64,000 bases of DNA from Candidatus Thorarchaeota archaeon (GTDB lineage Archaea > Asgardarchaeota > Thorarchaeia > Thorarchaeales > Thorarchaeaceae), in NCBI GenBank assembly GCA_029855935.1, contig JAGSHN010000025.1, positions 64,001-128,000 on the forward strand, in the 5' to 3' direction. The translations under genes were made by a program, and so were the position numbers. How positions within the stretch are numbered: the stretch's first letter is position 1; each line of letters starts with the position of its first letter. The notes beneath the pieces are model-generated. The model was not told the DNA's origin and made no database searches. It saw nothing but the letters and a program-made list of their open reading frames with translations. Positions 1 to 64,000 of the stretch are shown here, piece by piece.

Positions 1-6
1 GGCCAA

Positions 7-1212
7 GTGTGGATGCTGGCGCTGTCGCTCGCCATTCTGCAGGTCGGCTTCGGGATAGTGGTGCCGATATTTCCATTCTACATTGTCGAACTTGGCGTCG
101 GCGCCACCGAACTAGGAGTCTTGGCATCGGCCTTCGCAATCACACGTGTCGCTCTTGCGGGCCCTCTCGGTGGTCTATCGGATCGCACGGGGCGGAAGCG
201 TGTGATGCTCGGCGCTCTGATTGGCTTTGCCGCTGCCAATCTTGTCTACGCTGCAGCACAGGACATCATCCTAATGATTGCCGCACGAGCAGTCGAGGGT
301 GCTGTTTCGGCCGGATTCTTCCCCGCGGCCAACGCTTTCGTCTCGGACGTGACAACACCCGAGAATCGTGGCACTGCTATGGGCTACCTCAACACGGGGA
401 ACATGGTGGGCTTTATTCTCGGCCCCGCGCTCGGCGGTGCTCTCGCACAGTTTCTTGGCGTCAGGCTGCCCTTTGTCATCGCCGCAGCCATCACAATGGC
501 GACATTCTGTTCGGTGGCGCTACTCGTCAGAGAGCCTGAGAAGAACGTGGATAGGATGCGCAACTTCGAGGAGGTGTCACTGAGGGAGGTCTTCGGCGTT
601 CGGCCTCGAGAATACTCCGCGCTGGCCGTGGCTATGTTCGCCAACATGTTCGCCATTGGTATTCTTGAAGTTGCATTCACAATGGACGCCGTCATCAGGC
701 TTGAGGTGACACCAATTGAGATTGGTCTGTTCTTCGGCGTTCTGGGCCTTGTGATGATGGTGGGCAGTGTGGTGTTCGGCAAACTCTCCGACATACGGGG
801 ACGTAAGTGGCTCATAGTTCTTGGTGCTATTGTAGGCGCAATCTCACTGTATATGTTCACAATCGTCACCGATCCTGTTGGCCTGTATATCGCGGGTAGT
901 GTTCTCGCTCTCGCAATCTCGATGCGTGGGCCGACAATTCAGGCTCTTATTGGCGACCTCACGGATGAGCGTGCGTACGGTGTCGTGATGGGGGCCTTCG
1001 GCGCCATCAGCAACGGCGCCTATGCTGTCAGCCCACTACTCGGGGGAGTGATGTTCGATGCCACGGGCAATAGCGTGTCTAGCCTTGGCCTCGCAGCCCT
1101 TGTGACACTGGCTGGAGGAGCTGCTGCGGCAGTTGGGCTTCCCGGAGGCCCACCTGCGAAACTTACGCTGAGCGAGGACGTGGACATTCAGGCGGGTGTG
1201 CGTGAGTTCTAG
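7..1212 (+). CDS. MFS transporter (DHA1/TetA-like); may be 5'-truncated by the window edge
   Basis: About 12 hydrophobic segments; motif A twice (GGLSDRTGRK, GKLSDIRGRK). Confidence 0.9.
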   Translation: MWMLALSLAILQVGFGIVVPIFPFYIVELGVGATELGVLASAFAITRVALAGPLGGLSDRTGRKRVMLGALIGFAAANLVYAAAQDIILMIAARAVEGAVSAGFFPAANAFVSDVTTPENRGTAMGYLNTGNMVGFILGPALGGALAQFLGVRLPFVIAAAITMATFCSVALLVREPEKNVDRMRNFEEVSLREVFGVRPREYSALAVAMFANMFAIGILEVAFTMDAVIRLEVTPIEIGLFFGVLGLVMMVGSVVFGKLSDIRGRKWLIVLGAIVGAISLYMFTIVTDPVGLYIAGSVLALAISMRGPTIQALIGDLTDERAYGVVMGAFGAISNGAYAVSPLLGGVMFDATGNSVSSLGLAALVTLAGGAAAAVGLPGGPPAKLTLSEDVDIQAGVREF

Positions 1213-2048
1213 ACCATCTCAGCAGCCACGTAGGCAACGACACTCTCGGGCGAGCCTGTCACAACTCCAGAGTTTGTGTACTTGAGCAGGTTGAAACTCG
1301 TCGCTCCGCGCTCCTTGGCGAAGACCATTGCTGCTGCTATCGGCCCAGCACCGCAGATGGAGATATTGTGGTTGCGTACGAACTGAAGGAAACCTCTCGG
1401 ATCCATCATCTCAAGATACTCCATTGCCTGGTAGTCCTTTCGCCGGGCGGCGTCCGCGTGCTCAAAGTGTGTAAAGTCGGAACTCGCAATCACAAGTATG
1501 TCGAACTCTTCGGCCAGTCTCGCCAGCGTCTTGCCAATACTCTCACACACCTCGTACCTCTGGTCGCTGACACATATCGGGACGAAGGGCACACCGTCTC
1601 CGAAGATGTATTGCAGAAAGGGAAGCTGTACCTCGATTGAGTGCTCGCGCGCGTGCGCCAGACAGTCATAGGTCGCGATGGGGTCTGCATTGACGATCTG
1701 CGCACCGAGCGCACGGTCAAACATCACGGTCCCCAGTGGAGTCTCCCAGTCCTCGTTGCACACTGCGAGCCGTGCGCCCAGCCCTGTGTGATTCGGCCCG
1801 AGAATCACAATGTGTTCCGGTTGACCGTCCTCAAAGAGCCTGAGATAAGAGTGGGCCGCTGCAGCACCCGAATAGACGTATCCAGCGTGAGGACTCACAA
1901 GAGCCTTGATTGAGCGTGATGTCCCTGCCTCACCTGACGGTAGCCGTCCCGGCCCTTGAGGGTCGAGAAAACACTCCTCAATCCTCTTCAGGAGGAGGTC
2001 GCGCTTACCCTCGTAGAACGAACCAGCAACGACAGGCATCCTCACCAT
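1209..2048 (-). CDS. amrB: AmmeMemoRadiSam system protein B / MEMO1 family
   Basis: VAGSFY, SPHAGYVYSG, GPNHTG, EHSIEVQLPFLQ, SSDFTH, ICGAGP motifs. Confidence 0.92.
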   Translation of the reverse strand: MVRMPVVAGSFYEGKRDLLLKRIEECFLDPQGPGRLPSGEAGTSRSIKALVSPHAGYVYSGAAAAHSYLRLFEDGQPEHIVILGPNHTGLGARLAVCNEDWETPLGTVMFDRALGAQIVNADPIATYDCLAHAREHSIEVQLPFLQYIFGDGVPFVPICVSDQRYEVCESIGKTLARLAEEFDILVIASSDFTHFEHADAARRKDYQAMEYLEMMDPRGFLQFVRNHNISICGAGPIAAAMVFAKERGATSFNLLKYTNSGVVTGSPESVVAYVAAEMV

Positions 2049-2175
2049 AGGTCATCCCGCCGACAGGTATGTCACCGTCGGTCAAAAGGTTTGCCAACTG
2101 TCGACAGCCCGTCTCGGATGGTAATGATTGGTATAAGAACAATTCAAGTATTAGGGAGTGACAACGTGTCTTGCA

Positions 2176-3510
2176 ATGTGCGACACGATCATCGCGCTAG
2201 GGAAGGCCACGAGTGACGGACGTACTTTGTTTGGGAAGAACAGCGACAGGCCACCAAATGAGTGCCAAGTCGTAGAGTATCACCCAAGCCGTCAGTACGA
2301 CCCCGGCACCGAGTTGAGGTGCACGTATGTCACCATTCCTCAGGTGGAGAGAACGAACGCCATCATCATCTCTCGTCCTTTCTGGATGTGGGGCGCCGAG
2401 ATGGGATGCAACGAACACGGTGTGGTGATAGGCAATGAGGCTGTCTTCTCCAATGAGGAGGTACCGGAGACTGGTCTGCTGGGAATGGACCTCCTTCGTC
2501 TGGGGCTGGAACGTGGGGACTCTGCGACAAGTGCTCTTGACGTGATGGTCGAGCTTCTCGAGTGTCACGGCCAGGGAGGAATCTGCGAGCTTGGGGGAGC
2601 AATGATGTATCACAACAGCTTCATCATTGCTGACCCAGATGAGGCGTGGGTTCTTGAGACATCTCAGCGACGATGGGTCGCCCTCAGGGTGAGAGATGTC
2701 TGGTCAATATCGAATGGGTATACGATAACCACCAAGTGGGACCGAGGGTCAGACGACGTAGTCGAGCACGCCGTGGAACAGGGCTGGTACGATGAGGACA
2801 GCGAATTCGACTTCGCCGCGGCCTACGGAAATGAGGCGATGCGGTATATTTCAAGGTGCGACGACAGGCTGAGCTGTACAAGAAGATGGCTCAGGGATGC
2901 GCACGGGGAGATCGACTTCTTTACCATTGCTGAGACCCTGCGTGACCATCCGGATGGCTGGACCCCTTGGTCACAGGAGCAGGCTGCGGTCTGCCAGCAT
3001 GCGAGTCACGAGAACGCCTATGCGACAACCGGAGCGCAGATCTCCGAACTTGGAAGCGACCCCGTGCACTGGTTCACTGGCTCGTCCACTACTTGTATGA
3101 GCGTCTTCTGGCCCATCTCGTTCAACCGACACGCATTGTATGATGGCTTTGATGTCGGAGGAGAACGCTATACCGAAGACTCCTACTGGTGGAAACGCGA
3201 GAGAGTGAACAGGATGCTCACACTCAGATTCACAGACGCGTTTCCGAGGTATCGAGAGATCGTGAGCGAGATACAGGGCAGGACATACGACCTCTACTAC
3301 TCCGGTGGAATGACCGCAGACTTCGAGGAACTCATTGAAGAACATAGCGATGCCCTGACCGTGCTCTCCAAGAAGATTTCGGAACCCAGCGGCCTTCCGG
3401 GAGAGTTCGTTGACTACTGGGAGAAGAGGAGCAAGGAGACAGGGGTCAGTCTAGACTGGGCTGGGTCAAGGGACCAAGAGCAGAACCACGGCTCCGCTTC
3501 TGACTCGTAG
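2176..3510 (+). CDS. Peptidase C69 family (secernin/dipeptidase, Ntn hydrolase)
   Basis: N-terminal MCDT nucleophile Cys, GKNSDRP, WGAEMGCNEHGVVIGNEA; start moved to the ATG before Cys. Confidence 0.9.
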   Translation: MCDTIIALGKATSDGRTLFGKNSDRPPNECQVVEYHPSRQYDPGTELRCTYVTIPQVERTNAIIISRPFWMWGAEMGCNEHGVVIGNEAVFSNEEVPETGLLGMDLLRLGLERGDSATSALDVMVELLECHGQGGICELGGAMMYHNSFIIADPDEAWVLETSQRRWVALRVRDVWSISNGYTITTKWDRGSDDVVEHAVEQGWYDEDSEFDFAAAYGNEAMRYISRCDDRLSCTRRWLRDAHGEIDFFTIAETLRDHPDGWTPWSQEQAAVCQHASHENAYATTGAQISELGSDPVHWFTGSSTTCMSVFWPISFNRHALYDGFDVGGERYTEDSYWWKRERVNRMLTLRFTDAFPRYREIVSEIQGRTYDLYYSGGMTADFEELIEEHSDALTVLSKKISEPSGLPGEFVDYWEKRSKETGVSLDWAGSRDQEQNHGSASDS

Positions 3511-3578
3511 CTTCATTTCGCATAGACGTAAGAGGCCGACTTGTTGATTGATTCCTTCCGGGGCTACGGCAGCAGGAG

Positions 3579-4952
3579 TCACCATCCTAGTGGGTCCTCG
3601 CGACGTGTCGCGGGGGTTTCTCTCGCCGTTCTACCCGTGGTTTCTTGATTCAGCAGTGCGCGTATCTCGTCGACGAGCCGCTCCAGAGGCACTACGGCCG
3701 TGTCCTTAGTTTCCATGTCCCGCACACTTACATTTCCCGCCGCGAGGTCCTTAGCTCCCACGATGACCACGAGCCGCGCCCTTCGTGAGTCCGCACGCTC
3801 GAGCTGCTTCTTCAGGGAGCGCTCCATTATGTCAACTTCGGAGACTAGGCCAGCACGCACCAGTTCCTGCTGGATTCTCATCGCGTGTCTGACCATCGCT
3901 CTCTTGATTGGTGCCACGAAGACATCAAGACGGGGACGAAGCTCCTTGTCCTTCCCGCGAGCGATCAGGACATCGATGAAACGACTTATGCCCAGAGAGA
4001 TTCCGGTTGCTGGTGTGTGCGGGCCACCAAACCTCTCAATCAAGTTGTCATAGCGTCCGCCGCCGAGAACCGAACCCACGTACGGTTGTCCGAGGTACCT
4101 GCCCTCGAACACGGGGCCGGTGTAGTAGTCGAGCCCCCTTGCGAGGGATAGGTCGAACTCCACGTACTTCTCAACATCCACCTCGGCGAATATCTCCGCC
4201 ATAAACTCCAGCTCGTCGACGCCCTCAAGACCCACCTCTGAGCCGTTCAGCACCCCTCTGAACTCGTCCAGCGCAGCGGTACCTGTTCCTCGAATCTCAA
4301 TAGCACTCAGGAGAACCTCACTCGCCTCTCGGTCAATGCCGCGCTCGGACAGCTCTTCACTGACTCCGTCGACACCTATCTTGTCGAGCTTGTCGATGGC
4401 CCGGAAACACTCGTACGTGAGGCTGTCGGGAACGCCCGCTCGCTCTATGAGCCCTCGAAGTACCTTTCGACTGTTGATCTTGATCACGTAGTCCTTTCCC
4501 AATACCCTGCGCAGAAACTCAAGTGCCACAAGAACAACCTCGGCGTCCGCAGCGGGACTGGATGATCCCACAATATCCACGTCTGCCTGCATGAACTCTC
4601 TATAGCGTCCAGCCTGCGGACGATCGTACCGCCAAGCCTTGCCTATTGCGTATCTCTTGAACGGCTTGGGTAGCGTCGGATTGGAAGCAACAATCCTTGC
4701 GAGAGGGACTGTCAGGTCGAAACGAAGGCCGACGTCACGGTCCCCCTTGTCCTTGAACTTGAAGGTCTCAGCCTCCACCTCCTCACCACCCTTCGCACTC
4801 AGGGTCTCCCAGAGCTCCATCACCGGGGAGTCCAGAGGCTCGTAGCCGTACTGCCTGAAGACGCTCACAGCAGTCCGCACAAGATAGTCCTGAACCCACA
4901 TCTCGGGCCCCATCAGGTCCCTCGTACCACGTACAGTACGCATCTCACCCAA
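3579..4952 (-). CDS. hisS: Histidine--tRNA ligase
   Basis: RGTRD, LRFDLTVP, RYDRPQAGRYREF, LARGLDYYTG, GGGRYD; TTG start with GGAGG about 8 nt upstream. Confidence 0.96.
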   Translation of the reverse strand: MGEMRTVRGTRDLMGPEMWVQDYLVRTAVSVFRQYGYEPLDSPVMELWETLSAKGGEEVEAETFKFKDKGDRDVGLRFDLTVPLARIVASNPTLPKPFKRYAIGKAWRYDRPQAGRYREFMQADVDIVGSSSPAADAEVVLVALEFLRRVLGKDYVIKINSRKVLRGLIERAGVPDSLTYECFRAIDKLDKIGVDGVSEELSERGIDREASEVLLSAIEIRGTGTAALDEFRGVLNGSEVGLEGVDELEFMAEIFAEVDVEKYVEFDLSLARGLDYYTGPVFEGRYLGQPYVGSVLGGGRYDNLIERFGGPHTPATGISLGISRFIDVLIARGKDKELRPRLDVFVAPIKRAMVRHAMRIQQELVRAGLVSEVDIMERSLKKQLERADSRRARLVVIVGAKDLAAGNVSVRDMETKDTAVVPLERLVDEIRALLNQETTGRTARETPATRREDPLGW

Positions 4953-5058
4953 AAGTCAGGCCTCCAACAAGTCTCCTCGGCGACGAGCATCTGGACTGGC
5001 TCATTTCAGCAGGGAAGATGAACGGGTCCACCAACCATCCAGATCGTCACCCAAGAGG
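4953..5058 (-). promoter_or_regulatory. Structured 5' leader of hisS (long irregular hairpin)
   Basis: mRNA-sense stems GTGACGA/TCGTCGC, TCTGGA/TCCAGA, TGG/CCA, TTCAT/ATGAG; TATA-like TTTAAA at 5077-5082. Confidence 0.6.
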
Positions 5059-5253
5059 CAACCTCAGCCGGCCGACTTTAAACCTTGCGATTGACAGGAG
5101 TCTTGCAGAGAGCCACAGGATATTGTAGGGCAGAGTGACGGTTCCGGGTTCCACCATCTAGTCCAAGCCTGCCCCGCCCTGGGGCTTCCAGCACAGGTCA
5201 TCCGCGATTCGGGACAGCCCGCGCCTCTTGGTCAAACACCGGAACAACACGCT

Positions 5254-6588
5254 CTACACGAGAGGAATGAGGTCAAACGCCAACAATAGCAGGTAGACCA
5301 CAACACCCGTTGCCATCACCAGTGAGTCCTTCACGACCCGCCTGGCCAGTGTGCCCTCGCGGTCGGCCACGTAGACGTAGATGATCTTGTTGAGCACAGA
5401 CGTGGTCGTGGTGATGATGACCGCGAAGACGGCCGTCTGAAGTGAGATGACGCCACTGACGTACAGCGGTACAACGGCAGCAACAACAGCACCCGCAGAG
5501 GCGAATCCTCCGAAGATTGCGGCGACCAGAGTGCCAACGTCCGCAAAGACCTGCTGCAGGAAGAGGGATACGAACGATACGGCCGTGAAGACAGCGGCGA
5601 AGCGTATTGCCGCACCAAACTCGAATGGCGAGACAAAACGCATATCTATCTCCTGCTCGTCGTGCTCACGCACATCGTGACGTTCAATGGCGAGCCGGAC
5701 GAGGCCCATAATGACAAGAATGCCAAGCGGAAATAGATAGTAACGCATTATCTCAAGGGAGGGATCGAGGAGGACGATTATCACGCCATTCCTGAGGACC
5801 ATAGCAAGATTTGCGAAGATTGCCGCCAGAGACATCCGACCGGGAAACTTGCGCTCTGTCTTAACGTGAAAGTCCGTGAGACTAGAGACGGTGGCCTCAC
5901 TGTTAGCGAATCCGCCGAAGAAGCCGAAGAAGTACGGACCACGATGCCGATACTTCTTGACAAGGATATAGTTGCCGAAGCTGATTGCCAACAGCAGCAC
6001 TATCAACCAATAGGTCTGGAAGATTGGGAAGCGAATCGTCCCGACCTGCAGATACTCGGGCATCAGAGGCCACAGAAACAGTATGAGCACACCAAGCTCG
6101 ACAGCGCTGATCATCTCATCCCGCGTTATCACTGCCACAGCTGCAGCCAATTCTTCCTTGAAACCAAGGATGAGAAAGACGAGGAACGATATCGTCATTG
6201 CCAAGACTGACAGGGGGCCGACCAGCTCCGGTGGCGTAGGGGGCGCATCAAGCCCCACGAGGGCCCCCAGCACGAAGGACATGGCGAACACTATTGATGT
6301 AGTCATCCCCTTGCGCATAGTCCTGAAAATCTTGTAGATTATCTGTGCTGTGACGAGGATCACCGAGATGACCACCGCATAGACGAGAATGACCGTGTTG
6401 CCCGTGACCGTGTAGGAGTACGCAGCAAGTGTTCCGAGAAGGCTGTGCAGACCAAACGAACGCACACCAATTGCATCTGCCTGTGTCATCCGCTTCTGGC
6501 GCTCAAGCCCAATGAGAGCACCCACTGCAAAACCCAACACGGAACGCACTATGAGGTCTGGAGGTAGTAGCTCCTGCACGGTCATCAC
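5254..6588 (-). CDS. MgtC/SapB family membrane protein with DUF4010
   Basis: GALIGLERQ..GVRSFGL MgtC motif; GFFGGFANSEA; multiple TM helices. Confidence 0.85.
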   Translation of the reverse strand: MMTVQELLPPDLIVRSVLGFAVGALIGLERQKRMTQADAIGVRSFGLHSLLGTLAAYSYTVTGNTVILVYAVVISVILVTAQIIYKIFRTMRKGMTTSIVFAMSFVLGALVGLDAPPTPPELVGPLSVLAMTISFLVFLILGFKEELAAAVAVITRDEMISAVELGVLILFLWPLMPEYLQVGTIRFPIFQTYWLIVLLLAISFGNYILVKKYRHRGPYFFGFFGGFANSEATVSSLTDFHVKTERKFPGRMSLAAIFANLAMVLRNGVIIVLLDPSLEIMRYYLFPLGILVIMGLVRLAIERHDVREHDEQEIDMRFVSPFEFGAAIRFAAVFTAVSFVSLFLQQVFADVGTLVAAIFGGFASAGAVVAAVVPLYVSGVISLQTAVFAVIITTTTSVLNKIIYVYVADREGTLARRVVKDSLVMATGVVVYLLLLAFDLIPLV

Positions 6589-6691
6589 CCCTTTGGAGTT
6601 CTAGGTGACGGAGGCCGTTTGCATTTAGAGCTTACGCTGACCGCCACGACGTCAACAGAAAAAGAGAGGATGAGGGTGGACCGAGGTGCAC

Positions 6692-7363
6692 TCAGTCCAG
6701 CCTTGTGTGCTTCAGTAGGGCAGAGAGAGGAATGTCAGCGTACTCGCCTGTGGGGAGCGTTCTCCTCACCGTCATCGGCAGAACCCCCGCCCTCAGCTCG
6801 ACCTCCGCGAGAGCGAACAGACCCTTGGGCGCCTTTGAGCGGTCAATCAGCGTGGGCGCACCCATTGCAATCTGGAGCGCTCTGGCACCGATGATGCGGG
6901 CCTTCTCGAATCTCGTCAGCCACTTTGGGCCGATTGGAATACCGAGCTCCTTCTTCTCCCGGTCAAGACCAGTCTCAAGGCGGACGACCTCTTCGGTCTG
7001 TCGTACCTCCTCTGCTGGTGGGAGCGATATTCTCACGGGTTCTGGTGCCGGAGGCTTCTTTCGCTTCGTCTTCCGCCCCTCGGACAGGTCGACGGCCCCC
7101 GCCTTCACCGCCTCGAGGAGTGACGATGCCTCGGCAATGACAGCCTCGGCCTTCGAAACACTCAGACCCGCAACCGCCTCTGCAAGTTCCTCAGGCTGAG
7201 CAGCTGCAAGGCGTTCAATCGAGTCGTAGCCGGCTGCCACCATCTTCTCCGCAGTCCGGGGGCCTACTCCTGGCACGTTCGTCAGGAGCGAGGCCTTCTC
7301 CTCCGGTGTCATCTCCTCTGTCGTTGTCTTCCTTTCGTCAGGGCCGTTCGACATATGTTCCAC
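6692..7363 (-). CDS. rpoK: RNA polymerase subunit Rpo6/K with N-terminal helix-hairpin-helix domain
   Basis: C-terminal [22 protein letters not shown]...LPMTVRR; N-terminal [21 protein letters not shown] HhH. Confidence 0.9.
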
Positions 7364-7391
7364 CTTTGACGGGAGTCTGTGTCATCAGCTC

Positions 7392-9041
7392 TCAGTCCTC
7401 GTCACCGAGGTCCCGGTCCGGAGGCGTCTCGCCGGGGACTGGCGCAGACTTCGAGCTAATAACATCATCGATTTTGAGTATCATCTGCGAGCACTCAGCC
7501 GCGGAGGCTATAACCTGCCTCTTGACCACTGCAGGCTCGACAACACGTGTCTTCTTCATGTCACGGACCTTGCCCTTGACGATGTCGATACCTGCTGTGA
7601 TCTCCCCATCTGCGTGCGATGAGCGCAGCTTGACGAGAATATCGATAGGGTCTATGCCCGCGTTCTCGGCCAGCGTGGCAGGCAGCGCCTCAAGCGCATC
7701 AGCAAACGCGTTGACAGCGTACTGCTCTCTACCCTCGAGTGTTGACGCGAAGTCGCGGAGCCTCAAGGCAATCTCCGTCTCCACCGCGCCACCGCCATAG
7801 AGAATGTACGGGTGCTCGACAACGTCCTTGACCACATACAGCGCATCACGAATGGCACGGTCAACCTCGTCGACGACGTGCTCGGTACCTCCCCGAATCA
7901 GAATCGTGGCCACTGCTGTCTTGGGCGTTCCCTCTATGAAGAGTAGCTTGTCATCACCAATCTTTCTCTGCTCGACAAGGTCAGCAGTACCGAGGTCATC
8001 CGCCGTGAGGTTCTGAATCTTCGACACGATTGTGGCGCCAGTTGCCTTGTGAATCCGCTGAATGTCGCTCTTCTTGACCCTGCGGACAGCAAGGATGCCG
8101 TGCTTTGCAAGGTAGTGCTGGGCCACGTCATCAATGCCCTTCTGGCATATCACGACATTGGCACCAGCCTCGACAATCTTGTCTACCATCTCCTTGAGCA
8201 TCCGCTGTTCCTCGTCGAGGAATGCCTGCATCGAGTTCGGGTCTGTGATGGAAATCTTGGCATCAAATTCGGTCTTGATTATCTCAAGAGCACACTCCAA
8301 GAGCGCAATCTTGGCCTTCTCGACTCGCTTCGGCATTCCCGCGTGAACGACCTCCTTGTCAAGAACGATGCCGTGGATGAGCTCGGTGTCCTGGATGTTC
8401 TCACCGTACTGCTTCTGACGGGGAATGTAGTCCAGGTTGATCTCCTCGTCGTCCGCACGAGCCTTGGCTACCGAGAGGACCGCATCAACAACCACGTCGG
8501 CAAGTTGCTCCTTCGCGGTCGCCACGAATTTTGATGACATCGCAGTCTTTGCAACATCCTTCAGGACCTTCTTGAACTGAGGAGTTGCAGGATCGACCTT
8601 CTCGGCAATCTCGTCGATTATCTGGGCGGCCTTCTCAGCAGCCTTCCTGTACCCGGTGATCACCGTCGTCGGGTGGATGTTCTGCTCCAGTAGCTCCTGA
8701 GCCTTCTTGAGCAGCTCACCGGTGAGGACCGCTGCTGTTGTCGTTCCATCACCGACCTCCGAGTCCACGGTCTTCGAGACATCAATCACCATCTTTGCAG
8801 CAGGGTGAGCGACGTCCATCTCCTTCAGAATTGTGGCACCATCATTGGTGACCGTCACATCGCCGAAAGAGTCCACGAGCATCTTGTCCATACCGCGAGG
8901 ACCCAGAGCAGACTTCACGGCCTCGGCAATCACTATGGCCGCCATAATGTTGGTCCGCTGGGCATCGCGGCCCTCCGTGCGCTCGGTGTCTTCCTTCAGC
9001 ACTATCACGGGAATCTGACTCATTGCTTCTTCCTCCAACAT
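7392..9041 (-). CDS. ths: Thermosome subunit (group II chaperonin)
   Basis: LGPRGMDKM, TNDGATIL, GDGTTT, YGGGAVE motifs. Confidence 0.97.
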   Translation of the reverse strand: MLEEEAMSQIPVIVLKEDTERTEGRDAQRTNIMAAIVIAEAVKSALGPRGMDKMLVDSFGDVTVTNDGATILKEMDVAHPAAKMVIDVSKTVDSEVGDGTTTAAVLTGELLKKAQELLEQNIHPTTVITGYRKAAEKAAQIIDEIAEKVDPATPQFKKVLKDVAKTAMSSKFVATAKEQLADVVVDAVLSVAKARADDEEINLDYIPRQKQYGENIQDTELIHGIVLDKEVVHAGMPKRVEKAKIALLECALEIIKTEFDAKISITDPNSMQAFLDEEQRMLKEMVDKIVEAGANVVICQKGIDDVAQHYLAKHGILAVRRVKKSDIQRIHKATGATIVSKIQNLTADDLGTADLVEQRKIGDDKLLFIEGTPKTAVATILIRGGTEHVVDEVDRAIRDALYVVKDVVEHPYILYGGGAVETEIALRLRDFASTLEGREQYAVNAFADALEALPATLAENAGIDPIDILVKLRSSHADGEITAGIDIVKGKVRDMKKTRVVEPAVVKRQVIASAAECSQMILKIDDVISSKSAPVPGETPPDRDLGDED

Positions 9042-9184
9042 AGTCTGGTGACTCTCAGACTAGTCCAACAAAACTGTACATGGACTTCGCTCTGATATCC
9101 CCATTTAAAGATTGAGTTACCACTCTTGAGTTGGACCGTTGGCGCCGGGCCGTCCATAAAAACGTTGTCGAATAGCAGTACCGT

Positions 9185-10120
9185 CTATCCACCCTCCACG
9201 GCCAAGACAACGTTGTCACCGGGGCGAGCACCGATCGCGCCCGCGATGTTGGCACATTTGGCCCGTAGCACATAGAACGTCAGCACACCAATCTGGTCCT
9301 GAATGCGCGGAAACGTCTCGATGTTAGACTGGCCCTTAGACACAACAAGGTCTGCCGACCTCACTGTGACGAGGAACTCGCTGCTAACGAGGTCGGGGGG
9401 AACACCGTGAGACTGCACTCCTGTGTCAGAGATCTCGGCAAGCTGTTCGATCTCCGTCCCTGCCACATCCTCACGGGTGGCGTCATTAGCCATCGGGCCG
9501 CCCTTCACAACGTACGTGACCGACCAGCCGAGACTGTTGAGTAGGCGTAGTAATGGGATGTCGAAGATTGTCTCGCCTGCGTTATCAGCGAGAAAGACCA
9601 GACGGCGATCTTCTCTGGGTTCCCGTGTGAGCTCCTCCCACAGTCGGCGGGAATGATCAATGGCGAACCCATCCTCAAGGATTCGTTCAAAGTCCTGATA
9701 CAGTGTCTCGAGGTCGGGCCTATGTGCGGCGGTGTTGTAGTCAATCAGATTCCCAGCTATCGAAGCGCCCAGACACGCACGGAGCCGTTCGTAGCCAGTC
9801 AGCGATGAGATGAGTTCCTCGACCTGCGGCAGAAGCGACATCGCGACCTCGTTGCTCTTGCGTTTGATCTCGCGGAACGGATCGTCCACGTCGCCCATTG
9901 AATAGAGTTCCTGATACATGTCCACCGACAGAGGGTGTGGTGCGATACCCTCATCGAACCCCTTTGCAAGATACTCGAATGCACGTCTGAACATCCGGAA
10001 CTGGAGATCGGGGTCTGACGTCAGGAGCGGTATCAGCATCTTGAGGCTGTGCGTGATACAGGGTGCGCACTCAGGGACAAGAGGGACACGAATCGGATCT
10101 CTCGGCACGGTCGTCATCAC
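9185..10120 (-). CDS. ARMT1/DUF89 damage-control phosphatase
   Basis: ECAPC, AGNLID, ADNAGE, NDAT, KGQSNIE, KC motifs. Confidence 0.9.
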   Translation of the reverse strand: MMTTVPRDPIRVPLVPECAPCITHSLKMLIPLLTSDPDLQFRMFRRAFEYLAKGFDEGIAPHPLSVDMYQELYSMGDVDDPFREIKRKSNEVAMSLLPQVEELISSLTGYERLRACLGASIAGNLIDYNTAAHRPDLETLYQDFERILEDGFAIDHSRRLWEELTREPREDRRLVFLADNAGETIFDIPLLRLLNSLGWSVTYVVKGGPMANDATREDVAGTEIEQLAEISDTGVQSHGVPPDLVSSEFLVTVRSADLVVSKGQSNIETFPRIQDQIGVLTFYVLRAKCANIAGAIGARPGDNVVLAVEGG

Positions 10121-10132
10121 GCTCCTATCAGG

Positions 10133-10603
10133 TCACGCCCGACGCACCATTAAGAACGCGTCCTCTCCGTCGCGGTAGTAGCCGCGGAGGACACGTTTGA
10201 CCTCGAAGCCCAGCTGCTCGTAGACCTGAATCGCAGTCTCATTGGACCTCCGGACCTCAAGAAATACTTCAGACACTCCGTACTCCTTCATCCCCTCGAT
10301 GCCGCGCCTTATCAGCTCTGACCCTATTCCTCTGTTGCGATACTCGGGAAGGACTGCGATTGAGACGACATGGCCCTTCTTGACAGGCAGTGGCCCGAAA
10401 CTCGAGATGCCTCGCTCTATCCGGCACATGATGTAGCCGACAACAGAGCCGTTCGCCTCGGCCACCAGAAAGGCTCGCGGGGCGTGCTGATAGAGAACGA
10501 GAAAGAATGAGTCCGGGTAGTTCTCTGGCAGACAGGTCTTGTTGATCTCGGTCACTGTTCTGAGGTCGTCCTGTGTGAACTGCCGAATGGTGTAGTCACT
10601 CAA
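10133..10603 (-). CDS. ard1: N-terminal acetyltransferase Ard1/RimI (GNAT)
   Basis: CLPENY, GHVVSIAV, RNRGIG, LEVRRSN, YYRDGEDA. Confidence 0.92.
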   Translation of the reverse strand: MSDYTIRQFTQDDLRTVTEINKTCLPENYPDSFFLVLYQHAPRAFLVAEANGSVVGYIMCRIERGISSFGPLPVKKGHVVSIAVLPEYRNRGIGSELIRRGIEGMKEYGVSEVFLEVRRSNETAIQVYEQLGFEVKRVLRGYYRDGEDAFLMVRRA

Positions 10604-10719
10604 GGATGATCACGTTCTGCCTATTCGCTGAACGCTCCGAGAGCGACTCATCTTTTTAGAATTATCGTGGGCTGTCGCTCGGGTGTGAGGACCGGCCACG
10701 GAGGCCCGCCAGGTCACGT

Positions 10720-11484
10720 CTACCTGCGTCTCCGCCGGTCGAACAGACTGGACGCAGCATCTGCAAGCACCTTGTTCGCACGGCGTATCCAGCCGTCCGC
10801 AAGCTCATGCAGATACGCCAAGTCTGACTCGGAGTCATAGACGTCTCGCCAGGGACCATTCTGAATCATGTCCACTATCTCATCAGGAGTCAGCATAGCG
10901 AGCTCCATCAGACTCTCAATGCCCGCGCCGTAGCGAAAGAGATTTGCCTCCAGAACAATGTCTTCGGCGTCTTCCTCCTCGATTCCAAGATCCTCGGCAA
11001 GCTCCTCAGGAGGCGAATCAGCCAGTTCCTCCACGGAGAATATTCCAGCCCGGTCAAAGTCAAGGTCACCGTAGGAGTCAGGATCCGCGACAACAGTCGG
11101 CGGTATCGGGATCTCGGCGCCGCCGTGAGCCGAGGGCTGACTGAGAGGGTTGGGATCGGGGTCGAAGGCTGCGTAGTCCTTCACGAGCCTGGCATCGGCC
11201 AGACGCCTCATCTCAGCGAGGAACGCCGAGTGACTCGCTGGGGGCGGGTCGGCATTCAGAATACGCACGCGGCCTGTGCCTACCGTGTTTCTTGAGAGAA
11301 CCCACCAGAGATGAGCTTGTGACCTCACCTCGGGAAGGCCCAAGATGACAAGATGCACAGCCAATATGACAGCCAGCAACGACAAGAGCGGTCCATACGG
11401 CCAGAGCAGCACTGCCATCAGCAAGGCAAATACCGCGAGAGCAACCACCAGGGCGTCTCGGTTGACTATGTCCGGTCTGTGCAT
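10720..11484 (-). CDS. Membrane-anchored protein with tandem HhH-like (DUF4332-like) repeats
   Basis: Two N-terminal TM helices; AGIFSVEELA and AGIESLMELA repeats; C-terminal WIRRA. Confidence 0.6.
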   Translation of the reverse strand: MHRPDIVNRDALVVALAVFALLMAVLLWPYGPLLSLLAVILAVHLVILGLPEVRSQAHLWWVLSRNTVGTGRVRILNADPPPASHSAFLAEMRRLADARLVKDYAAFDPDPNPLSQPSAHGGAEIPIPPTVVADPDSYGDLDFDRAGIFSVEELADSPPEELAEDLGIEEEDAEDIVLEANLFRYGAGIESLMELAMLTPDEIVDMIQNGPWRDVYDSESDLAYLHELADGWIRRANKVLADAASSLFDRRRRR

Positions 11485-11639
11485 CTGATCTTTTCCCCGC
11501 CCTAGGTCCTGTATCGGTAGCCTAAAGAACCTTCACCTGACGGAAAGGTCCGTTGATGCATGCGTCCAGCTAGACATAGGACATCTGTCGCCTAGCCGGG
11601 AGACGCAGCAGACAAATCATTGCAGGCGGTGGACAACAG

Positions 11640-12212
11640 TTGTCGGTCATAGCCATCGGAGGCACTCCAGGCACCGGGAAGAGTCAAGTCGCAAGGATAC
11701 TGGGCTCACTGCTATCCCTCGAGGTCATATCTCTTGGTGAGCTTGCCCGGAGGGCGGGATGCATCAGCGACCACGATGGAGAGAGAGACTCTGACATAAT
11801 TGACGAAGACTGTCTTGTGGAGGCCATAGTTGACCTTCTTGATGAGAGAGAGGGAAAACAGATGATTGTCGAGGGTCACTATGTAGACCTGCTGCCGAGC
11901 AGGTCCGTTAGGCTCGCAGTCATCCTCCGTACCCATCCAGAGACCCTTCGGACAAGGCTCAGAGAGCGAGGGTATTCCGAGCCCAAGGTGAGAGAGAACG
12001 TGGAGGCCGAGGTCATAGGCGTCTGCCAGATGGACGCCATCGAGTCCTTCGGCGAGGACCGCGTGGTCGAGATTGACACGACCGACTTGACACCGGAGAA
12101 CACGGCGAACAACATCATCGAGTTTCTCAGGAATGGTCCGCCCAAAGACAGAATCGACTGGATGGAGATGCTGGAACGCGAGGGGCGCCTTGATGATTAC
12201 CTTGAGCCCTGA
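11640..12212 (+). CDS. Adenylate kinase, AK6/Fap7 family
   Basis: GGTPGTGKS P-loop, VEGH, RGYSEPKVRENVEAE. Confidence 0.9.
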   Translation: MSVIAIGGTPGTGKSQVARILGSLLSLEVISLGELARRAGCISDHDGERDSDIIDEDCLVEAIVDLLDEREGKQMIVEGHYVDLLPSRSVRLAVILRTHPETLRTRLRERGYSEPKVRENVEAEVIGVCQMDAIESFGEDRVVEIDTTDLTPENTANNIIEFLRNGPPKDRIDWMEMLEREGRLDDYLEP

Positions 12213-12221
12213 ACTCCGCGA

Positions 12222-12818
12222 CTACAGACGCTCTCTCATCGCTATTGCGAGAAGGCTGAGTGCAGCTACGAGGTACATCGTCAGTGGAGTACCAGTCGCA
12301 TACACTCCCACGTCAGGCGAAACACTGTTGGCAAACGAGACCAAATAGTAGACAGCAGAACCACCCATCGCGGTCATCAGCCCGGGGATGAGCGAGAGAT
12401 AGGTAGCGCGGGGATCTCTGTATGCCAAGACCGCCAGAACCACAAAGAGGCCCCCAGCCACCAAGGGGAGAACAAAGAAGGGGCTTCCAGTACTCACAAA
12501 GACCTCGTAGAAGGTGTCAAACCCCACACCGGGCGGGTGAACCATCACTACCGAGAACTCGCTCCAGACTGACAACATAGCAGCAACGAGAAGAATGAAT
12601 GCCGGCCAGCGGTAGGTCACGATTCCCACGCCACGCGCCTTCAGCCGTTTCCTGAGCTCCTCTCCCTTCCGTCTGCGCTCCTCCTCTCGTCGGAGCTCGA
12701 TCTCGCGCTCTCGCTCTGTGAGGCCGTCCCCCTTGCCTTGGTCTTCACTGCTCACCGCTCGCACTATCTCCTCGGCCATCTCCTCAGCAGTGTCTTCTTC
12801 TCTATCGGTGCTTGTCAT
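12222..12818 (-). CDS. Hypothetical membrane protein (charged N-terminus, 4 TM)
   Basis: ORF composition only. Confidence 0.7.
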   Translation of the reverse strand: MTSTDREEDTAEEMAEEIVRAVSSEDQGKGDGLTEREREIELRREEERRRKGEELRKRLKARGVGIVTYRWPAFILLVAAMLSVWSEFSVVMVHPPGVGFDTFYEVFVSTGSPFFVLPLVAGGLFVVLAVLAYRDPRATYLSLIPGLMTAMGGSAVYYLVSFANSVSPDVGVYATGTPLTMYLVAALSLLAIAMRERL

Positions 12819-12889
12819 CCGTGCTCGATCAACCGCTCGAACAGAGGCATATAAGCCTCAGGTTCGAAGAGCTGATGCCATCGAACGCG

Positions 12890-15280
12890 TCACTCACTCA
12901 GGCATCTCCGTATTCTCTGACTCTGCACGACCTCCCTCACAGCATCACGCACATCGGAACGCGTGGCGACCGACTCAATCGTGTCAGCCGTGTCGGACCC
13001 GTCCTTAGCATATGAGGACAGTAGCTGGTGCAGTCTATCATCATCCGAGAGATAGAGCTCATAGACCAAGGCATCAGCAAGATCATCTAGCGCTCCGAAT
13101 GTTTTCGATGACACAACAGCTTGATCCGCCACTCGGGCCAGTCTGTGCAAGGCACGACCGATCAGGCTGTAGACCTTAGGGTTGGGTGGTGTGGCGACCG
13201 GCAGATCCTCCATCATTCCCGTGTTCAGACAGGTGGTGAGCTGGGAGCGATTGGTCAGGAACTGCACGCACACGTTCCTTATCAATCGAGAGTTGAGAAT
13301 GACCGCAAGGCCATAGGCATCGAGCGGCAGTCCGCTATGTCTGACTCTCACAAGGCCTCCGCCGTGAATCATCCCCTGCGGTTTCACGACACATCGAGGA
13401 TAGGGCAGATTCTTGGTCGCAACTAGGAACTCGTTCTCAAACGACACCCTCAGCAGGCGGTCATCGTGGAACGACCAGTCAGTGTAGTTGAGGTGACTGT
13501 TGTTGAACACATAGCGCCCACTGCTCCTGCCGGTGGAAGCATATGGCACGGGAAACTCGTCCGATTGTCTCACCGATACATGACGGCGGGGGATGTCGCG
13601 GCCACGGCTTGCACTGAGCACTCCGGTTCTTCCAGCGGAGAGAATGCGCTCAAAGACATCGTCGGCATATATCACCATCACGTTGCCTCTGAAGAGCAAG
13701 TCACGACTAACGGTGGCGACACGCCGAACTCCAGGACGCCGCGACAATACTCGAACTGAGGACGGCCTCTCGGAAGGAACGGCGCTGGCGTAGAGCGTCA
13801 CCACCTCAAGGGTCACCCCATCAAAGAGAGCACCCTCGTCGGTTATTTGCCACAGGGTGAGATGGTCTCTCACAAAATGGCGCGTCTTAGCGAACTGTCG
13901 GGTTCTCAGAAGACTGTTGGGCAGTAGCAGGCCCAGTTGTCCTGAGCTGTTGAGCAGCATCTTCGACCGAAGAATGAACAGCGATGCACTGTTCCACGTC
14001 CCGGTCCGCCCGCCACTGACTGACCATGGATACTCTGTGCTGATGTACTCACGTTCGCAGCGGCTCGTGACATTCCCATATGGAGGATTCGAGATCACAA
14101 CGTCAAAGCCCGGGTCAGAACGATTCATCACGTGAGGAAAGGTACGCGGCCAGTCGAGAGGCCTGCTCATCGCATCCGCCGATGCCTGCTCCTCGTGGGA
14201 ATGAACGTGCCGTCCGACAAGCGAGTTACCGACAGCGAGGTTCACAGGTAGGTGACGAGGAAGAGGGCCTTGAGTGTGGCTCAGCGCCCAGAGACGCAAC
14301 CGTACTGTTGAGCATCTCACTGCTGACTCATGTATGTCGACTCCATAGAGGTTCCGGCGGAGTATGGTCACTGGAAGCGATCCATCCATCTCCTCTGTGG
14401 ACCTCGATAGAAGGGAGAGGAGCCAGCTAGCAGCCGCCTCCAGAAAGACTCCTCCACCCAAGGCTGGGTCGAGCACGGTCACCGAGGCCAGGAGCTCCGT
14501 CTGAGCTGTGCGGGGGACCGGCCGAGGGGGCCACAAGGAGGGGGGCTCCTCACCGGTAAGTGTGTGATCAGGGGCCGTAGCGCCAATAGCGATGTTGGCC
14601 CAACGTGAGAGCACCGTTGCCGATATCTCGCGAGCGATGGCCTCAGGAGTGTAGAAGGTCCCTGTCGAACGGTTATGCGATCTCCACCTTCTCGCGACAA
14701 CGCGGAGCGCATTGGACACATCGCTCCCGACCACGGACGCCGCGGACAGAACAGGCAGATACGTCTCGTGCAGGACCTGAAACGGCGAGAGCGACAGGGA
14801 CCACCGTGGCGCAGAACACAGCACATCTCGCACCGTGCGAACAAAGTCGGAGATCACGTGTCGAGAGAGATGGACTGGTCCGGTTGGCTGAGGAATACCC
14901 TCGTAGACGATGCCGATGAGCTCACACGGAGAGAGGCCGTATTGTGCGCTGTCAACAAGGTCTGAGCCTGTACCGTACAGCGCGTCGAGAATCTCATCGG
15001 CGGAGAATGGGCCCATCTCGATCTCCTGAAGTAAGTGATACTGGCCCTCCGAGCCCGTGTGGCCCGCCGATTCTAGAAGGCCTGCGCCTATTGAATACAG
15101 TAAGACGAAGAGCCTCTCAGCAATATCGTGGGCCACGACGATGCTGTCGCCAATTGGGAGCGAATCACCCAGTGCCGTGACAATGCGAAGTCGTGCACGG
15201 CTCAGGCTGTGCCCAACAGCGGATGATGGCCGTGCACGGGAATACAATGAACTCTCTGCACACGACCTCACCACGCGCAT
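12890..15280 (-). CDS. N6-adenine DNA methyltransferase, Eco57I/TaqI-like; start uncertain
   Basis: GTFYTP, LDPALGGGVF, YGVDI, GNSL, FDVVISNPPY; TaqI_C-like ILNSRL tail. Confidence 0.8.
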   Translation of the reverse strand: MRVVRSCAESSLYSRARPSSAVGHSLSRARLRIVTALGDSLPIGDSIVVAHDIAERLFVLLYSIGAGLLESAGHTGSEGQYHLLQEIEMGPFSADEILDALYGTGSDLVDSAQYGLSPCELIGIVYEGIPQPTGPVHLSRHVISDFVRTVRDVLCSAPRWSLSLSPFQVLHETYLPVLSAASVVGSDVSNALRVVARRWRSHNRSTGTFYTPEAIAREISATVLSRWANIAIGATAPDHTLTGEEPPSLWPPRPVPRTAQTELLASVTVLDPALGGGVFLEAAASWLLSLLSRSTEEMDGSLPVTILRRNLYGVDIHESAVRCSTVRLRLWALSHTQGPLPRHLPVNLAVGNSLVGRHVHSHEEQASADAMSRPLDWPRTFPHVMNRSDPGFDVVISNPPYGNVTSRCEREYISTEYPWSVSGGRTGTWNSASLFILRSKMLLNSSGQLGLLLPNSLLRTRQFAKTRHFVRDHLTLWQITDEGALFDGVTLEVVTLYASAVPSERPSSVRVLSRRPGVRRVATVSRDLLFRGNVMVIYADDVFERILSAGRTGVLSASRGRDIPRRHVSVRQSDEFPVPYASTGRSSGRYVFNNSHLNYTDWSFHDDRLLRVSFENEFLVATKNLPYPRCVVKPQGMIHGGGLVRVRHSGLPLDAYGLAVILNSRLIRNVCVQFLTNRSQLTTCLNTGMMEDLPVATPPNPKVYSLIGRALHRLARVADQAVVSSKTFGALDDLADALVYELYLSDDDRLHQLLSSYAKDGSDTADTIESVATRSDVRDAVREVVQSQRIRRCLSE

Positions 15281-15397
15281 GCGATTCCTCTCTCTTCGGT
15301 CAGGTGGGAATCAGATTGTGTCACTCCGAGATAAAACGGATTCGGCACTCTGACGATGAGAGAGAGAAAAAGGGGTAGAGGGGAGGTGGCGCTGCGC

Positions 15398-16270
15398 CTA
15401 TCCCACTCTTGTACCACAGTTAGGACAGAACTTGGCTCCGTTGAGCTTGGTACCGCAATTAGGACAGAACTTGGCTCCAGCTGGTGCTGCGGGTTGCTGT
15501 CCACCCTGCATAGTCCCAGCCACTGCACCCATAAAGCCCATCCCTGCGCCGAATCCAGCACCTGGACTCCGGCCGAGTGCCTCAGCGGTCTCCTTCACCG
15601 TCTCCATCCCAGCCAGCTGCTGGCCTCCCACGCCACCAGTCCGCAGCCAGAAGAGCCTCTCACGGTACTTCTCCGTCGTGTCAATACCCTCAAACTTGAG
15701 ATCCACGAGCTCAAGACCAATCCGCTCGAAGTTCATACGGACCTTTGTCTTCACCTTCATTGATGTCTCGTCGAGCTGTGTGAAGACGGTCTGAAGGTCG
15801 TAGTGAGCGAACTCGTCGATGATCCTCTCGTTCATAAAGGCGCGCAGAAAGTCGTTGATTGCCTTCGTGGTGTAGGCGTTCTGATTACCAACGACCTCCG
15901 TCACGAAGATCTTCGGCTCCTTGACGCGGAACCAGAAGACGCCGTGGAACATCAGTGGGGCAAGGTCGCTGGTCTGACCACGACCACCAAACTTACCCTG
16001 GAACTGGCCTCTAGACACGAAGATACAGGTCGCCTCAAAGACGTCCCCCTTGATCTTCTTCTTGAGCCAGCCCGCAAGGCCCGGCATGCTACTCGTGGTG
16101 AGCTTGTGGCGGCCGGCGTGGAACACGTCCAGAGCCATCCCATCACGATAGAAGATTGCGACTTGGTTCTCCATCACTATGAGCTGAGAGCCCCATGCAA
16201 TCCTGTTGTTGGGGTACCTCCACACAATCTCATCGGGGGATGCATTCGTCCACTCTATTGCATCTGCCAT
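15398..16270 (-). CDS. SPFH (YdjI-like) protein with C-terminal double zinc ribbon
   Basis: GSQLIVMENQVAIF..G...D.F.AGRHKL; two AKFCPNCGT repeats. Confidence 0.88.
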   Translation of the reverse strand: MADAIEWTNASPDEIVWRYPNNRIAWGSQLIVMENQVAIFYRDGMALDVFHAGRHKLTTSSMPGLAGWLKKKIKGDVFEATCIFVSRGQFQGKFGGRGQTSDLAPLMFHGVFWFRVKEPKIFVTEVVGNQNAYTTKAINDFLRAFMNERIIDEFAHYDLQTVFTQLDETSMKVKTKVRMNFERIGLELVDLKFEGIDTTEKYRERLFWLRTGGVGGQQLAGMETVKETAEALGRSPGAGFGAGMGFMGAVAGTMQGGQQPAAPAGAKFCPNCGTKLNGAKFCPNCGTRVG

Positions 16271-16427
16271 GTATCTGCACTCTCGTGTTAGTCGAGTCTG
16301 GTGCTGAGTACTACGCCTTTTGTTTTAAACATTGACGTGGTCTACTACGTCCATTCCGCACTGTCGTCGCGAGTATGCCATCAGCACCAGATTATTAGGT
16401 GGGGCAGAGGATAGAAGAACGGTCTCA

Positions 16428-16877
16428 ATGGACGAGAGAGGTAGCGGCAATGGCGACGGGAGATCCGTCACCCCCGAGGTCGCTATGAGAAGATACTACA
16501 ACCCGCTGGCAGTCTACTTCTACATCGGTGTCGCGATCCTGTTGTCGTACTCTCTGTTCTACGTGTTCGGCTATCGTGCGATTGTGATTGTGATGATGAT
16601 CTTTCTGATAGACGCGATCAATAGCACACGTTTCATCCTGCGCAACTCCGACAACAATATTGCACGTCGCGCGGCGTACTTCAATGTCATCCTCGCGATC
16701 GCCGCCTTCGTCCTGTTAGCGGTAAACGGAATCACCTACGAGAGTCAGGGATACTACCCGATTCTTCCGCACGTGGAGAACTTCACTCTTGCAATGCCAC
16801 TTCTGATTCTGTCAACGGAGTTCGGGCTCAGGAACATCGAGTCAATGTACGTGCAGAGAACCCGGAGCGAGTCATAG
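16428..16877 (+). CDS. Hypothetical membrane protein
   Basis: About 4 hydrophobic segments. Confidence 0.65.
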   Translation: MDERGSGNGDGRSVTPEVAMRRYYNPLAVYFYIGVAILLSYSLFYVFGYRAIVIVMMIFLIDAINSTRFILRNSDNNIARRAAYFNVILAIAAFVLLAVNGITYESQGYYPILPHVENFTLAMPLLILSTEFGLRNIESMYVQRTRSES

Positions 16878-16890
16878 CCGAACCTGAGAG

Positions 16891-17041
16891 GACCTGCTGC
16901 GCGAGATGAAGCAAGAGAGAGCAGGACAGCCTTCGACCCTCCCACCTCGCTTTCCCTAGGGGGGTCCTGAGGATTCGCGCGGCGTGAACGCCATGCGAGA
17001 TGGAGTTATCAGTGGGAGGACTGCCGGCAGCCCTGCAGGTC
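16891..17041 (-). ncRNA. Candidate structured non-coding RNA of about 150 nt
   Basis: Nested inverted repeats with closed terminal stem; TTAATAA box about 20 nt upstream on the minus strand. Confidence 0.4.
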
Positions 17042-17085
17042 TACATACGCTGGCTTTGTTATTAAGTCGTATTATGATATCATAA

Positions 17086-17841
17086 CTACAGTTCCAGACG
17101 CATCAGGTCGCTTCCGATGAGGACCTGGGTGTCAGTCCCTCCGCGGACTATCTCGACAACGCGGTCAGCAGCGGCGACGACCTCCGGAGAGAGGTGGGTG
17201 AGAACAACGCGTCTCGGGTGTGCCCTGCGGACAATCTCGCGCAGCTCGCTCGGGCTGGTGTGAGCGCCCTCAGGATGATCACCGTCCAGCCAGTTGCACT
17301 CGTGTATCAGCAGGTCAACCCTATCAGCGAGGGAGACTATGTCGTTGCTGGGTGCAGTATCGGACGTATAGAGGAGGGAGGAATCGTGTGAGGTGAGATG
17401 AAACGCACGCGAGTCCAAGCCTCCGTGAACTGTCGGGCAGGTGCGTACGATCACATCACCCAGAGTCGCCTTGGAGAAGGACTCGAGGACAACGGTCTCA
17501 ATCTCGACCTTCCCCTTCAGGTATGGATATGCTCCGTCAAAGATGCTCTCAATCCATTGTTCAAGAGGCGGAGGCCCGTAGACCTTCAAGGGTCCGTTGA
17601 AGCCCGACATCCACAGCGTCTGCACAAGAGAAGCGAGGTCCGAGCAGTGGTCCACGTGAAAGTGAGAGATCAGAACATGGCGCAGTGACGAGGGGTCTGC
17701 ACCCACCTGGTTCAGACGCCACAGAACGCCAGAGCCCACATCGAGCAGAATTGACTGTTCACCAGTTTCGACGAGAATGCCCGACTGCACCCTGTCAGCA
17801 TTTGGATGGGATGTGCCAGTGCCAAGCAGTGTGACTCTCAT
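17086..17841 (-). CDS. MBL-fold hydrolase, RNase Z/BN-like
   Basis: LLGTG, SHFHVDH, TVH, SDT, HEC, HTS, LTH. Confidence 0.88.
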   Translation of the reverse strand: MRVTLLGTGTSHPNADRVQSGILVETGEQSILLDVGSGVLWRLNQVGADPSSLRHVLISHFHVDHCSDLASLVQTLWMSGFNGPLKVYGPPPLEQWIESIFDGAYPYLKGKVEIETVVLESFSKATLGDVIVRTCPTVHGGLDSRAFHLTSHDSSLLYTSDTAPSNDIVSLADRVDLLIHECNWLDGDHPEGAHTSPSELREIVRRAHPRRVVLTHLSPEVVAAADRVVEIVRGGTDTQVLIGSDLMRLEL

Positions 17842-17882
17842 CAGCCATCACTATGAACAGTCTGCACGCCCCATAATCAGTC

Positions 17883-18269
17883 TTACCTCGCGCACGAGGA
17901 CGGCTGGCCAAGGCGTGGAGCACGCGGACACACTATTTGCGTCAGCATGTTCCGAATCAGTCTCACCTCACGGAGAATGCCTGTCACATCGGGGCGTGGT
18001 GACGATATCAGATACCAGAGGTCTAGACACTGCACATTGCGCAGGGCCCGGAGGACCGGCATCGAGTCGACACGAATTCGTCCGTTCCTGACAGCCAACC
18101 ACAGATCATCCAGGTCCCGGACCAGCCGGTCGTGAAAGGAGAGGAGACCCATCCGTGTGGAATGGGTGATTGGATACTCGTCAACAAGTGCAGTCATTGC
18201 GTCGATATGACGGAGCGCACGAGCAACGGGCGCCGGGAGGCCGTCTAGCTCACCGTCCGAAGTCATCAT
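17883..18269 (-). CDS. Hypothetical protein
   Basis: ORF from MMTSDG downstream of an AT-rich divergent promoter region. Confidence 0.45.
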   Translation of the reverse strand: MMTSDGELDGLPAPVARALRHIDAMTALVDEYPITHSTRMGLLSFHDRLVRDLDDLWLAVRNGRIRVDSMPVLRALRNVQCLDLWYLISSPRPDVTGILREVRLIRNMLTQIVCPRAPRLGQPSSCAR

Positions 18270-18369
18270 TCCCGCCGTTCTACTATGCTGGAGCCTGCTA
18301 TTTAAGACCCGATAACACTCAGTGGCACCAGTCAAGTCCTTTATAAAGAACTCAGGTCTGCGGTCGGCT

Positions 18370-19041
18370 ATGGTCGAAGCTGAGGAGTACCTCCGCGAGG
18401 CAAGGGAGCTACACAGGAAGGGCGAGTACAAGAAGGGACTGAAGGCTGCACGCAAGGCGCGAAAGAGATTCCTCAAGGCCGGGGACTACCTCAATGCGGC
18501 TGAGGCTCTTCGCATTATGGCCGACTGTGCACTCAATGGTGGTGACATCAACGAGGCCAAGAGGCTGTACAAGGAGCTCCTCGAAGAGGGCACCGGGGCC
18601 TCGTTACCCCATCTGGAGAGCGCGGGCAACTGGGGGCTTGGAGAGGCGGCAATACATCATATGGACTTCCAAACCGCAGAGGCTCACTTCAGGCTCGGCC
18701 TGCAGCAGGCCAGAGACTCCTCCAATATGTGGTTCATAGCCTGGAACTCGTTCGGTCTGGCGAAGGCCCTTCGCGGAATGGGACGGGTGAAGGAGGCACT
18801 AGCACTTCTTGATGAGGCGGAGAGACTCTTCGTGCGCCTAGGAATGGCCGAGTACGCAGCCTGGACGAAGAAGATGCGTGATGAGATGTCTGCAGAGAAA
18901 GATGCCACGGTGCCTGAACAGGAACTGAGAGTATGGTTATGTCCGATGTGTGGCTGCAGGTTCGCACCTGATGTCGCCAAGCGACTGAGCTCCGGGGAAG
19001 TTGTCACGTGTCAGTACTGCGGAACGAGCGTGGGGGCCTAG
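18370..19041 (+). CDS. TPR protein with C-terminal zinc ribbon
   Basis: TPR-like helical repeats; CPMC...CQYC. Confidence 0.8.
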   Translation: MVEAEEYLREARELHRKGEYKKGLKAARKARKRFLKAGDYLNAAEALRIMADCALNGGDINEAKRLYKELLEEGTGASLPHLESAGNWGLGEAAIHHMDFQTAEAHFRLGLQQARDSSNMWFIAWNSFGLAKALRGMGRVKEALALLDEAERLFVRLGMAEYAAWTKKMRDEMSAEKDATVPEQELRVWLCPMCGCRFAPDVAKRLSSGEVVTCQYCGTSVGA

Positions 19042-19348
19042 AGAGATCCCAACTGTACAGAAGAGGACATTCCGGGCTCTGAAACAGTGTAGTGTGGGAC
19101 AGTCACATCGTCTGCCTGAGCAAGAAAGATGCGGTGAGTCTGTGGAGTGCGCCCCGAGGCCCACAGGTCGTCAATCTGATCTCAACATCGTCAGCCGCAT
19201 TGAGGACCTGAAGCACACGGCCGCGTCTTCACGTAGAGGCCGTAGGCTGTGTCCGAGCAACGAAACACAGAGGGGAGTAGGGAAGCAGCCTGTGGCCCCA
19301 GACAGACTGACGGCGCCACAGGACCGGGTCTGGCCAGAACAGATCAAT

Positions 19349-19909
19349 CTAGTCCTGGTATCCCTTCATGTAGCCGTCGCGCTGCTTCCACTTCTCCTCA
19401 AGACGCTGCATAATCGTCCACAGACGATATGTGTAGTTCCATGCCTCATCAAACTGGCCCTGGTTCATCTTGTCCAAAAATTCCTCGACGACGTCGTTTA
19501 TCTCGCCGATGTCGTCGATGATCGTGGCATCGAACTCGTACATCCTGTCGAGTTCCTTCTCGTTGATCTTCTCCTTTGAACCCCACGCGGCGTAGCCATA
19601 GTCGGCGTAGCGCATAGCCGACTCAATCTTGTCCGTGAGCGCAAGGAGTCGGTCAAAGGTCTCCCAAGTCCGCGTGAGATTGTAGTCGACCATCATCATC
19701 TGAAGCTTCTCCAAGTCCTGTTTGACCAGCCTCAACTGATCGGCAAGGAACTCTCGGAGAACTTTGTCCGCGGCGCGGCGTTCCTCCTTCTCCTGATAGC
19801 CGTGCCAGCCAGGAATATAGTGGGTGATCTTACCGAAGATGCCACCCTTGATGTCCTTGGCTGCCTTCTTTCGGATGCGCTTAGCAATCGGGTCTGTGAC
19901 TTTACCCAT
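19349..19909 (-). CDS. Conserved hypothetical helical protein
   Basis: IPGWHGYQEKEERRAADK..RYADYGYA..LDRMYEFD pattern of a conserved archaeal/bacterial family. Confidence 0.75.
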   Translation of the reverse strand: MGKVTDPIAKRIRKKAAKDIKGGIFGKITHYIPGWHGYQEKEERRAADKVLREFLADQLRLVKQDLEKLQMMMVDYNLTRTWETFDRLLALTDKIESAMRYADYGYAAWGSKEKINEKELDRMYEFDATIIDDIGEINDVVEEFLDKMNQGQFDEAWNYTYRLWTIMQRLEEKWKQRDGYMKGYQD

Positions 19910-20037
19910 CCCAAGTGTTCTCCTTCGTGAATTGTACAACCCGGCTCACAAGGTGGTGGGTTGTGCTACTTCGGACTATGCGGCTACGCTTAAAAAATCA
20001 TTTACGGCGGTCCTGCATCCTAGCCGGCCGGGCATCG

Positions 20038-20853
20038 TCAGGACACATCGAACACCGACAATAGTTCTCGCCCCAGCTCTCTTCGCGGGAGCACTATTGA
20101 AGAGATTCTGTCAAGAGCAGATGCGAGATGCTCGGCCGCGTCAATCTGGCGCTCACTGTGACTTACGTCTCCCATCCCGTCAGTGGCAGACGAAGACTCA
20201 GATTCCGAGAGCTGTGTCAGGCGTATGGCCTGAGCGAACGATCTGCCAAATGGCCGCATTTGCTGTGCAAGAGGCAGGGCCCACCCTGCGACAAGTGCGC
20301 CGCTCACGGCACACGAGCCAGCGAATGCCAAGATTCCGCTCTCGTTGTGTCCCCCATACGGAAAGACAGAGTCATTGTCCGTTGTCGCATCACAAGCCTC
20401 CCCTCTGGCGCCTGCCCTGACGAGATGTCTCAGACCCTCACCCAGCAGCACAAGTCCGACAGGGGATCTCAGTCTACCCATTATACGTGTGGCCTCAGAG
20501 AGCATCAGGTCCCCGGCTAGGATGACAAGGCTGGTCAGGTCTCCGTCAGAGGGCATTGATTGCTCCTCGGCCATTCTGTGTAGATCCACGGCAGTCCTCA
20601 CCAGCAGGGCCGTCGTTCCCACGTCTAGGCAGTGCTCATCAGCGCCGCCAGCTAGTTCACACGAGAATAGAGCAACAATCGAGGACGGCTCTACAGGTCG
20701 GATCGTGAGAAAGTCCCGGGCCACTCCATAGAGACCCGTACCGAGGTGCCCACTGGTCTCAAGCAGTGAGAGAGCGTGCTGTGAGATCGCCCGAGAGCGG
20801 GTACGTAGAATCGAGATGTTCAATCGAACGTCTTGGCGGGGCCGCAATTCCAA
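20038..20853 (-). CDS. Degenerate polyprenyl synthetase-fold protein
   Basis: ILAGDLML and FGRSFAQAIRL resemble IPP synthases, but both DDxxD motifs are absent. Confidence 0.55.
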   Translation of the reverse strand: MELRPRQDVRLNISILRTRSRAISQHALSLLETSGHLGTGLYGVARDFLTIRPVEPSSIVALFSCELAGGADEHCLDVGTTALLVRTAVDLHRMAEEQSMPSDGDLTSLVILAGDLMLSEATRIMGRLRSPVGLVLLGEGLRHLVRAGARGEACDATTDNDSVFPYGGHNESGILAFAGSCAVSGALVAGWALPLAQQMRPFGRSFAQAIRLTQLSESESSSATDGMGDVSHSERQIDAAEHLASALDRISSIVLPRRELGRELLSVFDVS

Positions 20854-21078
20854 TCATTCACCACTCCGAGAGGGCTATGGCCTGCACCTAACGAGGTCAA
20901 GCAAGACCTAGAATGATGCGGCCATTCTAGCGTCGTAGAAACACAGGCGCTCATAAGTGCAATCTTTTGACATCGTAAGCGGGTTACTGATAGATTACTC
21001 AATGATTTCTAAAGGAGAACCGAAATATGGTGTGGCAGCGTCCGGTACAGAGGACTATGGTCACGGGGATTGTGAACA

Positions 21079-21765
21079 ATGGAGAAGATACTCAAGAGAA
21101 TGGCCGTTCTGGCAGCCATCGCAGGAGTCCTGGGAGTCATAAGTGCATATGGGAGCACGTGCCCGACTCTCAGTCCGCCGACCGATCCGACGAGCAAGCT
21201 GTACATCATGTATACGCTCAATTGGGTCTTCCTGATAACGACGTCACTGACGTGGGCCGTGGGCTTCGCGTGGTTTCTCTTGTTGTGGGGACTGATGACA
21301 CGGAGGAGCTGGTCATACATGGCCAGCGTTCTCGTGAGCGCCGTGGGCGCAGCCAGTGGTTTCATACCTGCAGCTCTTGTAATGGCGAACGGTATGCCAT
21401 TCAGTCCGTCGTTGATGAGGGCCTTCCTCAACCTGTTCATTCTCATCTACCTGCTACGGCCATCCGCTGCTGGTGAGATGAAGACGGCCCTCTCCCTTGA
21501 GGCCCCGGGCACCGGAATCAGTGCAGACGTTGTCACATACATACTGGTGGCCGTTGGCATCCTGCTGATGCTGCAGCCAATTGTCGTACCGTGGACACAC
21601 GTCATCGACGGGAGATATGAGTACGGCTATGAGGCACTGCAGTTCTTTGCAGGCCTGTTCTCTCTCATGCTCGGTGGGTCAATCCGAATCTCCGAGAGAA
21701 TGAGACTTGCACAGCTCCAAGCCTCGGCGGCTGTGGAGCAGCAAACAGAGGTCAGACCTGAATAG
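21079..21765 (+). CDS. Hypothetical membrane protein
   Basis: About 6 TM segments. Confidence 0.7.
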   Translation: MEKILKRMAVLAAIAGVLGVISAYGSTCPTLSPPTDPTSKLYIMYTLNWVFLITTSLTWAVGFAWFLLLWGLMTRRSWSYMASVLVSAVGAASGFIPAALVMANGMPFSPSLMRAFLNLFILIYLLRPSAAGEMKTALSLEAPGTGISADVVTYILVAVGILLMLQPIVVPWTHVIDGRYEYGYEALQFFAGLFSLMLGGSIRISERMRLAQLQASAAVEQQTEVRPE

Positions 21766-21800
21766 ACAGGCGGTCGAGACCTTGTGGGCTCTGTCTCGAC

Positions 21801-22322
21801 TCAGGCCTCGACATCTCTTCCCGTCGCGGAGCCGTTCTGACCAGACGGACCGTACTCCAACATAGACTCAAGCTTGTCTATGTCAATCATGCCAATCCCG
21901 TTGTGGACACACGTGAAGGACTTGCACAGTTTCTGATCTATGTCACCCCACTTTATGCCCCAGCCCTTGAGAACACCGAGGATGACCTTGAGATCGCGTC
22001 CCTTCTCTGTAAGAGAATACCGAACTCTGATGGGCATTGTGTCAGGTTCCACGACACGTGCCACCACGCCCTCTCGCTCCAGCAGGCTGAGAGACTCGGA
22101 GAGCACCCGGGCCGAGATCTGTTCACCTGTCACATCAACGACACGTCGCAACAGGTCGCTGAAATAGAGCTCTTCCGCGACTACGAGCTCACATAGTATC
22201 CACGGGACCCATTTGCGACCAAGAATCTTCAGGGCCCGCAGGACGGCGCATCTGTCCCTATCTTCTCGACCCAGCTTCAAGATCCTCCATTCAGCTACGC
22301 GCAAGTTAACAGCTCGGCGCAC
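21801..22322 (-). CDS. HxlR-family winged-helix regulator
   Basis: CAVLRALKILGRKW..FSDL..ISARVLSESL..YSLTEKG; extra C-terminal Cys residues. Confidence 0.88.
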   Translation of the reverse strand: MRRAVNLRVAEWRILKLGREDRDRCAVLRALKILGRKWVPWILCELVVAEELYFSDLLRRVVDVTGEQISARVLSESLSLLEREGVVARVVEPDTMPIRVRYSLTEKGRDLKVILGVLKGWGIKWGDIDQKLCKSFTCVHNGIGMIDIDKLESMLEYGPSGQNGSATGRDVEA

Positions 22323-22470
22323 CTGTATTTTACGGTTGTGCTGCGTAATCTACTGATGGCAACAGAATCAGGTTACATCGATGAAATGACCTTACGTTTC
22401 CTTCAGCAAATGCTTTAGTATTGCCGAAACACCACTCACAGCACGTGACAATGTGAGGAGAGATGTACTG

Positions 22471-23112
22471 ATGGATCTGGTTTCACTCGTCTTGCTACTC
22501 ATCACCGGAATCATCGCTCTGGTGATGACGATCTTCCTGTTCAAGGACTATGCGGCGAACAAGAAGCTCTACCATATGTGGTGGGGCCTCAGCTCGCTCA
22601 TCCTGTTCTTGGCTGGCGTGCTAATTGTCGCCTTCGACTTTGCCGTACTGGGCAATCCGGCAATACCCATCGTGGCCACATTCATCCCGGTCGGACTGGC
22701 CATCGGTTTGCTATACGCCGTATGGGATGACAAGCCCTATGGACTGTACTACACTATCTACGGCATTCTGATGGTGATCATCCAGATTGTGGCGAGGTAT
22801 GTACCAATCGAGAGCGTAGCCACGCCGTCGCTCCTCGCCGCACACATACCTAGCGGCCTCATTATCGTCCTTGTCCCGCTGATGACGACAATCCGCAAGG
22901 AAACAGAGGCGAGCGCGATACTCTTCAGTCTTGGGGGTATCGCAATCTCACTGGGAGGAATGCTCCTGGCTGCCCTCAAGTTCGACGCTCCTATACTCCC
23001 AGCGGCGACGATCTTCGCTGTCTTGCCCCTTCTCCTGCTGATAGTGAGCGTGCTGTTCTTCCTCGGAATATTCCTCCCCACCAAGTGGAAGGCAGGCCTT
23101 CCGGTCGGATAG
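22471..23112 (+). CDS. Conserved archaeal membrane protein (about 7 TM)
   Basis: Hydrophobic; AHIPSGLII..SLGGMLLA motif. Confidence 0.75.
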   Translation: MDLVSLVLLLITGIIALVMTIFLFKDYAANKKLYHMWWGLSSLILFLAGVLIVAFDFAVLGNPAIPIVATFIPVGLAIGLLYAVWDDKPYGLYYTIYGILMVIIQIVARYVPIESVATPSLLAAHIPSGLIIVLVPLMTTIRKETEASAILFSLGGIAISLGGMLLAALKFDAPILPAATIFAVLPLLLLIVSVLFFLGIFLPTKWKAGLPVG

Positions 23113-23286
23113 TCTCAGGAACAGGTTCAGTATCGTGACACGGGGCGCAACACGAGGAGCGTCACTGCTCCTCCGCCCCCTCTTTGTCATTCTGACGAGC
23201 GAGTTATCTACAGGTAACTTGCTATCCACTTCTAAACTCACGTGCTTTTAAGCAGGAATTCCACTCGGCACTAGGGTGGTTGCTGA

Positions 23287-24717
23287 ATGACTGAAGAGAG
23301 TACTGCCGAAGGCCCTACCAGCAAGTTTCAGCAGTTTGTCACTTGGCTTGGAAGCTACAGGGGACTCATCACTGCCACAATTGTGTATGAGTTCCTGATC
23401 GTCGTCTTTCTCACGACGTTCTCCGAGCCAGTCACTCAGATGCTGGGACAGCCTCTCATTCCAATTACTCTGGAAGATAGCCACAGGATAGCCAGAATCA
23501 TCATGGTCTATCACTCCCTCGGGATAGTGTTCCTCGGGGCAGTGGTACTCTTTGCTCTCGACCTCTTTGACGTGAGGCCCAAGTTCGAGCCACTGGTCAA
23601 GTGGTCGATCATCCCTGGCTACGTTCTCACCTCAGTCTCAGGGATGACCTTCGCATATCTTCTGCCTGAGAACTGGATTGCACACGCACTGTTCATCGTG
23701 GGACTCACTCTCGTATTCATCAGTGGAGTGCTTCTGTTGATGGGAACGTGGCCAACGAAGAACTTCCCCGAGAAGCAGCCAGAGGGACCCTACCTGTTCG
23801 GAGTCAACTGGGCCCAATGGGCAGTTGCGTTGGTCGTGATTGCCCTGCTGATATCGGCAATGCTGGGAGCAGGTGTCGGCGCCTACTTTGGCAACGGATT
23901 CAAAGCCATTCTCGCCGAGGACTTTCTCCGAGTGGAGGACAAGGACCTCTTTGTGCGTGCCGTTGTTGGCCACCTGCACATCATGCTCGCACTCATCGAT
24001 GCAGCAGTGATGCTCATCGTGTTCAGGTACACCAACCCCGAACAGCGAGGGAAGTGGTACCTTGCCGGGATGATCCTCTCGATCCCCGGAACACTGATCA
24101 TCTCAATTGGCGCGTGGCTCGTCCCCGTCGGCTATGAGAAGGCGCACATGGTGATCAATGTCGGCGCAGTCTTCGCTCTGCTTGCGGCATTCATACTGGC
24201 AATCTGGGGGTGGAAAAAGACTGTCAGAGACGTGCTCGGGGAGGAATACGAGAGCGCCGGCATAGGTCGACGTATTATCGCACTGTTCAAAGATCCCGTG
24301 AAGTTTGGTCTCTACTTCCAGTTCATCTGGGTGAACATTGTTGTCACAGCTCCCGGAATCTATGTTGCCATCAATCTTGAGCACTTCAGAACAGAGATTG
24401 GTGCTGATGTCGAGCGGGCGTTTGCCGTCGGACACTGGCACGTCCTTGGCGTTCTGACTGCTGTGATTGCTCTTCTGCTTGCCTTCGACTACCTTGACGT
24501 CGGCGGTTGGACCAGACAGATTGTCGGGTGGTCGCTGACGCTGGGGAGTATCATAGGTTTCGGCTTTGCCAACGCGTACATGCTTGAGGAGATTGGTATC
24601 GCCACTGGCTTTGCATTCTCGATGATAGATGTCGGTATCATCCTCCTTGTAATCGGCATTGCAGTCTTCTGTATCTATATGCTGGTGCAGATACTGAAGG
24701 GCAGAGCGGTGAAGTAG
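23287..24717 (+). CDS. Polytopic His-rich membrane protein, possibly heme-binding
   Basis: About 12-13 TM; YHSL, AHAL, GHLH, AHMV, GHWH; ends 3 nt before the cyoE start. Confidence 0.75.
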   Translation: MTEESTAEGPTSKFQQFVTWLGSYRGLITATIVYEFLIVVFLTTFSEPVTQMLGQPLIPITLEDSHRIARIIMVYHSLGIVFLGAVVLFALDLFDVRPKFEPLVKWSIIPGYVLTSVSGMTFAYLLPENWIAHALFIVGLTLVFISGVLLLMGTWPTKNFPEKQPEGPYLFGVNWAQWAVALVVIALLISAMLGAGVGAYFGNGFKAILAEDFLRVEDKDLFVRAVVGHLHIMLALIDAAVMLIVFRYTNPEQRGKWYLAGMILSIPGTLIISIGAWLVPVGYEKAHMVINVGAVFALLAAFILAIWGWKKTVRDVLGEEYESAGIGRRIIALFKDPVKFGLYFQFIWVNIVVTAPGIYVAINLEHFRTEIGADVERAFAVGHWHVLGVLTAVIALLLAFDYLDVGGWTRQIVGWSLTLGSIIGFGFANAYMLEEIGIATGFAFSMIDVGIILLVIGIAVFCIYMLVQILKGRAVK

Positions 24718-24720
24718 ACA

Positions 24721-25689
24721 GTGGAGATCGGGATTGGCGACGCAGACCAGCTGGAGGGCGGGGACAACAACTCCTCGTCCTCCTTTATCTCACTCCTGGG
24801 CGAACTCATCAAGAGCAAGCAGACAGCCCTCCTGGTCTACACCACAGTGTTCACGTACCTCTTTAGCAGCTGGAATATGGGCATTGACTTCGGCTTTGCC
24901 CTGCTCCTCATTGCCAGCCTTGTACTGGCGGTCTCGGGTTCCACTCTGCTGAATATGTACATCGACAGGGACATCGACGCGGTGATGATTCGGACCAAGA
25001 ACCGGCCTATACCGAGTGGCAAGGTCTCTCCAACGTCGGTGGTGGTGAACGGCGCTGTGATGGTCGGGCTGGGCCTAGTCCTCAGCTGGTTATTCATCAA
25101 CCCCGTGACAACCGCTGTCATTGCAGCTGGATTCGTACTTGATGTTGTGGTCTACTCGGTGTGGCTAAAGCGCAAGACCCCAACATCGATCCTCTTTGGC
25201 GGCATTGCAGGGGGGATGCCTGCTCTTGCTGGCCGGACGGCTGTTGTCGGTCAGGTTGACCTAGTCGGCGTGCTTCTCGCGCTCTTCGTGATAGCGTGGA
25301 TACCACTGCACATCCTCACTCTGGCGATGCTGCCAGAGAACCTTGAGGGCTACCGCCGCGCAGGAGTCCCAATGTGGCCAGTCGTCAGGGGAACGGGTGA
25401 GACGATGATCATCGTGACTCTCTCGGCCATTCTCAGTGCTGTCGTCGTAGTGATGACCGGAGTTGTTCTGAACCTTCACTGGTTGGCTCTGCTCCCGCTG
25501 CTCCTGTTGAGCGCAGCCATAGTCATTAGGGCGGCCGAGAACCTGCGCGCCCCCGACCAAGACAAGACCTTCTGGATCTTCAAGGCGGCATCGGGGTACA
25601 TGGCCTTCGCCTTTCTCTGGCTCTTTATCGGCGTTGTCTTGACACAGGCCATCGGAGACGGCTCCTTGGTACTACAACTACCATTCTAA
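24721..25689 (+). CDS. cyoE: Protoheme IX farnesyltransferase (heme O synthase)
   Basis: NMYIDRDIDAVMIRTKNRPIPSG, YSVWLKR, GGIAGGMP, WIPLH, YRRAGVPM. Confidence 0.92.
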   Translation: MEIGIGDADQLEGGDNNSSSSFISLLGELIKSKQTALLVYTTVFTYLFSSWNMGIDFGFALLLIASLVLAVSGSTLLNMYIDRDIDAVMIRTKNRPIPSGKVSPTSVVVNGAVMVGLGLVLSWLFINPVTTAVIAAGFVLDVVVYSVWLKRKTPTSILFGGIAGGMPALAGRTAVVGQVDLVGVLLALFVIAWIPLHILTLAMLPENLEGYRRAGVPMWPVVRGTGETMIIVTLSAILSAVVVVMTGVVLNLHWLALLPLLLLSAAIVIRAAENLRAPDQDKTFWIFKAASGYMAFAFLWLFIGVVLTQAIGDGSLVLQLPF

Positions 25690-25806
25690 TGCCCCGGGCA
25701 CAGGCAGAGGACTCCGCTCCCGCAGACAGTCCTGTCTGGCCATATCAACGATTGGCGGAGAAAAAGATAGAGTGGGGCGGTTCTTGACCGCCCAGAGATC
25801 GGTTGC

Positions 25807-27015
25807 TCACCATAGCTGGTACTCGCGCTTGACGAAGCCCTTCCAGACATGTGGAAGCGTCTCGACGACCTCGGCGGCGATGCTCTCAATTGAGCTTCGT
25901 ACGGCATTGAGGTCCACGTTTCCGAAGACCTCGATATTCAGCGCCTTCGGTTCGGTGATTGGAGCCCCAATCTGACTGACGATATAGCAGTAGACCTGCT
26001 CGATGTCCGGATACTCCTTTGTGATCCTTGTGACTATCTCGCGGGCCGCGACATTGTAGGTCTTTCCGACGTGGGAGACCGGATTCTTCCCAGCCGCAGC
26101 CTCAAGCGTCATCGGCCTGTATGGAGTGATGAGACCATTGGCCCTGTTGCCGCGTCCGACCTGGCCATCATCTCCGTGCTCGGCAGAGGTGCCAGTGACA
26201 GTCAGATAGAACAGGCCCTGCTCTGGGTCGTCGGCCGTGTTGACATCCACCTCGACGGGAATGTCCGTCTTCTTTGCAGCAAGATCAAGCAGCATGTTCC
26301 TGATGGCGTCCATCACGTTGGCGTACTCGTCAGCGTCGCGGGTCTCGGTGGAGATTATGGCGGTTGCAACCTGCAGATGTATATGGTCCCCAACACGGGT
26401 GCCCATCACCTTGATGTCCTCACCAATCTGGGGCCACTTTCTCTTTGTCGCGGGGTCGTTGAGCAGCTGTTCTGACTCAAGTACAATCTGTTCCGTCGGT
26501 GACAGAGGGGCGTATGCAACGCCGAAGCTGGTGTCGTTCGCGCGCGGTACTTCGACCTCGGCATCGAAATTGCCCACAAGGTCCGTGCTGCCAGCTCGAA
26601 TCTTGTAGTCGATGATGATGTCTGAGTTGACATCAAGATGCGGTAGGTCCTCGCTGAGCCACTCTCTCGTGTGCTCGACCGCGAACTTTCCAACGGGCAC
26701 CTGTCGGCTGTAGTCCTTGCCGACAACGTCGACGGCACGTCCGCTGAGGAGCAGGTAGATGGGCTCGATGACATCACCGCCACCGAACCGAGCATTCGAC
26801 TGACCACCGACGAGGAGCACCTTGTCAACATTATGGTGCTGGACTCGTCCAAAGGTCTCAAGATAGTATTCGCTGAGTCGGACTGACAGCTCCTCCGCTG
26901 CTTTGTCGCAGAGAGTGTCGGGGTGGCCCTTCCCCTTGCGTTCTACGATCTCGACCTTTCTCTTGGCCACAGGGAGGCCGTCTCCTCGTGTGACTTCAAT
27001 CTTCATTTTCATCAA
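25807..27015 (-). CDS. mat: S-adenosylmethionine synthetase, archaeal type
   Basis: [50 protein letters not shown]. Confidence 0.96.
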
Positions 27016-27134
27016 CTCTAGTGCCGCGGCTGTGCGCAGCGCTTATATACCTTTCTCCCCCCATTACTCTCAGTAATTAATAACGGCGTTACAAATACCC
27101 ACCAGTAAGAAACGTCAGAGAAAGGTGACGCGGC

Positions 27135-27674
27135 ATGAGGGTGCTCCCAGAGACCATTACACGAATGCGGAAACGAAGAGGAATGACTCAGGCCGAGCTG
27201 GCACGGGCCGTAGGAGTGTCGCAGGCATACATTGCCAGGCTTGAGAACGGCACACTTGATCCCAAGCTGTCCGTCGTCAATAGAATACTCGACGTCCTTG
27301 AGGGATCAACACTGACGTGTGCCGACGTGATGAGCACCAACCTCGTTGTTGCCGATGCTCGCGACTCCGCACTGGAGGTCGTCCGCGACATGCTGAGGAA
27401 TGGGTTCTCTCAGATCCCGGTATTGCGCGCGGGAAAGATTGTGGGGATGGTCACCGAGAGGGACGTGGTGCGGAACATAACACGTGACCTCGAGCAGATG
27501 TCGGTGCAGGCAATAATGGAGACGGTGAGCCCTCCGCTGGTCGACGAGCGGACAAAGATAGAGGAGGTCATCGCGCTGCTAGACACCTTTCAGGCAGTGC
27601 TCGTCCATCGCGGTGGCAGACTCGTTGGCATAGTTGCAAGGTCAGACATAATGCGAGCGCTGGCGCTGGACTGA
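27135..27674 (+). CDS. XRE-HTH plus CBS-pair transcriptional regulator
   Basis: TQAELARAVGVSQAYIARLENG; two CBS motifs (FSQIPV, FQAVLV). Confidence 0.9.
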   Translation: MRVLPETITRMRKRRGMTQAELARAVGVSQAYIARLENGTLDPKLSVVNRILDVLEGSTLTCADVMSTNLVVADARDSALEVVRDMLRNGFSQIPVLRAGKIVGMVTERDVVRNITRDLEQMSVQAIMETVSPPLVDERTKIEEVIALLDTFQAVLVHRGGRLVGIVARSDIMRALALD

Positions 27675-27696
27675 CGTGAAGACGACCGGGGCCTCA

Positions 27697-28356
27697 TCAA
27701 GATGAGAATACCTTGCGCGAGAACAGGTTGACGTCAATGCCGACCTTGCCCGCAAAGAGATCACGCAACAGTTCGAGGTGTTCGTCAATCTCTTTCAGAA
27801 GGCGCTCCAGTGAGTGCGGGGAGATATTCGGCTCTGCTGTCCAGACAGTGAGGTAGTTGCTGACGACGCCTATGTCGACACCGCCCTCCTCAAGGTCCTT
27901 GAAGATGGTTATCTTGACAAGGAACTCGGACTCGTACATATTGAGGACCTCGTTGGCACTCATCACTATCAGGTCCAGATAGCCAACTATGTCCTCCAGG
28001 ACTTGGACATCGCCGACATTTCCACGGAGGCTCTCGACAAAGGTCTGAATCCGGCTGACCCGCTGTCGGAGACCCTCGAACATCTTCATCAGCTTGGTAA
28101 ACTCCTTGATTGAGGACTCCAGTGCGGGGACAAGCCTATCGTACAGAGTGACGAGGAGCTTCCCCCGTGTGTTATCGCGGATGTCCTGGAATCCCTCTAG
28201 TTTCCCCAGGGGTCCATCAAGGTGTTCAATCTGAACCAGTGTGTTGGTGACGGCCTGAATAGACTTGACTGAACTGCGCTGAATCTTGGCCCATCTCTCA
28301 ATGAAAGTATCAATGCCCTCTCGTAGGTCCTCAAGCTCGTCCAGCGGGTCGTCCAC
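27697..28356 (-). CDS. Putative CINP/C1orf109-like helical protein
   Basis: C-terminal LNMYESEFLVK..I..DL...YLTVW..EP matches the CINP C-terminal pattern as recalled. Confidence 0.6.
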   Translation of the reverse strand: MDDPLDELEDLREGIDTFIERWAKIQRSSVKSIQAVTNTLVQIEHLDGPLGKLEGFQDIRDNTRGKLLVTLYDRLVPALESSIKEFTKLMKMFEGLRQRVSRIQTFVESLRGNVGDVQVLEDIVGYLDLIVMSANEVLNMYESEFLVKITIFKDLEEGGVDIGVVSNYLTVWTAEPNISPHSLERLLKEIDEHLELLRDLFAGKVGIDVNLFSRKVFSS

Positions 28357-28450
28357 AGCTCATTCTCCAAGACCTTCTGTCAACTCTCCACATATAACTT
28401 ATTCTGCGGTGGCAGCAGATATTAACGCTCTTAACGGCGTCAGAGGCCAT

Positions 28451-30055
28451 CTACAGGCCCTGTTGCAACGCCCTACGGCGGTTCTCAAGCTCCTCAATCT
28501 CGGCCTCTATCTCCCGGACCTGATCTTGAAATATCGAGTCCTCAATCTTTCCGTCCTCGTAGAGCCTCTTGAAGTGGTCGAGCTTGGCCCTAAGAACCGA
28601 CTCTCGCACCTCAAGCTCCCTCAACCGTGCCCGCTTCTCAGACACGAGCTGCCTCAGCTCGTCCTCAAGCCTGAATATCTCCTCCTCAAGCTCGGCCTTC
28701 AATCTGGAGTAGAGAGAGGAGTCAACCTTTCCCTCAGTGTAGAGGTCTACGAGATGGAGGAGCGCCTTTCTCGTTGCATCTCGTCGAGCCATTATCTCCT
28801 GTGCGAAGTCGTGGGACTCTACAAGACCGAGCCGCGTAGCAAGGTGTGGGGTCGTCAGACCCTGCAGAAGCAGACTTGTCATCAGAACGAGAAAGACAAT
28901 GGCATTCAGATCCCGGCCCGACTGCTCAAAGCCGGTGATCTCGTAGCTCGTTATCGCAGCCACGACGATTGCTGCCAACGCTGCACTTGCAACCCCCTTG
29001 ACCCCTGCCCAGCTGACAAAGAACCTGTCCCGCCACGACATACTTCTGTCGTGGGCTGTGACAAGGAACACAGCCACCGGGCGGGCGACGAGGATGACCA
29101 GTACCGATGTCATCAGGCCAAGGGCCACAATGGCAGGACTGTTCATCAGATACTGCAGGTCCACAGTGGCGCCAAGGAGTATGAAGACCACTATCTCGAA
29201 AGCGAAGGAGACGTTCTTCATAGCGCCGCGCATCGACTTCTGCGGGAGGGGCTCCATACCCATCCGCCGGGCATTAGCCATAAAGATCCCTGCGAAGACC
29301 GACGCGAGTGCACCAGGATGAATGCCGAGCTGAGCAAAGATCTCTCCGAGACCGTAGGCAAGGATTGGTGTCGTGGCTGTCAGGATGGAGATGGTCGTGT
29401 CCTCAGCCGTACGGATGATGATTCGACCGATGACGTGAGCAATGGCAAATCCAGTCACGACACCAATTATCATGCTCAGAAGGAACTCCTCGATGATGAC
29501 GTACCAGGCCACCGAGAGAGCGGGAATCACGAGCGGCATAAAGACAGTGATGACAAGGACCACAGACGTCGCGTCATTGAATACTGCTTCGCCCTCAAGA
29601 ATAGAGAACAGGCGGCGCTTGACACGTACACCACCAGACTCCAGAACAGAGAACAGCGCAGCAGGGTCGGTGGGCGACAAGATCGCGCCGATGACAAAGG
29701 CCATCAGGCCCATTGCCGAGAACAGCCCAATGGTGATGCCGGCGACTATCGACGTGATGACGACACCCAGAGTTGCCAGGAGCATGACATTAGTCAGCGA
29801 GAACCGCAGCTCTCGGATATTCATCGTCAGCCCAGCATAGAACAGTACAGCCGCAAGTGTCAGCTGCGCAACAACATCCAAGCCCACAACCTCGCCGTAG
29901 ACCGATCCGAGCGGCATCACCTGACCAATGATGACGCCAGCGAGGATGAGCGGGATTGGGTACGGGAACCGATATCTCTCCGCGAATTTTGCTATCACCA
30001 CGCCCCCAATCAGGACGGGCGCAATCACGTAGAGGTCGACGGCCACACCATCCAC
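28451..30055 (-). CDS. CPA1 cation:proton antiporter (NhaP-like) with C-terminal coiled coil
   Basis: LSPTDPAA, LEGEAVFND, ARP, WAGVKG. Confidence 0.92.
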   Translation of the reverse strand: MDGVAVDLYVIAPVLIGGVVIAKFAERYRFPYPIPLILAGVIIGQVMPLGSVYGEVVGLDVVAQLTLAAVLFYAGLTMNIRELRFSLTNVMLLATLGVVITSIVAGITIGLFSAMGLMAFVIGAILSPTDPAALFSVLESGGVRVKRRLFSILEGEAVFNDATSVVLVITVFMPLVIPALSVAWYVIIEEFLLSMIIGVVTGFAIAHVIGRIIIRTAEDTTISILTATTPILAYGLGEIFAQLGIHPGALASVFAGIFMANARRMGMEPLPQKSMRGAMKNVSFAFEIVVFILLGATVDLQYLMNSPAIVALGLMTSVLVILVARPVAVFLVTAHDRSMSWRDRFFVSWAGVKGVASAALAAIVVAAITSYEITGFEQSGRDLNAIVFLVLMTSLLLQGLTTPHLATRLGLVESHDFAQEIMARRDATRKALLHLVDLYTEGKVDSSLYSRLKAELEEEIFRLEDELRQLVSEKRARLRELEVRESVLRAKLDHFKRLYEDGKIEDSIFQDQVREIEAEIEELENRRRALQQGL

Positions 30056-30056
30056 C

Positions 30057-30677
30057 TCAGTAGTCGATCAGGACCTCAGCAATCTCCTTCAGTGAGTCGG
30101 AGATGTGCTCCATCTCACTCACGATCTTTCTCATTATGTAGCAGACGAAGGTGGAGTCACCGCCCGTGGCCACTGAGACCTGTCGACAGATGACAATATT
30201 GTCCTCGTCTATCTCACGCTCCAGACGCATCACCGCCTGGTACGACTCGGTGGCCGACTCTGGGTCCTCTACAGTCGAGGCGAGTGCAGTTCCGAGGGCC
30301 TTGAACTGAGAGTTGACCTTTGATGCGATGGCCGACAGGGAGTCCATATACACCTCTTGGAACGAACCGCCCCGAATCATGTCTATCATCACAACAACCA
30401 GAGAGAACGAGTACTCGATACGCAGCAGATGACTGATGACAGAGAGGACCAGCACTCCTGTCTCGTCCTGAGGTAGCCTGTCACTGAACGCGTAGCGAGA
30501 TACAAGGTCCTTGAGGCGGTCAAGAATCCTCTCGCGTTTGTCCGACCACTCTGGATCCTCGACTCCGCACTCACGGCAGAGCTTTGCACTGACCACCTCA
30601 CTAATGTCACTGAGCTGTGAAACTATGTCTGACAGGTAGGAGAGAATCTCCGTTCGTGCAAGGTCCCGGGTTGTCAC
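30057..30677 (-). CDS. PhoU/DUF47-like helical protein
   Basis: LEREID...EMEHISD motif; operon with the antiporter. Confidence 0.6.
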   Translation of the reverse strand: MTTRDLARTEILSYLSDIVSQLSDISEVVSAKLCRECGVEDPEWSDKRERILDRLKDLVSRYAFSDRLPQDETGVLVLSVISHLLRIEYSFSLVVVMIDMIRGGSFQEVYMDSLSAIASKVNSQFKALGTALASTVEDPESATESYQAVMRLEREIDEDNIVICRQVSVATGGDSTFVCYIMRKIVSEMEHISDSLKEIAEVLIDY

Positions 30678-30931
30678 TCCTCTGTCACCTCCTCACGCGG
30701 CCGCGACCACGAGAGATCTATTCGTAGGTGGATGAATTGCCTCCTGAAGCTGACCTCGATGCCCGTCTCAACGGGCTCTCCCAGGGGGAGCGCGATGGTA
30801 CCTTCTTTCATGCTCGGCATCGGCAGTTCGAGAACGTCACCGTTCCGGAGTTGCTCTGCGATTGCCGCGAAGAGTTCGCTCAGGCTGAGGAGGGTCTTCT
30901 CCTCTTCAAACTCATAGTCGTCGATTCGCAT
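30674..30931 (-). CDS. Amphi-Trp domain protein
   Basis: LFAAIAEQLRNG amphipathic helix; C-terminal LRIDLSW. Confidence 0.7.
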   Translation of the reverse strand: MRIDDYEFEEEKTLLSLSELFAAIAEQLRNGDVLELPMPSMKEGTIALPLGEPVETGIEVSFRRQFIHLRIDLSWSRPREEVTEE

Positions 30932-31009
30932 CTGCTACACCTCTGGGAGCTAAGACTCCTACATAGGACTCTCTGGACCCTTTTATGCGTGACTGCGGCG
31001 ATACCTGAG

Positions 31010-31199
31010 CCTGTCCCACCATACGATTGGGTCGAGCGGCGACCGAGAGAGACGAGGTCATCGACCCGGTCTTGGATGTCTGTTGGCACTTCACCAAGAT
31101 CTCCCGCGCTGATTTGACCACCATCCTTAATTGTGATACCACGGGGAGCAGACAAGACTCCTCACGTGCATCGTGAATCGCCAAGGAGTTGATACCGAG
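31010..31199 (+). promoter_or_regulatory. Structured 5' leader of trpS
   Basis: TTTTAT box at 30981; stems GGGTCGA/TCGACCC, GTCTGT/GCAGAC, CTCCCG/CGGGGAG, GACTCCT/AGGAGTT. Confidence 0.6.
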
Positions 31200-32345
31200 A
31201 TGAATGAAGAAGATGAGATGGTTGTGACCCCCTGGGAGGTCAGGGGAAGGATTGACTATGACCGACTCATCAAGGAGTTCGGCACTCAGCACATCACAGA
31301 GGAGCTGAGAGCAAGAATCCGGGCTATTACTGGTGAGGACCACTTCTTGCTCAGGAGAGAGCTGGTCTATTCGCACAGAGATCTCGACTGGATACTGGAC
31401 AAGTACGAGAGCGGCGAGAAGTTCGTCCTGTACACTGGGAGAGGCCCCAGCGGTCACACGCATCTGGGCCATCTTGTACCTTGGCGATTCACAAAGTGGC
31501 TTCAGGACCACTTTGAAACACGGTTGTACTTTCAGATGACGAATGATGAGAAATTCCTGTTCAACCAAGACATATCGATAGAAGATGTTCACAGATACAC
31601 GTACGATAACACGCTAGACCTCCTCGCACTGGGCTTCGAGCCGGAGAACACCTACATCATTGACGACATCAGGCACATCGACCTGATGTATGAGATAGGC
31701 ATCCGTGTGGCCAAGAAGGTCACATTCTCCACTGCGCGTGCCGTGTACGGTTTTGACAACAGTATGAACATCGGCGCCATCTGGTACACCGCTCTTCAGG
31801 CGGTCCCAGCATTCCTCCACTCCGAGATCTATGGGGTCAAGACCCCGTGCCTGATCCCGTGTGCCATCGACCAAGATCCGTACTGGCGAGTGGCCAGGGA
31901 CGTTGCAGAGAGGCTTGGATATTACAAGCCCGCCTCCATCCAGAACAAGTTCGTACCAGGGCTGGCGGAGGGCGGCAAGATGTCGGCCTCGGACCCCGAC
32001 TCTGCTATCTTCACCATCGACACGCCCAAGGAGGCGAGACGAAAGGTGATGAATGCCTTTACTGGAGGGCGCACATCTGCGAGAGAGCAGAGGGAACTCG
32101 GGGGAAATCCGGATGTCTGTTCCGTGTTCCTCTACTACAAGTTCGTCTTCATGCCCGATGACAAGGATCTGGCCGACATCGAGCAGAAGTGCCGGGGCGG
32201 TGAGATACTCTGCGGGGAGTGCAAGCAGATACTTGCGGGAATGGTGGAGGAGTTCCTAGAGCGACATCAGATGGCTCGCGAGGAGGTCAAGGACCGCGTG
32301 GAGGAATTCTCTGCTGCACGGCTGAGAGAGGAGAAGAGGCGCTGA
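31200..32345 (+). CDS. trpS: Tryptophan--tRNA ligase (archaeal/eukaryotic type)
   Basis: VTPWEV, YTGRGPS, HLGH, AIDQDPY, KMSAS, CGECK. Confidence 0.97.
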   Translation: MNEEDEMVVTPWEVRGRIDYDRLIKEFGTQHITEELRARIRAITGEDHFLLRRELVYSHRDLDWILDKYESGEKFVLYTGRGPSGHTHLGHLVPWRFTKWLQDHFETRLYFQMTNDEKFLFNQDISIEDVHRYTYDNTLDLLALGFEPENTYIIDDIRHIDLMYEIGIRVAKKVTFSTARAVYGFDNSMNIGAIWYTALQAVPAFLHSEIYGVKTPCLIPCAIDQDPYWRVARDVAERLGYYKPASIQNKFVPGLAEGGKMSASDPDSAIFTIDTPKEARRKVMNAFTGGRTSAREQRELGGNPDVCSVFLYYKFVFMPDDKDLADIEQKCRGGEILCGECKQILAGMVEEFLERHQMAREEVKDRVEEFSAARLREEKRR

Positions 32346-32455
32346 CACGGCAATGGCGCCAGAGGTTGCTCGCGGGACACACGGAACATCCTATGCGGCC
32401 GGACAGGTCGTCAACCGAAGAAGTAAAGTCATCACGGGACTCGGGACTGCTGCGT

Positions 32456-32512
32456 GTGCTGACAATCGGAATCGGTCAGACCAACTCCGTCATTGGTCAT
32501 ATTGATGCCAAT
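32456..32512 (+). pseudogene. 5' remnant of the carbon-nitrogen hydrolase gene
   Basis: VLTIGIGQTNSVIGHIDAN versus MVRIGIGQMSPVIGDTRSN at 35017; shared DNA aatcggaatcgg.cag..gtcattgg. Confidence 0.6.
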
Positions 32513-32647
32513 CCGATCTCGCTCAACTTCGTCGGGTCGCCCCGGGTCATTTTGTCCACCATCATCGTGGTGATACCGCTGGACACGACCCATCTAGTCT
32601 TGCAGAGCGGGCAGGGGTATCTTGGAGAAAAAATCAGAATTGACCAA

Positions 32648-33607
32648 CTACATTCGCACTCCATAGACACAACGTTCGTTCTTGCTGTTTGCTAGAAGCC
32701 ATTTCACGCCCACAATCTGATAGGCATCCTTGAGGATCTCGATGGTTCTGCTGACAAGAGCCTTCTTACCTGTCTCTGACTTGTAGATCAGTTTTGACGT
32801 CATCAGCAAATGTCCGTTCTCCCTCAGCAGGTCACTAGCACGAACCATTGTCTCTGCGCTCTCTCTTGGATCCCGATTCATGTCACACACTATCATATCA
32901 AATGGTGCATATCGCCCCAGTTCATCAATGACGCTCTCAAATTTGGCGCGGATATGAACGATGTTTGGTGCCTCAATCTGGAGATTTGCAGGATCAACTG
33001 CAATGACTTTGGCAGTACGACCGCAGAGATATTGTGACCAACCTCCGGGTGCAGCTCCAATATCCAGTACATTCCAAGTCTTCGACACTGGAATGTTGAA
33101 TCTCTGAATTGCCTCCTCAATCTTGTAATATGCTCCACATACAGGCTCGAACGTCTTCGCTTTTTTTCTGAAAAAGAATTCGCGGGGAAAAATGCCATAG
33201 TAATAGACATCTTGAATCTGCAATACATACAGCACTGTAGTAAAATGAGTTGGGGAGAGTTCAACGTGTTCTTCCAGCATTGCCAACAGCTGGTCTTGTA
33301 GAGCCCTTGGATGACCTTGGACCCTCAACACCATGGTCTCGTCCTTATCAATGAAGCCATCTTGAGCGACACTGGAGAAAAAGGATGGAAGTTCAGTTGA
33401 TGTAGCATTGGCAAGGAATACCCTGTTAACATAGCGCGATGGATATGTGTTTTCAATAGCCTTCAGGAATTCGATGCCCTCTTCCTGAGAAATGGAAGTT
33501 CTCACAAACCGTTCCATATGTTCAAATTGGTAGGGATAGATTTCACACAAATAGGTCGAGAGCCTTCTCGATACATCGGACTCTATGAAGACATCAATAG
33601 TGCCCAT
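32648..33607 (-). CDS. FtsJ/RlmM-like SAM-dependent RNA 2'-O-methyltransferase with THUMP-like N-terminus
   Basis: AYYKIEEA, LDIGAAPGGWS, VIAVDPA, MIVCDMN, TSKL, NERC (K-D-K-E); visibly AT-richer DNA. Confidence 0.82.
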   Translation of the reverse strand: MGTIDVFIESDVSRRLSTYLCEIYPYQFEHMERFVRTSISQEEGIEFLKAIENTYPSRYVNRVFLANATSTELPSFFSSVAQDGFIDKDETMVLRVQGHPRALQDQLLAMLEEHVELSPTHFTTVLYVLQIQDVYYYGIFPREFFFRKKAKTFEPVCGAYYKIEEAIQRFNIPVSKTWNVLDIGAAPGGWSQYLCGRTAKVIAVDPANLQIEAPNIVHIRAKFESVIDELGRYAPFDMIVCDMNRDPRESAETMVRASDLLRENGHLLMTSKLIYKSETGKKALVSRTIEILKDAYQIVGVKWLLANSKNERCVYGVRM

Positions 33608-33876
33608 AACGGAGGCAACCGCCTAACTTGTTTAAAAGTCGTTTTAGATATGGGAGTCGTGAGCGGGCCACGAACAGCAAACTTGTCTGCCAATACAAGT
33701 GGGGAGGCCAAGACTATTGATGGCGACATAGAAGTTACTGAATTACCGGAAAAAACTGCGGAGGCTCGAGATACTCCCACGTGACCAAAGCGATTACTGA
33801 TTGATTCACTGTGTGCCACGCGGACGGGGGTATTCTGGGCCCTACTATCTCTAACAGATTGGGTCAGGTATGTGAT

Positions 33877-34120
33877 CTACGGGGTCTCGCGCGGCCGCGA
33901 CCATGAGAGGTCTATTCGCAGACGAGTGAACTGTCTTCTGGGGCTGACCTCGATGCCCTCAACGGGCTCTTCTGGGGGGAGCACGATATTGCCCTCCTTC
34001 TTACTCGGCATCGGCAGTTCGGGCCAATTGCCCTGACGAAGGTGTTCTGCGGTTGCCGCGAGGAGTTCACTGACTGAGGAGAGTCTTTTCCTCTTCAAAC
34101 TCATAGTCGCCTATTCGCAT
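33877..34120 (-). pseudogene. Frameshifted second copy of the amphi-Trp gene
   Basis: Close DNA similarity to 30690-30931; the ATG at 34120 is out of frame with the body. Confidence 0.8.
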
Positions 34121-34279
34121 CCGCTGCACCTCTGGGAGATATGACTTCAACATAGCACTCCGTGGCCCCTTCTATGCGTGACTGCGGCGCAGACCGACGT
34201 ATCTCACGATATTGTTCAGTCTGGTAGCGAGCAGGAGAGATGATGCCTCTGGTAGAGTTGCAGCCGACGTGTCGCGAAA

Positions 34280-34906
34280 AAGGTGACACTCTCCACTGCG
34301 CGTGCCGTGTACGGTTTTGACAATAGTATGAACATCGGCGCCATCTGGTACACCGCCCTTCAGACGCTCCCGGCGTTCCTCCATTCCGAGAACTACGGGG
34401 TCAAGACCCCGTGCCTGATTCCGTGCGCCATCGACCAAGACCCCCATTGGCGAGTCGCGAAAGACGTGGCGGAGAAGCTAGGCTACTATGGGCCCGGATC
34501 GATTCAGAACAAGTTCGTCCCCCGTCTTGCAGAGGGCGGAAAGATGGCGGCGTCTGACCCGATGTTGGCTATCTTCACTGTGGACTCCCCAAAGATGGCC
34601 AAAAACGAAGTGATGAACGCCTTCAGGGGTGGCCGTACGTCGGCAAAGGAGCAGCGGGAGCTTGGTGGCAGTCCGGACATCGCTTCGGTGTTCATGTACT
34701 ACAAGTTCGTCTCTATGCCCGACGACAGGGACCTTCAGCACATAGAACAGAAATACCGCGGCGGAGAGATACTCTGCGGCGAGTGCAAGCAGATACTCGT
34801 TCTATGGTGGCCAATCTTCTCGAGAGAAATCAGGCTGCCAGAGAGGAGGCAAAGGAGAGTCGACGAGTTCTCCGCCTCACATCTGAGAGATGAGATCAGA
34901 CGATAG
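34280..34906 (+). pseudogene. trpS: 5'-truncated, diverged second copy of trpS
   Basis: Matches 31716-32345; lacks the HIGH region; KMSAS changed to KMAAS; frameshifted tail. Confidence 0.88.
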
Positions 34907-35016
34907 TGGATACTCCCGCCCGGTGCCTAGACGCTGAGCGATGAGCGTCATTCTGCTTGCCCCCGACCAACAAAGGTATAGGGCCGTGTTTGCGCACCAC
35001 GGCAGGGAGATGAGAC

Positions 35017-35811
35017 TTGGTACGAATCGGAATCGGCCAGATGTCTCCAGTCATTGGCGACACGAGGTCGAATCTCAAGATACTTGATCGGTTGCTCTAT
35101 GAGGCTGAGAGGGCCGAGGTGAACGTCCTAGTCCTACCAGAGCTCGCCAACTCGGGATACGCATTCGAGACTGGCGAGGAGGCTGCAGCAAGTGCCGAGG
35201 TCATACCAGAGGGGCCGTTCTCCAGTAGGCTTGCTGACTGGTCCAGCCGCGGGCTTGTGATCTCCGGGATCTGCGAGACCGATGGGGATGATCTGTACAA
35301 CTCCGCTGCTGTGTTCGCAGATGGTGACTACATTGTGACGTATAGGAAGGTCCATCTCTTCAACAGGGAGAAGCTGTTCTTCAAGCCAGGAGACAAGGAA
35401 CCACCTGTCATCGAATACGGAGGACACAGGTACGGCCTGATGATATGCTGGGACTGGGTGTTCCCAGAGATGGCGAGAATACTGGCATTGAAGGGCGCGC
35501 AGGTGATTCTTCATCCTGCCAATCTCGTTCTACCGTACTGCCACAGGGCGATGGTCACAAGGTCCATTGAGAACGGAGTCTTCACGGTCACCGCAAACCG
35601 AACGGGAACGGAGAGAGGCCTCAAGTTCTACGGGGAGTCGCAGGTCGTCTCACCGCGTGGTGAGGTCTTGCTCAAGATGAGCGGTGATGAAACAGCTGTC
35701 AGATGGGTCGATGTCAATCCGGCAGACGCAGACGACAAGATGCTGACTGAGAGGAATCATCTGCTCAGAGACCGCAGGCCCGCGATATACAGACGTCTTG
35801 TAGAAGAGTGA
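35017..35811 (+). CDS. Carbon-nitrogen hydrolase (nitrilase family)
   Basis: LPEL, YRKVHL, ICWDW catalytic E-K-C triad. Confidence 0.92.
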   Translation: MVRIGIGQMSPVIGDTRSNLKILDRLLYEAERAEVNVLVLPELANSGYAFETGEEAAASAEVIPEGPFSSRLADWSSRGLVISGICETDGDDLYNSAAVFADGDYIVTYRKVHLFNREKLFFKPGDKEPPVIEYGGHRYGLMICWDWVFPEMARILALKGAQVILHPANLVLPYCHRAMVTRSIENGVFTVTANRTGTERGLKFYGESQVVSPRGEVLLKMSGDETAVRWVDVNPADADDKMLTERNHLLRDRRPAIYRRLVEE

Positions 35812-36171
35812 CTAGAACCTGAGCGGCGCGCGCCCTCTCCACTTGTCGGCGGGATACTTGATGGCGTTCCGCTCCATCTTCGACACTATCGCGTCGGAGA
35901 GGTCAATGTCAAGAGCATCCGCGAGACGCACAAGATAGATGATCACGTCTGCCATCTCGTCAGCCACTGCACCTCTGAACTCCTCTGAGTCAGACAGGCG
36001 AGCGACATCATCGTCGGTGAGCCACTGGAAATTCGCCAGTAGCTCGCCCATCTCGATGGCCGCAGACATCGCCAGTGCTGAGGGCCGATGAAATCTCTCC
36101 CAGTCGCGTTCCCTAACGAATCTCCGCACTATCTCGGTGATGCGCCCCAGTGTGAGGTCGCCATCGGACAA
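35812..36171 (-). CDS. MazG-like nucleotide pyrophosphohydrolase (DCTPP1-like)
   Basis: ERDWERFH, EMGEL, DEMADV, KMERNAIKYP. Confidence 0.9.
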   Translation of the reverse strand: MSDGDLTLGRITEIVRRFVRERDWERFHRPSALAMSAAIEMGELLANFQWLTDDDVARLSDSEEFRGAVADEMADVIIYLVRLADALDIDLSDAIVSKMERNAIKYPADKWRGRAPLRF

Positions 36172-36186
36172 GACTGCACTCTCCGA

Positions 36187-36678
36187 CTACTCTGGCGGGT
36201 TGGTCATCGTCCTCTGGATCAGCCACAGTGTATAGAGTGCGAAGAACACTATCATAGCGGTACCGTAAAGGAGAGAGGTCTCAATGCCAGGAAAGAGATG
36301 ACCCCCCATTATTGTCACAATTGTGTCGGCGGTACCGAGAACACCACAGACAAGGGCGATGAGAATGTTCGTGAGCCCGCCGTACTTCATCCGGGACTCT
36401 GTTGGCGTGTACCAGACATTGATGCCCATCACAATGGCCACTCCGACGAGTATCCATAGGAGGTACATCCCTACGAAGAGCCAGTTGTACACGCGCCACA
36501 CAGAGTATGGCGTGAGGAGTACTATCCCGAATCCAAGGAGCATCAGGACAAAGACCGTCGGCGGCCACGGATCCTCTGCGAACTTCTTGAGTCGGCTGGG
36601 CTCAAACTCGACACCGAGTTCTTCCACGAGATCGGCATCACGTTGCTCATCTTGCGGGTCGGCCTCATCGTGGGTCAT
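36187..36678 (-). CDS. Hypothetical membrane protein (4 TM)
   Basis: Hydrophobic ORF from MTHDE. Confidence 0.7.
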   Translation of the reverse strand: MTHDEADPQDEQRDADLVEELGVEFEPSRLKKFAEDPWPPTVFVLMLLGFGIVLLTPYSVWRVYNWLFVGMYLLWILVGVAIVMGINVWYTPTESRMKYGGLTNILIALVCGVLGTADTIVTIMGGHLFPGIETSLLYGTAMIVFFALYTLWLIQRTMTNPPE

Positions 36679-36795
36679 TGTCCATCCAGACAGCCGAGGA
36701 AAGACCCCGTTAAAACCCTTGTCGTCAGCACCGGGACCCAGCTCGGACGGTCTACCCACACAACGGTTAAGTTTACCGAGGCTGTAACCTCCCCT

Positions 36796-37389
36796 ATGTC
36801 TGACGACATCTCTGACGCCAAGGTGCTGCTGCAACAGGCGAGAGTCCTGAGACAGCAGGGGGAGAACAAGAAGGCCATCAAGGCCTACAGGGACGTTCTT
36901 GACTTGGACCCCGACTGCATTGATGCTCTCAACGAGATGGGAGAGGTCCTCATCAAGATTGGCGAGCAGTCAGAGGCGATAAGGGCCTTTGACACAGCGA
37001 TATCCAAGAGACCCAAGGACTACAGGGCCCACTCGAACAAGGCCGAGGCCTACCTGACAATCGGAGACTTCGACAGTGCGCTGATGGCGGCTGAGGAGGG
37101 CCTGCGCCACTGCCCCGACTCAGAGGAGTTGTGGGTCAAGAAGGCAAGGGCGCTTGAGAGCGTGTTCAAAATCGAGGAGGCGGCCGAGGCCTACCGCCAA
37201 GCGCTGAAGATCAACTCTACCGACCCCGAGATCTGGAAGGCACTGGCACTGACACTCGACGCACTGCAGAAATGGGAAGAGGTCGCCAGAGCGTATACGA
37301 TAGCCGCGGACCTACACAAGAGGCGTGGTGAGATGCAGGACTATGAGAGCTGCCTCAGATTCGCCAAGATGGCGAAGGAGTCCTCGTAG
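36796..37389 (+). CDS. TPR protein
   Basis: About five 34-aa TPR repeats. Confidence 0.88.
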   Translation: MSDDISDAKVLLQQARVLRQQGENKKAIKAYRDVLDLDPDCIDALNEMGEVLIKIGEQSEAIRAFDTAISKRPKDYRAHSNKAEAYLTIGDFDSALMAAEEGLRHCPDSEELWVKKARALESVFKIEEAAEAYRQALKINSTDPEIWKALALTLDALQKWEEVARAYTIAADLHKRRGEMQDYESCLRFAKMAKESS

Positions 37390-37498
37390 GCACTGAGCCA
37401 GAAGATTGGCAGTGCAGGAATCGTGGGCCTCATAGAAAAAAAAGGAGAGGAGAGACGGTCCGTGAGGATCACCGCTACCGTCTCTCGCGTTCAACCTC

Positions 37499-39199
37499 TC
37501 ACCTACGCCGGCGAGACCTGCGTCGGCGCGACTTCTTCAACCAGCCCATCTTGTAGGCAAGAGCCAATACGAGAGACACGACAATTGCTGCAATGATTGG
37601 ACCGTACTGTACCAAGAACTGTTGCAGCGGGCTCAGCGTAGTGGTTGTTGTGGTCGTCGTGGTCGTTGTGGTCGTCGTGGTCACAACAGAGCCGAGTCTA
37701 TCACGAACGTGAATCACCATCGGGACCCCGGTGTGCCACGTGGAGCCTACAAGTATCCGAGCGACCACTGTGATGTTTGTCCCGTCGGGCTGTGGATCAA
37801 TGAGATAGTAGTATGTCTCGTAGTCGCCCTCCTCGGACTTGGTGATGTTGTTGATTATTGAAACGTTCGTCCAGTCGCCGGACCCTATCTTGATGTCCAG
37901 CTCAACATCATCAACGGGGCTGGAGTTCAAAGCATGAGCGAACACCGTCACGTTGATCGGAGATGTGCTCTTCGGGATGTTCGGCTCCCAATAGAGGTTC
38001 ACATCATCCTGGACGTCCGTGTCCGCAATGCTCCAGTCAAAGTCGTAGATCTGCTGATACCACTGGGCCACATCTTGATTCTCGACTATCACACCAGCCT
38101 CGCGGTTCTCCGTGATGCTGCCGTCACTGAAGTTGATACTACAGATGAGGACAATACGCCCATCAGCGATGACTGCCTTGTTGTGGTTCGCTGTGAACCA
38201 GCGGGTGTCCTGCCACACAATCGGGATGCCATTGCTGTGGAGGATGTCTGCAATCTCAAGATAGTCCTTCTCCTCCTCAGTTATGACGCGGACAGTGACA
38301 CCACGTCGCTTGGCGGCAAGTATTGCATCGACTATCTGGTCAACAGCACCACCATCGCCCACGTTTGTGAAGTACGGTATCTGGATGTCAAGGGTCACCT
38401 GAGCGCTGTTTATCACATACAGGTAGGCCTGCAGGCTCGTGTCAGGACTGAAGACGGGTGTCACATTCATTTGCCCGCTGAAATGACCCGGTTCGGCAAA
38501 CGGACGCGGATATGTGCTGCTCGACTCGGTGTATGATAGTGGTGCCCCTGTTCCGTCCGTGACGGGATCATAGTCTCTCCCACGGCTCCAGTCGTAGTCG
38601 AAGACATTCCTGTAGTATGCCGTGACATCGATGTCGGTCATCGCAATGCTCCACTCGCGGTTGGCCTTCTTGCCTGCCTCGGGGAAGGAGGTCTTGGCCC
38701 AGTTTCCGGCATGGATCACGGTCGTCTTGTTGTCAATTATCACGAACTTCTGATGCGCATACGTGAAGTCAGAGCTGTTAGTCCATCTCACCTCGAACCC
38801 AAGCTGAGTAAGGTTGTTGGCCACGTACTTGTTCGGCTCAGGATAGCCAAGGCTGTTCCAGCCGATTAGAAACTTCATGTCAAGACTGGGTCGCTCGGCG
38901 TGAATCTCGTGGATGAGGTCCAAGATGTACGGATTGTTGATGCCGTAGATCTCCACATAGATGCTCTGACGCGCACTGCGCAGAATCTGCCACAGCGCAT
39001 CGCGACTGCCATCCGGGCTCGCGAATGTTGTCACATTCATGTTCTTGTGAAAGGTCTGCCACTCGAATGCGAGTGGTACTGTACTCTCGGTAGGTAGTGT
39101 AGTTGTAGCCCGTGCGGGCGTCGGGGACAGCATGATGATAGCTGGAGAGATCATAAGGAGGATTGCAAAGAGAACAGATATTCGAGTATGAAACTTCAC
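37499..39199 (-). CDS. Exported, membrane-anchored phospholipase D-family protein
   Basis: Signal peptide; two HKD motifs (HQKFVIID, HNKAVIAD); poly-Thr linker, TM helix, Arg-rich tail. Confidence 0.88.
   Translation of the reverse strand: MKFHTRISVLFAILLMISPAIIMLSPTPARATTTLPTESTVPLAFEWQTFHKNMNVTTFASPDGSRDALWQILRSARQSIYVEIYGINNPYILDLIHEIHAERPSLDMKFLIGWNSLGYPEPNKYVANNLTQLGFEVRWTNSSDFTYAHQKFVIIDNKTTVIHAGNWAKTSFPEAGKKANREWSIAMTDIDVTAYYRNVFDYDWSRGRDYDPVTDGTGAPLSYTESSSTYPRPFAEPGHFSGQMNVTPVFSPDTSLQAYLYVINSAQVTLDIQIPYFTNVGDGGAVDQIVDAILAAKRRGVTVRVITEEEKDYLEIADILHSNGIPIVWQDTRWFTANHNKAVIADGRIVLICSINFSDGSITENREAGVIVENQDVAQWYQQIYDFDWSIADTDVQDDVNLYWEPNIPKSTSPINVTVFAHALNSSPVDDVELDIKIGSGDWTNVSIINNITKSEEGDYETYYYLIDPQPDGTNITVVARILVGSTWHTGVPMVIHVRDRLGSVVTTTTTTTTTTTTTTTLSPLQQFLVQYGPIIAAIVVSLVLALAYKMGWLKKSRRRRSRRRR
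37638..37685 (-). repeat. ACN codon run encoding a poly-Thr linker
   Basis: gtggttgttgtggtcgtcgtggtcgttgtggtcgtcgtggtc on the plus strand. Confidence 0.85.
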
Positions 39200-39291
39200 G
39201 GTTGTTGCCCCATTGTTTGAAACTGTTCAACTTGTCTTGATACAGCACTTATAACTTGTCTTCGGGTACATCCAAGTGAGAGTGATATGCT

Positions 39292-39549
39292 GTGCGACTC
39301 TATTACCGAGTGAGCCCGAGTGAATACCGCGAGATGCTGGACAAGGTGAAGGAAAGGTTTGGCATGCACGAAGAGATCGATGAGGACAAGACAATGCTGA
39401 TGCTTGATGATACGTCAAGAATCGAACTCGTGAGTGCGAGCTACGACCCCACTACCGATGAGGACGTTCACATTCGAGTTGTGATCAACGATGAGTCACT
39501 GAGAGAGGTCTTCGATGGTGTGTTCGGCCCACCGTATCGTGTGAAATAG
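39292..39549 (+). CDS. Small hypothetical protein
   Basis: 85-aa ORF with typical codon usage, downstream of a TTATAA box. Confidence 0.65.
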   Translation: MRLYYRVSPSEYREMLDKVKERFGMHEEIDEDKTMLMLDDTSRIELVSASYDPTTDEDVHIRVVINDESLREVFDGVFGPPYRVK

Positions 39550-39657
39550 ACAATTCGAAAAAAAGCGGAGATACCCGCAGACAGGGACACTGCCTCACAC
39601 TCGAAGCAGAATCCCTGTCGTGCGCCCCTACTGTCTTGCTGACCAGTGTAGGACCAA

Positions 39658-39843
39658 CTAGCCCTCTGAGATTGCGCCCTCGGGACAGCTGTCCACACAG
39701 GCATAGCATTCGGTGCACTCGTCTGCCCGATCGACCAGGTACTTTGCCTTGTCATTGATCTCGTACAGCGGAGGTTCTATGGGACAGGCTTCCGCACAGG
39801 TGCCACATCCAGTGCACAGATTCTCGTCTACCTTCCAGATCAT
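39658..39843 (-). CDS. 2x[4Fe-4S] ferredoxin
   Basis: CTGCGTCAEACP and CTECYACVDSCP. Confidence 0.93.
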   Translation of the reverse strand: MIWKVDENLCTGCGTCAEACPIEPPLYEINDKAKYLVDRADECTECYACVDSCPEGAISEG

Positions 39844-40080
39844 ATCTGTCACCTTCCGAACCGCTCGTTCGGCGACGGTGGGGCGACCGTATTGGCTTTT
39901 AAATTTCGGGGTATCACCGCGAACGGAACATACAGCAGATGGCCACGTGGCCGAGAGAGAGGCTCTACGAGGCCATTTCAAGCACATCAAAAATTTGAAA
40001 AGAACCCACTTGCGCCCTACGAGTTCAACGACTCTCACAAGAGACTCCTGCCGGGGAGGACGTACAGGGAAGGAAAGGCC

Positions 40081-41418
40081 TTGACCGAGACATTTGGCGA
40101 CAAGGAGAGAAGCAGCAAGTTCGCCCGGCGACTCGGCCTGATTGGTGCAACAAACATCGGCCTAGGGGCGATGCTGGGAGGCGGCATCTATGTCATCTCG
40201 GGGGTGGCCGCGGGTATGGTCGGGCCTGCAATCATCGTGGCATACCTCCTGACTGGATTCCTGACCGTCTTCACAGCAATCAACTATGCAGAGCTTGCCT
40301 GTTCAATCCCGAAGCAGGGCGGAGGCTACACCTTCGCTCACGACACGTTCGGTGGCTTTCCTGCATTTCTGACAGGCTGGTTCTTGCTCATCGGGAATCT
40401 TGTGGCATGCGGGTTGTACGCTCTTGCAGTGGCACACACACTTGCGGTATTCATCCCAGGGGCCACTCAGGCGACAGTCGGACAGGTCGCGGTCGTGATA
40501 GTATTCGTCACATTCGTCATCAACATCATCAGTATTCGGGGAGTCAGTGGTGTCCTAGGACTGCTCAATGTGTTTCAGTCTCTGGTCCTGTTCTCATTCA
40601 TCTTTATTGGCCTGTTCTTTGTCCAGCCCACCAATCTCGACCCGTTCGTCAAGCCGGGCATTGGTCCGGTGGAGTTCATGGGCGCCGTGTCATTCATCTA
40701 CATATCCTTTGTCGGATTTGAGCTCATCACCACGGCCAGTGAGGAGATCAAGGAGCCTGCGAAGAACATACCCCGGGCCATCATGCTCACTCTACTCATC
40801 GCAACTGCTGTGTATATGGCCGCTGCACTTGTCATTGTCGGAGTCGTTCACTACAGTCACGTCGCAAACTCATACACGCCCATCGCAGACGTCTACGGCG
40901 TGATGTTTGGGCCAGCCGGCTACTACTTCGCTCTCGCTGGAATGGCAGCCTCGAACTATGCTGCCCTCAGTGCCACATTCCTCGCGACCGCACGAGTCGC
41001 CTATTCAATGGGGCGTGACAGATACTTGCCCACCTTTCTGGAGAGCGTCAGCCCGCGCTTCAAGACCCCGATTCCCGCACTCATTGTGACGTTCATCATA
41101 ATCAGCACATTCGCCATCACGGGCAATGTCAATATGGTCGCCTCATTGTCCGACTTTGGGTACCTCATCGGACTGTCAATAGTGAACGCATCCGTCATCG
41201 TTCTCAGGGAGAAGGGGCTCAGTGTACCAGGCACATTCAAGTCGCGATTCTACCCGGCCATGCCTGTTCTTGGCGTGATCACCTGTCTTTTGCTCGTCCC
41301 CACATTGCACCAGAGTACGCTCGTCCTCGGCGGAATAATGACCGTGGTCGGCCTGTTCATCTACGCGGTCTACTCACGGAGAAGAACAAGACTCAGGCTG
41401 GTGAACCGATGGGACTAG
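40081..41418 (+). CDS. APC-family amino acid permease
   Basis: GAMLGGGIY, YAELA..P..GGGY, FVGFE...EEIKEP..NIPRAI. Confidence 0.92.
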   Translation: MTETFGDKERSSKFARRLGLIGATNIGLGAMLGGGIYVISGVAAGMVGPAIIVAYLLTGFLTVFTAINYAELACSIPKQGGGYTFAHDTFGGFPAFLTGWFLLIGNLVACGLYALAVAHTLAVFIPGATQATVGQVAVVIVFVTFVINIISIRGVSGVLGLLNVFQSLVLFSFIFIGLFFVQPTNLDPFVKPGIGPVEFMGAVSFIYISFVGFELITTASEEIKEPAKNIPRAIMLTLLIATAVYMAAALVIVGVVHYSHVANSYTPIADVYGVMFGPAGYYFALAGMAASNYAALSATFLATARVAYSMGRDRYLPTFLESVSPRFKTPIPALIVTFIIISTFAITGNVNMVASLSDFGYLIGLSIVNASVIVLREKGLSVPGTFKSRFYPAMPVLGVITCLLLVPTLHQSTLVLGGIMTVVGLFIYAVYSRRRTRLRLVNRWD

Positions 41419-41433
41419 ATCCTCGCAACCACG

Positions 41434-41664
41434 CTACACCGCAATGAACGACTCGAAATCTGCAATGCCGGGATGCTTGGCGAGGACATACTGTACGAAG
41501 TCGTGATAGGCCTCGAGGGTAGGCACCTCCACCATCAGTACAACGTCATACTGGCCAGCATAGACCACGTGAACGAACTGTACGCCCTCTACGTCTCTCA
41601 ACGTGTCACACACATTGCCGGCCTGTCCGGCCGCAGTCTTGACGCCGACAAAGACAAGGGGCAC
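41434..41664 (-). CDS. Stand-alone Lrp/AsnC ligand-binding (RAM) domain
   Basis: VEGV..VHVVYAGQYDVVL. Confidence 0.8.
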   Translation of the reverse strand: MPLVFVGVKTAAGQAGNVCDTLRDVEGVQFVHVVYAGQYDVVLMVEVPTLEAYHDFVQYVLAKHPGIADFESFIAV

Positions 41665-41703
41665 TGCTCAACTACCTCACATGGGAGGCATGTCTTCCCC
41701 CTC

Positions 41704-43554
41704 TTAAGTCTGAGTGCCACAGGCGTCCTCCTTGGGCACCAGTCCCTCTTGGATAAGCCACTCCCGCAGGGCACGCGCGGCCGCGGGTGTCATACCAGGC
41801 GTGTCGGCAAGGTCCTCGACAGAGGCCGTGCAGACAGCGTCCAAGCTGCCGAACTTGCGAAGAAGAGCAGCGCGTCGTTTCGGACCTATACCGGGAGCGT
41901 CCTCCAGAATCGAGCCTGTGAGGACTCGCTGACGGAGAGTGTGATAGTAGCGCTGAGCGAATCGGTGTGCCTCATCACGGACCCTCTGAATCAGTCTCAG
42001 GGCGGGTGATTCTGCCGGGAGGACTATCCCACCAGGCTGGTCCCGCGTGAACAGAATCTCCTCTCTCTTGGCAATGGACACGACAGGAAGGTAGTCTAGT
42101 CCTACGGAGGTAAGTGCCGAGAGAGCAGAGGAGAGCTGACCCTTGCCGCCATCAATCACAATGAGGTCTGGTAACGCCTCTCCAGCCTCAAGTACACTGC
42201 GATATCGTCTCCTGACGACCTCCCTCATCATCGCATAGTCGTCGGGTGTTTCCTTGGACCGAATCCTGAACATCCTGTATGACGTCTTGTCTGGAGCACC
42301 GTTGCGGAATACGACACACGAGCCAGCGGGAGTCGTCCCCTGAATGTTTGCTATGTCAAAGCCCTCTATGTGAAGTGGCGCCCTGTTCAGGCCCAGAACC
42401 TCGCGCAACTGCTTGACCCCCTCGTCCACGACCGGAGCCTTGCTGTCACCGAGAATGAGGATCTTATGAAGAGCCTGTACAGCGTTTGTGTTCGCCATCT
42501 CAATCAGGTCGAGGTCAGGACCAGTGTCAGGAGTCAGAAGGCGCATCCCGTGTGAACGTCCGTCTGAGAAGAGGTTCTCTAGCAGCTCGCGCTCCTCAAT
42601 GTCGATTGGGAGTAGTACCTCCTCAGGAAGCCGTGGTAGAGAGGAATAGTACTGTTTCACGAACGTTGTCAACAGCTCAGAATCGGTCACATCAAGGCCG
42701 ACATCGAACAGAAAGCTGTCCGTGCCTATCAAGCGGCCTCCACGGATAGTGAGGAGCTCTATCAGTGCCGCCTCCTCGGTGCGGGCAATGCCCACAATGT
42801 CCCGGTCGCGTCCCTCGATGTCGAAGACGCGTTGATGCCTAAGCAGTCGGACAATGTCGTCGATCCTGTCACGGAGCACTGCAGCCCTCTCGAACTCCAG
42901 ACGCGATGCAGCCTCCTCCATCTCTCCACGCAGTATCGAGAGAAGCTGTTCCTCTCGCCCCTCCAGAAAGAGAATCATCTCGTCGACCAGCCGGCGGTAC
43001 TCGTCCACACTAATGTGGCCGCGGCAGGGTCCGGCGCAGCGGCCGATGTGGAAGTCGATACACTCCCGTTGCTGAGAGGCCGGGTCACGACACATTGCAA
43101 CAGGGATGTAGCGGCGGAGGGTGTCGAGTGTCTTCTCCAATCGACGAATCGAGCCATATGGACCAAAGAACAGAGCGCCATCCGCGCCCTCAGTCTCGCG
43201 GGTAGCCACAAACGACGGTATGGGCGCCTTCGTGTCCACGCGGACCCAGACGTGACGCCTGTCGTCCTTCAGGGCGATGTTGTACTTGGGCTGATGCCTC
43301 TTGATGAGCGTGGCCTCCAGAATTAGCGCCTCTCGCTCGGTCGACGTGACTATCGTCTCCAGATCACGTGCCTCTGCCATCAGCTCCTGCATCCTTGCGT
43401 CCAGCCCGCGAGTCCGGAGGTACGAGGACACCCTCTTGCGCAGTGACTTGGCCTTCCCGACGTAGAGGACCTTGCCAGTTTCGCTCTTCCAGAGGTAGAC
43501 ACCAGGACGATCAGGAAGGTCCCTTACAAGGCGAGTGATGTCAGAGCCTGTCAC
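41704..43554 (-). CDS. uvrC: Excinuclease ABC subunit C
   Basis: GIY-YIG (PGVYLW..YVGKAKSLRKRV), UVR domain, EGFDIAN, DGGKGQ, RDEAHRFA, HhH. Confidence 0.97.
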   Translation of the reverse strand: MTGSDITRLVRDLPDRPGVYLWKSETGKVLYVGKAKSLRKRVSSYLRTRGLDARMQELMAEARDLETIVTSTEREALILEATLIKRHQPKYNIALKDDRRHVWVRVDTKAPIPSFVATRETEGADGALFFGPYGSIRRLEKTLDTLRRYIPVAMCRDPASQQRECIDFHIGRCAGPCRGHISVDEYRRLVDEMILFLEGREEQLLSILRGEMEEAASRLEFERAAVLRDRIDDIVRLLRHQRVFDIEGRDRDIVGIARTEEAALIELLTIRGGRLIGTDSFLFDVGLDVTDSELLTTFVKQYYSSLPRLPEEVLLPIDIEERELLENLFSDGRSHGMRLLTPDTGPDLDLIEMANTNAVQALHKILILGDSKAPVVDEGVKQLREVLGLNRAPLHIEGFDIANIQGTTPAGSCVVFRNGAPDKTSYRMFRIRSKETPDDYAMMREVVRRRYRSVLEAGEALPDLIVIDGGKGQLSSALSALTSVGLDYLPVVSIAKREEILFTRDQPGGIVLPAESPALRLIQRVRDEAHRFAQRYYHTLRQRVLTGSILEDAPGIGPKRRAALLRKFGSLDAVCTASVEDLADTPGMTPAAARALREWLIQEGLVPKEDACGTQT

Positions 43555-46421
43555 GTTGAGATCACCTCCCCCTCTGACCGAGCCCGAGGACTGTTCTCAA
43601 GTGCCTCTCGGAGAAAACGGCCAGTATGTGATCGACTCATTCGGGCAATGTCCTCGGGGGTGCCAATCGCCACGACCTCACCGCCCTCCTCGCCGCCCTC
43701 GGGGCCAAGGTCGATCACCCAGTCAGCAGTCTTGATGACCTCGATGTTGTGCTCGATGACGACCACGGTGTTGCCCCTTTCCACAAGGCGATTCAGGACC
43801 TTGAGCAGGACGTGAACATCCGAGGCCGACAGGCCCGTGGTCGGCTCGTCGAGGATGTAGAGCGTACGACCTTGCCCTCCGCGAGAGAGCTCGGCGGCGA
43901 GCTTCACGCGTTGAGCCTCACCTCCGGAGAGCGTTGTTGCAGGCTGGCCAAGCGTCAGATATCCAAGGCCCACATCAACGAGGGTTTGGAGCCTCCGTGC
44001 CACAGATGGTATGTCGCGGAAGAAGGCCAGTGCCTCGTCGATTGTCATGTCGAGGACCTCGGTGATGTTCTTGCCCTTGTAGGTCACCTCAAGGGTCTCC
44101 CTGTCGAACCGGCGGCCCTTGCACACGTCACAGGTGATGTGAACATCACTCATGAAGTGCATCTCGATGGTGAGAACACCACTGCCCTTGCACTTCTCGC
44201 ATCTCCCCTCACGGGTATTGAAACTGAACCGACCAGGGCCGAAGCCACGGACGCGGGCCTCTGGCGTCGCTGCAAAGAGCCTACGAATGTCATCGAAGAC
44301 CTTAGTATACGTGGCAGGATTCGACCGTGGAGTTCTACCTATGGGCGACTGATCCACCATCACAACGCGGTCTATGCGCTCCCAGCCTTCAATCGAGTCG
44401 TGGGCGCCCGGAATCACCGCCGCACGGTTGACAAGGCGCGCGAGAGCCTTGTAGAGAGTCTCATAGACAAGGGTGCTCTTTCCGCTGCCTGAAACACCCG
44501 TCACACATACAAGGAGACCGATCGGTATCTCCACAGTGATGTTCTTGAGATTGAACTGTCTTGCACCGCGCAGGACTATCTTCTCGCCATTGCCGCTCCT
44601 GCGCACGGTGGGAATGGGGATTCGACGCTCCCCTGCCAGATACTGGGCAGTGAGCGAACGTGGATGGGAGAGCACCTCCGATGGCGGCCCCTGAGCCACA
44701 ATCTCGCCACCGTGGATCCCCGCGCCAGGCCCGAGGTCGATGATATGGTCGGCCGCCATCACGGTGTCCCTGTCATGCTCTATGACAATCACCGTGTTGC
44801 CCAGCTCACGTAGTCGATAGAATGTTTCAATGAGGCGCCGGATGTCACGCGGATGAAGACCGACAGAGGGCTCATCGAGGCAATACAGGACCCCGGTCAG
44901 TGCAGAGCCAATCTGCGTGGCCAGACGTATTCTCTGGCTCTCGCCACCTGAGAGTGTCATCGACCTCCTGTCGAGAGTCAGATATCCGAGGCCAACGGAC
45001 TCGATGAATCTCAGTCGAGCGAGTATCTCCTTCAGAACGAGATGCGCTATCTTTCTCTCCCGGTCAGTGAGCTTGAGGCTCTCGAAGTGACGGAGCGCCT
45101 CTCGGATGGTCATCGAGGAGACCTCATCAATCGACTTGCCGCCCACGGTCACAGCCAGGCTCTCAAGACGAAGCTTTCGGCCACCGCAGGTGGGGCACGT
45201 CGTCGCGCTGGCGAACTTGCTCACTATCTTCTCGCGGTACCATTCAGCACTCGTGTCGCGCATATGACGACGGAGCCTTGGGACCATCCCCTCCCAAGTC
45301 CGCGTAACACGAACGGTCTCCCTACCACCTCTTCGTCCCACTGACTCGTACTCGAAGCTCACAGTGTAGCGGGGTCGGCCCCAGAGAATGACGTCCTTCG
45401 CCCTCTGAGGTAGGTCACGCCACGGCACATCCAGCGAGAAGCCAGCCTCTCTGCTCAGCGCCTCAAGGAAGCGCATAGGCCACGACTTGGGATTGCTGCT
45501 CCACGGTCGGAGAGCCCCCTCCCGGAGCGTCAGCGACTCGTCGGGAACTATCAGACGCGGGTCAATGTCGAACCTGACGCCCAAGCCATTGCAGTCCGGA
45601 CACGCGCCCTGTGGAGTGTTGTATGAGAACGCCTTGGGACCAAGATGTTCGTACTGAGCCCCACATCTAGGACAGATCATCTCCTCGCCGAAGACGAGGT
45701 CATCGTGTCCAGGCCGCACGACTATCGCGCGTCCGTTACCAGTCTCGAGCGCAGTCTCAAGAGATGATATGAGCCGCTCCCAGTTCCTCTCGCTGATCTC
45801 CAGACGGTCGACGACCACATCGATGTCATGGCGTCGCCGACCATCAAGTCGGATGCTCTCGATTGGAGTGACCTCTCCATCGACCCTGACACGGACGAAA
45901 CCATTCTCCAGCAGCCCCTGCAGCACCTCCGAGTGCGTACCCCTCTCGCCCCTGACAACGGGCGCAAGGACAAGGGCCCTCTCGCCGCCATTCTCCTTGA
46001 TCAGGAGCCGTGCTGCCGACTCAGGAGTGAGCTGCTGCATCTCCGTCCCGCACTTGACACAGTGAGGGATACCTATCGTGGCATAGAGGAGGCGAAGATA
46101 GTCGTGAATCTCAGTGCTGGTGGCGACTGTACTTCGAGGATTCTTGCTCCGTCCCTTCTGCTCGATGGATATCGCCGGTGGTATGCCCGTTATCTTCTCG
46201 ACACGAGGACGCTCCAGTCGGCCGAGAAAACGTCGGGCGTATGATGAGAGCGACTCGACGTACCTCCGTTGTCCCTCCGCGAAGATCGTGTCAAAGACAA
46301 GGGTGGACTTGCCCGAGCCAGAGGGACCCGTCACAACAACGAGTCTGTTGCGTGGAATGTCAAGCGTAACGGACTTGAGGTTGTGTTCTGATGCTCCCTC
46401 AATATGAATGACTCCGGTCAC
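43551..46421 (-). CDS. uvrA: Excinuclease ABC subunit A (second paralog)
   Basis: Two Walker A (GSGKS), LSGGE twice, DEP twice, Zn fingers, [13 protein letters not shown]. Confidence 0.95.
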
Positions 46422-49348
46422 TCCTCCATCCCCCCTCTCTGACCGTCAATCTCCAAGACTCGCCTGAGAAACTGCCCCGTGTATGAGGCCGGGTTGTTCG
46501 CCACCTCCTCGGGAGTCCCCTCTGTAACGAGATACCCGCCCTCGTCACCGCCCTCTGGGCCCAGGTCGATTATCCAGTCGGCTGTCTTGATGACATCGAG
46601 ATTGTGCTCGATGACAAGGACCGTGTTTCCAAGGTCGACCAGACGATGGAGGACCTCGAGCAGTTTCTTCACGTCGGCGAAGTGAAGACCCGTTGTGGGC
46701 TCGTCGAGCAGAATTAGAGTCTGACCAGTGACAGGACGTGACAGGAATTTGCTGAGCTTGATTCTCTGTGCCTCGCCGCCGGACAGTGTCGTTGCCGGCT
46801 GGCCGAGCTTGACATAGCCCATTCCGACATCGACAAGTGTCTGAAGCCGCCGTCGAATTGGAGGGATGTCCTTGAAGAACTCGAGGGCCTCATCAATGCG
46901 CATCTCAAGGACGTCGGCGATGTTCTTTCCCTTATACCGCACTTGGAGCGTCTCACGATTATACCTCCGTCCCTTGCACTCCCCACAGGTCACCTGTACG
47001 GGTGGGAGAAACTGCATCTCTACAATCTCGACACCAGCACCCCGGCACTTCTCGCAGCGCCCGCCGCGCACATTGAAGCTGAATCGTCCCGGCTTGTAGC
47101 CTCTGATCTGCGCCTCCGGAAGGCTGGCGAAGAGCTGTCGGAGGGGTGTCCACAGGCCCACGTAGGTGGCTGGATTGGAACGAGGGGTGCGGCCGATGGG
47201 ACTCTGATCGATGACGATCACCTTGTCAAGCTGTTCCACGCCTATGATCTCATCGTGATCTCCTGGCGGGGACTCCGCACCGTGAAACCGCCTCGCCAGG
47301 GCCCTCTGCAGCGTCTCCACTATCAGACTGGACTTTCCGCTCCCTGAGACACCAGTGACACAGACGAAGAGGCCGAGTGGGATACGCACGTCGATGTTCT
47401 TGAGATTGTGATGTCGCGCACCTCGAATCTCTATGAAACGACCGTTCGGCTGCCGTCGTCTTCGTGGCACAGGAATCCGTTCCTCGCCCCGCAGGTAGCG
47501 GGCGGTGATGGAGTCGGGGCACTTCAGCACCTCGTCCAAGGTACCGGCAACCACCACCTTACCACCTTCTGCTCCCGCACCCGGCCCGAGGTCGACGACA
47601 TAGTCCGCTGAGCGGATTGTCGCCTCGTCGTGTTCCACGACAATGACTGTGTTGCCCAGATCGCGAAGACGCTTGAGAGCATTCAGCAGTCGCTGGTTAT
47701 CTCTTGCGTGCAGTCCAATGGAGGGCTCATCGCAGACATAGGTCACACCGACAAGGTTCGAGCCAATCTGGCTCGCCAGCCTGATCCTCTGAGCCTCACC
47801 CCCTGCGAGTGTGGGGGCAGACCTGTCCAAGGTGAGATAGTCGAGACCGACTGCACGGAGGAATTCGATGCGTCCCATTATCTCCCGAAGAATTGGCTCG
47901 GCCACTGGCTCCAGCCCGGCAGGTATCGTCGCAGAGCTGAGAAACTCATGGAGCTCGCGGACTGACATCCGGTTCAGCTCCACTATGGACTTGCCATTGA
48001 ACAGTACGGCCCGGGACTCTGGTCGAAGACGCGTACCGCCACACTCCGGACACGGATGCATCACCATGAAGCGCTCCAGCTTCCGCTTGACATACTCGGA
48101 GTCCGTCCGACGATAGTTGCGTCGCATCTTCGGGATGACGCCCTCCCATCGTCGTCGGGTGGTGCCCTCGACCACCATTGTGGCGGCACTGTTTCCCCAC
48201 CTCCAGTCAAGCTCGAACTCGTCGTCCGAACCGTACAGTACCACGCGCCGCTGTTCCTCTGTCAGATCACGCCAAGGTGTATGAAGAGAGAAACCGTGTC
48301 TCTCAGCCACCTTTCTGAGCAGAGGACTCCGACGGAGCCACCTGTACACCCCTATGGCGCCCTCGGAGATTGAGAGATTCGGGTTCACTACCACAAGCTC
48401 CGGATCAAAGTCAGGAATCGTCCCCAGTCCCGTGCATGTAGGGCAGGCACCGTGAGGTGTGTTCCACGAGAACAGCCTTGGCTCCAACTCTGGAAGACTG
48501 ATTCCACAGGTCGCACAGGCAAACTTCTCCGACAGTATCTGTTCTCCTCGCTCTGAGATTATCACGACAACACCGTCAGCCATCTTGAGGCTGGTCTCCA
48601 CAGCCTCGGACAGACGAGAACGATTGTTGGATGAGACACGGACCCTATCAACGACGACCTCAATTGTGTGCTCGTAGTATCGGTCGAGTGACATCCCCGG
48701 CTCAATCTCTCTCATCTCACCGTCGACGCGGACCCGGCTGAACCCCTTCCTCAGCAGCTCCTCGAACTCCCGTCGATACTCACCCTTCCTCCCGCGGACA
48801 ATCGGAGCAAGTATGCTAATGCGCTGACCATCCAGCGTCCTCAGAATGTGATCCACAATCTGCTGAGCAGTCTGGGGATGTATCTCCCTCCCGCACTTGG
48901 GGCAGTGAGGTGTTCCCACACGAGCATAGAGCAGCCTCAGAAAGTCGTAGATCTCGGTGATAGTGCCTACAGTACTGCGAGGATTGCGCCCTGCGCTCTT
49001 CTGGTCAATTGATATCGAGGGCGACAGGCCTGATATGTATTCGACTCGTGGCTTCTCCAACATACCCAAGAACTGTCTGGCATACGCTGAGAGCGACTCG
49101 AGGAACCTTCGCTGTCCCTCTGCATAGATTGTGTCGAAGACGAGGCTCGACTTGCCCGATCCTGACACCCCAGTCACGACGGTGAGCTTGTTGCGAGGTA
49201 TATCGATATCTATCTGTTTCAGCTTGTGTTCGTAGGCGCCAACCACCGAGATGACGCGTGGGCCTTCCTCGGTCTTGTCGCGGCCCGGCTCTGTCACAAT
49301 GTCCGAAACAGGCTCCGTCAAATCAGTACTTCCTCGAGTTTCGCCCAT
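46418..49348 (-). CDS. uvrA: Excinuclease ABC subunit A (first paralog)
   Basis: Same complete architecture; start placed at the ATG after a GGTGAGG SD. Confidence 0.95.
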   Translation of the reverse strand: MGETRGSTDLTEPVSDIVTEPGRDKTEEGPRVISVVGAYEHKLKQIDIDIPRNKLTVVTGVSGSGKSSLVFDTIYAEGQRRFLESLSAYARQFLGMLEKPRVEYISGLSPSISIDQKSAGRNPRSTVGTITEIYDFLRLLYARVGTPHCPKCGREIHPQTAQQIVDHILRTLDGQRISILAPIVRGRKGEYRREFEELLRKGFSRVRVDGEMREIEPGMSLDRYYEHTIEVVVDRVRVSSNNRSRLSEAVETSLKMADGVVVIISERGEQILSEKFACATCGISLPELEPRLFSWNTPHGACPTCTGLGTIPDFDPELVVVNPNLSISEGAIGVYRWLRRSPLLRKVAERHGFSLHTPWRDLTEEQRRVVLYGSDDEFELDWRWGNSAATMVVEGTTRRRWEGVIPKMRRNYRRTDSEYVKRKLERFMVMHPCPECGGTRLRPESRAVLFNGKSIVELNRMSVRELHEFLSSATIPAGLEPVAEPILREIMGRIEFLRAVGLDYLTLDRSAPTLAGGEAQRIRLASQIGSNLVGVTYVCDEPSIGLHARDNQRLLNALKRLRDLGNTVIVVEHDEATIRSADYVVDLGPGAGAEGGKVVVAGTLDEVLKCPDSITARYLRGEERIPVPRRRRQPNGRFIEIRGARHHNLKNIDVRIPLGLFVCVTGVSGSGKSSLIVETLQRALARRFHGAESPPGDHDEIIGVEQLDKVIVIDQSPIGRTPRSNPATYVGLWTPLRQLFASLPEAQIRGYKPGRFSFNVRGGRCEKCRGAGVEIVEMQFLPPVQVTCGECKGRRYNRETLQVRYKGKNIADVLEMRIDEALEFFKDIPPIRRRLQTLVDVGMGYVKLGQPATTLSGGEAQRIKLSKFLSRPVTGQTLILLDEPTTGLHFADVKKLLEVLHRLVDLGNTVLVIEHNLDVIKTADWIIDLGPEGGDEGGYLVTEGTPEEVANNPASYTGQFLRRVLEIDGQRGGMEE

Positions 49349-49523
49349 CAACCTCACCGGGAGTGTCCTGTTGCCTCTGGTCGAGCCCATCCCGGTGAAT
49401 CTTGTCTGACTCCTTCGGTGCAGAACGGAGCTGCCTCCATCAGGTTATGAAGTCTTCGCAATGAGCAGACGGAACCACCTGAGATTCTACGGAGATAGTT
49501 CACCGAAACGTGCAGAATGACTC

Positions 49524-51506
49524 TCAGGAGGGCTGTGGCATTCTCTTGCGGAGCTCTGCTATCCGGTCCCTGAGTTCTGCAGCACGCTCGAACTCTAGGC
49601 GCTGAGCCGCCTCCTTCATCTCTGCCTCAAGGTCGACAATCAGTCCCTCAAGGTCGGCAAGCTCATCAAGGTCTGCAGCCTCGGTACGGGTCCCCTTCTT
49701 ACCGCGGCGTGCAATCCCCTGAGCAATGTCTCGAATAGACTTCGAGATGGACTGTGGTGTTATCCCGTGGCGCTTGTTGAACTCAATCTGGTACTTGCGT
49801 CGCCGGTTCACCTCGTCAATGGCGGATCTCATCGCCTCAGAGATGTGGTCAGCGTACAATATCACGCGACCGTTGACGTTGCGCGCCGCGCGGCCCATCG
49901 TCTGAATCAGTGCCCAGTCTGTCCTCAGAAAGCCCTCCTTGTCAGCATCAAGGATTGCCACAAGGCCAACCTCGGGGATGTCAAGACCCTCTCGGAGGAG
50001 ATTGATCCCCACAAGGACATCGAACTTGCCCTGGCGGAGCTCTCTCACAATCTCGATGCGCTCCACAGTGCCGATGTCCGAGTGGAGGTATCTCGCAAGG
50101 ACACCGTTCTCAAGCAGATAGTCTGCGAGCATCTCGGCCGATTTCTTGGTGAGCGTTGTGACAAGCACCCGGTCGCCGCGCTCCTTCGCCCGCCGTATCT
50201 CACCGAGAAGATGGTCGATCTGTCCCTCGGTGGGATGAACAAACACCTCGGGGTCCACGATTCCAGTAGGACGGACGAGCTGCTCCACAGTCTGTGCGCT
50301 CACCCGCCGCTCGTACGGACCCGGTGTTGCACTTGTGAATATCACGTGACGCATATACTCCTCGAACTCGTCAAACGTGAGGGGCCGATTGTCAAATGCG
50401 GAGGGGAGCCTGAAACCAAAGTCGATCAGGTTCTGCTTTCGCGAACGGTCGCCGTGGTGCATACCGCGTATCTGGGGAATGGTCATATGACTCTCATCGA
50501 TTATCATCAGAAAGTCCTCGGGGAAGTAGTCAAGCAATGTGTATGGCCTCTCCCCGGGCCTTCTGCCATCAAAGTAGCGCGAATAGTTCTCAATGCCGGT
50601 GCAGTGGCCTGTCTCACGGAGCATCTCAAGATCGTAGAGCGTCCGTCTCCTGAGACGGTCGGCCTCCAAGAGCTTCCCCTGACTCCGAAACCACTCGACG
50701 CGCTCCTCCATCTCCTGACGAATCTCGTCAAGGACGCCTAGAACCCTCTCGTGACGCGTCACGTGGTGCTTTGCCGGATGGATGACCACCCAGCTGTCGT
50801 CGCGAATCCGATGTGACGCAACGGCATCAATGAGAGAGATGCGGTCGACCCTGTCCTCATCAAGCTCTATTCTGACCTTGTTGCGCGAATACGCAGGATG
50901 AACCTCTATCACATCACCACGAACGCGGAATAGCCCAGGGCCTACCTCTATGTCATTTCGCTCGTACTGCATCGCAACAAGTCGTTCCAGAATCTCACGC
51001 CGCCGTATGGTCTGGCCGACCTCAAGATAGAGGGACATCTCCTCGTAGTCCGCGGGATTGCCGACACTGTATATGCACGAGACCGAGGCCACCACAATGA
51101 CATCGTCACGTGTGCGTAACGAACGCGTAGTGGAGTGGCGAAGACGCTCAATCTCCGTGTTGATGTCAGTCTCCTTCTCTATGTACATGTCCTTGGAGGG
51201 GACATACGCCTCCGGCTGATAGTAGTCATAGTAGGACACATAGTACTCAACGGCGTTCTCCGGAAAGAACTGACGATACTCTGAGGCAAGCTGGGCTGCG
51301 AGAGTCTTGTTGTGAGAGATCACCAGTGTGGGTCGACCGTAGTGGGCTATCACATTGGCCATTGTGAAGGTCTTCCCAGAACCAGTCACGCCGAGCAATG
51401 TCTGAAACCTGAGTCCTGAGTCTAGTCCCTCACACAGCTGGGCTATGGCCTGCGGTTGATCGCCTGTCGGTTCAAATGGTGCCTCAAGTCGGAACTGTGC
51501 CAACAC
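49524..51506 (-). CDS. uvrB: Excinuclease ABC subunit B
   Basis: PTGDQP, GVTGSGKT, YYDYYQPEAY, DESH, GINLLREGLD, C-terminal UVR. Confidence 0.97.
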   Translation of the reverse strand: MLAQFRLEAPFEPTGDQPQAIAQLCEGLDSGLRFQTLLGVTGSGKTFTMANVIAHYGRPTLVISHNKTLAAQLASEYRQFFPENAVEYYVSYYDYYQPEAYVPSKDMYIEKETDINTEIERLRHSTTRSLRTRDDVIVVASVSCIYSVGNPADYEEMSLYLEVGQTIRRREILERLVAMQYERNDIEVGPGLFRVRGDVIEVHPAYSRNKVRIELDEDRVDRISLIDAVASHRIRDDSWVVIHPAKHHVTRHERVLGVLDEIRQEMEERVEWFRSQGKLLEADRLRRRTLYDLEMLRETGHCTGIENYSRYFDGRRPGERPYTLLDYFPEDFLMIIDESHMTIPQIRGMHHGDRSRKQNLIDFGFRLPSAFDNRPLTFDEFEEYMRHVIFTSATPGPYERRVSAQTVEQLVRPTGIVDPEVFVHPTEGQIDHLLGEIRRAKERGDRVLVTTLTKKSAEMLADYLLENGVLARYLHSDIGTVERIEIVRELRQGKFDVLVGINLLREGLDIPEVGLVAILDADKEGFLRTDWALIQTMGRAARNVNGRVILYADHISEAMRSAIDEVNRRRKYQIEFNKRHGITPQSISKSIRDIAQGIARRGKKGTRTEAADLDELADLEGLIVDLEAEMKEAAQRLEFERAAELRDRIAELRKRMPQPS

Positions 51507-51757
51507 TACGAGCCTCTGGCACAGGTCTTGTTGGGAGAGCTCCTAACCTTTTCGATGGCCGCATAGACAGCGGCACACAGAGAGATTTCCTCCATTGGAA
51601 GATACCAATCGACGGGCACGGCAGATATGCCTGATCGACGAAACTCACACTGAGAAGACCATAGTGACTCGAACGATTTTCGGAGATTATGGCTCGCCGA
51701 TTTTTATCTTGCCGAGAGAACAACAGCATCATCCTGTCTAACAGGAGAGGTGTCGTG

Positions 51758-52963
51758 ATGCGTAGAAGGAGAGTTATGGTCACACTGTTTGTTCTCGCGA
51801 CAATGCTGGCGCTGACCGTGTTCGTCCCGTCACCAGCGACCGCAACATCATCTGGCTCGGGTGGGACAAACAGCGTCAGTCACGTGGGACTCCTACCGGG
51901 AGACATCATCCTCGGAGAGAACCCGGGGACCAAAAGCAGCAAGCTCGTCCCTGGCAAATACAGCCACGCAATGATGTACTGCGGTGTAGTCCGATCAGGG
52001 GAGAAATACTGGGATCGGACAAATGGTCGCTGGCTGGCGGTGGGTGAGCCGTACATCATCCATTCGACTCCTGATGATGACGATTCGAAAGACGGCCTTG
52101 GATACGACTCGTGGTACACACGCGTTAACGGAGGATATGAGAACCTGCTCGTACTCCGAGTAATGAAGAGCGGCGGAGTACCACTGACAGACAGCGAGAG
52201 ATCTCAAGTTGTCAACTTTCTCCGCAGCAAGCTAAGTGGTGGCAAGGATGGCTACCCCGTCGGGCCCAAGTACGACTACAACTGGCTCAGGAAGGGCGTT
52301 AATCCGCCCTACTACTGCTCGGAGGCAGTCTGGGCGGCCTACAAGTCAGTTCTGGGTATCGACCTTGACGCCGATACATCACCATTCAATATCGGTGTGT
52401 CCCCTGATGACCTGTGGCACTCCCAATACACTTCAGTCATCGCCGGAGAAGACGGGTCATCTCGTTGGAGTGCCAGATATGGCGTCTGTAAGGTGTCAGT
52501 CTACGTGTACAAGATCCACTACAAGGAAGACAAGGATCCGTGGCTAAAGGGCGCAGGCGAAATGTACCTGAAGAGTTTCACGGGCGACAGCCAGTATCCC
52601 ACAGAGGAAGGGTATCCGGGGTGTGGCAAGATTGGCCGGACACCGGATGGCACATGGCCGAGGAATGGAGCTGGCGATCTCTACTGGAGAAAAGACTTCT
52701 ATTCATTCGTCAACTATTACAGATACCTGAAGATTCGCATTGAGGCGTGGGAAGACGACAGCACGGACGGTGATGACCAATTCGACCCCTACCAGATAGT
52801 CTGGTCACCAACCACGTGGCACTCAAAGATTGGTGCTGGCTATCAGTACTATCCAGCCTCAAAGAGCGATTGCATCTACTACATCTACATACGAATTACT
52901 TGGGCCTATGATCCAGTAGGTGGAGGAGGGGGCGGCGGAGGAGGCACGCCGGTCGTAAGATAG
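51758..52963 (+). CDS. Secreted permuted papain-like NlpC/P60 (YiiX/YebB-type) protein with extra C-terminal domain
   Basis: Signal peptide; LLPGDII, YSHAMMY, YD, YYCSEAVWAAY, VSPDDL (His before Cys); poly-Gly tail. Confidence 0.78.
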   Translation: MRRRRVMVTLFVLATMLALTVFVPSPATATSSGSGGTNSVSHVGLLPGDIILGENPGTKSSKLVPGKYSHAMMYCGVVRSGEKYWDRTNGRWLAVGEPYIIHSTPDDDDSKDGLGYDSWYTRVNGGYENLLVLRVMKSGGVPLTDSERSQVVNFLRSKLSGGKDGYPVGPKYDYNWLRKGVNPPYYCSEAVWAAYKSVLGIDLDADTSPFNIGVSPDDLWHSQYTSVIAGEDGSSRWSARYGVCKVSVYVYKIHYKEDKDPWLKGAGEMYLKSFTGDSQYPTEEGYPGCGKIGRTPDGTWPRNGAGDLYWRKDFYSFVNYYRYLKIRIEAWEDDSTDGDDQFDPYQIVWSPTTWHSKIGAGYQYYPASKSDCIYYIYIRITWAYDPVGGGGGGGGGTPVVR

Positions 52964-53167
52964 ATTCTACAAAATGGCACATACGGGGCGAGCCCGCTAA
53001 TTCGGCGTGGTCCGCCCGCCCATTCTTTTCTGTGAGATTCTCGTTCTGTTGGCTTGGCCATATTGTGAGAGCTATATTGAAGAACCGATGATCTTCTCGT
53101 GGGCGGCCAGTAGGGTTCTTATCATCACTGCAAATACGTCTTTGAGAGGACCCCGCATTCCAAGAAG

Positions 53168-55084
53168 GTGGCCAAGATCAGAATCGCATACGTCGAGACC
53201 CTCGGAAGGTCAAGACACTACGAAGTCCCGGACAATGCCGCCGTAGTCAGTCTGGCTGAGCGGCACATAGAGCAGGTCAACCTCACGCCACTGAGCAGTC
53301 TCACCAGTCTACGGAGCCTCAGTCTGTATAGGAACAGGATAGTTGCTCTGAACCTTGAGCCACTGGCCTCCTGCAAGAAACTTGTCCGACTAGATCTTGC
53401 CCAGAACCGCCTCAAGGCGCTCGACCTCTCACCCGTTGCTTCACTCCACAACCTACGGGAACTACGCATCGAGAGCAACCTCCTTGAGAGGATAGATCTG
53501 TCGCCTCTCGGCTCCTGTCAGAGATTGACAGTTCTCGACATCAGCACCAACAGACTGAGAGAGATTGATCTCTCTCCTCTGGCCAGGTGCACCAGCCTCC
53601 GGGAGATTCGTCTTGCGGGCAACAAGATCCAGCGCATTGACCTCTCACCTCTTGCGCGACTGGCTAATCTCAGAGTGATCGACCTCTCCGGGAACGAACT
53701 ACAACTCATCGAGCTGTCTCCACTCAGCGATTGCAGAGGACTACTCGAACTCGGTCTGTCAAAGAACAGGCTGCGCATGCTGGATCTCAGCCCTCTTGAC
53801 TTCCACGACAGAATCAGAGAGCTGGATGTGTCGGGCAACAGGCTGACTCGTCTGATCCTACCGTGCTCAAGCGGGCTCCGCATCCTCGTCGCAAGTGACT
53901 GTGGTCTGACGCGTATCGACCTCACTCCGCTGGGAGTCGGAAGAGGCCTTGAGACTCTCGACCTGAGCAAGAATCGTCTGTCGGAGATTGACTTGAGACC
54001 ACTGTCGAACTGTCCGAACTTCAGGTCATTGGTACTCTCCTCCAACATCCTGACCGAGGTGGACCTTAGACCCTTGAGCGACTGCCCGCAGACGAGCCTG
54101 GTGTCCCTCGACGGCAACTCGATTGAGAGGCTTGACCTCTCCCCATTGAGTGGACTCAAGAGGCTCAGGACACTCTCTCTTGATGGCAATGACCTGCCCG
54201 ACATAGATCTCAGCCCCCTTGCCAGTTGCACGGGTCTTCGTGTTCTGACTCTAGACAAGGTGGGTGCAAGGCAGCTGGATGTCCTGCCGTTGTTCTGCTG
54301 CAGAGACTTGGAAGACCTTGTTGTGGCGAGGAGAAGCAGGCTGAAGACTATATACACGCCTGTGTTCGTGGACTGGCCCGTAGGTCTGGCGCAGAAGAGG
54401 AAACGAATCGAGGTAGTAGAGAAACTGAGACTCAGGACGGGCGAGTGGTCCCGACTGGCCAGGCACGCCATCGCCTTCTGCAGGAACATCGGGGATGACG
54501 CTGAACGTCTCTCATTTCAGGCGACGCTTCTTCGGCTAACTGGCAATGGCGATCTCGTGGCGCTCGACATCAATCTCGTGCCTATCCTCTTGACGACGGA
54601 GGGGCTCAACTCGATGCAGGAGATCACGAACGCACTGCGCGAACATCTCTTGGTGGCTCTTCACGAGCAGGTCGAGAGGGGAGGACCTACCCACTTTGTG
54701 GCTGTGGAACGTCTTGAGGAGAGCCCCACAACAAGATCACTGGCTGAGAGCGTGAAACGCGCACGAGGGGAGGAGATGGAAACCGCCTACGTGTTGGCAA
54801 GGGATGATACTGTTGACTTGAGACCCCTGTGGCTCACCTACATCGGTTTCAGGAGGCTAAGAACTATGAATGTCGGTCTAGAGGTCGAAAAGGGTAGTCT
54901 CGGACCGATAGTCGAGGCCTTCCGCAAGATGGGCTATGACCTCAGAGTGCTTGACCGACCTGACCCGCAGGCCCTGCCAAGGATGTCTGCCGGAATGAGA
55001 CGATTCCTGATATGGGCTGTTGAACGTCAGACCGCTGATGAGGACGCAAACGGGCGCCCTACGAGGGATGAGGACACCCGCTGA
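53168..55084 (+). CDS. Leucine-rich repeat protein
   Basis: About 14 22-aa repeats LxxLxLxxNxLxxIDLSPLxxC; helical C-terminus with VDLRPLWLT. Confidence 0.92.
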   Translation: MAKIRIAYVETLGRSRHYEVPDNAAVVSLAERHIEQVNLTPLSSLTSLRSLSLYRNRIVALNLEPLASCKKLVRLDLAQNRLKALDLSPVASLHNLRELRIESNLLERIDLSPLGSCQRLTVLDISTNRLREIDLSPLARCTSLREIRLAGNKIQRIDLSPLARLANLRVIDLSGNELQLIELSPLSDCRGLLELGLSKNRLRMLDLSPLDFHDRIRELDVSGNRLTRLILPCSSGLRILVASDCGLTRIDLTPLGVGRGLETLDLSKNRLSEIDLRPLSNCPNFRSLVLSSNILTEVDLRPLSDCPQTSLVSLDGNSIERLDLSPLSGLKRLRTLSLDGNDLPDIDLSPLASCTGLRVLTLDKVGARQLDVLPLFCCRDLEDLVVARRSRLKTIYTPVFVDWPVGLAQKRKRIEVVEKLRLRTGEWSRLARHAIAFCRNIGDDAERLSFQATLLRLTGNGDLVALDINLVPILLTTEGLNSMQEITNALREHLLVALHEQVERGGPTHFVAVERLEESPTTRSLAESVKRARGEEMETAYVLARDDTVDLRPLWLTYIGFRRLRTMNVGLEVEKGSLGPIVEAFRKMGYDLRVLDRPDPQALPRMSAGMRRFLIWAVERQTADEDANGRPTRDEDTR

Positions 55085-57148
55085 CTATGCGACCTTGCTG
55101 CCCGGAGGAACGCTCTCCACCGTGAGGGGTTTCCACTTCCCAGGCTGGTCTGCATATTCTATCGCAAGAATCATTCCCTGCGACTCAATGCCGGCCAACT
55201 TCTTCGGCTCGAGATTGACGAGAAACAGTGCTGTCAGACCCTCGAGTTCCTCAGGAGCATACTGGTCCGCCAGTCCTGTCACGATCGTCCGTTCCTCGTC
55301 CCCAATGTCAACTCTCATCTTGAGGAGCTTCTTCGTCTTCGGGACCCTCTCGCACTCAAGAATCTTGCCTGCACGAATGTCCATCCGCTTGAACTCGTCA
55401 AATGTCACGGTCTCCATCTGTGACTCACCACCTTCCTCTGTTGTGCCCTCCCCGCGCTCAGCCCGTCTGATACGGGTTTCGATTGTAGACTTGAGTTCGG
55501 CGAGTAGCCTGTCGTCTATCTTGGCTATGACAGGTACTGGGCGCCCCATCCTGTGTCCGATGGGCAGAGGCACGAGAGCCTCCTCAAGTAGAATGGAGTG
55601 TATCTCAGATGACTCGAATCCCAGCTGCTCCCAGATCTTTTCAGCCACGCCCGGCATCATGGGCTCAATGAGGATTGCCAAAGCCTTGACGATTGCAAGT
55701 GCGTCATACAGCACACGTCCGCACGCCGCCTTGTCCTCCTTCACCAGTACCCACGGTGTGTTGGACTGGAAGTACTCGTTGCCGAAGGAGGCCAGCTGCA
55801 TAATATCGTCGGCCACCTTCTTCAACTCGTACTCGTTCACCGCAGCCACGATGCTGTCTATTGTACTCCTGATCCTATCTAACACCTCTTCTGAGATCTC
55901 GCCCTCGGGAACGGCACCAAAGTGCTTGTGAGTGAAGTGAAGTGCCCGGTAGACAAAGTTGCCGAACACTCCCACAAGCTCAGTGTTGACCTTGTCGTGA
56001 AACGTGTCCCACGAGAAGTCGAGGTCACGCGTCTGACCTGTCGTCGCCACCATATAGTACCGGAGATAGTCAGGGTCAAGACCTTTTGACAGGTAGTCAT
56101 CATCTATCCAGACAACGTATCCTCGGCTGCGGCTGAAGTTGTGACCCTCAATCTTGACCATCCCGGATGCTACAATGGCATATGGAAGATTGTATCCACT
56201 ACCCTTCAGCATACTGGGCCAGAAGATGCAGTGATGATACACTATGTCCTGACCAATGTAATGCACGATCTTCCCATCGCCCGGGCGCCAGAACTTCTCC
56301 CACGCATCGGGTTGCTCGGTCTTCTTGGCCCACTCCTCGGTACTGGAGATGTAGTGAATTGGCGCGTCGACCCAGACATACAGCGTCAGACTCTCATCAC
56401 CAGGGAACTTGACCCCCCACTCCAGGTCACGCGTTATGCACCAGTCCTTCAGGCCATCGCGAATCCAACCCAGAGCATAGTTCTTCGCATTCTTTGTGCC
56501 ATCCACACTCTCAAGGTACTCCTTGAGAAAGTCCTCGAACGCGGTCAGCTTGAAGTAGTAGTGACGCCTCCTCACTGGTCGAGTTGGAGAACCGCAGATG
56601 GCACAGCGCGGATTCAGTATCTCGCCCGGTTCGAGGTATCTTCCGCATCCCTGGTCACACTCGTCTCCGCGGGCGTCCGCATGACAGTAGGGACATTCAC
56701 CTCGCACAAACCTGTCAGGGAGGGAACGTCCACAGTTGTCACAGTACGGCGTCTCAAGCTCCTTGGAATAGATGTAGCCGTTCTCCTGCAGAGCACGCAC
56801 TATCTCGTGCGTCCGATGATGGTTCTCGGGATCATCTGTGGTGCCATAGTTGTCGAAGATGATATTCAGTCTCGGAAAGATCTCGACATAGTGTTGATGG
56901 TAGCGTCTGAATAACTCCTCCGGTGTGACACCCTCGCGCTCGGCCGCCGTGACGATCGGGGTCCCGTGGGTGTCAGAACCACAGACGAAGACCACCTCCG
57001 TCTGCATCTTCCTGAGGAGCCTGACGAAGACATCGGCCGGGACATAGGTCCGGAGGTGGCCTATATGCATCGGCCCGCTGGCGTACGGTAGTCCGCAGGT
57101 CACGAGCACGGGTGATTTGGTTGGGTATGTCTTGCGTACATCGTTCAC
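55085..57148 (-). CDS. metG: Methionine--tRNA ligase with C-terminal tRNA-binding domain
   Basis: LPYASGPMHIGH, Zn knuckles, YVWVDAP, FSRSRG, C-terminal OB fold; GTG start about 9 nt after AGGAG (57157 also possible). Confidence 0.96.
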   Translation of the reverse strand: MNDVRKTYPTKSPVLVTCGLPYASGPMHIGHLRTYVPADVFVRLLRKMQTEVVFVCGSDTHGTPIVTAAEREGVTPEELFRRYHQHYVEIFPRLNIIFDNYGTTDDPENHHRTHEIVRALQENGYIYSKELETPYCDNCGRSLPDRFVRGECPYCHADARGDECDQGCGRYLEPGEILNPRCAICGSPTRPVRRRHYYFKLTAFEDFLKEYLESVDGTKNAKNYALGWIRDGLKDWCITRDLEWGVKFPGDESLTLYVWVDAPIHYISSTEEWAKKTEQPDAWEKFWRPGDGKIVHYIGQDIVYHHCIFWPSMLKGSGYNLPYAIVASGMVKIEGHNFSRSRGYVVWIDDDYLSKGLDPDYLRYYMVATTGQTRDLDFSWDTFHDKVNTELVGVFGNFVYRALHFTHKHFGAVPEGEISEEVLDRIRSTIDSIVAAVNEYELKKVADDIMQLASFGNEYFQSNTPWVLVKEDKAACGRVLYDALAIVKALAILIEPMMPGVAEKIWEQLGFESSEIHSILLEEALVPLPIGHRMGRPVPVIAKIDDRLLAELKSTIETRIRRAERGEGTTEEGGESQMETVTFDEFKRMDIRAGKILECERVPKTKKLLKMRVDIGDEERTIVTGLADQYAPEELEGLTALFLVNLEPKKLAGIESQGMILAIEYADQPGKWKPLTVESVPPGSKVA

Positions 57149-57164
57149 GTTCGTCACACTCCTC

Positions 57165-57400
57165 TGTCTGTGATGTTGGCGGAAGATGCTCTGTCTGAAC
57201 AATGAGACCCGGAGGCTGATTCGTCGAGACCGAGAAGAGTCAGTTCGACCGTCCGCAACAGGCCGGGCAGGACATCAAGAACGAATATGGTTCGGACTGG
57301 ATGGGCCAGGTCCGGAACCAACCTCAGATCCTGCTCGTCATACTCGGTCTCTCTTCTTCTCGGGTTGTCTTCTGTGAGCGCTTCTTCCCACCTTAGAATC
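57165..57400 (-). promoter_or_regulatory. Structured 5' leader of metG (long nested hairpin, apical loop CCCAU)
   Basis: GGAAGA/TCTTCC, ACCCG/CGGGT, GAGACCGAG/CTCGGTCTC, GCAGGA/TCCTGC, TGGTTC-GGAC-TGG/CCA-GTCC-GAACCA; TTATAT box at about 57427-57432. Confidence 0.7.
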
Positions 57401-57565
57401 GACGAAGCTGAGTGCGATGCGACCGGATATAACTGTAACGATGGACTGGCGTTGTTTCAGGCTTGCCGCCACTGGGAGAGAACGTGGCATAGAATGGACC
57501 ATCCAACGCTGAAGTCTTGATGCCACAGATGAGGCTCGCTAGGAGAGCACAGAACCCACATACGC

Positions 57566-58024
57566 TCACACAGGTGGAAACATCAGGACGAGGAACATGG
57601 CAAGTATCCCAAGACCAAGGAACACGCTTGCCGCACGACTCGCCCAATATCTGCGTGCCACAATCTTTGCGTAGAAGTTCGATATGTCAGCCGGGACCTC
57701 AAGCGAACAGACAACAAGCATAGGCTGCAGTATCAGCAGACCAAAGCACAGACTGATCAGTAGAAGGATAGGGGGGACCAGAAAGACGGGCAACCAATAC
57801 CCGACCAGAGTATCAGCAACAGTATGTTTCAGCAACGCAACATAGATTGTGACCAGTCCAGCATCTGTCGGCACAATCACCCTAGAGAAGTCGGTAGCCC
57901 CCCTCAGACCAGACAGGATGAGGTCCGACCTTATCGACAGGAAGAACTCGTCCGTCTTCGACAGCTTCTCGCCAATCAGGGGTTCACGCTCTGCGGATGA
58001 CATATTGTCTATCCCTCTTCGCAA
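57566..58024 (-). CDS. Hypothetical membrane protein (about 3 TM)
   Basis: ORF composition. Confidence 0.55.
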   Translation of the reverse strand: MRRGIDNMSSAEREPLIGEKLSKTDEFFLSIRSDLILSGLRGATDFSRVIVPTDAGLVTIYVALLKHTVADTLVGYWLPVFLVPPILLLISLCFGLLILQPMLVVCSLEVPADISNFYAKIVARRYWASRAASVFLGLGILAMFLVLMFPPV

Positions 58025-58275
58025 TCGATAAACTCAAGTCTTGCCTCTCTAGGATGTGTTGTGGAAAAACGTACGTACACTGTGAATTCTTTCCCGCAGT
58101 GGCAACATTCTGCAACTGCCTGTCGTTTCACCACCCTCTCCCGAGGACTACCTAATATCCGAACCGTCACGAAGCCCAATACATCTGTTCCCCTTATGTT
58201 CCATCTGCACCGGCAGGTTTCGTGGCAGTAGGGGCATATAACATCCCTTTCAACGTAGTCGGACAACCCGCTCAC
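58009..58275 (-). CDS. Small zinc-ribbon protein
   Basis: CPYC...CCHC. Confidence 0.55.
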   Translation of the reverse strand: MSGLSDYVERDVICPYCHETCRCRWNIRGTDVLGFVTVRILGSPRERVVKRQAVAECCHCGKEFTVYVRFSTTHPREARLEFIDCEEG

Positions 58276-58420
58276 ATCGCTGTTTCGTTGTTGCTGTTGT
58301 GTCCTGAGTCAGAATCATCCGGGTCCTATTTATGTACTGTGAGTGTACAGGCCCTATTCGCTCCCTCTGGTTCGGATTGGCTCTGTGGATGCTGGTCTGC
58401 AATATTGCGGACAGCCACAC

Positions 58421-59197
58421 TCAGAATTCGTCAAGCCGACCCATTACAATCCTCTTTGCCACATCACTCCGCCCACGCGCCCGCAGTATCATCAATACGG
58501 CACGGATGTCCTCGTATCTGATCTTGATGTTGTCACTCTGCTCTACGAGGGTGAGAGCATCACGGGCCAGCGTTCGCGACCTTATCTTGTCCTGAAAGAT
58601 GTCAGCGGCACGCATGAGGGCAGATATCTTCTGTCGGACGAACAGCACAGCTGCATCATTGTCGTCAACGGTGATTGCCTCCCGAAGGAACTTGTCAAGG
58701 GACCTGTGCGCACTACGATCCACATCGCCACGCACTCTGATGAAGTACTTGCAGTTGACGACATAGGCGTCCGCTGGAGCCTCGTGACACCCTCCAACGA
58801 TTAGGACATCCACTCCAAGTCTGACAGGTTCCACAAAGAGACGGCTCAGAGTGTTGTAGAGCGTGATGCTGACATCGATATCGTCACAGAGGACCAGTGT
58901 CCTGTGCTGAAGAACGCAGGCCAGCATATCAGTGAACAGGCCGCCGAAGACCTTCACGACACCACGGAGACTCATCCCCCGAGGCTCAGGTGTCCCAGTC
59001 AATCCGGCCTGATCGATATTCTGGACCCTGCGGACACTAAGGTCTGGCTCCACGAACACCAGGAGGGTGTGGGGACAGTCAGACCCGGGTCCTACAACCA
59101 CCTTTGTGAGTCCACGACTGTATTGGACATCAGAGACCTTGACCCTTCGTCTTTTCCTGCAGACAGGACACACAACGTCGACAGTAGTCGTAGCCAA
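58421..59197 (-). CDS. Hypothetical protein with N-terminal Zn-binding domain and possible DENN-like core
   Basis: CPVC...CPH..VFV N-terminal domain; LACVLQHRTLVLC..LYNTLSRLF. Confidence 0.7.
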   Translation of the reverse strand: MATTTVDVVCPVCRKRRRVKVSDVQYSRGLTKVVVGPGSDCPHTLLVFVEPDLSVRRVQNIDQAGLTGTPEPRGMSLRGVVKVFGGLFTDMLACVLQHRTLVLCDDIDVSITLYNTLSRLFVEPVRLGVDVLIVGGCHEAPADAYVVNCKYFIRVRGDVDRSAHRSLDKFLREAITVDDNDAAVLFVRQKISALMRAADIFQDKIRSRTLARDALTLVEQSDNIKIRYEDIRAVLMILRARGRSDVAKRIVMGRLDEF

Positions 59198-59211
59198 CCG
59201 TACCCCCTCAC

Positions 59212-59880
59212 TTACTCTCTTGCCAAGATGACCCCACCGATGCAGAGAAGCATAACCGATATCGTCCGCAGAGAATAGAACAGCGGCTTGAGCTCGACCA
59301 CTGGCCAGATGAACAGGATCGCCGAGTAAAGGACAAAACTTGCTCCTATCAGCAGAGCCCAGTCGACCCCCGTCACCCAGAAGTGACGGAGGAAGATCAG
59401 ACCGATGAATAGGACAAAGGGGACAAGATCAACCACCACCCACCAGCTCATGTTGTGGACTGGCAGATGGGTCTCGGGATTGAAGAATGCCCAAGGCGTA
59501 TCACCAGGCAGGAAGAAGGCGAACAAGGTGGTCCCCGCCGCATAGGGAACGACATAGAGGGCTGTGACCAGTTCTCGGGCAAAACGACGCGATGTGACGA
59601 ACGGAACAGTGGCATAGAGCAGGAGGCCGACTGTACCCGTTCCTCCGAGATTGACGTACACCCACATCGCAGTCGTCCCGAGAGGAGACGTGATGTCAAT
59701 CTCGTTGAACACCAGCCACGAGTTGATCACGTGGCCCATAGCATAGAGAATGAAGGCAAGACCCCACATAAGGCGCCGTGGTCGTTCCCCGCGATAGTAT
59801 GCCACAAAGAATGTCAATCCGGCAATCACGGCAACGCTCGCTGACACGACAGATGTAGCAAAATGAATCCAGTCGACCAC
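59212..59880 (-). CDS. Hypothetical membrane protein (about 7 TM)
   Basis: Hydrophobic ORF. Confidence 0.7.
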   Translation of the reverse strand: MVDWIHFATSVVSASVAVIAGLTFFVAYYRGERPRRLMWGLAFILYAMGHVINSWLVFNEIDITSPLGTTAMWVYVNLGGTGTVGLLLYATVPFVTSRRFARELVTALYVVPYAAGTTLFAFFLPGDTPWAFFNPETHLPVHNMSWWVVVDLVPFVLFIGLIFLRHFWVTGVDWALLIGASFVLYSAILFIWPVVELKPLFYSLRTISVMLLCIGGVILARE

Positions 59881-60597
59881 GACACCTCACCAGCGAAACG
59901 ATGGGAAAACTGTCCTTTAACAATTTCCACGTCCTCAGGCCGCCAATCCCCGTCATCTCCTCTGGTGTGGGGGCCAGCCATGACGGACAGCCCCCACTGT
60001 GTCTCGCTTGCCGGGAGGTGCACGTGAGACAGCGAATGAGACCTCATTTCAAGGAATGAGGAGCGTAGGGTCATTCTCTACGAGCCCGAATAGAGGTAAC
60101 GCAGCGTTTCGGCGTCAGCATCCGTTGGGTCACGATCACTGTCGAGCAGTCCGTACAGAACGTGAAGCACCTGTGCGTTTCTCTGGAGCGTGGAACTGGG
60201 CAGCCGGGACTTGTTCGTCTTCTCGGTCATCACTCGCTTCTCCGTGTTCGCTTTCTGTGGTATAACTGACCTCCATTTCCGGTGGACAGGCTAATAAGGA
60301 TTGGTGCAACCCAGATATGCTCACCGTAGTCCCTGCATGTAACAAGGAGCCCCCGCGAGATTCCTCTCGTGATTACCATAGCGCCCGATCTAGCGATAGA
60401 CCAAGAGCGGCCAGTCTACACAGTTTCACTCAAGAGGTGAGAAGATGGAGGACAGACCACGAGACTCGAACGCAGGAGCAGACGCCTGGGCGGCAGGACC
60501 GATGCGACTCCCCTTCTGGCCGGCTTAGTCACAGTTAGAGTATTGTCGGGAGGAGATTCAATAGTCCTTTGATCAGATGAGGGCAATGTGACGGGCA

Positions 60598-61395
60598 TTG
60601 GGGCCTCGGGAAAGGTTCCACACAGCGGTCGAGCGTGAGGAGCCCGACAGAGTGCCACTGGATGTCTGGATAACTCCTGCAGCCTATGAACGCGTCCGCT
60701 ATCATCCTGGAATCAATGCGTCGGAGAGACTTGAGTGGGGAATAATGGCGCCGCTCAAGGTGTCAAAGGAGTTTCTGCACAGGCTTCACATAGACTACAG
60801 AAGTGTATACATGAATCCCTCCTCCAAGTTCAAGCCAAGACGTACCTGGATGGGAGTACGGACACGGAGTTCGGCCTCAGGGGCAAGTGGTATGGCCCCC
60901 ACTGGGAGATCGTGTATCACCCGTGGGCGGACTTCACGGAGATTAAGGAGGTGGAGGCCTACGAGTGGCCTGACCCAGAAGACCCCTCTCGTATGAAGGG
61001 CGTTGCCGATTGGGCGAGATACCAGCATGAGAAAACAGACTACGCGGTTGTAGGTATGGTAGGCGGACCTTGGGGCGCATTTGAGATCTGTGCTCACTAT
61101 ATGCGGGGATTCGGGAAGTTCCTGTTGACATGGTGGAGAATCCGAGATTCGCAGAGGCGATGATGGACAAATCCAAGCGGCTCGCCATTGAGATGAATCG
61201 TGTGTTTCTAGATGAGGTCGGGGAGTACCTTGATCTCGTATTTGTGGGGGATGACCTCGGACATCAGCACGGTCTGATAGTGAGCCCGAAGATGTTCCGC
61301 TCGATGGTGAAGCCACGAGTCAAGAGAATCTATCAGGACATCAGGCGCAGATCACCTCACGTGAAGATCCTCTATCACAGCTGTGGCGCACATCT
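60598..61395 (+). pseudogene. Frameshifted URO-D-family methylcobamide methyltransferase
   Basis: EEPDRVPLD / YEWPDP..HYMRG / GDDLG...YHSCG split across three frames and truncated. Confidence 0.85.
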
Positions 61396-62132
61396 CGCTG
61401 ACTATTCTGTTGGTCACCCCGCAGATGTAGACGGTCACGCGAGCGCCCTGCTGATGTGTATACTCAACCATCTCACTGAGGAATGGCTGCGAGAAGGAGC
61501 CGAAGTGCCGAGAAGAGATTATGCTGTTACTCGCCGATGGTTCTAATATGACAATGTTGTGCGCCCCGTTTACGATGAGATTCTCGACATAGGGTCGCAC
61601 CAGTTCCCCAGAGCGAGCTACTACATAGATAGCGGTGTCAAGATCCTCAATCCTCATCTCAAGAACAGGGGGCGGTCCCAAGAGATATCCAGCAAGAGTC
61701 AGAGGCCCGATGACATAGCTGCTGACAAGATGCGTTGACCCCACAGTTTGGGAGAGTATCTTGGTCGTCTCCACAAAGATGCGCAGGCGTGTCTTGTGAG
61801 TGGATGGGGGTTCGAAAGATCCAATCTCGGTAGGGTCGGCGATGGGGTGTCCTGCAACGTACGGTAACTCTCCGCTGGGGAAAACGGCCTCGGCACCGAG
61901 GCCTCCGCCTGAGCTGTCAGGTCCATCACATTGAACACGCCGTTGTAGCCTAATCTCTGTAGCGTACGCAGGAGAGCGTCTACCTGAGTCTGGGCGTCAG
62001 TCAGTATCTCCTCTGTCGAAATACCCGTCACAGAGCAAGAGAACAGTCCAAAGAAAGGCAAGACAGGGGGCGTTCAGGCTCTGAGTAAGCCAGTGCCTGC
62101 TGAATCAGCCTCAAGGGTTTCAGTTCTGACAC
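61390..62132 (-). pseudogene. Frameshifted MtaA/CmuA-like methyltransferase
   Basis: MDLTAQAEA, GPLTLAG, LEPSAS, YICG split across frames and truncated. Confidence 0.8.
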
Positions 62133-62235
62133 TCTAGCAATCACCCGCAGTTCTTTGAGTAGACACGGTTGTTTGATAAACTGCGTCTAGGAAATTATGC
62201 CATAATTGACAGCCCATCTGGAGGCGAGACTCACA

Positions 62236-62764
62236 ATGTCCAGCGAGATTCTGGCGGAGATTCGAAGAGCGGTAGTCGACGTAAACAGAGGGCTGGCTGC
62301 GGATGGTGAGAAAAAGGAAACTGGAGGCCGAAATAGATACACTGACCATTGTCATCGAGGCCGTCATGGAAACAGTGGGCCATCAGCTGAAGAGTGGGGA
62401 GGAGGTGAAGAGAGGGACCGGGGTCATCGGGACCTGTCACGGCGACATTCACTCTCTGGGCAAGAACCTTGTCGCCTCTATGCTTGAGGCCTCTGGATTT
62501 GAGGTGGTCAACCTTGGAGAGGACGTCCCGACAGAAAAGTTCGCGACAGCGGCGACCGAGCATAGGGCGGACATCGTGGCAATCTTAGCACTGATGACGA
62601 CATCTCTGGCCGCGATGCGAGAGGTCGTTGACACAATCAGAAAACGGAGACTTCTTGTCAAGACAATGGTCGGGGGAGGACCTGCGACACCAGACTATGC
62701 TCACGCAATTGGTGCCGATGGCTATGGCCAGGATTCTGTGGAGGCTGTTCACGTGGCGAGGTAA
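62236..62764 (+). pseudogene. Corrinoid (B12-binding) protein, frameshifted with internal deletion
   Basis: GDIHSLGKNLV, GFEVVNLG, ALMTT, MVGGGP, IGADGY; N-terminus in another frame. Confidence 0.8.
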
Positions 62765-62941
62765 CTGCTCGGCAAGAAGTAGCACAGCCCGCGTAGCCCG
62801 ACCTCCCTCAGGGCCTGACACTGTGGAATGTTGCGAAGTACAGAATGCGCAAGAGGAGAAAGAAAAAGGGGATATCACCGCGGCCGCGAACGTGTTGACA
62901 TTCGAGCCACGGTGTACCTTCATATTATGTGTGTCAGACCA

Positions 62942-64000
62942 TCACGAACGCCGTTTCGTGATGATCACGATGACGATCAGCAGCACTAGGGCACCTATGA
63001 TGATGTAGAGCAAGTAGGAGGACACTATTGCTCCCACACCGCCAGGTGCCGTAGTGGTGCCCGTGGTCGTCGCTCCACTGCTGACAGTGACTGTGACCTC
63101 GTCAGAAACAGCATAGCCAGCTGAATCAGTGACCGTGAGTCTGAATACGTAGGTCCCTGCAGACAGACCATCGACTGATATCGTGATTGGAGAGCCATCC
63201 CACTGACCACCAGCTACTACTGCTCCGTCACGAGTGACCTCAAAGGAGTCGGGATGGAGGCTGTGTGCGTCCCACGTGATCTCGTTCCCTGTCTCGCCCT
63301 CCACATAGGAGATATCGGCGGGACTGTTGACAGAGGGTGCCGTCAGAAACGCAATCTCATTGACCCACAGCTCGTACGCGTCTTCGTATCCGGAAACGTC
63401 CGAATCACTACTGAGGGCGTCTATCAAGAATGTGTTGAGGATGGTCATATTGTCGTTTCGCAGCACTACGAGAGACATATTGTCCTGAGGTGTGCTGAAG
63501 TTGCCCGCAATGGCGGTCGCATTCGGCAACACCGTCATCAGATCACCGTCATCAAGCCAATAGAGCACACTGGGGTTGAATGTTGTGGTGCCAAAGTCAA
63601 ACGGGAATGAGAATACTGGATGGCCGGCATCCCACACTTTGACCTGTACGTCATTCGACAGCGAGACACCTGTGGGCGTAGCGCCAAGCAGAGGCCAGAT
63701 CCTGTGGTCGAGATTCGACTCGACATCAAAGGTCGATAGAATCAGTCTACCACCGTTCTCAACGTGTCTTGCTAGTGGGTCGAAAAAGTTCACGCCACCA
63801 TAGTTGGGGGCATCTGCAACAACAACCGATGGCGACCACGTGTTGATTGACACGTTCAGCCTAGAACGCGTGAAGACGAGATAGAACGGCAACCGGAGAG
63901 CATTCAGCGCACGGGCAGACGGACTCACGTAGGGGTTCGGCGGAAAAGGATTGTCGGTGTAGAGAACTATGTCAGAACCGTAGGATACCAGCCAGTTCAT
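62942..64000 (-). CDS. Cell-surface protein C-terminal part (Ig/PKD-like domain, Thr linker, TM, basic tail); truncated by window edge
   Basis: PADISYVEGETGNEITW...VDGLSAGTY.F.LTVTD...SDEVTVTV; TTTGTTT; TM plus KRRS. Confidence 0.85.
   Translation of the reverse strand: MNWLVSYGSDIVLYTDNPFPPNPYVSPSARALNALRLPFYLVFTRSRLNVSINTWSPSVVVADAPNYGGVNFFDPLARHVENGGRLILSTFDVESNLDHRIWPLLGATPTGVSLSNDVQVKVWDAGHPVFSFPFDFGTTTFNPSVLYWLDDGDLMTVLPNATAIAGNFSTPQDNMSLVVLRNDNMTILNTFLIDALSSDSDVSGYEDAYELWVNEIAFLTAPSVNSPADISYVEGETGNEITWDAHSLHPDSFEVTRDGAVVAGGQWDGSPITISVDGLSAGTYVFRLTVTDSAGYAVSDEVTVTVSSGATTTGTTTAPGGVGAIVSSYLLYIIIGALVLLIVIVIITKRRS

Follow-up and report, generated by a model that had tools for sequence, protein, structure and literature searches.

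Does the non-coding DNA upstream of a methionyl-tRNA synthetase gene in a Thorarchaeota genome encode a regulatory leader RNA and, if so, which part of that leader would carry the function? The question is raised by metG in a stretch of 64,000 nucleotides from a Candidatus Thorarchaeota archaeon (positions 64,001 to 128,000 of contig JAGSHN010000025.1; hereafter the window). A sequence-only reading had described at this locus a long leader folded into a nested hairpin, with the methionine anticodon CAU displayed in its apical loop. We arrive at a different emphasis. In our reading, to which we give a probability of somewhat more than one half (about 55%), this upstream DNA consists of a promoter and a roughly 255-nt untranslated metG leader; the leader would be an enlarged version, in this genome, of an RNA that Thorarchaeota conserve and that acts in cis on translation. 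Judging from the relatives compared below, the conserved part is the frame formed by both leader ends, and not the CAU-tipped hairpin. This pattern suggests that the MetRS gene is under a control element not described before.

The metG locus and its nested hairpin

The product of metG matches the Pfam domains tRNA-synt_1g (class I catalytic; 9e-150), Anticodon_3 and, at its C-terminus, tRNA_bind. Alignment with relatives makes a GTG at 57148-57146 the likely start codon. Upstream of it, the neighbouring minus-strand gene stops at 57566, which leaves about 415 nt of non-coding sequence before metG (Table 1). The closest named relatives of the genome are Candidatus Thorarchaeota MAGs, for example B65_G9, SMTZ1-45 and BC, and its source was probably a metagenome from a hydrothermal vent. 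ARAGORN detected one tRNA-Met(CAU) in the assembly (G000:C17:179648-179788), which has a long insert and was detected only with introns allowed. Neither the initiator tRNA nor the 16S 3' end was found in the assembly, and the MAG is therefore incomplete for stable RNAs.

Table 1. Coordinates of the metG leader, its predicted helices and neighbouring features in the window.
Feature	Sequence	Position	Strand	Remark
metG CDS, methionyl-tRNA synthetase, 687 aa		55085..57148	(-)	Pfam match and alignment with relatives
Leucine-rich-repeat protein gene, 638 aa		53168-55084	(+)	Converges on metG 3' end
152-aa ORF upstream of leader		57566-58024	(-)	No Pfam match
Promoter-like box (BRE/TATA-like)	CGTTACAGTTATAT	57427..57440	(-)	CGTTA[C/G]AGTTATAT nearly invariant at family metG loci
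Conserved 5' leader motif	UUCUAAGGUGGGAAGAAGCGCUCACAG	57372..57398	(-)	Family consensus AUUCYAAGGCGGGAA-N3-5-RCU(U)CA
Closing helix P2, 5' strand (5' arm of outermost helix)	GGUGGGAAGA	57383..57392	(-)	Arm located; core base-pair probability 0.94-0.98 in window
Closing helix P2, 3' strand (3' arm of outermost helix)	UCUUCCGCC	57178..57186	(-)	Arm located; varies in relatives, pairing kept
Variable interior		57187..57371	(-)	Unalignable within genus; contains inner helices and putative k-turn
Helix	GCUC/GAGC		(-)	Both arms located
Helix	ACCCG/CGGGU	57365-61 with 57211-07	(-)	Arms located
9-bp helix	GAGACCGAG/CUCGGUCUC	57351-43 with 57234-26	(-)	Arms located
Helix	GCAGGA/UCCUGC	57334-29 with 57272-67	(-)	Arms located
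Apical hairpin	UGGUUCCGGACCUGG-CCCAU-CCAGUCCGAACCA	57288..57320, loop 57301-57305	(-)	Lineage-specific; z -2.4 on either strand
Ribosome-binding motif	AGGAGUGUGAC	57153..57163	(-)	GGAGYGUGA invariant in 42/42 leaders
trpS box		31112-31134; relatives L127-L149	(+)	Comparison of 24 genomes

Much of what the sequence-only reading described is indeed there: the hairpin sits in a metG leader of about 255 nt, the minus (mRNA) strand contains all nine arms of its helices where they had been placed, and the apical loop is CCCAU. The hairpin is real, yet the fold as a whole is not significant against shuffled sequences. The 236-nt stretch folds at -79 kcal/mol, compared with -73.3 +/- 4.7 kcal/mol for dinucleotide shuffles (z -1.2), and 26 of 200 shuffles did equally well; the opposite strand gives a z of 0.0 and the whole leader in the window one of -0.3. 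The structure as originally drawn reaches -54.4 kcal/mol, 25 kcal/mol above the minimum. Only the apical hairpin taken alone exceeds chance, equally on both strands.

Comparison with close relatives separates the outermost helix from everything inside it. The outermost helix holds up as the local copy of a closing helix, P2, that is conserved in Thorarchaeota metG leaders, whereas the inner nested helices and the CCCAU loop are a lineage-specific filling of a variable interior. The four leaders of the source genus cannot be aligned in this interior, and only a CAGGA...GUCCUGCC pairing is visibly common to the window's leader and L013. The CCCAU loop occurs only in the source genome, and three same-genus leaders (L010, L013, L015) have neither hairpin nor loop. 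The sequence-only reading took the loop for an anticodon mimic that would be refuted if its CAU were not conserved in relatives; the relatives compared do not conserve the loop, and on that reading's own terms the mimic is not supported. Across the family, CAU is found in predicted hairpin loops in 6/16 genera and ranks 18th of 59 triplets, that is, without enrichment. The k-turn proposed for the middle of the stem meets a similar fate: the motif GAGUAUGACGA / CUGACUC is present (57345-57335 and 57243-57237) but inside the segment that cannot be aligned within the genus, and the conserved 5' motif shows no requirement for a G-A tandem. The possibility that the region is a MITE or another dispersed repeat found no backing either, with a self-match only in the 2.97-Mb genome and zero matches in 60 relatives in a DNA search with the 421-nt intergenic region.

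The conserved frame in Thorarchaeota

Conservation emerged when the metG loci of 36 family genomes were retrieved by protein and their upstream regions then compared. The same upstream architecture is found at metG in all 29 family loci with sufficient upstream sequence, and further loci brought the final set to 42 unique leaders from 16 genera. The frame begins with the promoter-like box CGTTASAGTTATAT, which is unique in the source genome, where the combination of box and downstream motif is likewise restricted to metG. We infer a transcription start about 24 nt downstream of the box, near 57403. The 5' leader motif consists of a near-invariant, purine-rich AAGGCGGGAA followed by RCUYCA, and its GGCGGG lies at a fixed spacing of 40-44 nt from the box. 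From GGCGGG to the ribosome-binding site the distance is 136-156 nt in 15 of the 16 genera and 198-231 nt in the source genus; the interior in the window is therefore enlarged. The frame ends with GGAGYGUGA, a few nt upstream of the start codon. We rejected GGAGUGUGA as the general Shine-Dalgarno (SD) form of the genome, given that just 6 of its 21 sites genome-wide precede an ORF. Its invariance at metG therefore suggests a specific role.

The element appears to be confined to one family and one gene. A strict pattern, AGGCGGG-N125-155-GGAGYGTGA, occurs in 45/76 family genomes versus 2/224 genomes of the phylum's other families, the latter being a chance level, as control patterns are equally low. 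The leader was found in named Thorarchaeota MAGs and is absent from the Hermodarchaeota metG locus and from more distant archaeal metG loci. Apart from chance-level extras, the 5' motif occurs only at metG in the source genome and 40 further family genomes, and is thus effectively single-copy in these sequences. Rfam covariance models gave zero matches in the window region at E values up to 10, and none at the loci of 12 relatives at E values up to 1. Neither a cis-regulatory RNA of an archaeal aminoacyl-tRNA synthetase gene nor one particular to the Asgard archaea turned up in the literature searched, and the leader element is apparently undescribed.

The start of metG shows variation of its own. 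The codon aligned with the metG ATG is CTG in many relatives and TTG or GTG in others, and these altered starts lie just 3' of GGAGYGUGA (L014, L019, L020, L023, L025-L027, L029, L031, L033, L036 and the g5 loci). In most such relatives an in-frame GTG within GGAGYGTGA is a possible substitute start; in L031 this GTG is out of frame, and CTG is therefore the sole candidate. A four-codon frame, (A/G/U)UG-NNN-GGA-GYG-UGA, which reads MxG(V/A), ends 4-7 nt before the metG start at several loci (L011, L012, L014, L020, L023, L025, L026, L031, L033, L036, L051-L055). We also observed that GUUAUAU of the box (57433-57427) can base-pair, three G-U pairs included, with GUGUGAC in the ribosome-binding motif (57159-57153). 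Both are invariant (columns 22-28 and 247-253 of alignment A1). This may be no more than coincidence; alternatively, it may hint that transcripts reading through from the upstream gene include the box.

Between the two ends little is shared. Enrichment of k-mers in the interior barely exceeds the null, and UGCAGUG (near -38) and CUAGG (near -26) keep a consistent position in only part of the genera. A resemblance of GCAGUGG..CUAG to the 5' part of tRNA-Met was considered as tRNA mimicry and dropped, as it falls within the background given by other tRNAs. Four genera have a second perfect CCGCC mid-leader, about 80-86 nt before the SD and within a hairpin loop in two of them (L020, L023, L025, L028, L032, L033, L051, L054); it is a possible alternative partner of GGCGGG.

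Is a conserved leader simply what synthetase genes have in these genomes? A comparison is offered by the regions upstream of trpS in 24 Thorarchaeota genomes. Beyond a box, ACCAYCA-NN-CTTAATTG, which lies roughly 70-95 nt ahead of the start codon, they have little in common. As trpS leaders conserve only this promoter box, leader conservation is not general in these genomes. The earlier proposal that three synthetase leaders each display an anticodon is weakened by the same comparison: the supposed 'CCACCAUCC loop' of trpS is part of the conserved promoter-like box and is therefore likelier a promoter or operator element than an RNA loop that displays an anticodon.

A further element recurs around metG in several genera. 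A perfect palindrome, (G)GAACACGTGTTC(C), also seen as GGAACACGTGTTC, lies within the leader (L025, L028, L032, L033, L035, L038) or just upstream, before the box (L026, L029, L033, L034); it is absent from the window. The source genome has it twice, 195 nt apart (G000:C17:157902 and 158097, equivalent to L150:2403 and 2598). One copy is at the 3' end of a preceding 122-aa ORF, the other in the gap before a gene resembling indolepyruvate/2-oxoacid:ferredoxin oxidoreductase, which follows a class-V aminotransferase. The palindrome has the look of an operator at which a transcription factor would control an amino-acid regulon.

The closing helix and rival explanations

The evidence for an RNA rather than a DNA element comes from the way in which the two ends of the leader pair. 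In single-sequence partition-function folds of the 42 leaders, P2 is predicted in nearly all, joining GGCGGG to a C/U-rich strand, mostly with a probability above 0.9. This C/U-rich strand precedes the ribosome-binding site by 11-20 nt, or by 32-40 nt in two genera, and varies among relatives as CCCGCC, CCUGCC, CUCGCC, CCCGUU, CUUGUC and UCCGCU. Read as mRNA, and only so, such C-to-U changes preserve G-C or G-U pairs, which argues that the pairing takes place at the RNA level, on the mRNA strand. A second helix, P1, is predicted to join the extreme 5' end to the sequence immediately ahead of the ribosome-binding site, or in some genera to the site itself. Its many distinct, complementary versions include GCAUUCU/AGAAUGC, ACAUCUCU/AGAGAUGU, ACAUUCCA/UGGAAUGU, UUUACAG/CUGUGGA, ACCUAC/GUAGGU and UCCACC/GGUGGA.

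An alignment-free test, in which the 5' segment of each leader was paired with its own 3' segment or with that of other genera, gave -15.8 kcal/mol for cognate and -12.9 kcal/mol for non-cognate pairing, and 0 of 20000 genus-level derangements were as good. For P1 alone the values are -8.4 and -6.2 kcal/mol, respectively, and in the source genus P1 cannot be distinguished in this test. When 15 leaders from 7 genera are aligned with MAFFT on sequence alone, standard pairs make up 77% of the P1 register versus 28-53% in neighbouring registers; three P1 pairs change on both sides, and column shuffles match the observed values in 11-14 of 1000 cases. Compensatory changes thus support the closing helix, but not the interior helices. 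Leaders fold better than their shuffles in 15/16 genera (mean z -1.2), the exception being the source genus, with z values from -0.5 to +0.75. RNAalifold found no consensus structure in MAFFT alignments of 25 and 15 leaders, in which the variable interior misaligns. Within genera there are hairpins with some compatible changes. The closest same-genus pair, L070 and L071, has 19 differences, of which three fall in predicted pairs, all G-U/G-C compatible, and no predicted pair is compensatory on both sides.

Could the conserved blocks nonetheless work at the DNA level alone? The TATA-like box would then serve as promoter, AAGGCGGGAA (roughly +12 to +22) as the operator of a transcription factor and GGAGYGUGA as ribosome-binding site, with a structurally idle leader in between. 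The constant 40-44 bp between box and GGCGGG suits such an arrangement, as does the invariance of GGCGGG although its RNA partner varies; so do the clear palindromic operator GGAACACGTGTTCC that relatives bear in or near the leader, trpS having a conserved promoter box of its own, and the outcome with RNAalifold. The DNA-level reading explains the invariance and spacing of the 5' block, but not why the C-to-U changes preserve G-U pairs solely in the mRNA sense, why the 5' end co-varies with the segment before the ribosome-binding site, or why the distance from GGCGGG to that site is held in 15/16 genera despite free sequence. The stability of the leaders relative to shuffles, again in 15/16 genera, also speaks against it. 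We regard it as unlikely, with perhaps one chance in a handful. A riboswitch that gates the ribosome-binding site in response to a metabolite (methionine, SAM or a compound related to them), or a sensor of tRNA-Met that does so in the manner of a T-box, seems to us less probable still. The metG context would suit such a ligand, the closing helix frames conserved single-stranded motifs, and both a possible alternative partner of GGCGGG (the CCGCC in four genera) and a possible anti-SD are at hand. Yet the interior varies freely in sequence and length, unlike known aptamers, Rfam has no match, and the element is single-copy per genome and not a regulon. A conserved specifier-like AUG or UGGN element is absent and, when the 5' half of the leader is compared with tRNAs, tRNA-Met ranks only 30th of 39.

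Two more specific proposals fare worse. In ribosome-mediated control of the leader-peptide type, a short upstream reading frame would be translated ahead of metG; six genera have an AUG-NNN-GGA-GYG-UGA frame of four codons overlapping the ribosome-binding site, and many relatives seem to start metG at CUG, UUG or GUG right after its stop. We nevertheless hold this to be very improbable, as this genome has no such frame, nor do at least 7 of the 16 genera (g1, g4, g5, g9, g10, g11, g15), a Met-rich frame is conserved nowhere among the leaders, and U4+ tracts, which are possible archaeal terminators, are absent here and in several genera and not conserved. Least credible of all is that MetRS represses its own mRNA by binding the CCCAU hairpin as an anticodon-arm mimic, with L7Ae on a k-turn mid-stem. 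CAU is the established MetRS identity triplet, the enzyme bears anticodon-binding and tRNA_bind domains, and the apical hairpin is indeed present and, taken by itself, stable (z -2.4). Nonetheless, hairpin and loop are missing in three leaders of the same genus and their segment cannot be aligned, the hairpin is just as stable on the opposite strand, and hairpin loops across the genera show no excess of CAU. The hairpin's loop measures 5 nt, whereas an anticodon loop has 7 nt, and its distance from the ribosome-binding site is about 140 nt; the k-turn motif is within the same non-conserved segment. The eye-catching CAU structure is probably not the functional part, and experiments are better directed at the conserved frame.

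A possible switch and its relation to known systems

How might the conserved leader RNA work? It would act in cis on the initiation of metG translation, with the closing helix holding the transcript's 5' end against the base of the ribosome-binding site. GGAGY has its complement in the conserved RCUYC, by which it could be hidden in a different fold; since the closing-helix and anti-SD pairings would cross, they would be alternatives. A factor would shift the balance between the two, and MetRS itself, tRNA-Met or a methionine-derived metabolite are candidates. MetRS, if it is the factor, may bind the conserved core rather than the CAU loop.

Signs of the anti-SD pairing can be sought in the leaders. 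The RCUYCA tail pairs with the SD region at a mean z of -1.23, negative in all 16 genera, compared with +0.26 for an interior control. Both sides of this pairing are invariant, and the two candidate anti-SD segments, being invariant, yield almost no co-variation. A flanking R/Y position is A-U, G-U or G-C and never A-C in the 42 leaders, with an estimated genus-level p of about 0.06. Equilibrium folding gives RCUYCA:SD pairing a probability of about zero and favours the closed form, and the predicted accessibility of the SD in the window flips with the assumed transcription start. Column scans further showed CAUUCU to be complementary to GGAGUG in some genera. The 5'-terminal 14 nt were considered as a family-wide anti-SD and set aside, with a mean z of only -0.32. 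The leader may be a Thorarchaeota-specific riboregulator that reads the charging state of methionine, by way of MetRS, tRNA-Met or a methionine-derived metabolite, and alternates between the closed helix and the anti-SD pairing to open or shut the ribosome-binding site. This is a tentative proposal that we think has well under an even chance of being right.

To our knowledge, cis-regulatory RNAs are rare in archaea. Were the riboregulator proposal true, no synthetase-specific cis-regulatory RNA would have been described in archaea before this one, which belongs to an Asgard lineage. As a metG-specific, family-wide leader with a co-varying helix, it offers a testable entry to the tuning of translation enzymes in the closest prokaryotic relatives of eukaryotes.

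Several known systems resemble the metG leader in part. The T-box riboswitches of Firmicutes, including those of metS/metG, are likewise long synthetase-specific leaders with conserved blocks between variable helices. The metG leader, in contrast, has no Rfam T-box match, specifier loop, T-box sequence, terminator or antiterminator; it serves one gene per genome in an archaeal host, in which the trpS leaders share no common motif with it. SAM-III (SMK box) and other SD-sequestering riboswitches also combine a methionine-related gene with an upstream segment complementary to the SD, as RCUYC is to GGAGY here, but there is no similarity in sequence or model, and in the metG leader anti-SD pairing is disfavoured in equilibrium folding. 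Among archaea, the L7Ae k-turn leader and ribosomal-protein leaders are the few known protein-bound structured 5' leaders (PMC5539422, PMC6298567, PMC7247131). Those leaders use a conserved k-turn or an rRNA mimic, whereas the k-turn-like motif of the metG leader is not conserved and its core has no tandem G-A. The remaining comparison is with the operator of E. coli thrS, through which threonyl-tRNA synthetase regulates its own translation. In thrS, a bacterial system, conserved anticodon-arm mimics abut the SD; the archaeal metG leader has a single anticodon-like loop, which is non-conserved and about 140 nt distant from the SD. What the two have in common is a structured 5' leader that adjoins the ribosome-binding site, a place at which, as in thrS, protein binding would compete with the ribosome.
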